Positions 1 to 64,000 of a stretch of DNA of 64,000 nt are shown here, piece after piece. The notes under the pieces were generated by a model. That model made no database searches. It was not told the origin of the DNA and saw nothing but the letters and a program-made list of their open reading frames with translations. The stretch is from Squalus acanthias. Lineage: Eukaryota. The stretch covers positions 17,050,001-17,114,000 of the forward strand of contig CM059452.1 in the NCBI GenBank assembly GCA_030390025.1, given 5' to 3'. The position numbers were made by a program, and so were the translations under genes. The number at the start of each line of letters is the position of its first letter. Positions within the stretch are counted from its first letter, which is position 1.

Positions 1-840
1 GCCAACTCCTGTTCCTATGTTCCAGACAGGCTCGAGGAGCTGAATGGCCAACTCCTGTTCCTATGTTCCAGACAGGCTCGAGGAGCTGAATGGCCAACTC
101 CTGTTCCTATGTTCCAGACAGGCTCGAGGAGCTGAATGGCCAACTCCTGTTCCTATGTTCCAGACAGGCTCGAGGAGCTGAATGGCCGACTCCTGTTCCT
201 ATGTTCCAGACAGGCTCGAGGAGCTGAATGGCCAACTCCTGTTCCTATGTTCCAGACAGGCTCGAGGAGCTGAATGGCCAACTCCTGTTCCTATGTTCCA
301 GACAGGCTCGAGGAGCTGAATGGCCAACTCCTGTTCCTATGTTCCAGACAGGCTCGAGGAGCTGAATGGCCAACTCCTGTTCCTATGTTCCAGACAGGCT
401 CGAGGAGCTGAATGGCCAACTCCTGTTCCTATGTTCCAGACAGGCTCGAGGAGCTGAATGGCCGACTCCTGTTCCTATGTTCCAGACAGGCTCGAGGAGC
501 TGAATGGCCGATTCCTGTTCCTATGTTCCAGACAGGCTCGAGGAGCTGAATGGCCAACTCCTGTTCCTATGTTCCAGACAGGCTCGAGGAGCTGAATGGC
601 CAACTCCTGTTCCTATGTTCCAGACAGGCTCGAGGAGCTGAATGGCCGACTCCTGTTCCTATGTTCCAGACAGGCTCGAGGAGCTGAATGGCCGACTCCT
701 GTTCCTATGTTCCAAACAGGCTCGAGGAGCTGAATGGCCGACTCCTGTTCCTATGTTCCAGACAGGCTCGAGGAGCTGAATGGCCGACTCCTGTTCCTAT
801 GTTCCAAACAGGCTCCAGGGGCTGAATGGCCAACACCTGT
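1..840 (+). repeat. 46-bp tandem minisatellite (~18 copies, runs off window start) derived from a CR1 LINE 3' terminus
   Basis: Unit GCCAACTCCTGTTCCTATGTTCCAGACAGGCTCGAGGAGCTGAATG recurs at 1, 47, 93...; it resembles the reverse complement of CR1 tails in this window (39961-40020: CAGGCTCGAAGGGCCGAATGGCCTACTCCTGCGCCTAT). Confidence 0.95.
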
Positions 841-1240
841 TCATAGGTAACTACATTTTCTGAGTTTAAATGAAGGTGAACAAATGTGGTCCCAGAACGG
901 ATCCCTGCAAGACACCATTTCTCACTGTCTGCCATTCTGACAAAAGTCCCGTAACTCCTACCCACTGATTAATGTTTTGGAGCGGAATTTCCATTTATTG
1001 GACCACATGTTCAGGAGAACAACAGAAGAAAGAATGTTCCATAGAAACTAGAATTATCTGTTCTGAATTTCTGTCCTGTACTTACAGTTTTGACTGTTGT
1101 AAACTCCTTTTACAGGCTATTAGAAGGGGGAGGGGGAATTTGCAGACGGGAAAACTCAAACCAAACATCTGAAAGAATCTCTTGATTCATCAGGACCTGA
1201 ATGTCATCGGCCTTTGAATGTGGAAGGAGAAATGTTTGTC

Positions 1241-1729
1241 TGTAATGTCTGTGGGAAAAGGTTTCAAACATCAGTGTGACTGGAAAAGCACCGAGACACA
1301 CACACCCGAGTGAGAGTGTGCCAGTGCACTGACAGTGGAAAGAGCTTTAACCAGTTACACAGCCTGAAAAAATATAGCACCATTCACAGCGGGGAGAAAC
1401 CGTACACGTGTTCTGTGTGTGGACAAGACTTCAACCGATCGTCCAACCTGGAGAGACACAAGGACACCCGCACCACGGAGAAACCGTGGAAATGTGGGGA
1501 CTGAGGGAAGGGATTCATTTTCCCGTCTGAACTGGAAATTCATCATTGCAGTAACACCGGGGAGAGACTGTTCACATGTTCCGAGTGTGGGAAGGGATTC
1601 ACTCAGTTATCCAACCAGCTCAAACACCAGCGAGTTCACACTGGGGAGAGGCCGTTCACCTGCTCCCTGTGTGGGAAGGGATTCACTCAGTCATCTTTCT
1701 TGCTGAAACACCACCGAATTCACAAGTGA
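1241..1729 (+). pseudogene. C2H2 (Kruppel-type) zinc-finger array pseudogene, ~6 fingers
   Basis: One frame reads CNVCGKRFQTSV*LEKHRDTH...HSGEKPYTCSVCGQDFNRSSNLERH...EKPWKCGD*GKGF...[55 protein letters not shown]-type linkers; in-frame TGA at 1277 and 1502 (the latter replaces a Zn-ligand Cys); several Cys/His ligands lost. Confidence 0.9.
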
Positions 1730-2098
1730 CTGCAGGGGTTGGATTCTGCTGTTCTTGCTGCTGTTGATCACATCCAGTCTTGAACCATGTTCATTCTGAC
1801 AGTTTGGGTTTGTTTCTGCTGATGTTAATAGCCCTGTAACTGGGCTGGAGTTTAATATTCTTGATATATGACGAATTAATCAACGGGGTAATGAACAGCT
1901 AAAGTTACTGCTGATTGTGTTTTCCTCCAATGCAGTTCATTCTTACATTTGCAAATACTTCACACTTTAAACAGCTTTGTTCAAATACTGAAAGGTGCAG
2001 CAAATTGAGCTAAACTCTGTCAGACAATTGATAACAACATTAATTGAATCCGCAGACAGGTTTTGGATTACTCTGGGAAAGCGCGCCATGCTATGCCT

Positions 2099-2129
2099 TG
2101 CAGTACCGCCTATGTCCAGCAGACGGCGT
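2099..2129 (+). promoter_or_regulatory. Extended CTCF-binding motif (upstream module + core)
   Basis: TGCAGTACC (2099-2107), 8-nt spacer, CCAGCAGACGGCGT (2116-2129); fits the U-motif + core arrangement. Confidence 0.6.
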
Positions 2130-2187
2130 TAACTCTCCATTTAATTCCGTCTGAGAGGAAAATGACACACATGAGAGCAGAATGAAT

Positions 2188-5100
2188 GGGGGAAGCTCAG
2201 GGTCAGATACTGAACATACTGCACCCACAGTGACATCACACACTGCCCCATCCCTGAGGCAGCTCAGGGTCAGATACTGAAACTACTGCAGCCAACAGTG
2301 TCATCGCACACTGACCCCTCCCTGAGGCAGCTCAGGGTCAGACACTGAACACACTGCACCCACTTTGACATCACACACTGTCCCTTCCCTGGGGCAGCAC
2401 AAGCTCAGACACTGAACAAACTCCACCCAATGTGACATCACACACTGCCCCTTCCCTGGGGCAGCTCAGGGACACACACTGAACATACTGCACCCCACAG
2501 TGACATCACACTTTGGCCCCTCCCTGGGTCAGCTCAGGGTCAGACACTGAACATACTTCAACAACAGTAACATCAAATAATGTCCCCTCCCTGGGGCAGC
2601 TCAGGGTCAGTCTATCAACATACTGCACCCACAGGAACATCACACACTGCCCCCTCCCTGAGACAGCTCAGACTCAGACACTGAACAAACTGCACCCACA
2701 GTGACATCAAACACTGCCCCCTCCCTGGGACAGCTCAGAGTCAGACACTAAACATACAGCACCCATAGTGACATCACACACTGCCCCCTCCTTGGGGCAG
2801 CTCAGGGCCAGACAATGAACATACTGCACCCACAGGGACATCACAAACTGCCCCCTCCTTGGGGCAGCTCCGGGCAGACACTGAACATATTGCACCCACA
2901 GGAACATCACATACTGCCCCATCCCTGGTGCAACACAGTTTCAGACACTGAACATACTGCACCCCACAGTGACATCACACACTTCCCGATCCCTGCGGCA
3001 GCTCAGGGTCAGACACTGACAATACAGCAACCAAAAGTAATTTCACACACTGCCCCCTCCCTGGGGTAGCTCAGGGTAAGACACTGAACATGCTGCAACC
3101 ACAGTGACATCACACACTGCCCCCTCCCTGGGACAGCTCAGAGTCAGACACTGAACATACTGCACCCACAGTGACATCACACACTGCCCCCTCCCTGGGA
3201 CAGCTCAGAGTCAGACACTGAACATACTGCACCCACAGTGACATCACACACTGCCCCCTCCCTGGGACAGCTCAGGGTCAGACACTGAACATACTGCACC
3301 CACAGTGACATCACACACTGCCCCCTCCCTGGGCAGCTCAGAGTCAGACACTGAACATACTGCACCCACAGTGACATCACACACTGCCCCCTCCCTGGGA
3401 CAGCTCAGAGTCAGACACTGAACACACTGCACCCACAGTGACATCACACACTGCCCCCTCCCTGGGGCAGCTCAGAGTCAGACACTGAACACACTGCACC
3501 CACAGTGACATCACACACTGCCCCCTCCCTGGGACAGCTCAGAGTCAGACACTGAACATACTGCACCCACAGTGACATCACACACTGCCCCTCCCTGGGG
3601 CAGCTCATTACCAGTCACTGAACATACTGCACGCACAGTGACATCGCGCATTGCCCCTTCCCTGGGGCAGCTCAGAATCAGACACTTAACACACTGCACC
3701 CCACAGTGACATCATACACTGCCCCCTCCCTGGGGCAGCTCAGAGTCAGATATTGAACATTCTGCACCCACTGGGACATTACACACTGCCCCCTCCCTGG
3801 GGCAGCTCAGGTCAGACACTGAACATACTGCACCCACAGTGACATCACACACTGCCCCCTCTCTGGGACAGCTCAGAGTCAGACACTGAACACACTGCAC
3901 CCACAGTGATATCACACACTGCAGCCTACATGGGACAGCTCAGAATCAGACACTGAACATACTGCACCCACAGTGACATCACACACTGCCCCCTCCCTGG
4001 GACAGCTCAGGGTCAGACACTGAACACACTGTACCCACAGTGACATCACACACTGCCCCCTCCCTGGGGCAGCTCAGAATCAGACACTGAACATACTGCA
4101 CCCACAGTGTTATCACACACTGCAGCCTACCTGGGACAGCTCAGAGTAGTCAGACACTGAACATACCGAAACCACAGTCACATCACTCACTGCCCGCTCC
4201 TTGGGGCAGCTCAGCGACAGACACTGAACGTACTGCACCCCACAGGAACATGACACACTGCCCCCTCCCTGGGTTAGCTCACAGTCAGATTCTGAACATA
4301 CTTCACCCACAGTGGCAACACACAGTGCCCCCTCCCTGAGGCAGCTCAGAGTCAGACACTGAACATATTTCACCCACAGTGACATCAAACACTGCCCCCT
4401 CCCTGGGACAACTGAGAGCCAGACAATAAAAATACTGCACCCCACAGTGAATCACACACTGCCCCCACTGGGGCAGCTCAGGGACAGACACTGAAAATAC
4501 TGCACCCCACAGTGAGATCACACACTGCCCCCTCCCTGGGGCAGCTCAGTGACATACACACAACATACAGCACCCACAGTGACATCTCATACTGCCCCCT
4601 TCCTGAGGCAGCTCAGGGTCAGTCACTGAACATACTGTACCACTGTGACATCACAAACTTCTCCCTCCCTGGGGCAGCACAGAGTCAGACACTGAACATA
4701 CTGCACCCACAGTACCATCACACACTGCCCTCTCCCTGGGGCAGCTCAGGGTCAGTCACTTAACATACGGCGTCCACAGGGACATAAAACACTAAACCGC
4801 CCGGGGGAGGTAAAGAGTCAGACACTGAATATACTGCAACCACAGTGACATCACACAATTCCCACTCCCTGGGGCAGCTCAGGGTCAGACACTGAACATA
4901 CTGCACTCACAGTGATATCATACACTACCCCTTCCCTGGCGCAGCTCAGTGTCAGAAACTGAACATACTGGACCCACAGTGACATCACCAACTTATCCCT
5001 CCCTGGGTCAGCTCAGAGACAGACACTGAACATACTGCAACCCACAGTGACATCACACACTGACCCCATCCTGGGGCAACTCAGGGTCAGACACTGACAA

Positions 5101-8100
5101 TACTGCACCCACAGTAAAATCACACAATGGCCCCTCCCTGGGGCCGCTCAGGGTCAGTTTATGAACATTCTGCTCCCACAGGGACAACACTCACTCCCCC
5201 TCCCTGGGACAGCTCAGATTCAGACACCAATCATACCGAACCCACAGTGACATCACACACTGCCACCTCCCTGGGGCAGCTCAGAGTCAGAACCCGAAAT
5301 ACTGCATTCAGAGTGAAATCACACACTGCCTCCTCCCTGGGGTAGCTCAGAGTCAGACACTGAACATACTGTACCCAACAGTGGCATCGCACACTGACCC
5401 CTCCCTGGGGCAGCACAGGGTCAGACACTGACAATACTACACCCACAGTAACTTCACATACTGCCCCCTCACTGGGGTAGCTCAGAGTCAGACACTGAAC
5501 ATACTGCACCCAACAGTGGCATCGCACACTGTTCCCTCCCTGGGGCAGCACAGGTCCAGACACTGAACATGCTTCACCCACAGTTACATCACAAACTGCC
5601 CCCTCGCTGGGGCAACTGAGAGCCAGACAATGAAGATACTGCACCCCACAGTGAGATCACACACTGCCCGCACTTGGGGCAGCTCAGGGACAGACACTGA
5701 AAATACTGCACCCCACAGTGAGATCACACACTGTTCCCTCCCTGGGGCAGCTCAGGGTCAGACACTGAACATGCTGTACCCCACCGGAACATCACACTCT
5801 GTCCCCTTTCTGGGGCAGCTCATTATCAGACAATGAACATACTGTACCCACTATGACATCACACACTTCCCCCCCTGGAACAGCTCAGGGTCAAACACTG
5901 ATTATACTGCACTCACAGTAATATCAAACAATGTCCCCTCCCTGGGGCAGCTCAGGATCAGCTACGGAACATACCGCACCCACAGTGACATCACAAACTG
6001 GCCCCTCCCTGGGGCAGTTCAGAGTCAGACACTGAACATACTGCATCCACAGTGATATCACACACTGCCCCCTCCCTGGGGCAGCTCAGGGTCAGACACT
6101 AGACACACTGCACCCACAGGGACATCAAACACTGCCCTCTCCCTGGGGCAGCTCAGGGTCAGACACTAGACACACTTCACCCACAGGGACATCACACACT
6201 GCCCCCTCCCTGGGACAGCTCCGAGTCAGACACTGAACATAATACATCCACAGTGACATCACACACTGCCCCCTCCCTGGGACAGCTCAGAGTCAGACAC
6301 TGAACATAATGCATCCACAGTGACATCATATAATTCCCATTCCCTTGGGCAGCTCATTATCAGTCACTGAACATACTGCACCCACAGTGACATCGCGCAT
6401 TGCCCCTTCCCTGGGGCAGCTCAGAATCAGACACTTAACACACTGCACCCCACAGTGACATCATACACTGCCCCCTCCCTGGGGCAGCTCAGTGACATAC
6501 ACACAACATACAGCACCCGCAGTGACATCTCACACTGCCCCCTCCCTGGGGCTGCTCAGTGTCAGTCACTGAACATACTGTACCACTGTGACATCACACA
6601 CTTCTCCCTCCCTGGGGCAGCACAGAGTCAGACACTGAGCATACTGCACCCACAGTAACATCACACACTGCCCCCTCCCTGGGGCAGCACAGAGTCAGAC
6701 ACTGAACATACTGCACCCACAGTGACATCACACACTGCCCCCTCCCTGGGACAGCTCAGGGTCAGTCACTTAACATACGGCATCCACAGGGACATGAAAC
6801 ACTAAACCTCCCTGGGGAGGCAAAGAGTCAGACACTGAATATACTGCAACCACAGTGACATCACACAATTCCCAATCCCTGGGGCAGCTCAGGGTCAGAC
6901 ACTGAACATACAGCACTCACAGTGATATCATACACTGCCCCTTCCCTGGCGCAACTCAGATTCAGATGCTGAACATACTGCACCCACAGTGACATCACCA
7001 ACTTATCCCTCCCTGGGTCAGCTCAGAGACAGACACTGAACATACTGCAACCCACAGTGACATCACACACTGACCCCTCCCTGGGGCAGCTCAGCGTCAG
7101 ACACTGACAATACTGCACCCACAGTAAAATCACACAATGGCCCCTCCCTGGGGCCGCTCAGGGTCAGTTTATTAACATACTGCTCCCACAGGGACAACAC
7201 TCACTCCCCCTCCCTGGGACAGCTCAGTTTCAGACACCAATCATACCGAACCCACAGTGACATCACACACTGCCACCTCCCTGGGGCAGCTCAGAGTCAG
7301 AACCCGAAATACTGCATTCAGAGTGAAATCACACACTGCCTCCTCCCTGGGGTAGCTCAGAGTCAGACACTGAACATACTGTACCCAACAGTGGCATCGC
7401 ACACTGACCCCTCCCTGGGGCAGCACAGGGTCAGACACTGACAATACTACACCCACAGTAACTTCACATACTGCCCCCTCACTGGGGTAGCTCAGAGTCA
7501 GACACTGAACATACTGCACCCAACAGTGGCATCGCACACTGTTCCCTCCCTGGGGCAGCACAGGTCCAGACACTGAACATGCTTCACCCACAGTTACATC
7601 ACAAACTGCCCCCTCACTGGGGCAACTGAGAGCCAGACAATGAAGATACTGCACCCCACAGTGAGATCACACACTGCCCGCACTTGGGGCAGCTCAGGGA
7701 CAGACACTGAAAATACTGCACCCCACAGTGAGATCACACACTGTTCCCTCCCTGGGGCAGCTCAGGGTCAGACACTGAACATGCTGTACCCCACTGGAAC
7801 ATCACACTCTGTCCCCTTTCTGGGGCAGCTCATTATCAGACAATGAACATACTGTACCCACTATGACATCAAACACTTCCCCCCCTGGAACAGCTCAGGG
7901 TCAAACACTGATTATACTGCACTCACAGTAACATCACACAATGTCCCCTCCCTGGGGCAGCTCAGGATCAGCTACTGAACATACCGCACACACAGTGACA
8001 TCACACCCTGCCCACTCCGTGGGGCAGCTCATTGTGAGACACTGAACATATTGCACCCACAGTGACATCACACACTGCCCCCTCCCTGGGGCAGCTCAGA

Positions 8101-11100
8101 GTCAGACACTGAACACACTGCACCCACAGTGACATCACACACTGCCCCCTCCCTGGGGCAGCTCAGGATCAGCTACTGAACATACAGCACCCACAGTGAC
8201 ATCACAAACTGCCCCCTCCCTGGGGCAGCTCAGGGTCAGACACTAGACACACTGCACCCACAGGGACATCAAACACTGCCCTCTCCCTGGGACAGCTCAG
8301 AGTCAGACACTGAACACACTGCACCCACAGTGACATCACACACTGACACTCCCTGGGGCAGCAAAGAGGCAGACACTGAAAATACTGCAACCACTGTGAC
8401 ATCACACAATTTCCACTCCCTGGGGTAGCTCAGGTTCAGACGATGAACATACTGCACCCACAGGGACATCACACAATGGCCCCTCCCTGGGGCAACTCAC
8501 ATTCAGACACTGAACATACTGGACTCACAGTGACATCACCAACTTATCACTCCATGGGGCAGCTCAGAGTCAGTCACTCAACATACTGCAACCACAGTAA
8601 CATCACACACCGACCCCGCCCTGGGGGAGCTCAGAGTCAGACACTGAACACACTGCACCCACAGTGATATCACACACTGTCCCCTCCCTGGGGCAGCTCA
8701 GAGTCAGACACCGAACATACTGCAACCACAGTAACATCACACACTGCCCCGTCCCTGGGGCAGCTCAGGTTCAGACACTGAACATGCTGTAGTCCGGAGG
8801 AACATGAACCAAAGCCCCCGCTCTGGGGCAGCTCATTATCTGACACTGAACATACTGTACCCACAGTGACATCACAAACATTCCCCTCCTTGGGGCACCT
8901 AAGGGTGAAACATTGACAATACAGCACCCACAGTAACATCACACAATGTCCCCTCCCTGGGGAAGCTTAGGATCAGTCTATGAACATACTTCACCCACAG
9001 GGATATCACACACTGCCCCCTCCCTGAGACAGCTCAGAGTCAGACACTGAACATACTGCACCAAGAGTGACATCAAAAACTGCCCCCTCCCTGGGACAGC
9101 TCAGAGTCAGACACTGAACATAACGCACCCACAGTGACATCACACATTGCCCACTCCCTGGGGCAGCTCAGATCCAGAGAATGAACATACTGCACCCCAC
9201 AGTGAGATCACACACATACCCCCTCCCTGGGACAGCTCAGAGTCAGACACTTAACATACTGCACCAACAGTGACATCACACATTGCCCACTCCCTGGGGC
9301 AGCTCAGGTTCAGACAATGAACATACTGCACCCACAGGGACATCACACAATGGCCCCTCCCTGGGGCAACTCAGATTCAAACACTGAACATACTGCACCC
9401 CACAGTGAGATCCCACACTGCCCCCTCCCTGGGGCAGCTCAGGGAGATACACTGAACATACTGCACCAAAAGTGACATCACACACTTCCCCATCCCTGGG
9501 GCAGCACAGAGTCAGACAGTGAACATACAGCACCCACAGTGACATCACACACTGACCCCTCCCTGGGGCAGCTCAGGGTCAGTCACTTATCATATTGCAA
9601 CCTACAGTGACATCACACTCTGCCCCCTCCCTGGGGCAGCTCAGGGTCAGACATTGACAATACTGCACCCACAGTAACATCATAAATGGTCCCTCCCTGC
9701 GGCCGCTCAGGGTCAGTCTATGAACATTTTGCTCCCACGGGGACATCACACACTGCCCCTCACTGAGAAAGCTCAGAGTCAGACACTGAACATACTGCAA
9801 CCACAGGGACATCACACAATGCCCCCTCCCTGGGACAGCTCAGAGTCAGACACTGATCATACCGAACCCAGAGTGACATCAAACACTGCCGCTCCCTGGG
9901 ACAGCTCAGAGTCAGACACTGAACATACTGCATCCCACAGTGACATCACACACTGTCTCCTCCCTGGGGTATCTCATTGTCAGACAGTGAACATACTGCA
10001 CACACAGTGGCATCACACACTCCACCCTCCCTGGGGCAGCACAGGATCAGACACTGACAATACTGCACCCACAGTAACTTCACATTCTGCCCCCTCCCTG
10101 GGGTAGCTCAGAGTCAGACACTGAACATACTGCACCAACAGTGACATCACACACTGCCCCCTCCCTGGGGTAGCTCAGAGTCAGACACTGAACATACTGC
10201 ACCCCACAGTGACATCACACACTGTTCACTCACTGGGGCAGCTCAGGTTGAGACACTGAACATGCTGTACCCCACAGGAACATCACACACTGCCCCCACT
10301 CTGGGGCAGCTAATTATCACACAATGAACCTACTGTACCCACAGTGACATTACAAACGTTCCCATCCTTGGGGCAGATCAGAGTCAGACACTGAACATAC
10401 TGCACCCACAGTGACATCAAACACTTACCCCTCCCTGGGAAGCTCAGGGTCAAAAACTGAACATACTGCACCCACAGTAACATCACACAATGTCCCCTCC
10501 CTGGGGCAGCTCAGGGTTAGTCTACGAACATACTTCAGCCACAGGGACATCTAAAACTGCCCCCTCCCTGACACAGCTCAGTGTCAGACACTAAAAATAC
10601 TGCACCCACAGTGACATCACACACTGCCCCCTCCCTGGGGCAGCTCTGAGTCAGACACTGAACATACTGCACCCCACAGTGACATCACACTCTGCCCCCT
10701 CCCTGGGACAGCTCAGAGTCAGACACTGAACATACTGCACCCACAGTGACATCACACACTGCCCCCTCCCTAGGGTATCTCATTGTCAGACACTGAACAT
10801 ACTGCACCCACAGTGACATCACACACTGCCCCCTCCCTGGGACAGCTCAGAGTAAGACACTGAACAAACTGCACCCACAGTGAGATCACACACTGCCCCC
10901 TCACTGGGAAAGCTCAGAGTCAGACACTGAACACACTGCACCCACAGTCACATCACACACTGCCCCCTCCCTTGAACAGCTCAGAGTCAGACACTGAACA
11001 CACTGCCCCCACAGTGACATCACACACTGCCCCCTCCCTGGGACAGCTCAGGGTCAGACACTGAACACACTGCACACACAGTGACATCACACACTGCCCC

Positions 11101-14100
11101 CTCCCTTGAACAGCTCAGAGTCAGACACTGAACACACTGCACCCACAGTGACATCACACACTGCTCCATCCCTGGGACAGCCCAGGGTCAGACACTGAAC
11201 ACACTGCACCCACAGTGACATCACACATAAGAAAATAAGCACATAAGAAATAGGAGCAGGAGTAGACCAATCGGCCCCTCGAATCTGCTCCGCCATTCAA
11301 TGAGATCATGGCTGATCTGATCCAACGTCAACTCTGAAGAACACAAGAAGCAGGAGCAGGACCAGGCCACTCGGCTCCGCCACCCACAGGGCCTTGACCG
11401 ATCCGAACTCAAACTCATGTCCAATTTCCAGCCCGCTCCCCGTAACCCCTGATTCCCTTTACTTCTAGGAAACGGTCTATTTCTGTTTTAAATTTATTTA
11501 ATGAAGTAGCTTCCACAGCATCCTGGGGTAGCAAATTCCACAGACCCACTACCCTCTGAGTGAAAAAGTTTCTCCTCATCTCAGTTTTGAAAGAGGAGCC
11601 CCTTATTCTAAGATTATGTCCCCTAGTTCTAGTTTCACCCATCAATTGGAACATCCTTACCGCGTCCACCCGATCAAGCCCCTTCACAATCTTATATGTT
11701 TCAATAAGATCGCCTCTCATTCTTCTGAACTCCAATGAGTAGAGTCCCAATCTACTCAACCTCTCTCGTATGTCCACACCCTCATCCCCGGAATTAACCG
11801 AGTGAACCTTCTTTGTACTGCCTCGAGAGCAAGTATGTCTTTTCTTATTTATGGACACCAAAACTGTATGCAGTACTCCAGGTGCGGTCTCACCAATACC
11901 CTATACAACTGCAGCAATACCTCCCTGTTTTTATATTCTATCCCCCTAGTAATAAAAGCCAACATTCCATTGGCTTTCTTGATCACCTGCTGCACCTGCG
12001 TACTAACTTTTTGATTTTCTTGCACCAAGACCCCCAGATCCCTTTGCACTACAGTACTTTCCAGTTTCTCGCCATTAAGATGGTAACTTGTTCTCTGCTT
12101 TTTCCTGCCAAACTGCATAACCTTACATTTTCCAATATTGTATTGCATCTGCCAAATCTCTGCCCACTCTCCCAGACTGTCTATATCCCCTTGTAGGTTT
12201 TTTTATGTCCTCCTCACTCTCTAATTTCTCTCCCATCTTTGTATCATCTGCAAACTTTGATATGTTACACTCGGTCCCCTCCTCCAAATCGTTAATATAG
12301 ATTGTAAAGAGTTAGCGACCCAGCACCGACCCCTGCGGAACACCACTGGCTACTGGTTGCCAGTCCGAGAATGAACCATTTATCCCAACTCTCTGCTTCC
12401 TGTTAGATAACCAATCCTCCACCCATGCCAGAATATTACCCCCAATTGGTCCCTCCCTGGGGAAGCTCAGAGTCAGACACTGAACATACTGCACCCACAG
12501 TGACATCACACACTGCCCCCTCCCTGGGACAGCTCAGAGTCAGACACTGAACACACTGCACCCACAGTGACATCACACACTGCCCCCTCCCTGGGACAGC
12601 TCAGAGTCAGACACTGAACATACTGCACCCACAGTGACATCACACACTGCCCCCTCCCTGGGACAGCTCAGAGTCAGACACTGAACATACTGCACCCACA
12701 GTGACATCACACACTGCCCCCTCCCTGGGACAGCTCAGAGTCAGACACTGAACATACTGCACCCACAGTGACATCACACACTGCCCCCTCCCTGGGACAG
12801 CTCAGAGTCAGACACTGAACACACTGCACCCACAGTGACATCACACACTGCCCCCTCCCTGGGACAGCTCAGAGTCAGACACTGAACACACTGCACCCAC
12901 AGTGACATCACACACTGCCCCCTCCCTGGGACAGCTCAGAGTCAGACACTGAACACACTGCACCCACAGTGACATCACACACTGCCCCCTCCCTGGGACA
13001 GCTCAGAGTCAGACACTGAACACACTGCACCCACAGTGACATCACACACTGCCCCTCCCTGGGACAGCTCAGAGTCAGACACTGAACACACTGCACCCAC
13101 AGTGACATCACACACTGCCCCCTCCCTGGGACAGCTCAGAGTCAGACACTGAACACACTGCACCCACAGTGACATCACACACTGCCCCCTCCCTGGGACA
13201 GCTCAGAGTCAGACACTGAACACACTGCACCCACAGTGACATCACACACTGCCCCCTCCCTGGGACAGCTCAGAGTCAGACACTGAACACACTGCACCCA
13301 CAGTGACATCACACACTGCCCCCTCCCTGGGACAGCTCAGAGTCAGACACTGAACACACTGCACCCACAGTGACATCACACACTGCCCCCTCCCTGGGAC
13401 AGCTCAGAGTCAGACACTGAACAAACTGCACCCACAGTGACATCACACACTGCCCCCTCCCTGGGACAGCTCAGAGTCAGACACTGAACATACTGCACCC
13501 ACAGTGACATCACACACTGCCCCCTCCCTGGGACAGCTCAGAGTCAGACACTGAACACACTGCACCCACAGTGACATCACACACTGCCCCCTCCCTGGGA
13601 CAGCTCAGAGTCAGACACTGAACACACTGCACCCACAGTGACATCACACACTGCCCCCTCCCTGGGACAGCTCAGAGTCAGACACTGAACATACTGCACC
13701 CACAGTGACATCACACACTGCCCCCTCCCTGGGACAGCTCAGAGTCAGACACTGAACACACTGCACCCACAGTGACATCACACACTGCCCCTCCCTGGGA
13801 CAGCTCAGAGTCAGACACTGAACACACTGCACCCACAGTGACATCACACACTGCCCCCTCCCTGGGACAGCTCAGAGTCAGACACTGAACAACTGCACCC
13901 ACAGTGACATCACACACTGCCCCCTCCCTGGGACAGCTCAGAGTCAGACACTGAACAAACTGCACCCACAGTGACATCACACACTGCGCCCTCCCTGGGG
14001 AAGCTCAGGGTCAAACTCTAACCATACTGCACCCACAGTAACATCACACAATGTCCCCTCCCTGGGGCAGCTCAGGGTCAATCTACGAACATACTACAGA

Positions 14101-17100
14101 CATAGGGACAACAAATACTGCCCACTCCCTGGGACAGCTCAGAGTCAGCCACTGAACATACCGCACTCACAGTGAGATCACACACTGCCCCCTCCCTGGG
14201 ACAGCTCAGAGTCAGACACTGAACACACTCCATCAACAGTGACATCACACACTGCCCCCTCCCTGGGACAGCTCAAGGTCAGACACTGAACAAACTGCAC
14301 ACACAGTGACATCACACAGTGTCCCCTCCCTGGGACAGCTCAGAGTCAGACACTGAACACACTGCACCCTTAGTGACATCACACACTGTACCTTACCTGG
14401 GACAGCTCACAGTCAGATACTGAACCGACTGCACCCACAGTGACATCACACACTGCCACCTCCCTGGGACAGCTCAGAGTCAGACACTGAACACACTGCA
14501 CCCACAGTGACATCACACACTGCCCCCTCCCTGGGACAGCTCAGAGTCAGACACTGAACACACTGCACCCACAGTGACATCACACACTGCCCCCTCCCTG
14601 GGACAGCTCAGAGTCAGACACTGAACAAACTGCACCCACAGTGACATCACACACTGCCCCCTCCCTGGGACAGCTCAGAGTCAGACACTGAACATACTGC
14701 ACCCACAGTGACATCACACACTGCCCCCTCCCTGGGACAGCTCAGAGTCAGACACTGAACATACTGCACCCACAGTGACATCACACACTGCCCCCTCCCT
14801 GGGACAGCTCAGGGTCAGACACTGAACATACTGCACCCACAGTGACATCACACACTGCCCCCTCCCTGGGACAGCTCAGAGTCAGACACTGAACACACTG
14901 CACCCACAGTGACATCACACACTGCCCCCTCCCTGGGACAGCTCAGAGTCAGACACTGAACATACTGCACCCACAGTGACATCACACACTGCCCCCTCCC
15001 TGGGACAGCTCAGAGTCAGACACTGAACACACTGCACCCACAGTGACATCACACACTGCCCCCTCCCTGGGACAGCTCAGAGTCAGACACTGAACACACT
15101 GCACCCACAGTGACATCACACACTGCCCCCTCCCTGGGACAGCTCAGAGTCAGACACTGAACATACTGCACCCACAGTGACATCACACACTGCCCCTCCC
15201 TGGGACAGCTCAGAGTCAGACACTGAACACACTGCACCCACAGTGACATCACACACTGCCCCCTCCCTGGGACAGCTCAGAGTCAGACACTGAACATACT
15301 GCACCCACAGTGACATCACACACTGCCCCCTCCCTGGGACAGCTCAGAGTCAGACACTGAACATACTGCACCCACAGTGACATCACACACTGCCCCCTCC
15401 CTGGGACAGCTCAGAGTCAGACACTGAACACACTGCACCCACAGTGACATCACACACTGCCCCCTCCCTGGGACAGCTCAGAGTCAGACACTGAACATAC
15501 TGCACCCACAGTGACATCACACACTGCCCCCTCCCTGGGACAGCTCAGAGTCAGACACTGAACACACTGCACCCACAGTGACATCACACACTGCCCCCTC
15601 CCTGGGACAGCTCAGAGTCAGACACTGAACAAACTGCACCCACAGTGACATCACACACTGCCCCCTCCCTGGGACAGCTCAGAGTCAGACACTGAACAAA
15701 CTGCACCCACAGTGACATCACACACTGCCCCCTCCCTGGGACAGCTCAGAGTCAGACACTGAACACACTGCACCCACAGTGACATCACACACTGCCCCCT
15801 CCCTGGGACAGCTCAGAGTCAGACACTGAACACACTGCACCCACAGTGACATCACACACTGCCCCCTCCCTGGGACAGCTCAGAGTCAGACACTGAACAC
15901 ACTGCACCCACAGTGACATCACACACTGCCCCCTCCCTGGGACAGCTCAGAGTCAGACACTGAACACACTGCACCCACAGTGACATCACACACTGCCCCC
16001 TCCCTGGGACAGCTCAGAGTCAGACACTGAACACACTGCACCCACAGTGACATCACACACTGCCCCCTCCCTGGGACAGCTCAGAGTCAGACACTGAACA
16101 CACTGCACCCACAGTGACATCACACACTGCCCCCTCCCTGGGACAGCTCAGAGTCAGACACTGAACACACTGCACCCACAGTGACATCACACACTGCCCC
16201 CTCCCTGGGACAGCTCAGAGTCAGACACTGAACACACTGCACCCACAGTGACATCACACACTGCCCCCTCCCTGGGACAGCTCAGAGTCAGACACTGAAC
16301 ATACTGCACCCACAGTGACATCACACACTGCCCCTCCCTGGGACAGCTCAGAGTCAGACACTGAACACACTGCACCCACAGTGACATCACACACTGCCCC
16401 CTCCCTGGGACAGCTCAGAGTCAGACACTGAACATACTGCACCCACAGTGACATCACACACTGCCCCCTCCCTGGGACAGCTCAGAGTCAGCCACTGATA
16501 TACAGCATCACAGTGACATCACACACTTCCCCGTCCCTGGGCAGCTCAGAGTCAGCCACTGACACACTGAACCCACAGTGAAATCACATACTGCCCCAGC
16601 CTGGGTAGCTCAGAGTCAGAAACTGAACATACTGCACCCACAGTGACATCACACACTGCCCCCTCCCTCGGACAGCTCAAGGTCAGACACTGACATACTG
16701 CACCACAGTGACATCACACACTGACCTCCTGGACAGCACAGGTCAGACACTGAAAATACTGCTACCACAGTGACATCACAAAATGCCCACTCCCTGGGCT
16801 GCTCAGGTTCACAGATAGAACATACTGCACCCACAGGGACATCACACACTGCCCCCTCCCTGGGGCTGCTCAGAGTCACACACTGAACACACTGCACCCA
16901 CAGTGACATCACACACTGTCCCCTCCTGGGACAGCTCAGAGTCAGACACTGAACACACTGCACCCACAGTGACATCACACACTGCCCCCTCCCTGGGACA
17001 GCTCAGAGTCAGACACTGAACACACTGCACCCACAGTGACATCACACACTGCCCCCTCCCTGGGACAGCTCAGAGTCAGACACTGAACACACTGCACCCA

Positions 17101-20100
17101 CAGTGACATCACACACTGCCCCCTCCCTGGGACAGCTCAGAGTCAGACACTGAACACACTGCACCCACAGTGACATCACACACTGCCCCCTCCCTGGGAC
17201 AGCTCAGAGTCAGACACTGAACATACTGCACCCACAGTGACATCACACACTGCCCCCTCCCTGGGACAGCTCAGAGTCAGACACTGAACATACTGCACCC
17301 ACAGTGACATCACACACTGCCCCCTCCCTGGGACAGCTCAGAGTCAGACACTGAACAAACTGCACCCACAGTGACATCACACACTGCCCCCTCCCTGGGA
17401 CAGCTCAGAGTCAGACACTGAACACACTGCACCCACAGTGACATCACACACTGCCCCCTCCCTGGGACAGCTCAGAGTCAGACACTGAACACACTGCACC
17501 CACAGTGACATCACACACTGCCCCCTCCCTGGGACAGCTCAGAGTCAGACACTGAACACACTGCACCCACAGTGACATCACACACTGCCCCCTCCCTGGG
17601 ACAGCTCAGAGTCAGACACTGAACACACTGCACCCACAGTGACATCACACACTGCCCCCTCCCTGGGACAGCTCAGAGTCAGACACTGAACACACTGCAC
17701 CCACAGTGACATCACACACTGCCCCCTCCCTGGGACAGCTCAGAGTCAGACACTGAACACACTGCACCCACAGTGACATCACACACTGCCCCCTCCCTGG
17801 GACAGCTCAGAGTCAGACACTGAACATACTGCACCCACAGTGACATCACACACTGCCCCCTCCCTGGGACAGCTCAGAGTCAGACACTGAACACACTGCA
17901 CCCACAGTGACATCACACACTGCCCCCTCCCTGGGACAGCTCAGAGTCAGACACTGAACACACTGCACCCACAGTGACATCACACACTGCCCCCTCCCTG
18001 GGACAGCTCAGAGTCAGACACTGAACACACTGCACCCACAGTGACATCACACACTGCCCCCTCCCTGGGACAGCTCAGAGTCAGACACTGAACACACTGC
18101 ACCCACAGTGACATCACACACTGCCCCCTCCCTGGGACAGCTCAGAGTCAGACACTGAACATACTGCACCCACAGTGACATCACACACTGCCCCCTCCCT
18201 GGGACAGCTCAGAGTCAGACACTGAACACACTGCACCCACAGTGACATCACACACTGCCCCCTCCCTGGGACAGCTCAGAGTCAGACACTGAACACACTG
18301 CACCCACAGTGACATCACACACTGCCCCCTCCCTGGGACAGCTCAGAGTCAGACACTGAACATACTGCACCCACAGTGACATCACACACTGCCCCCTCCC
18401 TGGGACAGCTCAGAGTCAGACACTGAACATACTGCACCCACAGTGACATCACACACTGCCCCTCCCTGGGGCAGCTCAGGGTCAGACAATGAATATACTG
18501 CACCGACAATAACTTCACATACTGCCCCCTGCCTGGGGTAGCTCAGAGTCAGACACGGAAAATACTGCACCCCACAGTAACATCAAACACTGTTCACTCC
18601 CTGAGGCAGCTAAGGGTCCGACAATGAACATGCTGTACCCCACAGGAACATCACACACTGCCCCCTCTCTGGGGCAGCTCATAATCAGACAATGAACATA
18701 CGGTGTCCACAGTGACTTAACAAACTTTCCCCTCCTTGGGGCAGATCAGAGTCAGACAATAAAAATATTGCACCCACAGTGACATCACACACTTCGCCCT
18801 CCCTGGGGAAGCTCAGGGTCAAACTCTAACCATACTGCACCCACAGTAACATCACACAATGTCCCCTCCCTGGGGCAGCTCAGGGTCAATCTACGAACAT
18901 ACTACAGACATAGGGACAACAAAAACTGCCCACTCCCTGGGACAGCTCAGAGTCAGCCACTGAACATACCGCACCCACAGTGAGATCACACACTGCCCCC
19001 TCCCTGGGACAGCTCAGAGTCAGACACTGAACACACTCCATCAACAGTGACATCACACACTGCCCCCTCCCTGGGACAGCTCAAGGTCAGACACTGAACA
19101 AACTGCACACACAGTGACATCACACAGTGTCCCCTCCCTGGGACAGCTCAGAGTCAGACACTGAACACACTGCACCCTTAGTGACATCACACACTGTACC
19201 TTACCTGGGACAGCTCACAGTCAGATACTGAACCGACTGCACCCACAGTGACATCACACACTGCCACCTCCCTGGGACAGCTCAGAGTCAGACAGTGAAC
19301 ACACTGCACCCACAGTGACATCACACACTGCCCCCTCCCTGGGACTGGCTCAGAGTCAGACAATGAACACACTGCACCCACAGTGACATCACACACTGCC
19401 CCCTCCCTGGGACAGCTCAGAGTCAGACACTGAACAAACCGCACCCACAGTGACATCACACACTGCCCCCTCCCTGGGACAGCTCAGAGTCAGACACTGA
19501 ACATACTGCACCCACAGTGACATCACACACTGCCCCCTCCCTGGGACAGCTCAGAGTCAGACACTGAACATACTGCACCCACAGTGACATCACACACTGC
19601 CCCCTCCCTGGGACAGCTCAGAGTCAGACACTGAACACACTGCACCCACAGTGACATCACACACTGCCCCCTCCCTGGGACAGCTCAGAGTCAGACACTG
19701 AACACACTGCACCCACAGTGACATCACACACTGCCCCCTCCCTGGGACAGCTCAGAGTCAGACACTGAACACACTGCACCCACAGTGACATCACACACTG
19801 CCCCCTCCCTGGGACAGCTCAGAGTCAGACACTGAACATACTGCACCCACAGTGACATCACACACTGCCCCCTCCCTGGGACAGCTCAGAGTCAGACACT
19901 GAACATACTGCACCCACAGTGACATCACACACTGCCCCCTCCCTGGGACAGCTCAGAGTCAGACACTGAACATACTGCACCCACAGTGACATCACACACT
20001 GCCCCCTCCTGGGACAGCTCAGAGTCAGACACTGACAATACTGCACCCACAGTGACATCACACACTGCCCCATCCCTGGGACAGCTCAGATCAGACACTG

Positions 20101-23100
20101 AACATACTGCACCCACAGTGACATCACACACTGCCCCCTCCCTGGGACAGCTCAGAGTCAGACACTGAACATACTGCACCCACAGTGACATCACACACTG
20201 CCCCCTCCCTGGGACAGCTCAGAGTCAGACACTGAACATACTGCACCCACAGTGACATCACACACTGCCCCCTCCCTGGGACAGCTCAGAGTCAGACACT
20301 GAACACACTGCACCCACAGTGACATCACACACTGCCCCCTCCCTGGGACAGCTCAGAGTCAGACACTGAACATACTGCACCCACAGTGACATCACACACT
20401 GCCCCCTCCCTGGGACAGCTCAGAGTCAGACACTGAACACACTGCACCCACAGTGACATCACACACTGCCCCCTCCCTGGGACAGCTCAGTGTCAGACAC
20501 TGGACATTCTGCACCCGCAGTGACATCACACACTGCCCCCTCCCTGGGACAGCTCAGTGTCAGACACTGAATATACTGCACCCACAGTGACATCACACAC
20601 TGCCCCCTCCCTGGGACAGCTCAGAGTCAGACACTGAATACACTGCACCAACAGTGACATCACACACTGCCCCCTCCCTAGGGCAGCTCAGAGTCAGACA
20701 CTGAACACACTGCACCCACAGTGACATCACACACTGCCCCCTCCCTGGGACAGCTCAGGGTCAGACATTGAACATACCGCACTCACAGTGATATGACACA
20801 TTGCCCACTCCCTGGGGCAGCTCAGATCCAGACAATGAACATACTGCACCCCACAGTGAGATCACACACTTCCACCTCCCTGGGGCAGCTCAGGGACAGG
20901 CACTGAACATACTGCACCCCACAGTGAGATCCCACACTGTCCCCTCCCTGGGGCAGCACAGAGTCAGACAGTGAACCTACAGCACCCACGGTAACATCAC
21001 AAACTGCCCACTCCCTGGGGCAGCTTAGAGTCAGTCACTTATCATATTGCATCCACAGGGACATCAAACACTAAAACTCCTTGGGGCAGCAGAAAAAAGT
21101 CAGACACTGAATAACTTGCAACCCACAGTGACATCACAAAATTCCCAGTCCCTGGGGCTGCTCAGGTTCACAGATAGAACATACTGCACCCACAGGGACA
21201 TCACCCACTGCCCCCTCCCTGGGGCTGCTCAGAGTCAGACACTGAACACACTGCACCCACAGTGACATCACGCACTGCCCCCTCCCTGGGACAGCTCAGA
21301 GTCAGACACTGAACACACTGCACCCACAGTGACATCACACACTGCCCCCTCCCTGGGGCAGCTCAGAGTCAGACACTGAACACACTGCACCCAAAGGGAC
21401 ATCACACACTGCCCCCTCCTTGGGGCAGCTCAGAGTCAGACACTGAACACAGTGCAGCCCACAGTGACATCACACACTGCCCCCTCCCTGGGACAGCTCA
21501 GAGTCAGACACTGAACAAACTGCACCACAGTGACATCACACACTGCCCCTCCCTGGGACAGCTCAGAGTCAGACACTGAACACACTGCACCCACAGTGAC
21601 ATCACACACTGCCCCCTCCCTGGGACAGCTCAGAGTCAGACACTGAACACACTGCACCCACAGTGACATCACACACTGCCCCCTCCCTGGGACAGCTCAG
21701 AGTCAGACACTGAACACACTGCACCCACAGTGACATCACACACTGCCCCCTCCCTGGGCAGCTCAGAGTCAGACACTGAACATACTGCACCCACAGTGAC
21801 ATCACACACTGCCCCCTCCCTGGGACAGCTCAGAGTCAGACACTGAACACACTGCACCCACAGTGACATCACACACTGCCCCCTCCCTGGGACAGCTCAG
21901 GGTCAGACACTGAACACACTGCACCCACAGTGACATCACACACTGCCCCCTCCCTGGGACAGCTCAGAGTCAGACACTGAACATACTGCACCCACAGTGA
22001 CATCACACACTGCTCCCACCCTGGGGCAGCTCAGAGTCAGACACTGAACATACTGCACCCCACAGTGGGATCATACACTGCCCCCTCCCTGGGGCAGCTC
22101 AGTGTCAGACACTGAACATGCTGTAGTCCACAGGAACATCACACAATGCCCCCTCTCTGGGGCAGCTCTTTATCAGACACTGAACATACTGTACCCACAG
22201 TGACATCAAAAACATTCCACTCCTTGCGGCACCTCAGAGTGAAACATTGACAATACTGCACCCACAGTAACATCACACAGTGTCCCCTCCCTGGGGCATC
22301 TCAGGATCAGTCTATGAACATACTTCAACCATAGCGACATCAGACACTGCCCCCTCCCTGGGACAGCTCAGAGTCAGAAAACTGAATATACTGCACCAAG
22401 AGTGAAATCAAACACTTCCCCCTCCTTGGGACAGCTCAGAGTCAGACACTGAACATACTGCACCCACAGTGACATCACACACTGCCCCCTCCCTGGGACA
22501 GCTCAGAGTCAGACACTGAACATACTGCACCCACAGTGACATCACACACTGCCCCCTCCCTGGGACAGCTCAGAGTCAGACACTGAACACACTGCACCCA
22601 CAGTGACATCACACACTGCCCCCTCCCTGGGACAGCTCAGGTCAGACACTGAACACACTGCACCCACAGTGACATCACACACTGCCCCCTCCCTGGGACA
22701 GCTCAGAGTCAGACACTGAACACACTGCACCCACAGTGACATCACACACTGCCCCCTCCCTGGGACAGCTCAGGGTCAGACACTGAACATACTGCACCCA
22801 CAGTGACATCACACACTGCCCCCTCCCTGGGACAGCTCAGAGTCAGACACTGAACATACTGCACCCACAGTGAGATCACACACTGCCCCGTCCCTGGGGA
22901 CAGCTCAGGGACAGACACTGAACATACTGCACCCACAGTGACATCACACACTGTCCCCTCCCTGGGGCAGCACAGAGTCAGACAGTGAACCTACAGCACC
23001 CACAGTGACATCACACACTGCCCGCTCCCTGGGCCAGCTCAGAGTCAGTCACTTATCATATTGCATCCACAGGGACATCAAACACTAAAACTCCTTGGGG

Positions 23101-26100
23101 CAGAAGAAAAAAGTCATAATCTGAATATACTGCAACCCACAGTGACATCACACACAGTCCCCTCCCTGGGGGTGCTTATTATCAGACACTGAACATACTG
23201 TACCCGCTGTGACATCATACACTTCCCCTTCCCTGGGGCAGCACAGAGTCAGACACAGATATATTGCATTCACAGTGAAATCACAAACTTCCCCTTCCCT
23301 GGGGCAGCACAGTTCCGCCACTGACAATAGTGCACCCACAGTAAATTCACATACTGCCCCCATTCTGGGGTAGCTCAGAATCAGAAACTGAACATACTGT
23401 CCCACAGTGACATCACACACTGCCCCCTCCCTCGGACAGCTCAAGGTCAGACACTTTACATACTGCACCCACAGTGACATCACACACTGCCCCCTCCCTG
23501 GGACAGCTCAGAGTCAGACACTGAACACACTGCACCCACAGTGACATCACACACTGCCCCCTCCCTGGGACAGCTCAGAGTCAGACACTGAACACACTGC
23601 ACCCACAGTGACATCACACACTGCCCCCTCCCTGGGACAGCTCAGAGTCAGACACTGAACACACTGCACCCACAGTGACATCACACACTGCCCCCTCCCT
23701 GGGACAGCTCAGAGTCAGACACTGAACACACTGCACCCACAGTGACATCACACACTGCCCCCTCCCTGGGACAGCTCAGAGTCAGACACTGAACACACTG
23801 CACCCACAGTGACATCACACACTGCCCCCTCCCTGGGACAGCTCAGAGTCAGACACTGAACATACTGCACCCACAGTGACATCACACACTGCCCCCTCCC
23901 TGGGACAGCTCAGAGTCAGACACTGAACATACTGCACCCACAGTGACATCACACACTGCCCCCTCCCTGGGACAGCTCTTTATCAGACACTGAACATACT
24001 GTACCCACAGTGACAGCAAAAACATTCCCCTCCTTGCGGCACCTCAGGGTGAAACATTGACAGTACTGCACCCACAGTAAAATTACACAGTGTCCCCTCC
24101 CTGGGGCATCTCAGGATTTGTCTATGAACATACTTTACCCACAGGGACATCACACACTGCCCCCTCCCTGGGAACAGCTCAGAGTCAGAAAACTGAATAT
24201 ACTGCACCAAGAGTGAAATCAAACACTTCCCCCTCCTTGGGACAGCTCAGAGTCAGACACTGAACATACTGCACCCACAGTGACATCACACACTGCCCCC
24301 TCCCTGGGACAGCTCAGAGTCAGACACTGAACAAACTGCACCCACAGTGACATCACACACTGCCCCCTCCCTGGGGAAGATCAGGGTCAGACACTGAACA
24401 TACTGCACACACAGTGACATCACACACTGCCCACTCCCTGGGACAGCTCAGAGTCAGACACTGAACACACTGCTCCCACAGTGACATCACACACTGCCCC
24501 CTCCCTGGGACAGCTCAGAGTCAGACACTGAACATACTGCACCCACAGTGACATCACACACTGCCCCCTCCCCGGGACAGCTCAGTGTCAGTCACTGAAC
24601 ATACTGCACCCACAGTGACATCACACACTGTCCCCTTCCTGGGACAGCTCAGAGTCAGACACTGAACACACTGCACCCACAGTGAGATCACACACTGCCC
24701 CCTCCTTGGGGCAGCTCAGAGTCAGAAACTGAACATACTGCACCAAGAGTGAAATCAAACACTTCCCCCTCCTGGGACAGCTCAGAGTCAGACACTGAAC
24801 ATACTGCACCCACAGTGACATCACACACTGCCCCCTCCCTGGGACAGCTCAGAGTCAGACACTGAACAAACTGCACCCACAGTGACATCACACACTGCCC
24901 CCTCCCTGGGACAGCTCAGGGTCAGACACTGAACATACTGCACACACAGTGACATCACACACTGCCCCCTCCCTGGGACAGCTCAGAGTCAGACACTGAA
25001 CACACTGCACCCACAGTGACATCACACACTGCCCCCTCCCTGGGACAGCTCAGAGTCAGACACTGAACATACTGCACCCACAGTGACATCACACACTGCC
25101 CCCTCCCTGGGACAGCTCAGTGTCAGACACTGAACATACTGCACCCACAGTGACATCACACACTGTCCCCTCCCTGGGACAGCTCAGAGTCAGACACTGA
25201 ACACACTGCACCCACAGTGACATCACACACTGCCCCCTCCCTGGGCAGCTCAGAGTCAGACACTGAACATACTGCACCCACAGTGACATCACACACTGCC
25301 CCCTGCTGGGACAGCTCAGTGTCAGTCACTGAACATACCGCACCCACAGTGACATCACACACTGTCCCCTCCCTGGGACAGCTCAGAGTCAGACACTGAA
25401 CACACTGCACCCACAGTGAGATCACACACTGCCCCCTCCTTGGGACAGCTCAGAGTCAGACACTGAACATACTGCACCCACAGTGACATCACACACTGCC
25501 CCCTCCCTGGGACAGCTCAGTGTCAGACACTGAACATACCGCACCCACAGTGACATCACACACTGCCCCCTCCCTGGGACAGCTCAGAGTCAGACACTGA
25601 ATACACTGCACCCACAGTGACATCACACACTGCCCCCTCCCTGGGACAGCTCAGAGTCAGACACTGAACACACTGCACCCAAAGTGACATCACACACTGC
25701 CCCCTCCCTGGGGCAGCTCAGAGTCAGACACTGAACATACTGCACCCACAGTGACATCACACACTGCCCCTTCCCTGGGACAGCTCAGAGTCAGACACTG
25801 AACACACTGCACCCACAGCGACATCACACACTGCCCCCTCACTGGGACAGCTCAGAGTCAGACCCTGAACACAGTGCACCCACAGTGACATCACACACTG
25901 CCCCCTGCTGGAACAGCTTAGAGTCTGACACTGAACATGCTGCACCCGCAGTGACATCACACACTGCCCCTCCCTGCGACAGCTCAGAGTCAGACACTGA
26001 GCACACTGCACCCACAGTGACATCACACACTGCGCCCTCCCTGGGACAGCTCAGTGTCAGACACTGAACATACCGCACCCACAGTGACATCACACACTGT

Positions 26101-29100
26101 CCCCTCCCTGGGACAGCTCAGAGTCAGACACTGAACACACTGCACCCACAGTGAGATCACACACTGCCCCATCCATGGGGCAGCTCAGAGTAAGACACTG
26201 AACACACTGCACCCACAGTGACATCACACACTGCCCCCTCCCTGGGGCAGCTCAGAGTCAGACACTGAACACACTGCACCGACAGTGAGATCACACACTG
26301 CCCCCTCCTTGGGGAAGCTCAGAGTCAGACACTGAACACACTGCACCCACAGTGACATCACACACTGCCCCCTCCCTGGGGCAGCTCAGGGTCAGACACT
26401 GAACATACTGCACCCACAGTGACATCACACTCAGCCCCCTCCCTGGGACAGCTCAGAGTCAGACACTGAACACACTGCAACCACAGTGACATCACACACT
26501 GCCCCCTGCTGGGACAGCTCAGAGTCAGACACTGAACATACTGCACCCGCAGTGACATCACACACTGCCCCCTCCCTGGGACAGCTCAGTGTCAGACACT
26601 GAACATACTGCACCCACAGTGACATCACACACTGCCCCCTCCCTGGGACAGCTCAGAGTCAGACCCTGAACATACAGCACCGACAGGGACAACACACTGA
26701 AACTCCCTGTGGCAGCAAACAGTCAGACACAGAATATTCTGCAATCACAGTGACATCACAGAATTCCCACTCCCTGGGGCTGCTTACGTTCAGAGAATGA
26801 ACATACTGCACCCGCAGTGACATCACACACTGCCCCCTCCCTGGGACAGCTCATAGTCAGACACTGAACATACTGCACCCGCAGTGACATCACACACTGC
26901 CCCCTCCCTGGGACAGCTCAGTGTCAGACACTGAACATACCGCACCCACAGTGACATCACACACTGTCCCCTCCCTGGGACAGCTCAGAGTCAGACACTG
27001 AACACACTGCACCTACAGTGAGATCACACACTGCCCCCTTCTTGGTGCAGCTCAGAGTCAGACACTGAACAAACTGCACCCCACAGTGACATCACACACT
27101 GCCCCTTCCCTGGGGCAGCTCAGATTCAGACACTGAACACAATGCACCCACAGTGACATCACACACTGCCCCCTCCCTGGGGCAGCTCAGGGTCAGACAC
27201 TGAATATACTGCACCCACAGTGACATCACACTCTGCCCCCTCCCTGGGACAGCTCAGAGTCAGACACTGAACACACTGCACCCACAGTGACATCACACAC
27301 TGCCCCCTGCTGGGACAGCTCAGAGTCAGACACTGAACATACTGCACCCGCAGTGACATCACACACTGCCCCCTCCCTGGGACAGCTCAGTGTCAGACAC
27401 TGAAGATACTGCACCCACAGTGACATCACACACTGCCCCCTCCATGGGACAGCTCAGAGTCAGACCCTGAACATACAGCACCGACAGGGACAACAAACTG
27501 AAACTCCCTGTGGCAGCAAACAGTCAGACACAGAATATTCTGCAATCACAGTGACATCACAGAATTCCCACTCCCTGGGGCTGCTTACGTTCAGAGAATG
27601 AACATACTGCACCCACAGGGACATCACACACAGCCCCCTCCCTGGGGCTGCTCAGAGTCAGACACTGAACATACTGGACCCAGAGTGACATCACACACTG
27701 CCCCCTCCCTGGGACAGCTCCGAGTCAGACACTGAACACACTGCACCCACAGTGACATCACACACTGCCCCATCCCTGGGACAGCTCATAGTCAGACACT
27801 GAACATACTGCACCCGCAGTGACATCACACACTGCCCCCTCCCTGGGACAGCTCAGTGTCAGACACTGAACATACCGCACCCACAGTGACATCACACACT
27901 GTCCCCTCCCTGGGACAGCTCAGAGTCAGACACTGAACACACTGCACTACAGTGAGATCACACACTGCCCCCTTCTTGGTGCAGCTCAGAGTCAGACACT
28001 GAACAAACTGCACCCCACAGTGACATCACACACTGCCCCCTCCCTGGGGCAGCTCAGATTCAGACACTGAACACAATGCACCCACAGTGACATCACACAC
28101 TGCCCCCTCCCTGGGACATCTCAGAGTCAGACACTGAACATATTGCACCCACAGGGACATCACACACTGAAACTCCCTGGGGCAGCAAACAGTCAGACAC
28201 AGAATATACAGCATCCACAGTGACATCACACAATTCCCACTCCCTGGGGCTGCTTAGGTGCAGAGAATGAACATACTGCAACCACATGGACACCACACAC
28301 TGCCCCCTCCCTGGGGCAGCTCAGAGTCAGACACTGAACATACTGGACCCAGAGTGACATCACCAACTTATCACTCCCTGGGGCCGCTCAGAGTCAGACA
28401 CTGAACATACTGCAACCACAGTGACATCACACAATTCCCACTCCCTGGGGCTGCTTAGCTTCAGAGAATGAACATACTGCACCCACAGTGACATCACACA
28501 CTGACCCCTTCCTGGGGCAGCTCATTATCAGACACTGAACATACTGTACCCGCTGTGACATCATACACTTCCCCTTCCCTGGGGCAGCACCGAGTCAGAC
28601 ACAGATATACTGCATTCACAGTGAAATCACACACTTCCCCTTCCCTGGGGCAGCACCGTTCAGCCACTGACAGTACTGCACCCACAGTAAATTCACATAC
28701 TGCCCCCACCCTGGGGTAGCTCAAAATCAGAAACTGAACATACTGCATCCTCAGTGACATCACACACTGCCCCCTCCCTCGGACAGCTCAGAGTCAGACA
28801 CTGAACATACTGCACCCACAGTGACATCACACACTGCCACAGCCCTGGGGCAGCTGAGAATCAGACACTGAACACACTGCACCCACAGTGACATCACACA
28901 CTGCCCCCTCCCTGGGACAGCTCAGAGTCAGACACTGAACACACTGCACCCACAGTGACATCACACACTGCCCCCTCCCTGGGGCAGCTCAGGTTCAGAC
29001 ACTGAACATACTGCACCCACAGGGACATCACACACTGAAACTCCCTGGGGCAGCAAACAGTCAGACACAGAATATACTGCAACCACAGTAACATCACACA

Positions 29101-29585
29101 ATTCCCACACCCTGGGGCTGCTCAGGTTCAGAGAATGAACATACTGCACCCACAGCGACATCACACACTGACCCCTCCCTGGGTCATCTCAGGGACAGAC
29201 ACTGAACATACTGCACCAAAAGTGACATCACACACTTGCCCCTCCCTGGGGCAGCACAGAGTCAGACAGTGAACATACAGCACCCACAGTGACATCACAC
29301 ACGGCCCCCTCCCTTGGTCAGCACTTTTCATACACTGAAAACACTGCAACTCACAGGGACTCACACACTGCCTCTCCCTGGGGCAGCTCAGAATCAGACA
29401 CTTAGCATATTGCACCCCAAGGGGACATCAAAGATTGCCCCTCCCTGGGGCAGCTCAGGGTCAGACACTGAACACACTGCACCCCAAAAGACATCACAAA
29501 CTGTCCCCTCCCTGGGGCAGCTCAGTGTCATACAGTGAATATACTGCATCCTATAGAGGATGCACAAACTGCCCCTCCCTGGGGG
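2188..29585. repeat. 67-bp satellite array (~390 units) with higher-order block duplications
   Basis: Consensus CAGCTCAGAGTCAGACACTGAACAYACTGCACCCACAGTGACATCACACACTGCCCCCTCCCTGGGA; the 67-bp period is visible directly and in ORF offsets (3177/3244, 12908/12975). Confidence 0.98.
11227..12447 (-). mobile_element. 5'-truncated CR1-type LINE (RT C-terminus + 3' UTR) inserted into the 67-bp satellite
   Basis: SGVPQGSVLG, SKFADDTK, RPHLEYCIQFW, RRMRGDLIETYKI, FFTQRVVGLWN motifs; microsatellite-like tail at ~11227-11250. Confidence 0.95.
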
Positions 29586-29734
29586 AGTCACTGCTTGAGG
29601 GACTGAAGCCATAATAGGAACTTCTCCCCATCTTCTGGTTATGATACCTGTAGATTCTGACTCTGGCGGGGGCAAACATTCTTAACGACTATTATGAATT
29701 CCCACCACAAACTCAGGAAATGTGCTCCTCTTAC

Positions 29735-32700
29735 AGACTCAGTCAGGTCCAGACCGCCTCACCGGTCCATGTCCCAGACTACACCAGAACCTCTCACCAG
29801 ACACTGACCTAGATAGTACCAGATCATCCTTCAGCAACCACAGACCAGACTGAACAAAACGCTCCCTCACCGAGCCCTCCCCCAACCTAAATCAGACAAC
29901 CCTCACCAGTCCCTTTCCCAGACTAAAACAGAACTTCCCTCACCAGAAACTGTCCGAAACTGAACCAGACATTCCATCACCAGAAACCGCCTCACACTGA
30001 ATCAGACCCTAACACACGAGCCCCTGTCCCAGACTGAACCAACACTCCCACATCAGTCACTGTCCCAAACTGAAACACAACCTCCCTCACCAGCCCCTGA
30101 ACCAGATTCTCCCTCACAGCCCCTGTCCCAGACTGAACTAGACTCTCCCTCACCATTCCCTGGCCCAGACTGAACAAGACCATCACTCACCAGTCCCTGT
30201 CCCATACTGAACAAAACCCTCCCTCAACAGTTCCTGTCCCAGACTGAACAAGACCCTCCTTCAACAGTCCCTGTCCCAGATTGAACAAGCCTCACCCTCA
30301 CCATTCCCTGGCACAGACTGAACGATTCCCTCTCTCGCAAGCCCCTGTCCCAGATTTCACCAGACCCTGTTTCACCAGTCCCTGTTCCAGACTTAACCAC
30401 ACCCTGACACACAAGCCGCTGTCCCAGAGTGAAGCAGACCCTCCCTCACCAGTCCCTGTCCCAGACTGAAGCAAACTCTCTCTCACCAGCCTCTGTCCCA
30501 GACTGAACCAAACCCTCCCTCACCAGTTCCTGTCCCAGACTGAACCAGACCCTCTCTAACCAGCCTCTGCCCCAGACTGAACCAGACCCACCCTCACCAG
30601 TCCCTGTCCCAGGCTAAAACAGAACTTCCCTCACCAGAAACTGTCCGAAACTGAACCAGACACTCCATCACCAGAAACTGCCTCACACTGAACTAGACCC
30701 TAACACACCAGCCCCTGTTCCAGACTGAACCAACACTTCCACATCATTCACTGTCCCAAACTGAAACACACCATCCCTCACCAGCCCCTGAACCAGATTC
30801 TCCCTCACAAGTCACTGTCCCAGAGTGAACCAGACCCTCACCACCAGCCCCTGAACCAGATTCACCCTCACCAGTCCCTGAACCAGACTGAAACAGACCA
30901 ACACTCACAGCCCCTGTCCCAGACTGAACCTGACCTACCCTCACCAGTCCCTGTCCCAGACTGAAACAGACATACCCTCACCAACCCTTGTCCCAGACTG
31001 AACCTGACCATCCCTCGCAGCCTCTGTCACAGACTGAACCAGACCCTCCCTCACCAGCCTCTGTCACAGACTGAACCAGACCCTCCCTCACCAGCCCCCG
31101 TCCCAGTCTGAACCAGACCTACCCTCACAGCCCCTGTCCCAGACTGAACCAGACCCTCCCTCACCGGTCCCTATCCCAGACTGAAACAGACATACCCTCA
31201 CCAGACCCTGTCCCAGACTGAACCAGACCTACTCTCACCAGTCCCTATCACAGACTGAAACAGACATACCCTCACCAGCCCTTGTCCCAGACTGAACCTG
31301 ACCATCCCTCACCAGTCTCTGTCACAGACTGAACCTGACCCTACCTCACCAGCCCCTGTCCCAGACTGAACCAGCCCCTCCCTCACCAGCCCCTGTCCCA
31401 GACTGAACCAGACCCTCCCTCACCAGCCTCTGTCCCAGACTGAAACAGACCCTCACTCACCAGTCCCTGTCCCTGTCCCAGACTGAACCAGACCCTTCCT
31501 CACCAGCCCCTGTCCCAGACTGAACCAGACGCTCCCTCACCAGCCTCTGTCCCAGACTGAACCAGACCCTCACTCACCTCTCCCTGTTCCTGACTGAACC
31601 AGACCCACCCTCATCAGTCCCTGTTCTTGACTGAAACAGACCATCCGTCATCAGTTCCTGTCCCAGACTGAACTAGACCCTCCCTCACCCAACCCTGTCC
31701 CAGACTGAACCAGACCCTCCCTCACAATCACTGTACCACACTGAAAAAGACGCCTGTCACCAGTCACTTTTCCAGACTGAACGAGCCCCAAACTCACCAG
31801 CCCCTGTTACAGACTGAACCAGACACTTCCTCACCAGCCCTTATCCCAAACTTAACCAGACTCTCCCTCAACAGTCCCTGTCCCAGACTGACCAGACACT
31901 CCCTCACCAGACCCTTTCCAGACATAACCAGACCATCCCTCAACAGTCCCTATCACAGACTTAATCAGAGCCTGTCTCACCAGTTCCTCTCCCAGACATA
32001 ACCAGACCCTCCTTCACCAGACCCTATCCCAGACTTAACCAGACCCTGTCTCACCAGTCCCTGTCCCAGATTGAGCCAGAGCTCCGTCACCAGCTCATGT
32101 TCCAGACTGAACCAGATCCTCCATCACTAGCCGCTGTTCCAGAGAACGAGACCCTCATTCGCCAGTCCCTTTCCCAGACTGAACGAGACCATCCCTCCCA
32201 GCCCCTGTTCCAGACTGAACCAGACACTCACTCACCAGCCACTGTTCCAGAAAACCAGACCCTCATTCGCGAGTCCATTTCCCAGACTGAACCAGACCTT
32301 CCCTCATCATCCTTGTCCCAGACTGAACAAGACCCTCCATCACCAGTCCCTTTACAAGACTGATCCAGACCACCGCTCACCAGTCCCTGTTCCAGTCTGA
32401 ACCACATCCGCACTCACCAGACCCTGTTCCCGAATGAACCATACCCTCATTCACCAGCCATTATCCCAGACTGAACCAGACCCACCCTCCCCAGCCACTG
32501 TCCCAGACTAAACCAGACCCACCCTCACATGCCTCTGTGACGGACTGCACCAAACCCTCCCTCAGCAGCCTCTGTCCCAGACTTTCCCAGACCCGACCTC
32601 ACCAGCCCCTGTCCCAGATTGAACCAGACGTCCCGTCACCAGTCCCTCTCCCAGACTAAACCAGACTCAAGCTCACCAGTCCCTGCCCAGACTTAACCAG

Positions 32701-35700
32701 ACCCTCCCTCACCAGTCCCTGTCCCAGACTGAACCAGACCCTCCCTCACCAGTCACTGTCCAGACTTAACCAGACCTTCCCTCACCAGTCCCTTTCCCAG
32801 TCTGAACCAGACCCTCCCTCACCAGTCACTGTCCAGACTTAACCAGACCCTCCCTCACCAGTCCCTGTTCCAGAATGAAGCAGACCCTCCCTCACCAGTC
32901 ACTGTCCAGACTGAACCAGACCCTCCCTCACCAGTCACTGTCCAGACTTAACCAGACCCTCCCTCACCAGTCCGTATTCCAGACTGAACCAGACCTACCC
33001 TCACCAGTCCCTGTCCCAGACTGAACCAGACCCTCCCTCACCAGTCACTGTCCAGACTTAACCAGACCCTCCCTCACCAGTCCCTGTCCCAGACTGAACC
33101 AGACCCTCCCTCACCAGTCACTCTCCCAGACTAACCCGGTACATCCCTCACCAGTCCCAGTCCCAGACTGAACCAGACCCTCCCTCACCAGTCCCTGTTC
33201 CAGACTGAAACAGACCCTCCCTCACCAGTCACTGTCCAGACTTAACCAGACCCTCCCTCACCAGTCCCTGTTCCAGAATGAAACAGAATCTCCAACACCA
33301 GTTCCTGTCCCAGACAGAAACAGACCCTCCCTCGCCAGTCCCTGACTGAGACTGAAACAGACCCTTCCTCTCCAGTGTCTGTCCCAGACTGAAACAGACC
33401 CTCCCTCACCAGTCCCTGTCCCAGACTGAACCAGACCCTCACTCACCAGTCCCTGTCCCAGACTAACCAGACCCTCACTCACCAGTCACTGTCCCAGACT
33501 GAAACAGACCCTCCCTCACCAGTCCCTGTCCGAGACTGAACCAGACCCTCCCTCACCAGCCCCTGTCCCAGTCAGAAACAGACCCTCCATCACCAGCCTC
33601 TGTCCCAGACTGAAACATACCGTCCCTCACCAGCCCCTGTCCCAGGCTGATCCTGACCCTCTCTCATCAGCCCCTATCCCAGACTGATCCTGACCCTCCC
33701 TCGCCAGTCCCTGTCCCAGACTGATCCTGACCCTCCCACACCAGCCCCTGTCCCAGTCTGAAACAGACCCTCCCTCACCAGCCCCTGTCCCAGACTGATC
33801 CTGACCCTCCATCACCAGCCCCTGTCCCAAACTGAAACAGATCCTCCCACACCAGCCCCAGCCCCAGACTGCTCCTGACCCTCCATCACCAGCCCCTGTC
33901 CCAGACAGAAACAGACCCTCCCTCACCAGCCCCTGTCCCAGACAAAAACAGACCCTTCATCAGCAGCCCCTGTCCCAGACTGAAACAGACCCTGCCTCAC
34001 CAGCCTCTGTCCCAGACTGAAACAGACCCTTCCACACAAGCCCCTGTCAAAGACTGAAACAGACACTACCTCACCAGCCCCTGTTCCAGACTGAAACAGA
34101 CCCTCCCTCACCAGCCCCTGTTCCAGACTGAAACAGACCCTCCCTCACCAGCCCCTGTCCCAAACTGAAACAGATCCTCCCACACCAGCCCCTGCCCCAG
34201 ACTGATCCTGACCCTCCATCACCAGCCCCTGTCCCAGACAGAAGCAGACCCTCCCTCACTAGCCCCTGTCCCAGTCAGAAACAGACCCTCCATCACCAGC
34301 CCCTGTCCCAGACTGAAACAGACCCTCCCTCACCAGCCTCTGTCCCAGACTGAAACAGACCCTCCCACACCAGCCCCTGTCCCAGACTGAAACAGACCCT
34401 CACTCACCAGCCCCTGTTCCAGACTGAAACAGACCCTCCCTCACCAGCCTCTGTCCCAGACTGAAACAGACCATCACTCACCAGCCCCTGTTCCAGACTG
34501 AAACAGACCCTCCCTCACCAGCCTCTGTCTCAGACTGAAACAGACCCTCCCTCACCATCCTCTGTCCCAGACTGAAACAGACCCTCCCTCACCAGCCCCT
34601 GTTCCAGACTGAAACAGACCCTCACTCACCAGCCCCTGTTCCAGACTGAAACAGACCCTCCCTCACCAGCCTCTGTCCCAGACTGAAACAGACCCTCCCT
34701 CACCATCCTCTGTCCCAGACTGAAACAGACCCTCCCTCACCAGCCTCTGTCCCAGACTGAAAGAGACCCTCCCACACCAGCCCCTGTCCCAGGCTGAAAC
34801 AGACCCTCCCTCATCATCCTCTGTCCCAGACTGAAACAGACCCTCCCTCACCAGCCCCTGTTCCAGATTTAAACCGACCCTCCCTCACCAGCCTCGGTCC
34901 CAGACTGAAACAAACCCTCCCTCCCCAGCCTCTGTCCCAGACAGAAACAGACCCTCCCTCACCAGCCCCTGTCCCAGACTGAAACAGACCCTCCCACACC
35001 ATCCTCTGTCCCAGACTGAAACAGACCCTCCCTCACCATCCTCTGTCCCAGACTGAAACAGACCCTCCCTCACCAGTCCCTGTCCCAGACTGAAACAGAC
35101 CCTCCCTCACCCGTCCCTGTCCCAGAGTGAAACAGACCCTCCCTCACCAGCCCCTGTTCCAGACTGAAACAGACCCTCACTCACCAGCCCCTGTTCCAGA
35201 CTGAAACAGACCCTCCCTCACCAGCCTCTGTCCCAGACTGACACAGACCCTCCCTCACCATCCTCTGTCCCAGACTGAAACAGACCCTCCCTCACCAGCC
35301 TCTGTCCCAGACTGAAACAGACCCTCCCACACCAGCCCCTGTCCCAGACTGAAACAGACCCTCCCTCACCATCCTCTGTCCCAGACTGAAACAGACCCTC
35401 CCTCACCAGCCTCTGTCCCAGACTGAAACAGACCCTCCCACACCAGCCCCTGTCCCAGACTGAAACAGACCCTCCCTCACCAGTCTCTGTCCCAGACTGA
35501 AACAGACCCTCCCTCACCAGCCTCTGTCCCAGACTGAAACAGACCCTCCCACACCAGCCTCTGTCCCAGACTGAAAGAGACCCTCCCACACCAGCCCCTG
35601 TCCCAGACTGAAACAGACCCTCCCTCACCAGCCCCTGTTCCAGACTGAAACAGACCCTCCCTCACCAGCCTCTGTCCCAGACTGAAACAGACCCTCCCTC

Positions 35701-37908
35701 ACCATCCTCTGTCCCAGACTGAAACAGACCCTCCCTCACCAGTCCCTGTCCCAGACTGAAACAGACTCTCCCTCACCAGCCCCTGTTCCAGACTGAAACA
35801 GACCCTCACACACCAGCCCCTGTTCCAGACTGAAACAGACCCTCCCTCACCAGCCTCTGTCCCAGACTGAAACAGACCCTCCCTCCCCAGCCTCTGTCCC
35901 AGACTGAAACAGACCCTCCCTCACCAGCCTCTGTCCCAGACTGAAACAGACCCTCCCACACCAGCCCCTGTCCCAGACTGAAACAGACCCTCCCTCACCA
36001 GCCTCTGTCCCAGACTGAAACAGACCCTCCCACACCAGCCCCTGTCCCATACTGAAACAGACCCTCCCTCACCATCCTCTGTTCCAGACTGAAACAGACC
36101 CTCCCTCACCAGCCTCTGTCCCAGATTGAAACAGACCCTCCCTCACCAGCCCCTGTCCCAGACTGAAACAGACCCTCCCTCACCATCCTCTGTTCCAGAC
36201 TGAAACAGACCCTCCCTCACCAGCCCCTGTTCCAGACTGAAACAGACCCTCCCTCACCAGCCTCTGTCCCAGACTGAAACAGACCCTCCCTCACCAGCCT
36301 CTGTCCCAGACTGAAACAGAGCCTCCCTCACCAGCCCCTGTCCCAGACTGAAACAGACTCTCCCTCACCATCCTCTGTCCCAGACTGAAACAGACCCTCC
36401 CTCACCAGCCTCTGTCCCAGACTGAAACAGACCCTCCCTCACCAGTCCCTGTCCCAGACTGAAACAGACCCTCCCTCACCAGTCCCTGTCCCAGACTGAA
36501 ACAGACACTCCCTCACCAGCCCCTGCCCCAGACTGAACTAATCACTGCCTCAACAGCTCCTGTCCTAGACTAACCCAGATACTCCCTCGCCAACTAATGT
36601 CCCAGATAGATACAAATCATCCCTCACCAGCCCCTCTCCCAGACTAAACCATACATAGCCTCAACAGACCAGTCCCAGACTGAACCAGACCCTACCTCAT
36701 CAGCCCCTGTCCCAGACTGAACCAGACCCTCCCTCAACAGCCCAGTCCCAGACTGAACCAGACCCTACCTCATCAGCCCCTGTCCCAGACTGAACCAGAC
36801 CCTCCCTCAACAGACCAGTCCCAGACTGAACCAGACCCGACCTCATCGGCCCCTGTCCCTGACTGAACCAGACCCTCCCTCATCAGCCCCTGTTCCAGAC
36901 TGAACCAGATCCACCCTCACCAGTCCCTGTCCCAAACTGAACCAGACCCTCCCTCACCAGCCCCTGTTCCAGACTGAACCAGACCCTCCCTCAACAGCCC
37001 TGTCCCAGACTGAACCAGACCCTACCTCATCAGCCCCTGTCCCAGACTGAACCAGACCCTCCCTCATCAGCCCCTGTTCCAGACAGAACCAGACCTACCC
37101 TCACCAGTCCCTGTCCCAGACTGAACCAGACATAGCCTCAACAGCCATGTCCCAGACTGAACCAGACCCTCCCTCACCAGCCTCTGTCCCAGACTTTCCC
37201 AGACCCGCCATCACCAGCCCCTGTCCCAGACTGAACCAGACCCTCCCATACCAGCCCCTGTCCCAAACTGAAGCAGACCCTCCCACACCAGTCCCTCTCT
37301 CAGACTGACCTAGATCATCACTCACCGGCCACGGTCCCAGATAGAACCAGACACTCACTCACCAGCCCCTGTCCCAGACTGAACCAGACCCTCCCTCACC
37401 AGTCCCTGTCCCAGACTGAAGCAGACCCTCCCTCACCAGTCCCTGTGCCAGACTGAGCCAGACCCTCACTCACCGGCCACGATCCCAGATAGAACCAGAC
37501 ACTCCCTCACCAGTCCCTGTCCTAAACTGAACCAGACCCTCCCTCACCAGCCCCTGACCCAGACTAATCCAGACCCTCCATCACAAGCCCCTTTCCCAGA
37601 CTGGACCAGACGTCCCGTCACCCGACCATGTCCCAGACTAAACCAGACTCAACCTCACCAGTCCCTTTCCCAGACTTAACCAGACCCTCCCACACCCGTC
37701 CCTGTCCCAGACTGAACCAGACCCTCCCTCACCAGCCACTGTCCCAGCCTAATCCAGACCCTCCCTCACCCGTCCCGTCACCCGACCATGTCCCAGACTA
37801 ATCCAGACCCACCCTCACTAGTCCCTTTCCCAGATTGTACCAGACCAACCCTCACCAGTCCCCATCCCAGTCAGGACCAGCCCCTCCCACACCAGCCCCT
37901 CACCAGCC
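29735..37908. repeat. 37-bp satellite array (~220 units), most homogeneous at ~34.3-36.5 kb
   Basis: Consensus CCCTGTCCCAGACTGAAMCAGACCCTCCCTCACCAGC; ORF offsets are multiples of 37 (35218 vs 35477 = 7x37). Confidence 0.97.
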
Positions 37909-38351
37909 GCTGATTAGAGATTTCTCCCCTCTACCGAAACAGAATAACTTCATATTTCTCATAAGGTCTACATCATTAAAGCAATAGATCATTATATAAT
38001 TTTATGAAGTGGCCACATGTAAGTGTGCGTGCGTCACCTTCAGTGATCCGGGTACCAGTTCCCCATGGGAACAAAGCACTGCCAGGATTATCTACTTTAC
38101 AACTTCCGCAATAACTATATCCTAATAGTACTTTTAATTCATTATCACTGACAGTGTCACCGATCGTGCTGATCTATAGTCAGGAGATTACAGTTAACTG
38201 TATATTTATGTATAATATATCATTCAAGAAGTTTTAATTTGAAGTACAATGTTTCATACAGAGAATATGTAAACCTATCTGGTCCATAGTACATGCAGGT
38301 GGATACAATGGTTTGGTATATAGCTATAGTGTTCCAAGTATTAGAGTGAAA

Positions 38352-38577
38352 GGCGCTCGGTGATGGTCCGGGTGATCACTGATGTGTTCAGGGTTGGTGG
38401 GGAGGGTGATGTGAGGGGTTGGAACAGATTGTGGCAGAGGCAGGCCCTGATCAACATCCTGCAGGGCGCTCAGTGATGATCCGGGTGAACACTGATGTGT
38501 TCAGGGTTGGTGGGGAGGGTGATGTGAGGGGTTGGAACAGATTGTAGCAGGAGCAGGACCTGTTCACCGACATGTAA
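38352..38577. repeat. 113-bp direct duplication (2 copies)
   Basis: GGCGCTC..CCGGGTGA..CACTGATGTGTTCAGGGTTGGTGGGGAGGGTGATGTGAGGGGTTGGAACAGATTGT starts at 38352 and again at 38465. Confidence 0.9.
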
Positions 38578-38734
38578 GGCGCGGAGGAATGACAAGAATA
38601 TCGCTGACAAAAACAACACCATCGCTCCGAATGACATTTACTTTATTTTCAACACAATTGACATCCCGGGAAATATAAACAGATGAGTTAGTAAACCAGG
38701 TGACTGTTCCCTGGTAACTTTATCCTGTTTGTCC

Positions 38735-39120
38735 CACCCAGAGACTTCAGCACACATTCTAGGCTGACACTCCAGTCAGTACTGAGGGAGAGCTGCACTG
38801 TCCGAAGTGCGGTCTCTCGGATGAGACGTTAAACCGATGCCCCGTTCTCTTGCTCAGGTGGATGTAAAAGATTCCATGGCATTATTTCGAAGAAGACCAA
38901 GGGAGTTCTCCCCGATGTCCTGCTCATAATTTATCCCTGAAAAAATATCACTAAAGCAGATTATCTGTTCATTTGTCTCATTGCTGTTTGTGGGACCTTA
39001 CTGTGCCTAAATTATCTGATTGTTTCCTATATCACAACATTTCCAAAAATGTACTTCAGCGGCTGTAAAGCGATTTGGGCCTCCAAGAAAGGCGATATAT
39101 AAATGCAGGTCTTTCTTTAG
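38735..39120 (+). mobile_element. Deu-domain SINE (SacSINE1-like), 5'-truncated
   Basis: GGATGAGACGTTAAACCGA...GATTCCATGGCATTATTTCGAAGAAG...GGCGATATATAAATGCA; colinear with the full copy at 60209. Confidence 0.85.
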
Positions 39121-39299
39121 TCGCTTTTTCCACATGCCTGATATCATTGATTTCATTACCAACAACATTCACACTATTCTCAAAACAATAACCGCTGCAC
39201 TAATCTATCCATTATACCAACACAGAACAAGCAAGGGCGGTAATCAATACCAATTAATCCTCATCCAAGTCATGCAATACCTAATTTATCACATTAATA

Positions 39300-39960
39300 T
39301 AATCATAGAATCATTCTACACAGAAAGAGGCCATTCGGACCATCGTCCCTGTGCCGACTCTCTGAAAGAGCTATTCAATTAGTCCCACTACCATGCTCTT
39401 CCCCCATTGTCCTGTAAATGTTTCCTTTTTAACTATATATCGAATTCCTTTTTGAAAGATACTATTGAATCTGCTTCCACCTTCTTTCAGGCACTACATT
39501 CCAGATCACAACAACTCGCTGTGGAAAAACAAATCACCTCATCTCCCAATGTGATTTTTTTGCCAAATCTCTTAACTCTGTGTCCTGTGGTTACCGACCC
39601 GCATGCCAGTAGAAACTGTATATTCCTATCTACCCTATCAAAAGCCCTAATAATTTTGAACACCTCTATTAAGTCTCCCCTTGATTTCATTGCTGTAAGA
39701 GGAGCAATCCCAGCTTCTCTATTCTCTCCACGTAACTGAATTCCCTCATCACTGGGCCCATTCTGGTAAATCTCCTCAGCATCATCTTCAAGGTATTGAC
39801 ATCCTTTCTAAAGTGTGATGCCCAGAAGTGGATACATTACTCCAGCTTAGACGTAATCACTGATTTATAAAGATTTAGCATAACTTCCTTGCTTATGTAC
39901 TCTATACCGCTATTAATAAAACCAAAGAACCCGTATGTTTTATTAACAGCCTTCTCAACT
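39300..39960 (-). mobile_element. Old CR1 LINE 3' fragment (appears to resume at ~41460-41550 after a younger insertion)
   Basis: RGDLIEVFKIIRAFDRVD motif, CR1 3' tail at 39300-39360. Confidence 0.85.
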
Positions 39961-41455
39961 TAGAAACATAGAAAAATAGGCGCAGGAGTAGGCCATTCGG
40001 CCCTTCGAGCCTGCTCCGCCATTCAGTATGACCATGGCTGATCGTCTATCTCAATACCATATTCCCGCTCTCTCCACATACCCCTTGATGCCTTTTGTGT
40101 CTATAAATCTATCTATCCTCCTTCTTAAATATATTCAGTGACTTGGCATCCACAGCCTGCTGTGGTCGAGAATTCTATAGCTTCATCTCCCTCTGAGTGA
40201 AGACATTTCTCCTCATCTCAGTCCTAAATGTCCTACCCGGTATCCTGAGACTGTGACCCCTCGTTCTAGACACGCCAGCCAAGGGAAACATCCTCCCTGC
40301 ATCCAGTCTGTCTAGCCCTGACAGAATTTTATACGTTTCAATGAGTCCCCCTCTCATTCTTCTAAACTCTAGGGAATACAGGCCTAGTCGACCCACTCTC
40401 TCCTCGTACGACAGTCCTGCCATCCCAGGAATCAGTCTGGTGAGCCTTCGCTGCACTCCCTCTATGGCAAGTATATCCTTTCCTAGGTAAGGAGACCAAA
40501 ACTGCACACAGTACTCCAGGTGTTTTCTCACCAAGGCCTTGTATAACTGTAGTAATAGATGCTTGCTCCTGTACTCAAATCCTCTTGCAATGAAGGCCAA
40601 CATACCATTTGCCTTCCTAACTTCTTGCTGTACCTGCATGTTTGCTTTCAGTGACTCGTGCACATGGACACCCAGGTGCCTTTATACATCAACATTTCCC
40701 AATTTATCGCCATTTAAATAATACTCTGCCTTTCTGTTTTTCTATCGAAGTGGATAAATTCACATTTATCCAAGTTATACTGCATCTGCCATGTATTTGC
40801 CCACTCAATAAACTTGTCTAAATCGCCTTGAAGCCTCTTTTCATCCTCCTCACAACTCACAATTCCACCTAATTTCGTGTCGTCAGCAAACTTGGAAATA
40901 TTACATTTGATTCTCTCATCCAAATCATTGATATATATTGTGATTAGCTGGGGCCCCAGCATGGATCCTTGCGGTACCCCACTAGTCACCGCCTGCCACC
41001 CCGACAAAGACCCATTTATTCCTACTCTCTGTTTCCTGTCTGTTAACCAATTTTCAATCCATGCCAGTATATTACCCCCATTCCCATGTGCTTTAATTTT
41101 GCACACTAACCTCTTATGTGGGACTTTATCGAACGCCTTCTGAAAATCCAAATACACCACATCCACTAGTTCTCCCGTATCTATTCTACTAGTTACATCC
41201 TCGAAAGACTCCAGTTGGTTTGTCAAACACAATTTCCCTTTCATAAATCCCTGTTGACTTTTTTCTAATCCCCTTGATATTTTCTAAGTGTCCTGTTATC
41301 ACATCCTTTGTAATAGAATCCAGCATTTTCCCTTCTTCTGATGTTAGGCTAACCGTTCTGTACTTCCCTATTTTCTCTCCCTCCTGTTTTAAATAGTGTG
41401 GTTACATTTGCCACCCTCCAATCTGTAGAAACTGTTCCATGATCTATAGATTTTT
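39961..41455 (-). mobile_element. Younger CR1 LINE, RT domain + 3' end, with frameshifts
   Basis: DVVYLDFQKAFDKVPHKRL, SGVPQGSMLGP, ISKFADDTKLGG, LEYCVQFWSPY; TAGAAACA tail at 39961. Confidence 0.95.
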
Positions 41456-42265
41456 TGTTTAGCCACTTCACAGATTAGTGTGTGTTAATCCCCAGGTCTC
41501 TTGGTCTTGCAGCCCCTTTAAAATTCATCCCTTAACATTGCCGATTTGTATCACTGCATTCTCCAGATCGGCCCCTCAGTGTCACACAGCAGCGTTTGAT
41601 CATTTTGCTATGATGAACCATATGGACCTTCTTGGAGATGTCAGTCTTGGTATCATTACATTGCACCTTTCTCTGTTTCCTGTTTGCTGCTCATCTCCAC
41701 CAACCCGCTCTAAGATTGCATGGTTCAGAAGAAATCTGAACAGATCTGTCGATTTTAGCTGCAGGTGTTGACCTGCTCAACATGGGGCGGGTTCGCCCCC
41801 AATTTTCATAATGACTTATGTTTTTTTGTCTGCAGGAAATCAGATTTAAGATGTTAGTCACAAGTGCTGCCTAACCTAAAGAATACATTTACTAATACAG
41901 ATTTTACACTAATCAATTCAGCTGAAGTGCGATCAGTTGATAGACAGCCAGCAAGAGTTGTTGCTATCTGGTTTAACCTGTGTACCATTCAGTAAACACA
42001 CTTATTTCGGATCTAATTTTTAGGAGTAATACCTTGTTAGTTTGCTGCAACATAGCGCTCTGCTCGCAGAATGCAAGTTACTGAGCCGTAACTGAGCACT
42101 GATCCCAGACCAGCCATCTGTAGCGTGTCGGCAGATTGTGACCGACAGCCGAATAATACAAGTACTGGTGCCGAGAAACATTGGAAATGTTAGTTCCTGG
42201 CTAAGCTGTGCGATTTCTTTGCAATGCTTTGACCTATTTGCCAAGGTCATTCTTATTTTAGTAGA

Positions 42266-42410
42266 TAAGAACATAATAAATAGGAGCAGGAGTGGACCAT
42301 TCGGCCCCTCGAGCCTGCTCCGCCATTCAACAAGATCGTGGCTGATCTGATCTTGGCCTCAACTCCACTTCCCTGCCCGCTCCCCATAACCCTTGACTCC
42401 CTTAGCGTTC
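42266..42410 (-). mobile_element. CR1 LINE 3' tail fragment
   Basis: ATAAGAACATAATAAATAGGAGCAGGAGTGGACCATTCGGCCCCTCGAGCCTGCTCCGCC, same as tails at 11240 and 39961. Confidence 0.85.
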
Positions 42411-43204
42411 ATTAGTAGTCGTCAGTCTGTGCTTCCCATCAATAATACATGACCGATCCACTGTTAATCGCTCGCTGAATGACGCTGTATTCGGTTAAGC
42501 TCCCAAATATGTTAGGTACTTTTCTCAACCATTTTCCAGAAAGAAATTGCAGAACTGAGATGTTTAACAAACGGCTCTTCTAACTTATCTCCAAAATTAT
42601 CGGACCTTAACGTCGACTCGCTTTAAGACAAATTCTGCCTGAAATGTTGTCAGAGGAACTGAACCATTTGGATCTGGGCTCGGTTCTCGCCGTTTCAGCC
42701 ATAACTTGGAATGTGTATTTCCCAAACAGCCTAAAGCTCACTTACTTTAAACCCAGTGATATGGACAGAAAGTAGAATAGCTTTAGATATATAACATCAT
42801 CTTTTTCCGTGTCTGACACAAGCCGATTGTATTTTACTAAATGGAGAAGACTGTTCGGGATGGTGACTGATGTGAGGAAAGAATTATCATTATTAGTTGA
42901 TGATATGGTAGCGGGAGGTCATGGAGATCACACACAACGAATGAGTCAGTTCCTTGTTTTAGTTCCCGTATGATATGGAAACTTCAGGCTATAAGTGAGA
43001 TCGGGGCGAACCCCGCCTGTGAGTTGCGGTGAAAGCCGTCAACATTGATTGGATGGACTCAAGTCAGCATTTACTTGTTAAACACCATTGGGATTGAAAC
43101 GACATCGACACTGTTTATCAATTGATTTGTTTTATTTTATTACATTATAAAAATGTAATCTATATTAGCACACGAGCGAATGGAGCAATAAACTTCATTA
43201 AATG

Positions 43205-43310
43205 TAAAAGAATTTGTACAGCGCATTCCACCACCTCATGACGTCCCAAAGTGTTTCACAGCCACTGAAGCTCTTTCTGTCGTCACTGTTGTATAAGAAA
43301 CATGTTTATA
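43205..43310 (-). mobile_element. Deu-SINE 3' tail remnant
   Basis: GACGTCCCAAAGTGTTTCACAGCCA resembles the reverse complement of the SINE tail at 60600-60660. Confidence 0.6.
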
Positions 43311-43313
43311 TAT

Positions 43314-44112
43314 TGTTAAAGTCCCAACATTTGGGTTAAGAGACGAGGTGGTGGTTCACTTGGACTTGTATTCCTTGATGTTTATTCACAGAGCAACATT
43401 CAAAAATCACAAGTGTTCAGTGCAACTTGGCCACTGAATCGTTATTCCTGAAATAAAGTTGTTTATCTTCAGCCATGGGACAGCGTGCCCTTGCACTAGA
43501 TTTTCTGCTTGCTTCATACTCGAGAAATGATTAGTTGGATTAGGTATCCTAGACCTGGGAGCGCCCATGGAACCTCAGTCCAGACAGAGTTAGTGCGTTC
43601 TGGAGAAGATGGGAACATTCTGCAGCAGTATTGCTTTGGACTGATGAGGTTGTTGACATCAGTGTTCGGGGTGAACGCTGCAAGGGGGGTGGCACTAATT
43701 ATTGTGTCCAATGGGGGTAAATTTAGTGTTAGTTCCAATATGAACATGAAACTGAGGGGATTAACAATACTGAGCATGAACCTGCGGAGTGTGTCAGTGC
43801 TACTGTCACTGGGTTTGTGACAAGGCTGAAGTTAGTTGTATACAGTACAGACATAAGCAAAAGTGAGAGAGGAATTCTATTCTTCTACCTCATCCTTCCT
43901 TAGAAATCCCAACTCCCTATTGTAAGATTTAAAGATCTTGCTCACACTTCCCTCCCGGAAGAGCTTCCCAGTGATTGGTCATTCTTTGTGTACAGAAGTC
44001 TGATCTTACGTCAGTCCTGAACTTGCCTTTTACCAGATTGTACCTGTGTCTCATTGGCCAGCAGTCATGGTTTAACTTGAATAAAGCTCGGCTTTCTTAT
44101 GCCACTTATACA
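43314..44112 (-). mobile_element. Probable 3' LTR (~800 bp) of an LTR retroelement/ERV
   Basis: Minus strand: purine tract AAAGAGGCGAA immediately before TGTATAAG (44112); two CCAAT boxes; AATAAA at 43386-43381; ends TTTAACA at 43314. No second LTR or TSD seen. Confidence 0.55.
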
Positions 44113-44152
44113 TTCGCCTCTTTAAAGGCCAAATAATCCAGCATTTCCTGAT

Positions 44153-44510
44153 CTTTGCTCATAGCCCGGCTCTTTGACAGTGGAGATAGCCTCGGTGACC
44201 CAACTTTGCTCATAGCCCGGGACTCTGACAGTGGAGATAACCTCTGTGACCCTACTTTGCTCAAAGCCTGGCCCTCTGACAGTGGAAATAACCTCGGTGA
44301 CCCAACTTTGCTCATAGCCTGGCCCTCTGACAGTGGAGATAACCTCGGTGACACTACTTTGCTCATAGCCTGGCCTTCTGACAGTGGAAATAACCTCGGT
44401 GTCCCTACTTTGCTCATAGCCCGGCCCTCCGACAGTGGAGATAACCTCGGTGACCCTATTTTGCTCATAGCCCGGCCCTCCGACAGTGGAGATAACCTCG
44501 GTGACACTAC
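44153..44510. repeat. 51-bp tandem repeat (~7 copies) adjoining the putative PPT
   Basis: CTTTGCTCATAGCCYGGCCCTCTGACAGTGGAGATAACCTCGGTGACCCWA; 17-aa period in ORFs 44106..44507, 44122..44640 and 44155..44514. Confidence 0.93.
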
Positions 44511-45019
44511 TTAGCACCGCCCCCAGTGCTTGGACCTTTCTGTAGCGCCACGATGACTCGAACTGAAATCTGTGTCCAAGGCGTGGCCTGATCGGCTCAC
44601 TGTGCAGCATAAATGTGATCGTCTTCGACCCGCGCCTCACTGAGATGGCAATCTTGCTCAGTATTCAGTTACCTTCTTAAAAATGGCTCAGTTCTCTACC
44701 ATATTTCTAGGGACAATTGCTCATCTTTAACACCTGCCTGGGAAGAATCGGCTTGGTTACTGAGAGGAACATCGGGCAGGGAGAATCACCACCAATCTAA
44801 GTAGGAAGAAAATCGGCCCGGCTCCTCCACCAATGTGCGATTCTTTCCTCCTGAATTTCCTCTCTCCGCTGGCGATACTTTAAGCCCAGACCCTGACTAC
44901 ACAATCCTACCTCCCATATCTTTCAGCTTTCTTCCCAGAGAATTACATATCATCAAGTAAACATGTTCTACATTTTATTTTAAATATTACTTAGTTGTCT
45001 TACAATTAATGTGTCGTAA

Positions 45020-45390
45020 AGGTGTAGAAAATCATGAACTATTTAGATAGAGTAAATAAAGATAAGCTGTTTCCAATGGCTGAAGGGTCGATAACCAGAG
45101 GATACAGATTTAAGGTGATTGACAAAAGAACCAGAGGTGAGACGAGGAAAAACCTTTTTACACAACGAGTGGTTCGGATCTGGAATGCACTGCCTGATAG
45201 GCTGGTGGATACAGATTCAATAGTAGCCTTCAAAAGGGAATTGGAGAAATACTTGAAGGAGAAAACATTGCAGGGATATGAGGAAAGAGCAGGGGAGTGG
45301 AAACTAACTGGATTGCTCTTCGAAAGAGCCATCACAGACCCGATGCGCCGAATGGCCTCCTTCTGTGCGGTACTATTCGATGATTCTATA
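45020..45390 (+). mobile_element. CR1 LINE 3' fragment
   Basis: TRGYRFKVI...FTQRVVRIWNALP...FKRELEKYL and a GATTCTAT-like tail. Confidence 0.9.
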
Positions 45391-46339
45391 ACTCTAGTCC
45401 GGCTCAGAGTAAAATATTACTTAGGAACTCCTGTAACCCACGGATTGTGCAATTAGATTTTTTCTCCGTCCTTACAAATTATAGGTTCGGGTTGATAGAT
45501 GCAAGGGAATGTGATATCTTGTACTGACTTGTCAGGACCTTTAGGCAGTAGTGTTGCTCCAGGTATTGAGGGTGTTCAAGACTATCATTCTATAGATTTA
45601 CCAGATGTCTCGATCTTGACTAAACGGCAGGAGACCTTTGGCACCACAGCCGAGTGGGTCACAGTTTATCCTTCAGGGACTGTATTTCTGACCGACTCTC
45701 CTAATCCAGGGACACTCCATCCCCACCACTCTGCTGATTGAGATAGGATGTGAAAGCCTACTTATCTACAGATCAGACACGAAGACTCAACGTCTGATCC
45801 TTACGGTCTCGTTCGGTTTCAAATTGATTGGAATGGATTCGGGATCAGAGTGATGAATCTGCTAATGTACCTGTAGTTTGAGATATTTAGGAGTGGATTG
45901 ATTGAGCTACGAATATATTAACATCTTAAAGCATGGGATAGTGAAGGGCCATTGAGCACATGGGGACTATTCCTTCCGCAGATCAAGCACAATGGATTGA
46001 TGCCAGATCATTAAACTACAAGTCAGTACTATTAATTCTAACTTCGGATAGATCGTAGAATTTAAGGGCACTGAGAGACAACGGCAGATCTCACCTGCTC
46101 TTTTTAAAACGTACCACGATATTTTGGACATGCGTCTGAGCAGGCAGACGGAGTCTCGGTATAACAGCTCTTGCGAAAGCCTAGCGGCCTTCGAGCGCCC
46201 GTTGAAAGGCCTCCCTAAATTAGCTACATCATTAATCCTTGAGCGCAAAACTGCGAGTCGATTAGCGTCCGTTAACTTCTACCCCATTAAGAAACAGCAA
46301 AGGATGCAAGACTCTGGAGGAAGTTGTCTACAGACCTCT

Positions 46340-46550
46340 TGAAGGCGGTGATGTCATAGCGGGATGCATAAATACGGAGATCAGAGAAGCATGTAACAAA
46401 GTTAAACTGCCGATAATGGGAGATTTTAATTTACAGAGACTGAGAGATGCAAAACAGATCAAGTCGTAAAGGCAATGAATTTCTAAAGTGTATCCAGGAC
46501 AATTTTATGAAGCAATGCGGGCAAGGGAAAAGGCCAAACTAGATTTGTTG
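46340..46550 (+). mobile_element. CR1 endonuclease-region remnant
   Basis: EIREACNK...IMGDFN-like coding remnant. Confidence 0.55.
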
Positions 46551-46552
46551 AT

Positions 46553-47510
46553 ATGAACATAGGAACAGGACCAAGCCATTTAGCTCCTCGCGCATCTTCC
46601 GCCATTCAATGAGATCATGGCTGATCTGTGACCTAACTCCATATACCTGACTTTGGCTCACATCCCCTAACACCTTTGGTTAATACAAGTCTCTCAATCT
46701 CAGATTTAAAATTAACAATTGATCGAGCATCAAAAGCCATTTGCGGAAGAGAGTTCCAGACCTCTACCATTCTTTGTGTGTAGAAATGTTTCCGAACGTC
46801 ACTCCTGAAAGGTCTGGCTATAACTTTTAGGTTATGTCCCCTTGTCCTAGACTCCACAACTAGCGGAAATAGTTTGTATCTATCTATTCCACTTAATATC
46901 TTGAAAACATCACTCAAATTTCCCCTTAACCTTCTAAATTCCAGGCAACACAACTCGAGTTTGTATAATCTCTGCTCGTAATTTTACCATTTGGAATCCG
47001 GGTATAATTCTCGTAAACCTACGCTGCACTTCCTCCAGGCCAATATATCCTTCCTAAGGTGTGGTGCCTAGAACTGCTCACAGTGCTCTAGCTATGGTCT
47101 AACCACGGCTTTGTAGCATGACTTCTAACCCCCTGTATTCCATAACTTCACAGAATTCACAGAATCCCCACAATGCAGATAGAAGCCATTTCGGCCCATC
47201 GAGCCTGCACCGACACATATCCCACCCTATCCCTGTAACCCCACGTATTTAATCCCCCTAACGCTAAGGGTCAATTTAGCATAGCCAAATCAACCTAACC
47301 CGCACATCTTTGGACTGTGGGTGGAAACCGGAGCACCCGGAGGAAACCCACGCAGACACGGGGAGAATGTGCAAACTCCACACAGAGAGTCACCCGGGGC
47401 CGGATTCGAACCCGGGTCCCTGGCGCTGTGAGGCAACAGTGTTAACCACGATGCCACCGTGTTGCGTTCTTCTGGATATGAAGGCCAGCATTCCATTAGC
47501 CTTTTTGATT
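46553..47510 (-). mobile_element. CR1 LINE 3' fragment split by an HE1 SINE
   Basis: LEFRRLRGNL, FYTQRMVEVWNSLP; LINE sequence resumes after the SINE (GATATGAAGGCCAGCATTCCATTAGCC). Confidence 0.88.
47141..47462 (-). mobile_element. HE1-type tRNA-derived V-SINE, near full length
   Basis: Minus strand: A-box GGTGGCATCGTGG, B-box GGGTTCGAATCC, V-domain TGTGTGGAGTTTGCACATTCTCCCCGTGTCTGCGTGGGTTTCCTCCGGGTGCTCCGG, CR1-like tail. Confidence 0.9.
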
Positions 47511-47524
47511 CTTTTTAGTAAAGT

Positions 47525-48075
47525 TAACCAAGTGGCCCACTACCCTGCTCTTTCGCCATAGCCCTATATTTTTCCCCTTCAAGTAATTATCCAATTCTCT
47601 TTTGAATGTTACTATTGAATCTGCTTCCACCACCGTTTCAGGCAGTGGATCCCAGATCACGAAAACTCGTTGTGCAAAAGAATGTTTCCTCATGTCACCT
47701 CTGGTTGATTTGCCAATCACCTTGAATCTTTGTTTTGTTGTTAACGACACTTCTGCCATTGGAAATAGTTTATCATTATTTACTCTGTCAAAAGCTTTCA
47801 TGATTGTGAACACCTCTTTCTAAACTCTTCTAACCGTCTCTGCTCTAAGGAGAACAACCCCGGCTTCTCCAATGCCTCAACATAACTGAAATCTCTCATC
47901 CCTGGTGCCATACCAGTAAATCTCTTCTGCACCGTTTCCATGGTCCTGGCATCATTCCTAAAGTGTGGTGCCCGGACATGAACGTCACACTCCAGCTGAG
48001 ACCTAATCAGTGTTTGATAAATTTTCAGCATAATTTCCTTGCTTTGGTACTTTATTTCACTCTTAATAAGGACTC
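47525..48075 (-). mobile_element. CR1 LINE 3' fragment
   Basis: VQKRFTGMAPGMRDFSY, FAQRVFVIWDPLP, FKRELDNYL. Confidence 0.88.
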
Positions 48076-48894
48076 CTCCCTCCAGTCGAAAATCAAACTT
48101 TCACCACTACACTCTGCTTTCTGTTCCAATTTTGTTTCCGTGCTGCACACAGCGTAGGCCGTCGTAACCCAACAGGAAGGCCCCAAAAGTTCCGGGTTTC
48201 TGCATGTACTGCGCTTGCGCGAAAACATGGAACTTGTGATATGCCAAGGTTTGCCTTGACAGATATACCGCACCGCCCCAAAAACCACTTTTGCTGGCAC
48301 AGAGCTGGGCTGTTTGCCTAACGGCTGCAAAGAAAATCCCCACAAAACCCTTACACCTGGTAAAAGCGGGCATCGGGCCTGCTTTCACCAGCGTAATGGT
48401 AAATACAAATCTTAAATTAAAAAGTTTAAAATTAAAAATCATGCACAGACATTTTAAAATTAGTTTATGTAAATTATGGCCTGTAGTAAAATGTTTAAAA
48501 TTCTTTTTCAAAAGCTATATTTTATTCTATATGCTTTATTGAAGGGACTTTAATTAAATTTGAATATAGGAACAATCATATTTATTCCAGTTCCATAAAT
48601 CATTTAATTATCTGGCGATTCCTCATATGCTTATGTTCATTCCGTCCATAAATGGAATCGCCCTAAGCACATTAGGAATCCTCCTTTGTGATTGGAGGAC
48701 CGGGCCCACGTGATCCGAGAGACACTTCAAAACTCCCTGCGTCACTGGGATCTTTGGGTCTTTACGCAGGCGTACGGCTGCAGGCCCAGGACCCGAATTC
48801 TCCGAAGGCTGGTAGCCTGAATGTAAATGGGGATTTTTTTTATCGTGTCGGAGTCGTACTCCTTTGCTACACCTCCGACAGCAATTTCCGGATC

Positions 48895-49225
48895 TGTATC
48901 TTCAGTAACCAAGGAGCTCTAGCTTTGGATGCGCTTCCTTTTCCCCTCATGGGAATGTGTCAACTATCCACCCCAACCATCTCTCCTTTGAGGGCCGCCC
49001 ATTGTTCAATTACTATTTTGCCTTCCAATATTTTGATTCCAATCCACCTGGACCAGATCCCTTTTCAACTCACTGAAGTTAGCCCTCGTCCAGTTAAGCA
49101 TTTATGTGCTTGATTTGTATCTTGATTTGTACGTTGTCCTTTCCTATAACTATTCTAAACCTGATTATATTATGGTCACTGTTCCCCAAATGCTCTCCCA
49201 CTGAAATGTGCTCCACTTGCGTTCT
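48895..49225 (-). mobile_element. Degraded CR1 ORF2 fragment
   Basis: Similarity by eye to the CR1 endonuclease-linker region (ATTATGGTCACTGTTCCCCAAATGCTCTCCCACTGA). Confidence 0.55.
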
Positions 49226-49799
49226 GCCTCAGTTGTACAGACACTTGATGTAAGTATAGGTGCAGCAGGGAAAATAGCCAAACTAAACTTCAAAAACATA
49301 TATCTACATAATATTACTCATTCCGAAATGGCTAGACATAGTCAGGCCGGGAGTATTGGAGACAGTACCCCATTAACCGTTCTTGAGAAGCGATAAGAAA
49401 TAGGGTAAGTATATATTAAATCAGTCAATAATACGGAGGGGAACGGTATGAATAGGCTTATGTTGTGGATGTACGGGGAAGGGATAAGTCTTCAAATGCT
49501 GACTCATGTGTGGAATGTCCGAGTGTAATAAACAACCTAAGATATCAGAGGCATTGACAGAAAATGGTAGCAGTTAACCTTACCACTAAACGAGCTTTCG
49601 TATGAACGACATAGACACAGAACGTGGTGCTCTGTGGTACACACATTTGTCCTACGTAACTAAAGATATAATAGGTATAACACACCGGAGCTTATGGGGA
49701 ACTTGAATCCTGAAGATGTCCTTGGTATGTGAGATGTGTTGCCTATATCTCAAATGCACTGCATTCAAGGGGTTGTATCTTACTGATTGATGCATTAAA

Positions 49800-50170
49800 A
49801 AAAATTAAACAGACGTTTCAGTGCTTCTTAGTCCTCGAAGTTGTTTCCACTTGTGGCGGATGGCAAAGCTAGGATCCGTAAATATAAGATATCCAATAAT
49901 CAATCCAAGATGAATTCAGGAGAAATGTCTTTACTGAGCGAGTGGTGGGAATGTGGAACTAGCTACCAATGGCGTGGCTGAGGTGAATAGAATAGATACA
50001 ATTAAGGGGAAGCTAGAGTAAATGTGAGTCAGAGGAATAGAAGGATATGTTGATAGGGTGAGATGATGTAACGTGGGAGGAGGCTCGTGTGGAGCATAAA
50101 TACTGGTAAAGCGCTATTGCGCCGAATGGCCTGTTTCCGTGCTGTACATTTATCTGTAATTCTGTGTAAT
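49800..50170 (+). mobile_element. CR1 LINE 3' fragment
   Basis: GAATTCAGGAGAAATGTCTTTACTGAGCGAGTGG...GCCGAATGGCCTGTTTCCGTGCTGTA tail. Confidence 0.8.
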
Positions 50171-51440
50171 AAAGGTCAACATTCCATTAGCCTTCTTGAT
50201 TGATTTTTGTATCTGATTACTAGCTTTTGTGCACGTGGACTCTCAAATAACTTTGTTCTGCTACAGTTCCTCCTTTCTCAGCATTTAGAAAATACTGCAA
50301 TTTATTTTTCATGGGTAGAATGTGGATGATCTCACACTTGCCCACAGTGATCGCCATTGGCTATAGTTAATCTGTCTCTGTCCCTCTGAAACTTTCTGCC
50401 CCCATTTTCACTACTTACTCTCCCTCATAATTAGTGCCATCTGCAGACTTGGATATACAGCTGTCTACTCCTTCAGCCAAGACATTAATAAATATGGTGA
50501 GATGTTGAGTGGCCAGAACATAGGCCTGGGGAACGCCACTTGTCCGATCCTGTCAATTTGCGTACATACCCTTTACCCCACTGTCTCTGTCCTACTTTTT
50601 GCTGCTATTTTTTTGTGTGGAACCTTATAGAATGCTTTCAGGAATTCATTTGGATGACATCCATAGACACGCCATTGCTTTTCTTATTAGTGACCTCCTC
50701 AAACATTCAACTCGATTATTCAGACCTGACTTACCCTTAGAAAGACCAGGCTGGATCTCTCTGATCAGCTGATATCCGTTGGCGTGCTCACTCACACTAT
50801 CCTCCAATGACAGACTCTAGCAGTTTCACCAGAACTGACAGGTATGAGGTTACTTGGTTTCTCTGTCCCTCCCTTCTTAAATAATGGAGTGATATTAGCA
50901 ATTTTCCAACCTAACTGCACAATCCCTCAATCAAGAGAGCATTGAAAGAATCTGACTGACACGTCTGCAAATTCATCACCTATTCCTTTTAATAGGCTGA
51001 GGTGGAAACCATCAGGCCTTGGAGATTTATTTATCCTAAGTCTCATTATTTTCTCCATTACCGATTGTTTTTGCTAATATTGAATACAATAATTTGCTCT
51101 CCTTTATTTATTTTAGTTTCCATTCCATTACCTGGTAATTTATACTCTTCCTCTACTGTGAAAACGGATCCAAATCACTCTTCTAATAAATCTGCCATGA
51201 ACTCGTCATCTATTACAGTATTAGCTATATTGGTCTTTAATGGGCCTACAGCTCGCTTAGCCACTGTCTTACTGTTAATACACTCATAATTTTTTTCACT
51301 GTAAGTCTTTCTATGACTTGGAAGTTTATTGTTTTCTCTTTTTACAGCACTTAATATTGTCTTTGTGTCTCTTTGTTGTTTTCTCTCAGTCTCCCAGTTC
51401 TCTGAATTCCCACTTTACTTGGCATTTGTGTAAGGTTATG
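50171..51440 (-). mobile_element. Old degraded CR1 LINE RT region
   Basis: Remnants of KANGML, FADDT-like (CCATCTGCAGACTTGG) and GVPQG-like (CCTGGGGAACGCCAC) motifs. Confidence 0.75.
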
Positions 51441-51689
51441 ATCCTACAATGTATTAGAAGTGAAACGTGATTGATTATTTGCAAAGATCGGCTCAGTGAA
51501 GCCAATAAGAAAATATTGAGAGGAAAAAGAGCAAGTGAACCACCTCGGAAATGGAATGGACTTTGAGATAATCGATTTTCAAAGTCAGGAGGATGACCCA
51601 GGCCTGACGCTGCTGAAGACAGTGTCAAGAACACAGGCTTTAGGAGGAAGGGGAAATACCATTGCTGAAGTCTGCGCTGAGTTTAAAAA

Positions 51690-52000
51690 AGAAAGAAGGA
51701 AACACTTGCATTTCGGCAGCGTCTTTCACGACCTCAGGACATCCCAAAGCGCTTTACAGCCAATGAAGTAATTTGGAAATGTAGTCACTGTTGTAATGTT
51801 AGAAACGGGCAGGCAATGTGTGTACAGCAAGCTCCCAAATGCAGCAATGTGACAATGACCAGATAATCTGTTTCAATGATGTTTATTGAGGGATAAATAT
51901 TGGCCAGGAGAATTCTCCTCTTCGAAGTAGGGCCATGGGATGGTTACATCTAGCCGAGAGAGGAGACGTCTCATCCGAAAACCCCATCAGACAGTGCAGG
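51690..52000 (-). mobile_element. Deu-domain SINE
   Basis: Reverse complement of the Deu core/tail (CCCAAAGCGCTTTACAGCCAATGAAGTA, GACCAGATAATCTG, GTCTCATCCGAAA). Confidence 0.85.
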
Positions 52001-53514
52001 AGGCAACGCCTGATGTAACCTCCAGGTTAAAAAACACAGATTGTTTGTGAGCAACATGGCTCACAGAATATAAATGCATTTTTGCTCATCAGAGCCTCAT
52101 TTTATGCGACACTCGACGCCACAAGCATCAACACAAAGCATTATCGAGGGTAATTAATCCGGCTTGACAATTTGATCCACCTCGCGGACACAATTATCAC
52201 CAACTCCCCCTCCCGCATTTGAGTTCATTTTAATAACTTGCCTAATATTTACCTTTTTCAAGATTCATTTGAAGTCCCGCACAGTTAAGGTTTTCAGTTG
52301 TACAATCGCATGCGCAGGGGTGTGAAGTGGTTGGGGTTTGTACTAGTAGCGAAGGTGCCAGTGCAGTGATGGGGTGTCGTGTGCAGAGTGCTCAATGGAT
52401 GGGAATGTGTTTGCAGCGGGTGAGATTGCCAATGCAGTAAATGAGTGCTGTAAAACCAGCTCCAATCGGTAGCGCCAGCTACAGTATAACTGCAGTCCAA
52501 TGAAGAGGGACAGTTTAAAATGCCAAGGTTGTACATGGAACTCCTACCCGCTTTAGTCTAACATTACAAAGTATCTGCCCGGGGAATGGAGCTCACGCAT
52601 TGTCCCTCTGACCCTGAACTTTGAGCAATGTGCAGGTGACTGTGTCTCTCACTCAGACATCTGTACATCACCCTGTACATGATGATCCGACACTGCTACC
52701 TGTCCTATAATTGTACTCACTGACTCATCTCCTAGTTTTACTTCTTGAAAGTTATTTGAGAACCTCAGTCTATATGTAGCACGGGGCACACCCAATCTCC
52801 GATGTTGCGGCGTCCGCCTACACAACAGATGGTTAATAATTGAGACTAGAACTCAAGATAGGAGCGGAGAAAACCCGCTCCTATAACATTCCTCTTTCGT
52901 TCCTTAGCTGGGGTTAAACCATGCAATATATGTGTTAAAACAGCGAACAGAGGAAAAGCTTCCCAACGCTGGAAATGCTGATTCGCCACCGTCATCAACA
53001 CTGATCTCCAGGCCGTGATGTCCGTTGCAATGGATGTTCATCAGACATCCGGCTGAGTTAATATCAGTAATAATCAGATCGGAAATAACTTCATGATGTG
53101 AACTCTAACCGTGGTCCATTAACACTTACATGTTGCCAGGTTAGATGGCCAAAGTTATGAATGACAACTCCCACCAGTTGACACCTCTTTTGATTATATG
53201 GTCAAAACATTTCCAGCCAGTAATTTACCGACCATGGACATTAATGGGCGGAAAAACACGCGAGCGGGGTGCAATTTCACGGTTTGCGCTCCAGGAGCAC
53301 GAGCACAGGGCAGCAGCGGAAACGCACCATTTGACTCTCGCGGAGAGACCAGTATCGGTAGAGTAATTCCACCATGTAGGCCCCGTCTGTGCCGGACGAC
53401 TCGGCTGCGGTGAATGGTTCAGAGAGAACAAGTCTCTGCTCTCAAGGGAAATTTACACAGTTGCCTTCCAATGGGAATATGGTTTGTTGTTTTTCAGGAT
53501 GTGTTGCATGTTGG

Positions 53515-55470
53515 AATCATACAATCGTAGAAATTTACAGCACAGAAGGAGGCCAGCGTGTCTGTGCCGGCCGAAAAAGAGCTTTCCAGCCTCATGCCAC
53601 TTTCCAGCTCTTGGTCCGTAGCCTTGCAGGTTTCGGTAATTCAAGTGCACATCCAAGTACTTTTACAATGTGATGAGGGTCTCTGCCTCTATCTTCCTTT
53701 CAGGTAGTGAGTTCCAGACCTCCACCACCCTCTGGGTGAAATAAAGTTCTCCTCAAATCCCTCTAAACCTCCTACTAATTACTTTAAATCTATGCCCCCT
53801 GGTCATTGATCTCTCTGCTAAGGTAAATAGATCCTTCCTATCCACTCTATCTAGGCCCCTCATAATTTTATACACCTCAACAACGTCGCCCCTCAGCCTT
53901 CTCTGTTTCAAAGCAAACAACGCCAGCCTATCCAATCTTTGCTCATATTCTCCAGTCCTGGCAACATACTCGTAAATATCCGCTGTACCCTCTCTACTGT
54001 AATTACTTCTATCTGTAATGTGGTGACCAGAACAGTAGGAGGTACCTTAGCTGTGGCTTAACCAATGTTTTATTTAGTTCAAACATAACCCTCCCTGCTC
54101 TTATATTATATGCCTCGGCTAATAAAGGAAACTATCCCGTAAGCCTTATTAACCACCTTATCTACCTGTCCTGCTACCTTCAGGGATCTGTGGCCATGCA
54201 CTCCAAGGATCCTCTTTTCCTCTACATTAGTTGTGTATTCCCTTGCCCTGTTAGCCCCCCCCCCCCCCCCACAAATGTATTACCTCACACTTCTCCGGAT
54301 TGATTTCTATTTACCACTTTTCTGCCCACTTGACCAATCTGTTGATATCTTCCTGCAGTCTACAGCTTTCTTCATCACTGTCAACGACACGGCCAATTTA
54401 TTTATCATCTGCAAACTTCTTAATCATGCCCCTACATTGAAGACTAACTCCTTGATATATACCACAAAAAAACAAGGGACCCATAACTGTGCCATCAGGT
54501 ACCCCACTGGAAATAAAATTCCAGTCACAAAAACACCCGTCGACCATTACCCTTTGTTTCCTGTCTCTGAGCCAATTTTGGATCCAACTTGCCACTTTCC
54601 CTTGGATCCCATGGGCTTTTACTTTTCTGACCAGACTGCCGTGTGGGATATTGTGAAAAGCCTTGCTAAAATCCATGTAAACTACATCAAACGCACTACC
54701 ATCATCAACCCTCCTTGTTACCTTCTCAAAAAATTCATACACGGTAGTCAGACTTGAACTTCTATACACACATCCATGCTGACTGTCCTTGATTAATCCG
54801 TGGTTTTCTAAGTAAAGATTAACACGATCCCTCAGGATTTTTCCAGTAATATTCCCACCACCGAGATTAGCAGACTGGAATGTAATTGCTCGCTCTTTCT
54901 TTTTCTCCGTTTCTAAACAATGATACAACTTTAGCTGTCCTCCAGTCCTCTGGCATCACACCTGTAGACAGAGTGGATTTGAAAATTATGATCAGAGTCT
55001 ACGCTTATTTCCTCCCTTGCCTCTCTTAACAGCCTGGGACACACTTCAACCGGGCCTGGCGATTTATCTACTTTCAAATATGCTCAACCCATTAATACTT
55101 CCTCTCTCACAATGTTTATCTCATCTATTATTTCAAACATCCTCCTCCGTAACTAAAATGCCTGCATCGTCCGACTCTTTTTTGAAAGCAGACGGAAAGT
55201 AATGATTAAAAACCATAACAACGTCTTCTTCCTCCACAAACAATGTACCTTTATGGTCTTTAATAAGCCCCCCTGTTTCCTTAGTTACTCTCTTGCTCTT
55301 TAAGTATTTATAAAACACCTTTGGGTTTTCATTGATGTTACTTGCCAATATTTGTTCATGCCCTCTCCTTACGTTCCTAATTTCACCCCTGCACTTTCTA
55401 TACTCTTCTAGGCTTTCTGCAGTATTTAGCTCTCTGTATCTAACATAAGCTTCCCTTTTTGCCTCAGCTT
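53515..55470 (-). mobile_element. CR1 LINE, ~2 kb ORF2 remnant
   Basis: NINENPKVFYKY, DVVYMDFSKAF, WIQNWLRDRKQRV, KFADDK, RLRGDVVEVYKIMRG. Confidence 0.93.
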
Positions 55471-55571
55471 GCCTTATTTTGTTACAGTCAGAGCTATTAA
55501 AGCTGGGTCCTTGTGTTCTAAATTGAGAGGTCGCACAACACCAGGTTATAGTCCAACAGTTTTATTTGAAA

Positions 55572-55614
55572 TCACAAGCTTTCGGAGCTATCGATTGCTC
55601 CTTCCTCAGGTGAA
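55572..55614 (-). ncRNA. Minimal type I hammerhead ribozyme motif (intact core)
   Basis: UUCAC-CUGAGGA-A-GGAGC[AAUCGAUA]GCUCC-GAAA-GCUU-GUGA: CUGANGA and GAAA cores, stem I UCAC/GUGA, stem II, palindromic AAGCUU in place of stem III as in PLE hammerheads. Confidence 0.75.
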
Positions 55615-55710
55615 AAGCCTTGCTAAAATCCATGTAAACTACATCAAATGCACTACCATCATCAACCCTCCTTGTTACCTTCTCGAAAAATTCATACACG
55701 GTAGTCAGAC

Positions 55711-55753
55711 TTCACCAGAGGAAGGAGCAATCGATAGCTCCGAAAGCTTGTGA
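55711..55753 (+). ncRNA. Hammerhead motif, second arm, core mutated (CUGA>CAGA)
   Basis: TTCAC-CAGAGGA-A-GGAGCAATCGATAGCTCC-GAAAGCTT-GTGA. Confidence 0.6.
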
Positions 55754-56189
55754 TTTCAAATAAAACTGTTGGACTATAACCTGGTGTTGTGCGACCTCTC
55801 AATTTTGTCCACCACAGTCCAACACCGGCATCTCCGCATCCTTGTGTTCTGCCATGGAGATAGATCCGCTATGTCAACTCCAGACAGCTCAGAGTCAGAT
55901 AAAGGCTTTTATCGGGTTAGTGATGATGGAGGACATTCCGACCACCCGCCCCATTACTTGAAAGGCACTCAGTCAGATGGACATTGCCCTTTCAACCAGC
56001 AGGGATCCATATTCGCATTGGTCGTGTCGCTGGTATACAGAGGTTGAATGATGTAATTGTTCAGGTTAGGCAGCTGAAGCCTCAATGCGAAGTAACTAAA
56101 TTCACAGATGACATCAAGCTAGGAGAATTATGGAATTCGCTTATGCAGACAAAATATTAAATAGAGAGCTCTCCACGGTATGCACCTAA

Positions 56190-57320
56190 TACATAGAAAT
56201 ATCTAGACGTTATAACAAGGAATCAGACCTTTAGACCCAACCAGTCAGTGTCGGCGTTTACCCTCCACACAAGCAAACAGTTCTAATCACATTTACCCGC
56301 CTTTATCCACAGCCCTTCAACCCCTTTCCTACATCCACCTCTCCAATCTAATTGTGATTGTTGATACAGTTTCTGCCCCAACCACTAAACCTGGAAGTGA
56401 ATTCCGCAGCCTCATAACTCTCTTTGTGAAGAAGTTTCTCCTGATTGCTGTTCTAATTCTCTGACATTTAATCTTGTATCTAAGTACCCTAAGAGCCCTT
56501 CGGCATTGAAAAGAGCCTGATTATATCTACCCCGTCCCATCTTTCATAATTTTAAACATTTCTATTTTATTGACCCATAATCTAAGTTATCAGAACGAAA
56601 ATTGAGCAATTTTCGCATCTTTCTTCATATTTATATTTCATCATACCAGGCAGCATTCTAGTGATCTGTGTTCTACAATCTTTAAATCCTCAATATCCAT
56701 ATTACAGCGAGGAGCCGAATACCGCACACAGTACTCTAACTGAAGTATTATTCTTACCATTACCTCTTGTTTTTATATTCTATATCTCTTATGATAAAAC
56801 CTGGAATCCCATTAGCTTTTTTTACAGCCTGATCAAGCTGCGGTGCTGCCTCACTCTTCTCTTCCACAGCACCGAGCCTACTTCCATTCAGAGAATCATT
56901 ACTATTCCTTTTACAAAAATGCATCAACTCATACTTGCTGATGTTGAATTCCATCTGCCACTTTTCAGCTCATTCCTCCATTGTATCAATCTCACTTTGC
57001 AGCTTCCGTTGGTCTTCCCAATAATTACCTCTGCCTCTTATTTTGGTAAAATGTTCAAATTTCGAAACACTCTCTTTAGGCCCAGACCCAAATCATTGAT
57101 ATACGCGGGGAACAAAGTAATCCCCAGAACTGATTCCTGTGGGATGTCTCTACCCACTCCCAACCGCTCTCAAAATAATGAGTTTTCCGTTTTCTCTCTT
57201 CTAATCTCTATTAAACCTGTGTGCTCACCTCTCCTTAATTCTGTACTCATTATCCGTTATTTAATGTCTGCTGTAGTAACTTGTCAAAGACTTTCTTAAG
57301 ATCCAGTTACATTACAAATT
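56190..57320 (-). mobile_element. Old CR1 LINE fragment
   Basis: MEFNISKYELMHF, KKANGIPGFIIRDIEYKNK; 3' tail near 56190-56260. Confidence 0.85.
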
Positions 57321-57749
57321 AGATTACTAAAGATCGAGAGAACACAGCACAAACCAAACTGCAGGTCTGTTTCTATTAACGGGGCCGGTGCCAAGCTGGG
57401 GGTCCGTGGTTACCACGGGCGGTCGCTCGGTTTGTCACAGTAAAGGAATTAGAGGTCCAGTATTAATTATTTGAGTGAACGCTTTTTGTGGCGTTCGCTG
57501 TGTCAATCTGGCATATAAGCGCGGAAATTTTTATTAATATAGCATTAAAGTATCGCCAAATTATTAACTAGGAATTTATGGAAACACAATCAGTGTGGAT
57601 GCAAACAAACCAAACACAGTTACCGTGAAGCGTGTTCTCCAGATCTCCACTGATCTGTTCATGTTAATTGGTGCAGATGTCACCATTGTGACGATGGATA
57701 TCGGAGACACAATGCAGCCCCTCACAGCCCGTGAGCTATACTCACTGCT

Positions 57750-57803
57750 ATTGGTCCCTCACTCCGCCCCATGCAAATGAGCCCAGTCTCTCGAGGCTTA
57801 TAA
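57750..57803 (+). promoter_or_regulatory. IgNAR V promoter: inverted CCAAT, GC box, octamer, TATA
   Basis: ATTGG 57750-57754, CCGCCC 57764-57769, perfect ATGCAAAT 57771-57778, TATAA 57799-57803, ~95 bp upstream of the leader ATG. Confidence 0.85.
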
Positions 57804-57896
57804 GGTCGGTGCTCAGACACACACGGTTACACAGAGCAGTCGGTGTTGGGTCTGGAGTTCGCTCTGTTTAAAGTGCTCCCTGCTGGTGAAGAAACA

Positions 57897-57939
57897 ATGC
57901 ATATTTTCTGGGTTTCGGTCCTTTTAGCCTGGTTACCAA
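57897..57939 (+). CDS. IgNAR: IgNAR leader exon
   Basis: MHIFWVSVLLAWLP + phase-1 donor A|GTAAGT at 57940; typical IgNAR signal peptide (SVLLAWLP). Confidence 0.95.
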
Positions 57940-58079
57940 GTAAGTGTTGTTTAATAAAGAGATTAAATGTTAATTGGATAAAATTGTGCGGCAGCGTCTA
58001 CATTGCGGAAATTGCCCTGCCTTTAAACTCTCGTATTGTTTCAGATACGCGATGTATTAAATATATTTTCTCCATTCAG

Positions 58080-58353
58080 ATGCCTTCGGTACAAGAGTAG
58101 ACCAAACACCAAGAACGGCAACGAAAGAGACAGGAGAATCCCTGACCATCAACTGCGTCCTAACTGATACCAGCTATGGTTTGTACAGCACATCCTGGTT
58201 CCGGAAAAATCCGGGTACAACAGACTGGGAACGCATGTCGATTGGCGGCCGATATGTCGAATCAGTCAACAAGGGAGCAAAGTCATTTTCTCTGCGAATC
58301 AAGGACCTAACAGTTGCAGACAGTGCCACGTATTATTGCAAAGCTCAAAGCTG
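58080..58353 (+). CDS. IgNAR: IgNAR V segment (germline, type IV/IIb, no non-canonical Cys)
   Basis: Acceptor TTCAG| at 58079; open frame (N)[90 protein letters not shown]; short VNAR domain with no CDR2. Confidence 0.98.
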
Positions 58354-58392
58354 CACAGCAGTGGAGGAGGCGGTCCCTGCAATACACAAACT
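58354..58392 (+). other. V 3' RSS, 23-bp spacer
   Basis: CACAGCA - 23 nt - ACACAAACT. Confidence 0.93.
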
Positions 58393-58581
58393 ATCAGCAC
58401 ACTTTGTTACAAGAACAAGGGCACTATTTATCTTTTACTTAATCATGAAGAGAAGATCCTGAGTATTTTGGAGGGATAACACTCTTGGTTATAAAAGAAA
58501 CCCTGACAAGAAGTATTGAGGTAGGAATCTGGTTTGCAGTAAGTGCCTCGACCTGAGGCTCTCGCACTAATGCACATGGGA

Positions 58582-58661
58582 CCTTTTTGTACTGGTCTCT
58601 GTGACTGTGTGGCAATCAGATACCACAGTGATGAATCTTGGATTCCCGTAATACATAAACT
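58582..58661 (+). other. IgNAR: IgNAR D1 (58610-58623, TGGCAATCAGATAC) with 12-RSS 5' and 22-RSS 3'
   Basis: CCTTTTTGT-12-GACTGTG [D1] CACAGTG-22-ACATAAACT. Confidence 0.93.
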
Positions 58662-58987
58662 GTCCCCACACCTCTTAATACAAAGTTAATACAGGTTATT
58701 CTCTCGGTGGCTAATAACCTCACGGTTAAATGCTCATTGTCTCTGTCAGACACTGGCTGACATATTAAAGCCTTTTCTCTATTAATTTCCGTGATATTTC
58801 TATCAATATTACGGTCATATTTATAATGGAACATTGATATTTCTCCAGGACTTTTATGAATGGCTGGGAATTATAACCGTCTACGGGGATCCCAATATAA
58901 AGGCAATGATTTGAATCATATTTACTGCAATTTTCAATCAATATCTTGGAATATCTGAAGGATTTTCTGTGATGTTTGCAACAATGG

Positions 58988-59055
58988 AGTTCTTGTGCTG
59001 GTGTGAAATGATGTGTATACTGGGTGACACAGTGACTCGGGCCATAGCACAAACC
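58988..59055 (+). other. IgNAR: IgNAR D2 (59016-59027, TATACTGGGTGA) with 12/12 RSSs
   Basis: AGTTCTTGT-12-TGATGTG [D2] CACAGTG-12-GCACAAACC. Confidence 0.9.
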
Positions 59056-59366
59056 TCTCCAACAGTTATCTGTTATCCTACTCATGGAGGTGGCTGCATA
59101 ATGTGCTTCTTGCTCATGGATGTTACTGCATAGAGCTTGAAATCAATTCCAGTTCGACCTTTGGTTGAAATCGATCCGCATTCCCTGATGTTAAATCAGT
59201 GGATTATCTTCTTCAGTGTTACAGGAGTTCGCATTGCAAATATTGAATGTCTGGTGGAGAGAAACTGACGGAAAATGAAGATTTACCAATGACTCCAATA
59301 TATCTGGAAGGTCCGAGGAGCGGTGATGATTTGTTGTATTAATTACCGGACCTTTGCTTCAATGAC

Positions 59367-59405
59367 CCTTTTTGAACTGGGCTGACTGGGAGCTGACTGA
59401 CTGTG
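59367..59405 (-). other. J 5' RSS, 23-bp spacer
   Basis: CCTTTTTGA - 23 nt - GACTGTG. Confidence 0.92.
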
Positions 59406-59446
59406 TTACTATGACGGAGCTGGCACCGTGCTGACTGTGAACTCTG
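59406..59446 (+). CDS. IgNAR: IgNAR J segment
   Basis: YYDGAGTVLTVNS followed by phase-1 donor G|GTAAGT at 59447. Confidence 0.97.
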
Positions 59447-60208
59447 GTAAGTGACCTCTCTTGCTGCTTTATTGATAAGATTTTGATGCTAGAATTTGAA
59501 AAGAATCAGTGTTGTCGTTAAAATGGCCTGAAGCGCAAAATGCAATAGCCGAAGCTCTTTTTGAAGACTCGGTTAGGTTCACTGTCAATTTATTTGGCAT
59601 AAACTTAAAAATGGTTTTCAAAAGAGATTTTGCCCGTCAATAAAATAAACCTGTATTTAAATATATAACTTCCGTCCAAACAAACCCGTATTTAAATATA
59701 AAACTTACCTGTCATGCATTATTTAAGATGCTTATTTGAATAGATTGTGATAGTTTAAATAGTTTAAACGGAACCAGCCCAGTAAAGTTACTCCTTACTG
59801 AGGTGTCCCAGTACATCTTTGATATACAGTATATCTGATTCGAAGAATTAAAACAATTATTGGAACAGGAACATTTGCTGCAAACAAGGAATGAATACAA
59901 CGTGTAATTTTATAAAATGTTCCCTTGGAAAATCACCCCTCTATATAAAACAATGACTACTAAATTAATATCGGCACAGATCCTGCAAATATGTTGTCAC
60001 TTCGAATCGTGTCATTTGTTGGTCGGGATTAATGGCGCACACTTCAGTGACCGAGCTGTAACTCTGAGGAAGCTCTTTACATGAAAGCCAGTCCCCGAGA
60101 CATCCGTATTTGAGCTTATCGACGCGTTCTGTGCGTAAGATTAAGCGAGCAGCAGAGAACTTTGAAACTACAGTGGGTTTCAGTGTAATAAGTGGGCTCT
60201 GTTTTAGT

Positions 60209-60678
60209 GTCAGCTGTGGCTCAGTTTGTACCACTCTCGCCTCTGAGTCAGAAGGTTGTGGGTTCAGAGTCCCACTCCAGAGACTTGAGCACGATAAATG
60301 CAGGCTGACACTCCAGTACAGTGTTGAGGGAGCGCTGCACTTTCGGAGGTGCCGTCTTTTGGATGCGACGTTAAACTGAGGCCCCGTCTTCTCTCTCAGA
60401 TAGATGTTAATAGATCCCATGGCATTATTTCGAGAGAAGATCAGGGGAGTTACCCCCGGTGTCTTGGCCAATATTTATCCCTCCATCAACATCATATAAA
60501 CAGATTATCTGGTCATTATCACATTGCTGTTTGTGGGAGCTTGCTGAGCGCAAATTGCCTGCTGCGTTAAGTACATTACATCAGTGCCTACACTCTAAAT
60601 GTACTTCACTGGCTGTAAAGCGCTTTGGTACATCCGGTGTTCTTGAAAGGCGCTATATAAATGCAAGCATTTCTTTTT
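60209..60678 (+). mobile_element. Full-length tRNA-headed Deu-domain SINE (SacSINE1-like) in the J-C intron
   Basis: A-box-like TGGCTCAGTTTG, B-box-like GGTTCAGAGTCCC, Deu core GAGGTGCCGTCTTTTGGATG...GATCCCATGGCA...CCCCGGTGTC, tail GGCGCTATATAAATGCAAG. Confidence 0.9.
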
Positions 60679-62879
60679 AATGTGTATGCATAGAAATGAA
60701 GTAAGTGTTATTCAATGCTTCGAGGAGAACAGTGAAGTCTCTGACTCACTGTTTATACTATTTACGGGACGTTTACTTATTTTAGTTGAAAAAGCAATCA
60801 GTTTATTTAGAGCCTGAGTCTGGGTCTGATAGACTGTAAATTCAGTCAGCGTTTCGAGGAGAGGAGAATCCCGAAGCTGATGTGCAGAGTCAGGATTTGT
60901 TGTTGCCATCCCATGGTCTAGCTATCGCGTGCCTGGAGATTGGACCGGTTAAACTTCGGTACAGATGATCGGAGTGGGTCCACGGACATGGGTAGCAATC
61001 GGACACGGAATCCGGTAAAATATATACCGTCAAATTCCTAAAACGTGACAAAACGTTAAAATCGATCTGCACCATCCCACCAAATAGTTCCAGGTCATGT
61101 GAAGCTGCTCCACACTCCCTCCGCAGGAGAAGATACACCGCGAATATTACAGGACGAAAGATCAGCTGATCAGAATGGCCCCTGAACTGAGAAAGTGTCT
61201 GGTGTAGAACCCCCAAACTGTGGCAGTCAGTAACATGAGAAGAACAGTGTCTTTGAAGGGGGCGGTGGGATACAGATTGGACTAGAAACATTGCTGAGGT
61301 TCAGGGTTTCCTCGCAGAGACAGAACACGTCACTGAGCGAAAGGAAACACGTTCTAAGAAGGCGAGAAAGGCCAATTGGTTCCGTTACACGGTTCCATGG
61401 GGATTGTTCCACCATGGAATTCCCTCCTCAAACAACTAGGACACTCCAGTTTAAACAGCGCTAAAACTGGCACATTTCCCGCGTGATATTACAGGGCCAA
61501 CCGCTTTACTCTATCCGCTACATTAGCCCAGACCTTAACTGTTCTATTTAAAATGGGTTCACCGCTCTAGTAGAACAGTGAACTGAGGAGAGTCAAGCGT
61601 TAAGCCTGGCTCCCTGAGATGGGCAACGGTGATGTTAGAGCTAATTTCCTTCCTTGCCTCCTCTGACTGAACACAACGAGTGAAGCAATGGTATTAATGT
61701 TTCTGTCAATGGTATTCACAGTCCCACTATCATAGGGTAATCATTTTATATAATCTTCCAATTTGCCCAAGGATTGGAATATAGTGCCTGTATTTATAGT
61801 CGTTGTCCAGCTTCATGACGTGTTTACTTCCACCTCGCTATTTCATTACTTCTTCTGTCATTGTTTTAAAGACCTGTTTCATTGTCTTCACTCAGCCTTT
61901 TGTAAAACTTCATCAGTTGTAATTTAAGATTCATCTCCTTTTCTCTGAAGTTTCCATTTTTTCAGCAGCCATTATTTCCCAGGCTCTTGTACGGACCAGC
62001 CCAATCCTGCCTATGTTCAGTTCCTTGCATATTTGAAGTGTATCTGTTTGTTTGTACATTTCACTTTAACACATTCAGGACTAGAAACCCCTCTAGCCCA
62101 CAGCACATATGGCGAATTCCGTCCGATGCTTCGGAGCAATTTCCCATCTCTTCAGTTTGCTGGTTGGCAGATTGTGAGCAGCACATTCCCCAATGCTGTA
62201 GTGTCATTTTATTAAACTAGCCCCAGCCTTGTGATCTTCCACCGAAACCATTGTGTTCTGTATCTCACTGTGCTTCTTTCAAACGAACGGGAGACGGCGC
62301 ACTCCCAGCCCTGGTTTTCAGTCCATTGACATTTATAGGGCTGGGTTTGTACAATTTCCAGATATGTGTTCCTCATCTGTGCTGGAAATGCAGAATGGTA
62401 AATCTTGCCCTATACTTAATTTATTTATCGCCTGTAACATCCTTAAGCAGATTCCATCTTTTCCCGTTGAGCTTTGAGCAAAGTTTCACAATTTATTTTC
62501 ACTGTAACGTTCCCGATAGCTTCAGAATTTGTTTTTTGTACAATGTGTTTAGACCCGCATTGTTGTTCCTTGCCCTCACAATTGAGAGAAATCTCGAATC
62601 CAACAATAATTATTCAGCATAGTTCAAGTTACAAAGCAGTTCCTCAAGTCAGTAAGAATGACTTGTATTTATACCGCGCGCCTTTAACTTAACTTGGGGC
62701 GGGGGATTCAGGTCTAAAGAAGTAGGAAGGAGAGAGGTGAAGACAAGACCACGAATTTTAAACTTACGGCATTCGGATGAAATAAAGATCAGCGCGGTCG
62801 GGGCTGGTGGTCCATTGGAACTTGGTGTAGATGGGATCGTGGTATCAGAGATTTGGATAAACTGATGTTTCTGCATGGC

Positions 62880-63120
62880 GGGAGATGTAAAAATGGCAAG
62901 TAGAGCATTGCAGGAACCAAAGGAGCGTATAAATAAAACAAATGCAGTGGATGTTGTGTATATTGATTTTCAAAAGGCGGTTGATACAATGCCAGATAAC
63001 GGGTTTGTTGCTAAAGTAAAGGTGCGTATTATTGAAGAGAGGATAGAAACTTGGGGAAGAGCTTCACTGAAGGACATAAAGCAGGGGACAGTGGTTAATA
63101 ATGTAAAATCGCATGTCTGA
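62880..63120 (+). mobile_element. CR1 RT fragment
   Basis: AVDVVYIDFQKAVDTMP motif. Confidence 0.8.
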
Positions 63121-64000
63121 GGGTTTCAGTTGCAATGGGGTTGAAGTAGGATTGCAGGCGGGTGATGTTACGGAGGCTGATGTGGACAATCATTGCGATG
63201 GAATTATATGGGGTGAAAGGATATGAGGCTCCATTATGAAGCTCATGCAGAGGCTGCGAAGTGTTTGCTTGTGACTGAGACTGTTGCCAGAGAGGCGGGT
63301 AGAATTAGTGGTCCGGGAACAGAGTTTGCGACAGGGATAAATATTAAAGGTAAAGCTAGCATATGCTATATGCTTTGATAGCCTGTCACATATATAGTGA
63401 GAAGAAAAAATCACTGATTACGAAAATAAATATATTTGCATTTGCAGCCTTGTTCTCAAATTGTCCCTGGTGTAATCACTGAGCCCTTCGGATGTGGCAT
63501 TAGATTAATAATTTGCAATTTTCTAATGCTTTCCTCATTTGGCAGAGAGTTCTCCATGCGATTTCTTACTTAGCGCTGATGAGCAATTCATAAAGTGCTT
63601 TGTTTATCACAGTCACTTCTCTCCCTATTTGTTTATTCTTAACCATCCTGCTGCAATATGCACACCTTGAATCATTGTCATGTCATTCTATGTGAATTAA
63701 ACCACTTCTTCAGTAGGATCACTGCCTGCAAACTTGTGATGGCCGAATGTTACATGTGAGGACTGCAAAAATCTAACCTTTAGTATTGCACAAAGAGATT
63801 CCTGAAATGTTGAGGAGGTTATTGGGAAGTTGTGGAAGGTTATGGAGAGTATTATTGTGAAGTCCCTTGGATAAGTAGAAACACTAAGAGGAGAGTTAAA
63901 AAGTGGCACGTGAGAAATCTAAAGATAAGATTAGATTAAAGATGAAGAACGGAATCTTCTTCAGGAAGATGAATGAATGAAGGAGATGCTAACCAACGAC

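What the first reader, a model, noticed from the sequence alone, without database searches (positions are those of the whole stretch)
55508..55850. Penelope-like double-hammerhead cassette that captured a copy of neighbouring DNA
Seen: a 319-bp insertion bounded by a perfect 12-bp TSD, made of two inverted 95-bp arms that each carry a hammerhead motif at their inner end. The 96-bp spacer (55615-55710) is a same-orientation copy of 54658-54753, 957 bp away in the adjacent decayed CR1. The two differ at only 2 positions, both CpG transitions, and share the odd local sequence TTCATACACGGTAGTCAGAC. There is microhomology at both junctions (GTGAA left, TT right). Known: PLE termini encode minimal hammerheads and often have an inverted 5' terminal copy. 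Inference: integration involved a microhomology-guided switch onto nearby chromosomal DNA and back, so each insertion may store a locus-specific 'spacer'. A read-through RNA would fold into a 95-bp hairpin with captured genomic sequence in the loop. If general, this is a ribozyme-flanked local sequence-capture mechanism that I have not seen described.
Basis: partly seen in the sequence, partly recalled or inferred. Interest (0 to 1): 0.88.

Follow-up and report, generated by a model that had tools for sequence, protein, structure and literature searches.

The report
Penelope-type hairpin insertion with locally copied filler
A small retroelement inserted as two inverted copies of its ribozyme-bearing end, and the gap between them was filled by copying 96 bases from DNA about 1 kb away; it looks like a single event that leaves a clear footprint of how such elements integrate, not a new capture system.

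Summary
There is a 319-bp insert (55520-55838) between perfect 12-bp target duplications. It has two 95-nt head-to-head arms (94/95 identical) and a 33-nt A+C-rich tail on the right arm only. The 96-nt spacer matches 54658-54753 at 94/96, and both differences are CpG transitions. The junctions carry GTGAA and TT microhomology.

The donor is a LINE reverse-transcriptase fragment from a high-copy family. The spacer shares that copy's rare letters, so the neighbouring copy is the source.

The inverted arms, the one-sided tail and the TSD are published hallmarks of Penelope-like elements (PLEs). They fit the in vitro finding that a PLE protein primes on both target strands from two start sites.

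Best reading: two convergent cDNAs were bridged by microhomology-primed copying of nearby DNA.

Other copies join arm to arm with at most a few letters between. Host DNA captured between PLE repeats, and templated insertions at L1 junctions, are already in print.

First-stage notes report similar hairpins elsewhere in this genome, some with captured inserts. None has been followed up. No listed read or contig bridged the arm-spacer junctions.

The parts
55508..55519 (.). Left copy of the 12-bp target-site duplication (TCCTTGTGTTCT)
   Evidence: (family D4, 100%)
55520..55614 (-). Left arm. It is 95 nt of the element's 5' part, sense on the minus strand, and starts at the tail-less (proximal) end
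   Evidence: 94/95 to the right arm
55572..55613 (-). Minimal hammerhead motif with an intact CUGAGGA box: UCAC-CUGAGGA-A-GGAGC-loop8-GCUCC-GAA-AGCU-U-GUGA
   Evidence: Read. Pattern matches. No Rfam match
55615..55710 (+). 96-nt spacer (filler), a same-orientation copy of 54658-54753
   Evidence: 94/96. It shares the donor's rare letters (table 3) and rare residues Y, F, H
55711..55805 (+). Right arm, 95 nt, sense on the plus strand. Its hammerhead box is mutated to CAGAGGA (motif at 55712-55753)
55806..55838 (+). 33-nt A+C-rich 'tail', present at this end only
   Evidence: A 8, C 15 of 33. Compared with the 30-40-bp PLE tail in PMC8557442 and PMC11167929
55839..55850 (.). Right copy of the 12-bp target-site duplication
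54653..54755 (+). Donor stretch: core 54658-54753, plus GTGAA (54653-54657) and TT (54754-54755) shared with the arm ends
   Evidence: (family D1, 103 nt, 98%)
54398..54928 (-). Decayed LINE reverse-transcriptase ORF that contains the donor. It belongs to a high-copy family
   Evidence: ORF; RVT_1, E 6.3e-11; thousands of contigs laid

Best explanation
This is one integration event of a short Penelope-like (PLE) terminal unit.

Inferred steps:
1. The target was cut on both strands 12 bp apart.
2. Both 3' ends primed reverse transcription on element RNA. The bottom strand started at the distal start site, giving the right arm with its 33-nt tail. The top strand started at the proximal start site, giving the left arm without a tail.
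3. Both cDNAs ran to the same 5' end of the template (TTCACC...). Their 3' ends were then identical (...GGTGAA-3') and could not pair.
4. One end annealed by microhomology to the plus strand of the left flank about 0.9 kb away, probably after that strand was exposed by resection.
5. It copied about 96 nt, let go, and paired with the other cDNA end. The microhomologies were TT/AA at one junction and GTGAA/TTCAC at the other.
6. Fill-in and ligation gave arm-spacer-arm inside one TSD.

Shown: the anatomy, the local donor and the microhomologies.

Inferred: priming on both strands, the timing of the filler at integration, a DNA rather than RNA template, and the polymerase (the element's RT or a host repair polymerase such as Pol theta).

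The spacer is a by-product of joining. It is not a stored 'spacer' with a function.
For: - Anatomy.
- PLE hallmarks in print: an inverted 5'-truncated copy at the 5' end and a 30-40-bp tail at one end only (PMC8557442, passages). An inverted pLTR, a 31-bp tail and a 9-bp TSD in A. vaga (PMC3846280, passages).
- In vitro, a PLE protein cleaves and extends both strands. RT starts at two adjacent internal sites in an AC-rich stem-loop, and the tail is the stretch between them (PMC11167929, section 3 read in full). Here the two arms differ by exactly a 33-nt A+C-rich tail.
- Local donor: the family majority has C at 54701, where donor and spacer (55658) have A (121 and 83 contigs in X1). It has C at 54724 where both have T, and T at 54744 where both have G (table 3).
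- Ten X5 contigs read ATCAAGTT... where donor and spacer read ATACACGG (table 7).
- Among 11 distant RT relatives, 0 have Y, 0 have F and 0 have H at the three local residues that the spacer shares.
- The G of GTGAA at 54655 is itself a rare local letter (family C, 88 contigs in X1). The 5-nt microhomology therefore exists only in this copy.
- Other copies of the element end at 55611-55614 next to heterogeneous A/T-rich sequence (21 contigs in X1, 11 in X5, 4 in X6, table 7). This fits a preferred 5' end.
- Divergence of the arms (1/95) and of the spacer (2/96) fits a single event.
Against: - None of the 32 contig pieces shown, out of more than 50,000 laid, bridges an arm-spacer junction (table 8). 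The structure rests on the assembly and its internal logic.
- Only this one example was verified.
- Nothing dates the filler relative to the integration.
- A fold-back (self-priming) route was proposed for PLE palindromes (PMC3846280) and is not excluded for the arms.
- The target is not AT-rich and has no ATT at the nicks, unlike the in vitro preference.
- No RT/GIY-YIG partner is in the window.
- No Rfam model reports the hammerhead. The two boxes alone are expected 0.27 times by chance in the window.
- The upstream sequences seen at the arm end in other copies are T-rich and only 55-67% consistent. The 'defined 5' end' is therefore likely, not proven.
Confidence: 0.6

Rival explanations
1. 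Same integration, but the filler was copied from RNA. The top-strand cDNA end (...GGTGAA-3') jumped with 5-nt homology onto a local minus-strand transcript that runs through this LINE copy. The element's RT copied 96 nt, then jumped onto the other cDNA.
For: - The template polarity fits. A plus-strand product needs a minus-strand template, which is LINE-sense.
- RT template switching to other RNAs during TPRT is documented for L1 (PMC13174262 and PMC11702581, passages).
- A nascent local transcript would explain the proximity.
- Run X6, guessed to be RNA, holds a contig over 55806-55943 with 2 other letters (table 8).
Against: - X6's RNA label is only a guess, and DNA can be present in it.
- X6 has zero depth in 2 of the 5 low-copy bins, 55137-55185 and 55186-55234 (table 2).
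- The jump landed inside the transcript, not at a 3' end.
- Nothing shows that this decayed copy is transcribed.
Confidence: 0.2
2. The insertion first formed a perfect or near-perfect roughly 220-bp palindrome. It later broke at its centre and was repaired by microhomology-mediated end joining with a templated insertion from nearby DNA.
For: - Zero-spacer or few-letter head-to-head junctions exist in other copies, for example 55614 joined to 55729/55732 with only the arm's own letters between, in X1 and X5 (tables 5, 5c).
- Microhomology at both junctions and a nearby donor are also the signature of end-joining repair.
- From recall: long palindromes are unstable and acquire central asymmetry.
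Against: - Both arms are complete to within 5 nt of the same terminus, which other copies also use as their end. A centre break with end processing would usually remove bases.
- The divergence figures give no sign of a later event, though they have little power.
Confidence: 0.12
3. One reading: capture of a local sequence between ribozyme-bearing arms is a regular or functional step of this element's integration, so each insertion stores a locus-specific spacer.
For: Unchecked first-stage notes from the same genome:
- an inverted Penelope pair enclosing an IgM CH1 fragment (s1-889990)
- a Tx1 enclosed by Penelope termini in one TSD (s1-889742)
- an 18-kb duplication capped by Penelope termini (s1-890630)
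- a Penelope insertion that copied 63 bp of its own flank (s1-888153)

In A. vaga, Pen1 copies carry unrelated 0.9-1.5-kb host spacers (PMC3846280).
Against: - Other copies join arm to arm with 0-29 letters between (tables 5, 5c; 15 of 224 joints and 12 of 173 'letters between' rows were shown).
- Other unchecked notes describe 216-217-bp, 402-bp and 1308-bp hairpins with no spacer.
- Nothing points to a function. The right-arm ribozyme core is mutated.
Confidence: 0.06
4. The structure is an assembly artefact, or it is two independent insertions flanking a pre-existing LINE fragment.
For: - Inverted PLE structures are known to trouble assemblies (PMC8557442).
- No bridging contig was shown.
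Against: - One perfect 12-bp TSD brackets the whole unit.
- Both arms end at the same element position, and the tail is at one end only.
- Two insertions would each need their own TSD.
- An artefact would not create CpG-decayed copies with clean microhomology junctions.
- An independent sample (X5) holds 0.45 of the stretch's sampled words.
Confidence: 0.02

Closest known systems
Penelope-like element insertions with an inverted 5'-truncated copy and a one-sided 30-40-bp tail (Evgen'ev & Arkhipova; Craig et al. 2021, PMC8557442; Arkhipova et al. 2013, PMC3846280)
   Same: Head-to-head inverted repeats, a tail at one end only (33 nt here), a TSD of about 10 bp, and a hammerhead motif in the terminal repeat.
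   Different: - Only about 128 nt of the element is present, with no ORF.
- The junction between the inverted copies holds a 96-nt copy of DNA lying 957 bp away. Published cases have a palindromic or overlapping junction.
Host DNA captured between Penelope pLTRs in Adineta vaga (Arkhipova et al. 2013, PMC3846280)
   Same: Sequence unrelated to the element lies between the terminal repeats and inside one TSD.
   Different: - In A. vaga the captured pieces are 0.9-1.5-kb spacers or whole intron-containing genes, mostly between direct pLTRs.
- They are explained by mobilisation in trans. No donor, distance or junction homology appears in the passages I read.
- Here the piece is short and lies between inverted arms. 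Its donor sits 957 bp away, with microhomology at both junctions.
Two-strand priming by the Anolis PLE protein PAc in vitro (Frangieh et al. 2024, PMC11167929)
   Same: Both target strands are extended. There are two adjacent internal RT start sites in an AC-rich region, and the tail is the stretch between them. This predicts one arm with a tail and one without, as seen here.
   Different: - That is an in vitro result with a different element.
- The joining of the two products was not studied.
- PAc prefers ATT / AT-rich targets, and this target is not AT-rich.
L1 twin priming, RT template switching and templated insertions at L1 insertion sites (PMC11702581; PMC13174262)
   Same: Two reverse-transcription reactions start from the two ends of one break. 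There are template switches before joining, and templated insertions at the junction.
   Different: - Classical twin priming inverts a different, adjacent part of one RNA. Here both arms copy the same 95 nt.
- The enzyme family is different (PLE, not L1).
Templated insertions of microhomology-mediated end joining or MMBIR (general repair literature; search listing only)
   Same: A short copy of nearby sequence sits at a junction, with 2-5-nt microhomology at both sides. The donor is within resection range and in the orientation expected for copying from the other end's single strand.
   Different: - From recall: 96 nt from about 0.9 kb away is long and distant for typical Pol theta inserts.
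- The ends being joined are cDNAs.
Animal non-LTR retrozymes (PMC7229834; bioRxiv 10.64898/2026.07.22.740005, abstracts only)
   Same: Short, non-coding, PLE-related units that carry type I hammerheads.
   Different: Retrozymes are tandem direct repeats that yield circular RNAs. Here there is one inverted pair and no tandem copy in the window.

Membership tests
Penelope-like element (terminal-repeat-derived insertion) | Inverted 5'-truncated copy adjacent at the 5' end (head-to-head) | tested here: met
   The arms 55520-55614(-) and 55711-55805(+) match at 94/95, with their 5' ends facing each other. The feature is as stated in PMC8557442.
Penelope-like element (terminal-repeat-derived insertion) | [quoted passage not shown] | tested here: met
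   A 33-nt tail at 55806-55838 is on the right arm only and is 70% A+C. Compared.
Penelope-like element (terminal-repeat-derived insertion) | Target-site duplication around the whole unit | tested here: met
   12/12. A. vaga examples have 8-10 bp.
Penelope-like element (terminal-repeat-derived insertion) | Family encodes an RT plus GIY-YIG endonuclease | not testable with these tools
   There is no other copy of the element in the window, and no genome of this organism could be searched. An unchecked note (s1-888102) reports an intact Neptune-type element elsewhere in the genome.
Penelope-like element (terminal-repeat-derived insertion) | Preference for AT-rich targets / cleavage at ATT | tested here: inconclusive
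   The target TCCTTGTGTTCT has 5 of 12 G+C and no ATT at either nick. One site cannot test a preference.
Hammerhead ribozyme, minimal PLE type (Cervera & de la Pena 2014) | CUGANGA and GAAA boxes | tested here: met
   The left arm has CUGAGGA ... GAAA. The right arm has CAGAGGA, so the feature is not met there. The family in organism C has CUGAUGA (table 7). The boxes alone are expected 0.27 times per window.
Hammerhead ribozyme, minimal PLE type (Cervera & de la Pena 2014) | [quoted passage not shown] | tested here: met
   A-GGAGC/GCUCC, read. The features are as listed in PMC4209133. Family indels cluster in the helix II loop at 55589-55594 (table 4).
Hammerhead ribozyme, minimal PLE type (Cervera & de la Pena 2014) | Palindromic 15.2-16.2 (dimer helix III) and a short helix I (4-5 bp) | tested here: met
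   AGCU within AAGCUU, and UCAC/GUGA (helix I also appears in the fold).
Hammerhead ribozyme, minimal PLE type (Cervera & de la Pena 2014) | Match to a curated covariance model | tested here: not met
   Rfam gave 0 matches at gathering in the window. None of 4 matches at E<=10 in 55300-56000 is a hammerhead.
Hammerhead ribozyme, minimal PLE type (Cervera & de la Pena 2014) | Self-cleavage | not testable with these tools
   Needs an in vitro assay, most likely as a dimer or with the element's protein.
Templated insertion by microhomology-primed copying (RT template switch or end-joining polymerase) | Filler nearly identical to a sequence close to the junction, and not equally matched by other copies | tested here: met
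   94/96 to 54658-54753, with no other hit in the window. The rare letters are shared. Genome-wide exclusion rests on contigs of 4 runs, which show presence, not absence.
Templated insertion by microhomology-primed copying (RT template switch or end-joining polymerase) | Microhomology at both junctions | tested here: met
   GTGAA (5 nt) and TT (2 nt).
Templated insertion by microhomology-primed copying (RT template switch or end-joining polymerase) | Identity of the polymerase and of the template (DNA or RNA) | not testable with these tools
   No data bear on this.
Non-LTR retrozyme | Tandem direct repeats of the hammerhead-bearing unit | tested here: not met
   The window has only one inverted pair and no direct copy.
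L1-type twin priming (5' inversion) | The inverted segment derives from a different, adjacent part of the same RNA | tested here: not met
   Both arms copy the same 95 nt.

The most novel reading that the evidence does not exclude
In this shark genome, PLE integration may recurrently bridge its two convergent cDNAs by copying short stretches of nucleic acid lying near the target.

If so, a measurable fraction of the thousands of head-to-head PLE insertions would carry a locally templated 'barcode'. These fillers would be an in vivo record of the unsolved joining step of PLE transposition. They would also be a route for short-range duplication and shuffling of host sequence, including immune-gene fragments.

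This case and four unchecked first-stage notes point that way: s1-888153, s1-889990, s1-889742 and s1-890630.
Probability: 0.25. Interest if true: 0.65.

Novelty: new variant of a known kind. Interest (0 to 1): 0.45.

Why it matters
How Penelope-like elements make their inverted repeats and finish integration is still open. The only biochemical study stops at the extension of both strands.

This insertion is a clean natural product that fits that result. One arm starts at each of two start sites 33 nt apart. Both arms end at the same template end. The joint is resolved by a detour onto DNA 0.9 kb away, with readable microhomologies.

If such fillers recur, a survey of one shark genome could show several things. 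These include which strand and side serve as template, how far resection reaches, and whether the element's RT or host repair does the joining. It would also show how PLEs duplicate small pieces of host sequence.

As a single event it is a well-resolved example, not a new mechanism.

Tried and rejected
- **Rfam.** No hammerhead at gathering or at E<=10. The MIR8007 match (63.9 bits against a gathering score of 195) is just the long hairpin.
- **Folds of single arms.** They are not more stable than shuffles (z -1.56 and -0.37).
- **Pattern searches.** The specific pattern was derived from the sequence itself, so it is no test. The generic two-box pattern has a chance expectation of 0.27.
- **Other copies in the window.** None of the arm or the spacer. 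The LINE flank has only one weak relative: 54548-54688 against 41023-41163, 68% over 144 nt.
- **Metagenome scan.** An 18-mer of the arm gave 4 loci. All are chance matches: 18-20 identical letters in three, and an 18-letter exact match inside a 38-nt stretch at 82% in L003. This is no route to other copies.
- **Protein searches.** The 45-aa ORF across the spacer/left-arm junction had no candidate. This blank says little, given the length limits of that search. For the 176-aa LINE ORF, 99 proteins passed E<=1e-10 among 115 candidates. The best identity is 61%, so there are no near-identical copies in that collection.
- **Transduction from a source element beside the donor.** Rejected, because no element copy lies near 54653-54755.
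- **Composite made elsewhere and transposed here.** Rejected, because the spacer carries this LINE copy's rare letters.
- **Two independent insertions.** Rejected, because a single TSD brackets the unit.
- **Fold-back self-copying of one cDNA as the origin of the left arm.** Judged less likely. Self-copying should run on through the tail, yet the left arm stops exactly at the tail boundary.
- **The search of earlier findings by sequence.** Blank, which means nothing.
- **Other inverted repeat in the window.** The only other large one (45020-45265 / 47570-47815) is two LINE 3' ends facing each other.
- **Supplementary files.** I did not open the supplements of PMC4209133, PMC11167929 and PMC3846280. 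Their figures may hold vertebrate hammerhead families, or junction details that bear on the claim that a locally templated filler is not in print. That claim rests on searches and on the passages read.
Full report
**1. What is there**

The sequence at 55400-55950 and the repeat search confirm the anatomy. TCCTTGTGTTCT stands at 55508-55519 and again at 55839-55850, 12 of 12. Between the two copies lie 319 bp.

Bases 55520-55614 are the reverse complement of 55711-55805 at 94 of 95 positions. Past 95 nt the match is sporadic, so the 102-nt arms are an over-extension. The right arm runs on for 33 nt (55806-55838; A 8, C 15, G 5, T 5) that the left arm lacks.

The 96 nt between the arms (55615-55710) equal 54658-54753 in the same orientation, offset 957, at 94 of 96. 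The two differences are 54692 C / 55649 T and 54728 A / 55685 G. Both are CpG transitions, one on each copy.

The similarity extends over GTGAA on the left and TT on the right. These letters also belong to the arm ends.

The window has no N, and blastn found no other copy of the arm or the spacer (word 7, E<=1e-3). As RNA the insert folds into the expected long hairpin: -183.8 kcal/mol, z -24.6, with 0 of 100 shuffles as stable.

**2. The hammerhead**

Rfam reports nothing at gathering in the whole window. Of 4 matches at E<=10 in 55300-56000, none is a hammerhead.

Read by eye, the left arm (minus strand, 55613-55572) gives UCAC-CUGAGGA-A-GGAGC-AAUCGAUA-GCUCC-GAA-AGCU-U-GUGA. This meets the features that Cervera and de la Pena list for minimal PLE hammerheads (PMC4209133, passages):
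- the two boxes
- a G10.1-C11.1 pair
- palindromic 15.2-16.2
- a helix I of 4 bp

Three caveats apply. The two boxes alone are weak evidence: 1 match against 0.27 expected, and 24 of 100 shuffles have at least one. The right arm reads CAGAGGA, so a core base is changed. Cleavage is untested.

Support comes from relatives. Contigs from another organism (X8) read ...TTCACCTGATGAAGGAGCAGC followed by GCTCCGAAAGC, with the canonical box and the same helix II stem. Family indels cluster in the helix II loop at 55589-55594 (tables 4 and 7).

**3. The donor**

54398-54928 on the minus strand is a decayed reverse-transcriptase ORF (RVT_1, E 6.3e-11). The other 5 of the 6 ORFs I submitted had no Pfam family. 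I did not test the clade name CR1.

I laid contigs of four runs on 54500-55950 at 85% likeness. Two runs were individuals of the window's organism, one was a run guessed to be RNA, and one was another organism.
- The LINE parts (54500-55136 and 55284-55528) and the arms attract thousands of contigs.
- 55137-55283 and 55872-55950 are low-copy.

So the LINE family is abundant, and the refutation test 'other copies match as well' is a real one.

The test comes out in favour of the local copy. Nearly all laid depth differs from the window at three positions where the spacer carries the window's letter:

| Donor position | Window letter | Family letter | Contigs in X1 | Spacer position | Spacer letter |
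|---|---|---|---|---|---|
| 54701 | A | C | 121 | 55658 | A (family C in 83 X1 contigs) |
| 54724 | T | C | 82 | 55681 | T |
| 54744 | G | T | 12 | 55701 | G |

Further points:
- Ten X5 contigs diverge at 54737 and read ATCAAGTTAGTCAGAC..., where donor and spacer read ATACACGGTAGTCAGAC (table 7).
- The contig pieces listed over the donor carry 14-27 other letters in 125-188, which is about 85-90% identity. Only the longest pieces are listed, so this is not a ranking by identity (table 8).

At the protein level, 11 distant relatives (at most 61% identical) have V (11 of 11) and D (10 of 11), and none has Y, at positions where the local copy and the spacer have F, H and Y.

The G at 54655 that makes GTGAA is itself a rare local letter (family C, 88 contigs in X1). 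The 5-nt microhomology therefore exists only in this copy.

Contigs show presence, not absence. A twin copy elsewhere is not strictly excluded.

**4. What kind of insertion**

Craig et al. 2021 (PMC8557442, passages) state two things about PLE insertions. They often carry an inverted 5'-truncated copy at the 5' end, and a 30-40-bp tail is often present at one end only.

Arkhipova et al. 2013 (PMC3846280, passages) describe the same in a rotifer, with a 31-bp tail and 8-10-bp TSDs.

Frangieh et al. 2024 (PMC11167929, main text read) show three things in vitro:
- A PLE protein cleaves and extends both target strands.
- Reverse transcription starts at two adjacent internal sites in an AC-rich stem-loop.
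- The tail is the stretch between those two sites.

The insertion here is what that predicts. One arm starts at the distal site with a 33-nt A+C-rich tail, and one arm starts at the proximal site.

Both arms stop within 5 nt of the same element position. Other copies also end there, next to heterogeneous A/T-rich sequence. Loose ends at 55611-55614 number 21 contigs in X1, 11 in X5 and 4 in X6, with agreement 0.55-0.89. That points to a preferred template 5' end but does not prove it.

**5. How the spacer arose (inferred)**

Two cDNAs that both end ...GGTGAA-3' cannot pair with each other. Suppose the bottom-strand cDNA end anneals through AA to the TT at 54754-54755 on the plus strand of the left flank. 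That strand becomes single-stranded once the left end is resected by about 0.9 kb.

The cDNA would then copy leftward to 54653, and its new 3' end would be ...TTCAC. That end pairs over 5 bp with the other cDNA's GTGAA. Fill-in would complete the unit.

The mirror route is equally possible on the sequence. In it the top-strand cDNA primes with GTGAA on a minus-strand template, which may be an RNA running through the LINE.

A later break at the centre of a perfect palindrome, repaired with a templated insertion, is a third route. The intact arm ends speak mildly against it.

Fold-back self-copying, as proposed for PLE palindromes, would not explain why the left arm stops exactly at the tail boundary.

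**6. Is it general?**

In one search, other copies join the left arm to the right arm directly, or with 0-29 letters between. For example, 55614 joins to 55729/55732 with only the arm's own GGAAGGAG(CA) between, in both individuals. 55567 joins to 55758 symmetrically.

Only 15 of 224 joints and 12 of 173 'letters between' rows were shown. Some joints at the self-complementary helix II (55588 to 55737) are mapping artefacts of single copies.

First-stage notes for this genome are all unchecked, and none has been followed up.
- Without spacers, they list hairpins of 216-217 bp, 402 bp, about 460 bp (9 kb beyond this window) and 1308 bp.
- With enclosed material, they list an IgM CH1 fragment, a Tx1 element, an 18-kb duplication, and a 63-bp inverted copy of the element's own flank.

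I could not read those windows. So recurrence stays open. 'Every insertion stores a spacer' is contradicted.

**7. Novelty**

Capture of unrelated host DNA between Penelope repeats inside a TSD is in print (PMC3846280). So are templated insertions, and twin priming combined with template switching, at L1 insertion sites (PMC11702581, passages; PMC13174262, passages).

My searches for PLEs together with template switching and microhomology found one general review holding all three terms. The PLE papers I read gave no donor, distance or junction homology for captured pieces. Supplements were not opened.

I therefore rate this as a new variant of a known kind. It is a PLE head-to-head insertion whose junction carries a short filler copied from an identified donor 957 bp away.

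**8. Limits**
- None of the listed contigs bridges an arm-spacer junction (32 of more than 50,000 pieces shown). Read-level support for the structure is therefore missing.
- Run X5, from another sample and study, holds 0.45 of the stretch's sampled words. That does not resolve the junctions.
- One X6 contig (55806-55943) has 13 leading letters that do not match the right arm (table 8). This is unexplained and may be a contig-graph effect.
- The organism is coded in my calls.

Noticed in passing
window 45020-45265 and 47570-47815: A 246-nt inverted repeat, 80% complementary, with 2304 nt between the arms. ORFs on both arms read like LINE ORF2 C-terminal ends in opposite orientation. It looks like two LINE 3' ends facing each other, which is ordinary.
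   Followed up: partly
window 55984-56160 (+), 56760-56954 (-), 57038-57163 (-): Short ORFs that look like further LINE RT fragments in both orientations, to the right of the insertion. Pfam gave no family for them at E<=0.01. The region is a mosaic of LINE debris just upstream of the IgNAR cluster that other readers noted at 57897-59446.
   Followed up: partly
window 55806-55943: A 151-nt contig of run X6, which is guessed to be RNA, covers the tail, the TSD and the low-copy right flank with 2 other letters. Its first 13 letters do not match the right arm (table 8). It could be low-level transcription, DNA in the run, a contig-graph effect or an allelic difference.
   Followed up: no
window 55589-55594 and 55729-55732 (helix II loop of the hammerhead): Across family contigs of two organisms, the indels (1-4 letters left out, a T put in) cluster in the loop of helix II, while the stem is kept (table 4). 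The window's copy has an 8-nt loop containing ATCGAT. The other organism has AGC.
   Followed up: partly
window 55137-55283: A low-copy stretch inside the otherwise high-copy LINE. Depth falls from about 1e5 to about 3e2-1.5e3 in X1 (table 2). It may be a locally diverged or rearranged part of this LINE copy.
   Followed up: no
window 54548-54688 vs 41023-41163: The only other DNA-level relative of the donor LINE in the window, at 68% over 144 nt.
   Followed up: no

What the first reader, a model, noticed from the sequence alone, without database searches (positions are those of the whole stretch)
57897..59446. Germline IgNAR cluster with only two D segments (IgM-like V-D-D-J)
Seen: V(23)-(12)D1(22)-(12)D2(12)-(23)J, with gaps of 256, 392 and 378 bp. 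I find no third RSS-flanked D. Known: the textbook nurse-shark IgNAR cluster has three D segments, whereas the 12/22 + 12/12 two-D layout is that of shark IgM clusters. Inference: this cluster needs only three joins and could skip D1 (V23 to D2-12) or invert D2, favouring shorter CDR3s. It may be an ancestral state or reflect D loss or germline D-D fusion.
Basis: partly seen in the sequence, partly recalled or inferred. Interest (0 to 1): 0.75.

Follow-up and report, generated by a model that had tools for sequence, protein, structure and literature searches.

The report
Two-D dogfish-type shark nanobody gene
This shark single-domain antibody (IgNAR-type) gene has two small diversity segments instead of the textbook three, and related copies in several other shark data sets are spaced the same way, so two is likely the normal, old layout in this lineage rather than an assembly error or a one-off.

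Summary
Observation confirmed: leader, VNAR-type V (best hits Squalus acanthias VNARs), V(23)-(12)D1(22)-(12)D2(12)-(23)J, gaps 256/392/378 nt. Two D cassettes occur in 0 of 1000 shuffles; no third or fossil D was found. Contigs from 8 of 23 listed runs (six organism labels) are collinear with this spacing, including one 3-kb contig across V, D1, D2 and J, so an assembly deletion is unlikely and the layout is old. Two expressed CDR3 fragments from paralogues fit D1/D2 alone. D skipping and inversion are equally allowed in three-D clusters and were not seen; shorter CDR3s are not shown. IgNAR clusters with two free Ds are already in print as D-D fusions (nurse shark type III, three bamboo shark clusters). 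What is likely new is a lineage whose standard type IV/II clusters carry two short Ds; ancestral state versus ancient loss or fusion is unresolved. The constant exons lie outside the window, and the dogfish repertoire paper (Smith 2012) could not be read. The scan earlier noted four- and five-D IgNAR clusters on other DNA, not this layout. New variant of a known kind; interest 0.42.

The parts
57771..57778 (+). Octamer ATGCAAAT, with a TATAA at 57799-57803: likely V promoter
   Evidence: motif match only; function inferred
57897..57939 (+). Leader exon, ATG to GT donor at 57940
   Evidence: tblastn to IgNAR leaders; a 57939 to 58080 GT..AG splice joint in run X9
58080..58353 (+). VNAR V exon: open frame, two canonical Cys, no CDR1 Cys or Trp (type IV / IIb pattern)
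   Evidence: 87% identity to VNAR 3B4 and 83% to the 4hgk VNAR, both labelled Squalus acanthias
58354..58392 (+). V 23-RSS (heptamer CACAGCA)
58582..58609 (-). D1 5' 12-RSS
58610..58623 (+). D1 coding, 14 nt; forward frames encode no Cys and no stop
58624..58661 (+). D1 3' 22-RSS
58988..59015 (-). D2 5' 12-RSS (weak heptamer CACATCA)
59016..59027 (+). D2 coding, 12 nt; no Cys in forward frames, one frame ends in a stop
59028..59055 (+). D2 3' 12-RSS
59367..59405 (-). J 23-RSS
59406..59446 (+). IgNAR-type J, open frame, GT donor at 59447
   Evidence: 10 of 10 residues identical to the 4hgk VNAR FR4

Best explanation
This is an intact-looking germline V-D-D-J cassette of a dogfish-type shark heavy-chain-only antibody (IgNAR, type IV/IIb V) that has two D segments, shares that spacing with related clusters in six organism labels, and likely builds its binding loop by three deletional RAG joins instead of four. 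Shown: the segments and signals, the absence of a third D, and collinearity of paralogues and relatives. Inferred: V-D1, D1-D2 and D2-J are joined inside the cluster with N additions, giving a Cys-poor CDR3; this copy has C1-C5 downstream of the window and is used. On origin I commit, narrowly, to this: IgNAR D number changes by tandem gain or loss of the 12/22 D block, two Ds is the old state kept in this lineage, and three or more Ds arose by duplication elsewhere. RAG activity in the germline has since pre-joined V-D1 or D2-J in some sister clusters.
For: RSS anatomy and shuffles. Run X16 (organism F): one 3006-nt contig collinear over 58230-59213 (84 other letters, 6 gaps) and 59335-59494; X17 (G) and X19 (H) tile the same spacing; X6 record 18 spans D1 and D2 (58491-59098). 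X9 record 32 spans D2 to the J RSS (58940-59406) and X12 record 11 spans the V RSS to D1. Both Ds are short, 12-17 nt in the variants readable from indel tables. One in-frame CDR3 fragment in X9 reads as the 8-nt end of a paralogous D1, one extra base, then a pre-joined D2-J; a second holds 12 of 13 nt of a D2 variant, then 10-13 unassigned nt, then J (table 7, read by eye). In X6 a paralogous J is spliced to an exon whose translation, read by eye, resembles the start of IgNAR C1 in P0004-P0006. The same V-D1 junction letters stand in DNA run X1 and in X9; the same D2-J junction letters stand in DNA runs X1 and X5 of two studies.
Against: No contig is this exact copy throughout: the best run holds 0.49 of the words and all listed contigs differ at 57900 and 59329, so the read check tests the family, not this allele. 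In X16 and X17, 121 nt of the D2-J gap are replaced by 120 letters I could not see. X5 has an unexplained 100-nt loose end at 58526 and a longer (20 nt or more) D2-like variant. Clusters under 80-85% alike, such as a three-D type III, would not have been laid. Only 2 CDR3 fragments, both from paralogues. No constant exon in the window. No three-D cluster or batoid outgroup could be fetched, so the direction of change is untested; a germline D-D join or an unequal crossover would also leave no remnant. A review cites dogfish type III clusters as not germline-joined (PMC4622739, passage), which implies germline data that I could not read.
Confidence: 0.55

Rival explanations
1. Ancient loss: an ancestor had three Ds, and one was removed by a germline RAG D-D join (as in nurse shark type III) or by unequal crossover before these clusters multiplied and these species split. 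It works the same way today; only the history differs.
For: Germline joining is active in this family (V-D1 and D2-J joints). D-D pre-joining is reported for nurse shark type III (PMC4622739, PMC3149040, passages) and 3 of 4 complete bamboo shark clusters (PMC8692893, section 26). Either route leaves no RSS remnant, matching. X5 shows a longer D2-like variant.
Against: D1 and D2 are only 12-17 nt, single-D size by inference, though trimming could give this. The same spacing holds across six organism labels.
Confidence: 0.3
2. The cassette is not a working IgNAR but a NAR-TCR V-D-J module or an orphan without constant exons.
For: No C exon within 4.55 kb of J. The cassette sits next to about 36 kb of satellite DNA. 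The spliced contigs come from paralogues.
Against: V and J best match IgNAR chains at 80-87%. Leader, splice sites, frames and RSS are intact. A J-C distance over 6 kb is reported for nurse shark IgM (PMC2435157). A close paralogue's J splices to a C1-like exon.
Confidence: 0.07
3. Assembly deletion of a D block, or a third D too decayed to see.
For: Tandem D blocks can collapse in assemblies (inference). No single contig of the best-matching organism spans the whole stretch.
Against: Independent contigs bridge each gap at the same length, and no joint goes back or inserts a block. No paired RSS remnant.
Confidence: 0.04
4. A recent, copy-specific D loss or fusion in an otherwise three-D family.
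For: Partly joined sister clusters exist. Reviews state three Ds per cluster in the species studied (PMC4279169, passage).
Against: Every paralogue and relative laid shows the two-D spacing.
Confidence: 0.04

Closest known systems
Canonical IgNAR cluster, 1V-3D-1J-5C (nurse shark types I and II; white-spotted bamboo shark IgNAR1), PMC4622739 and PMC8692893
   Same: VNAR-type V, IgNAR-type J, one V and one J within about 1.5 kb, 12-, 22- and 23-bp spacer classes.
   Different: Two Ds and three joins instead of three and four. V and both Ds lack non-canonical Cys. Constant exons not visible here.
Nurse shark type III IgNAR (D1-D2 fused, 'clustered with 2-D segments') and bamboo shark IgNAR2/5/6 with pre-joined Ds (PMC3149040, PMC4622739, PMC8692893)
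   Same: Two free Ds and three rearrangements.
   Different: There the state is an exception explained by D-D fusion, and type III has CDR1 Trp and Cys. Here V has neither, both Ds are short, and the spacing is shared by all related clusters seen.
Shark IgM minilocus VH-D1-D2-JH, including partly germline-joined VD-J and VD-DJ forms (PMC2435157, PMC5192425)
   Same: Two Ds, segments 250-400 nt apart; partial germline joins in sister clusters. The 12/22 plus 12/12 spacer pattern of IgM is recalled, not confirmed by a call.
   Different: V is a VNAR, not a VH; no light-chain partner is expected; the likeness is in layout only.
Squalus acanthias VNAR scaffolds (PDB 4hgk, 7spo/3B4, 7spp/2C02)
   Same: FR2 to FR3 identical to 3B4 over about 50 residues; FR4 identical to 4hgk. 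From recall, untested: the naive dogfish clone 2V used as a library scaffold has this V.
   Different: Those are rearranged or synthetic domains; this is an unrearranged germline cassette.

Membership tests
IgNAR cluster (broad sense) | Single V exon of VNAR type | tested here: met
   top hits are VNARs and IgNAR chains at 80-87% identity
IgNAR cluster (broad sense) | IgNAR-type J and RSS-flanked V-(D)n-J minicluster, 'up to three D' (PMC5192425) | tested here: met
IgNAR cluster (broad sense) | C1-C5 exons downstream of J | tested here: inconclusive
   none in the 4.55 kb to the window end; no genome held; a paralogous J is spliced to a C1-like exon
IgNAR cluster (broad sense) | Secreted or membrane homodimer without light chain | not testable with these tools
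   needs protein work
Canonical three-D IgNAR (nurse shark type I/II) | Three RSS-flanked D segments | tested here: not met
   two cassettes only; collinear contigs
Type IV (IIb) VNAR | Only the two canonical Cys; none in CDR1, FR2, FR4 or the D frames | tested here: met
   the V tail ends in TG, so an untrimmed junction could still make a Cys codon
Type III IgNAR with fused D1-D2 | CDR1 Trp next to a CDR1 Cys | tested here: not met
   neither residue in CDR1
Type III IgNAR with fused D1-D2 | One D is a germline D-D coding joint | tested here: inconclusive
   Ds are short, but no three-D cluster was available to align
Shark IgM minilocus | VH-type V that pairs with a light chain | tested here: not met
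   V is a VNAR
Shark IgM minilocus | Two D segments between V and J | tested here: met
   PMC2435157 Introduction
NAR-TCR module | J spliced to a supporting TCR-delta V | tested here: inconclusive
   nothing downstream in the window; the only J splice seen leads to a C1-like exon

The most novel reading that the evidence does not exclude
Two Ds is the ancestral IgNAR layout, the same as IgM, and is kept across dogfish-like sharks. The textbook three-D cluster is then a derived tandem duplication of carpet sharks and kin, part of a series running from two to five Ds. This lineage also carries inherited V-D1-joined and D2-J-joined IgNAR clusters, a kind of partial join that I found described for IgM but, for IgNAR, only as D-D fusion.
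Probability: 0.35. Interest if true: 0.62.

Novelty: new variant of a known kind. Interest (0 to 1): 0.42.

Why it matters
Reviews explain the long, diverse VNAR CDR3 by three Ds and four joins in every cluster (PMC4279169, PMC4622739). A lineage with two Ds as its norm shows that this is not a fixed property of IgNAR, and makes the question of what sets VNAR loop length (D number or N addition) directly testable by comparing repertoires. It also bears on how IgNAR arose from IgM/IgW-like and NAR-TCR parts. In practice it gives germline V, D and J references for the dogfish-type scaffolds used in VNAR engineering. The impact is limited to comparative immunology, and two-free-D clusters already have precedents.

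Tried and rejected
No whole genome is held, so sister clusters and C exons could not be mapped. Fossil duplication between the gaps: 42 local alignments gave only RSS-to-RSS matches and one inverted match (58728-58832 against 59227-59332, p about 0.01 uncorrected, not significant over 42 tests); one search found only short chance-level repeats. An RSS-like string just before the J RSS (59329-59356) was rejected: it lacks CAC and leaves no room for a D. Protein searches gave no natural dogfish repertoire for CDR3 mapping: 15 near-length hits, mostly PDB constructs, and cluster representatives only; the 4hgk CDR3 is too short to assign. The metagenome scan for a related locus found none among 169 pattern matches. 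One search listed no holder on record as RNA (several are guessed RNA), which is no evidence on expression. Contig depths were not used as copy numbers or expression levels. The bacterial promoter scan is irrelevant here. Smith 2012 (PubMed 22040740) and Kovalenko 2013 (PMC3682541) are not held. A paper search for a V peptide found nothing. No structure or complex prediction was run; neither bears on D number.

Full report
Observation. The window holds one antigen-receptor cassette, on the plus strand near its right end. A leader exon (57897-57939) splices to an open V exon (58080-58353). D2's 5' signal is the weakest (three heptamer mismatches) and was missed by my first scan. At five total mismatches the two D cassettes are the only ones in 64 kb, and 0 of 1000 shuffles gave two. 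Inside the three gaps a very relaxed scan found no more sites than shuffles (2, 6, 7 against 4.0, 5.3, 6.3) and no facing pair. No decayed V end or duplicated block was found.

What it is. The V matches VNARs: 87% to 3B4 and 83% to the 4hgk VNAR, both labelled Squalus acanthias, and 80-84% to IgNAR chains of three other sharks. J matches the 4hgk FR4 at 10 of 10 residues. V, both Ds (forward frames) and J lack non-canonical Cys, the type IV (IIb) pattern. An octamer and a TATA-like motif lie upstream. No constant exon lies in the remaining 4.55 kb and no genome is held, so 'IgNAR' for this copy rests on V and J. In run X6 a paralogous J is spliced at 59446 to an exon whose translation, read by eye, resembles the start of IgNAR C1 in P0004-P0006.

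Is two-D real and how widespread? I laid 8 of the 23 listed runs, all as contigs. X12 record 11 covers the V signal to D1, X6 record 18 covers D1 and D2 in one piece, and X9 record 32 covers D2 to the J signal. In organism F a single 3006-nt contig is collinear from V through D2 (84 other letters and 6 gaps in 984 nt) and again over J; organisms G and H tile the same spacing at roughly 88-92% identity. No joint goes back or inserts a block. This makes an assembly deletion or a recent single-copy loss unlikely. The limits are real. No run holds this exact copy throughout (best share 0.49). In F and G, 121 nt of the D2-J gap are replaced by 120 letters that the tool did not show. X5 has a 100-nt loose end at 58526 and a D2-like variant of 20 nt or more. 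The output tables were cut to their best rows. Clusters below the 80-85% thresholds would have been missed.

Sister clusters. One search shows a V-to-D1 joint (58348 to 58622) in DNA run X1 with the same junction letters in X9, a different organism label. It shows a D2-to-J joint (59023 to 59407) with the same nine letters in DNA runs of two studies (X1, X5), in frame with J by my reading. Identical junctions in separate animals point to inherited joins. A third V-D1 joint stands in X12 at depth under 5 and may be somatic or an error.

How it works. By the 12/23 rule the productive deletional route is V-D1, D1-D2, D2-J; V-D2 skipping and four inversions are also legal. The same options exist in three-D clusters, and a review describes shark Ig rearrangement as deletional (PMC5192425). 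Two CDR3 fragments were visible in X9 (table 7, read by eye). One is in frame and reads as eight bases of a paralogous D1 end, one extra base, then the pre-joined D2-J. The other keeps 12 of 13 bases of a D2 variant, followed by 10-13 unassigned bases and J. Neither needs a third D, but two fragments from paralogues are not a repertoire. Untrimmed germline pieces sum to 50 nt, about 17 codons, between the FR3 Cys and the J Gly. Published dogfish CDR3s are mostly 13-18 aa (PMC2213646), about half of bamboo shark clones are 15-16 aa (PMC12865624), and a nurse shark study puts the median near 20 (PMC6312525). Definitions differ, so a shortening effect is possible against nurse shark but not shown.

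Origin. Three routes fit: two-D ancestral with later tandem gains, ancient loss by unequal crossover, or an ancient germline D-D join. Short Ds and shared spacing across six organism labels favour an old state. Unchecked notes from this scan describe four- and five-D IgNAR clusters made by tandem duplication of a block of about 450 nt in another genome; these are leads, not evidence. Without a three-D sequence or a batoid outgroup I could not test direction, and I favour the ancestral reading only slightly.

What is known. Reviews give three Ds per cluster (PMC4279169, PMC4622739, PMC12907318) or 'up to three' (PMC5192425). Two-free-D clusters are in print as fusions: nurse shark type III (PMC3149040, PMC4622739) and three of four complete bamboo shark clusters (PMC8692893). 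PMC4622739 cites Smith 2012 for dogfish type III clusters not being germline-joined; that paper is not held and may already state the dogfish D count. Ten full-text searches turned up no paper, among those I opened, that describes a two-D ground plan or V-D1 or D2-J joins for dogfish IgNAR; most subscription journals are not in the library. What I saw: passages of PMC12227049, PMC4622739, PMC5192425, PMC12907318, PMC4279169, PMC13474390, PMC11767079, PMC2213646, PMC2193153, PMC3149040, PMC3457774, PMC12865624 and PMC6312525; passages and the Introduction of PMC2435157; passages, section 26 and the supplement's legends of PMC8692893, whose cluster figure with the D layout is a picture that I could not see. 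The 12/22 spacer pattern of IgM D1 and the name 2V are recalled.

Verdict. It is a new variant of a known kind: an IgNAR-type cassette with two short Ds as the likely norm of its lineage, not a canonical three-D cluster and not an IgM. Interest 0.42; the ancestral-layout reading has probability 0.35 and would deserve about 0.62.

Noticed in passing
window 58348-58622 (runs X1, X9) and 58333-58623 (run X12): Sister clusters with V joined to D1 while D1 keeps its 22-RSS; the same junction letters in X1 and X9 suggest an inherited VD-D-J IgNAR.
   Followed up: partly
window 59023-59407 (runs X1, X5; loose ends in X9): A sister cluster with D2 joined in frame to J in DNA runs of two studies; one X9 contig uses it in an in-frame CDR3, so this V-D-DJ cluster is likely expressed.
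   Followed up: partly
window 59214-59334 (runs X16, X17): 121 nt replaced by 120 unseen letters in organisms F and G; nearly the same stretch has a weak inverted match to 58728-58832 (not significant after 42 tests). Could be a small inversion or plain divergence.
   Followed up: partly
window 58526 and 59024 (run X5): A 100-nt unrelated loose end in the V-D1 gap, and a longer D2-like variant (20 nt or more) with two Cys codons; the latter might be a D-D fusion or a type I/II-like D.
   Followed up: no
window 59405-59413 (runs X1, X5, X6, X19): Several J variants with 4- to 9-nt 5' extensions; one in X1 seems to carry an in-frame stop.
   Followed up: no
window 58518-59215 (run X6): A GT..AG joint that skips both Ds, and unrearranged J spliced to a C1-like exon: likely sterile germline transcripts.
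   Followed up: no
window 57771-57803: Ig-type octamer ATGCAAAT and a TATA-like motif about 100-125 nt before the ATG.
   Followed up: no
window 1-37900: Satellite arrays: 46-nt unit (18 copies), 67-nt unit (about 409 copies, 2190-29583) and 37-nt unit (about 221 copies, 29757-37900); the 67-nt unit throws many single RSS-like hits but no D cassette.
   Followed up: no
window 40717-41283 and 54401-54955, minus strand: Reverse-transcriptase (PF00078) fragments, likely LINE remnants.
   Followed up: no
window 1554-1724: Two copies of an 84-nt unit, the period of C2H2 zinc-finger repeats; the one frame scanned gave no Pfam hit.
   Followed up: partly
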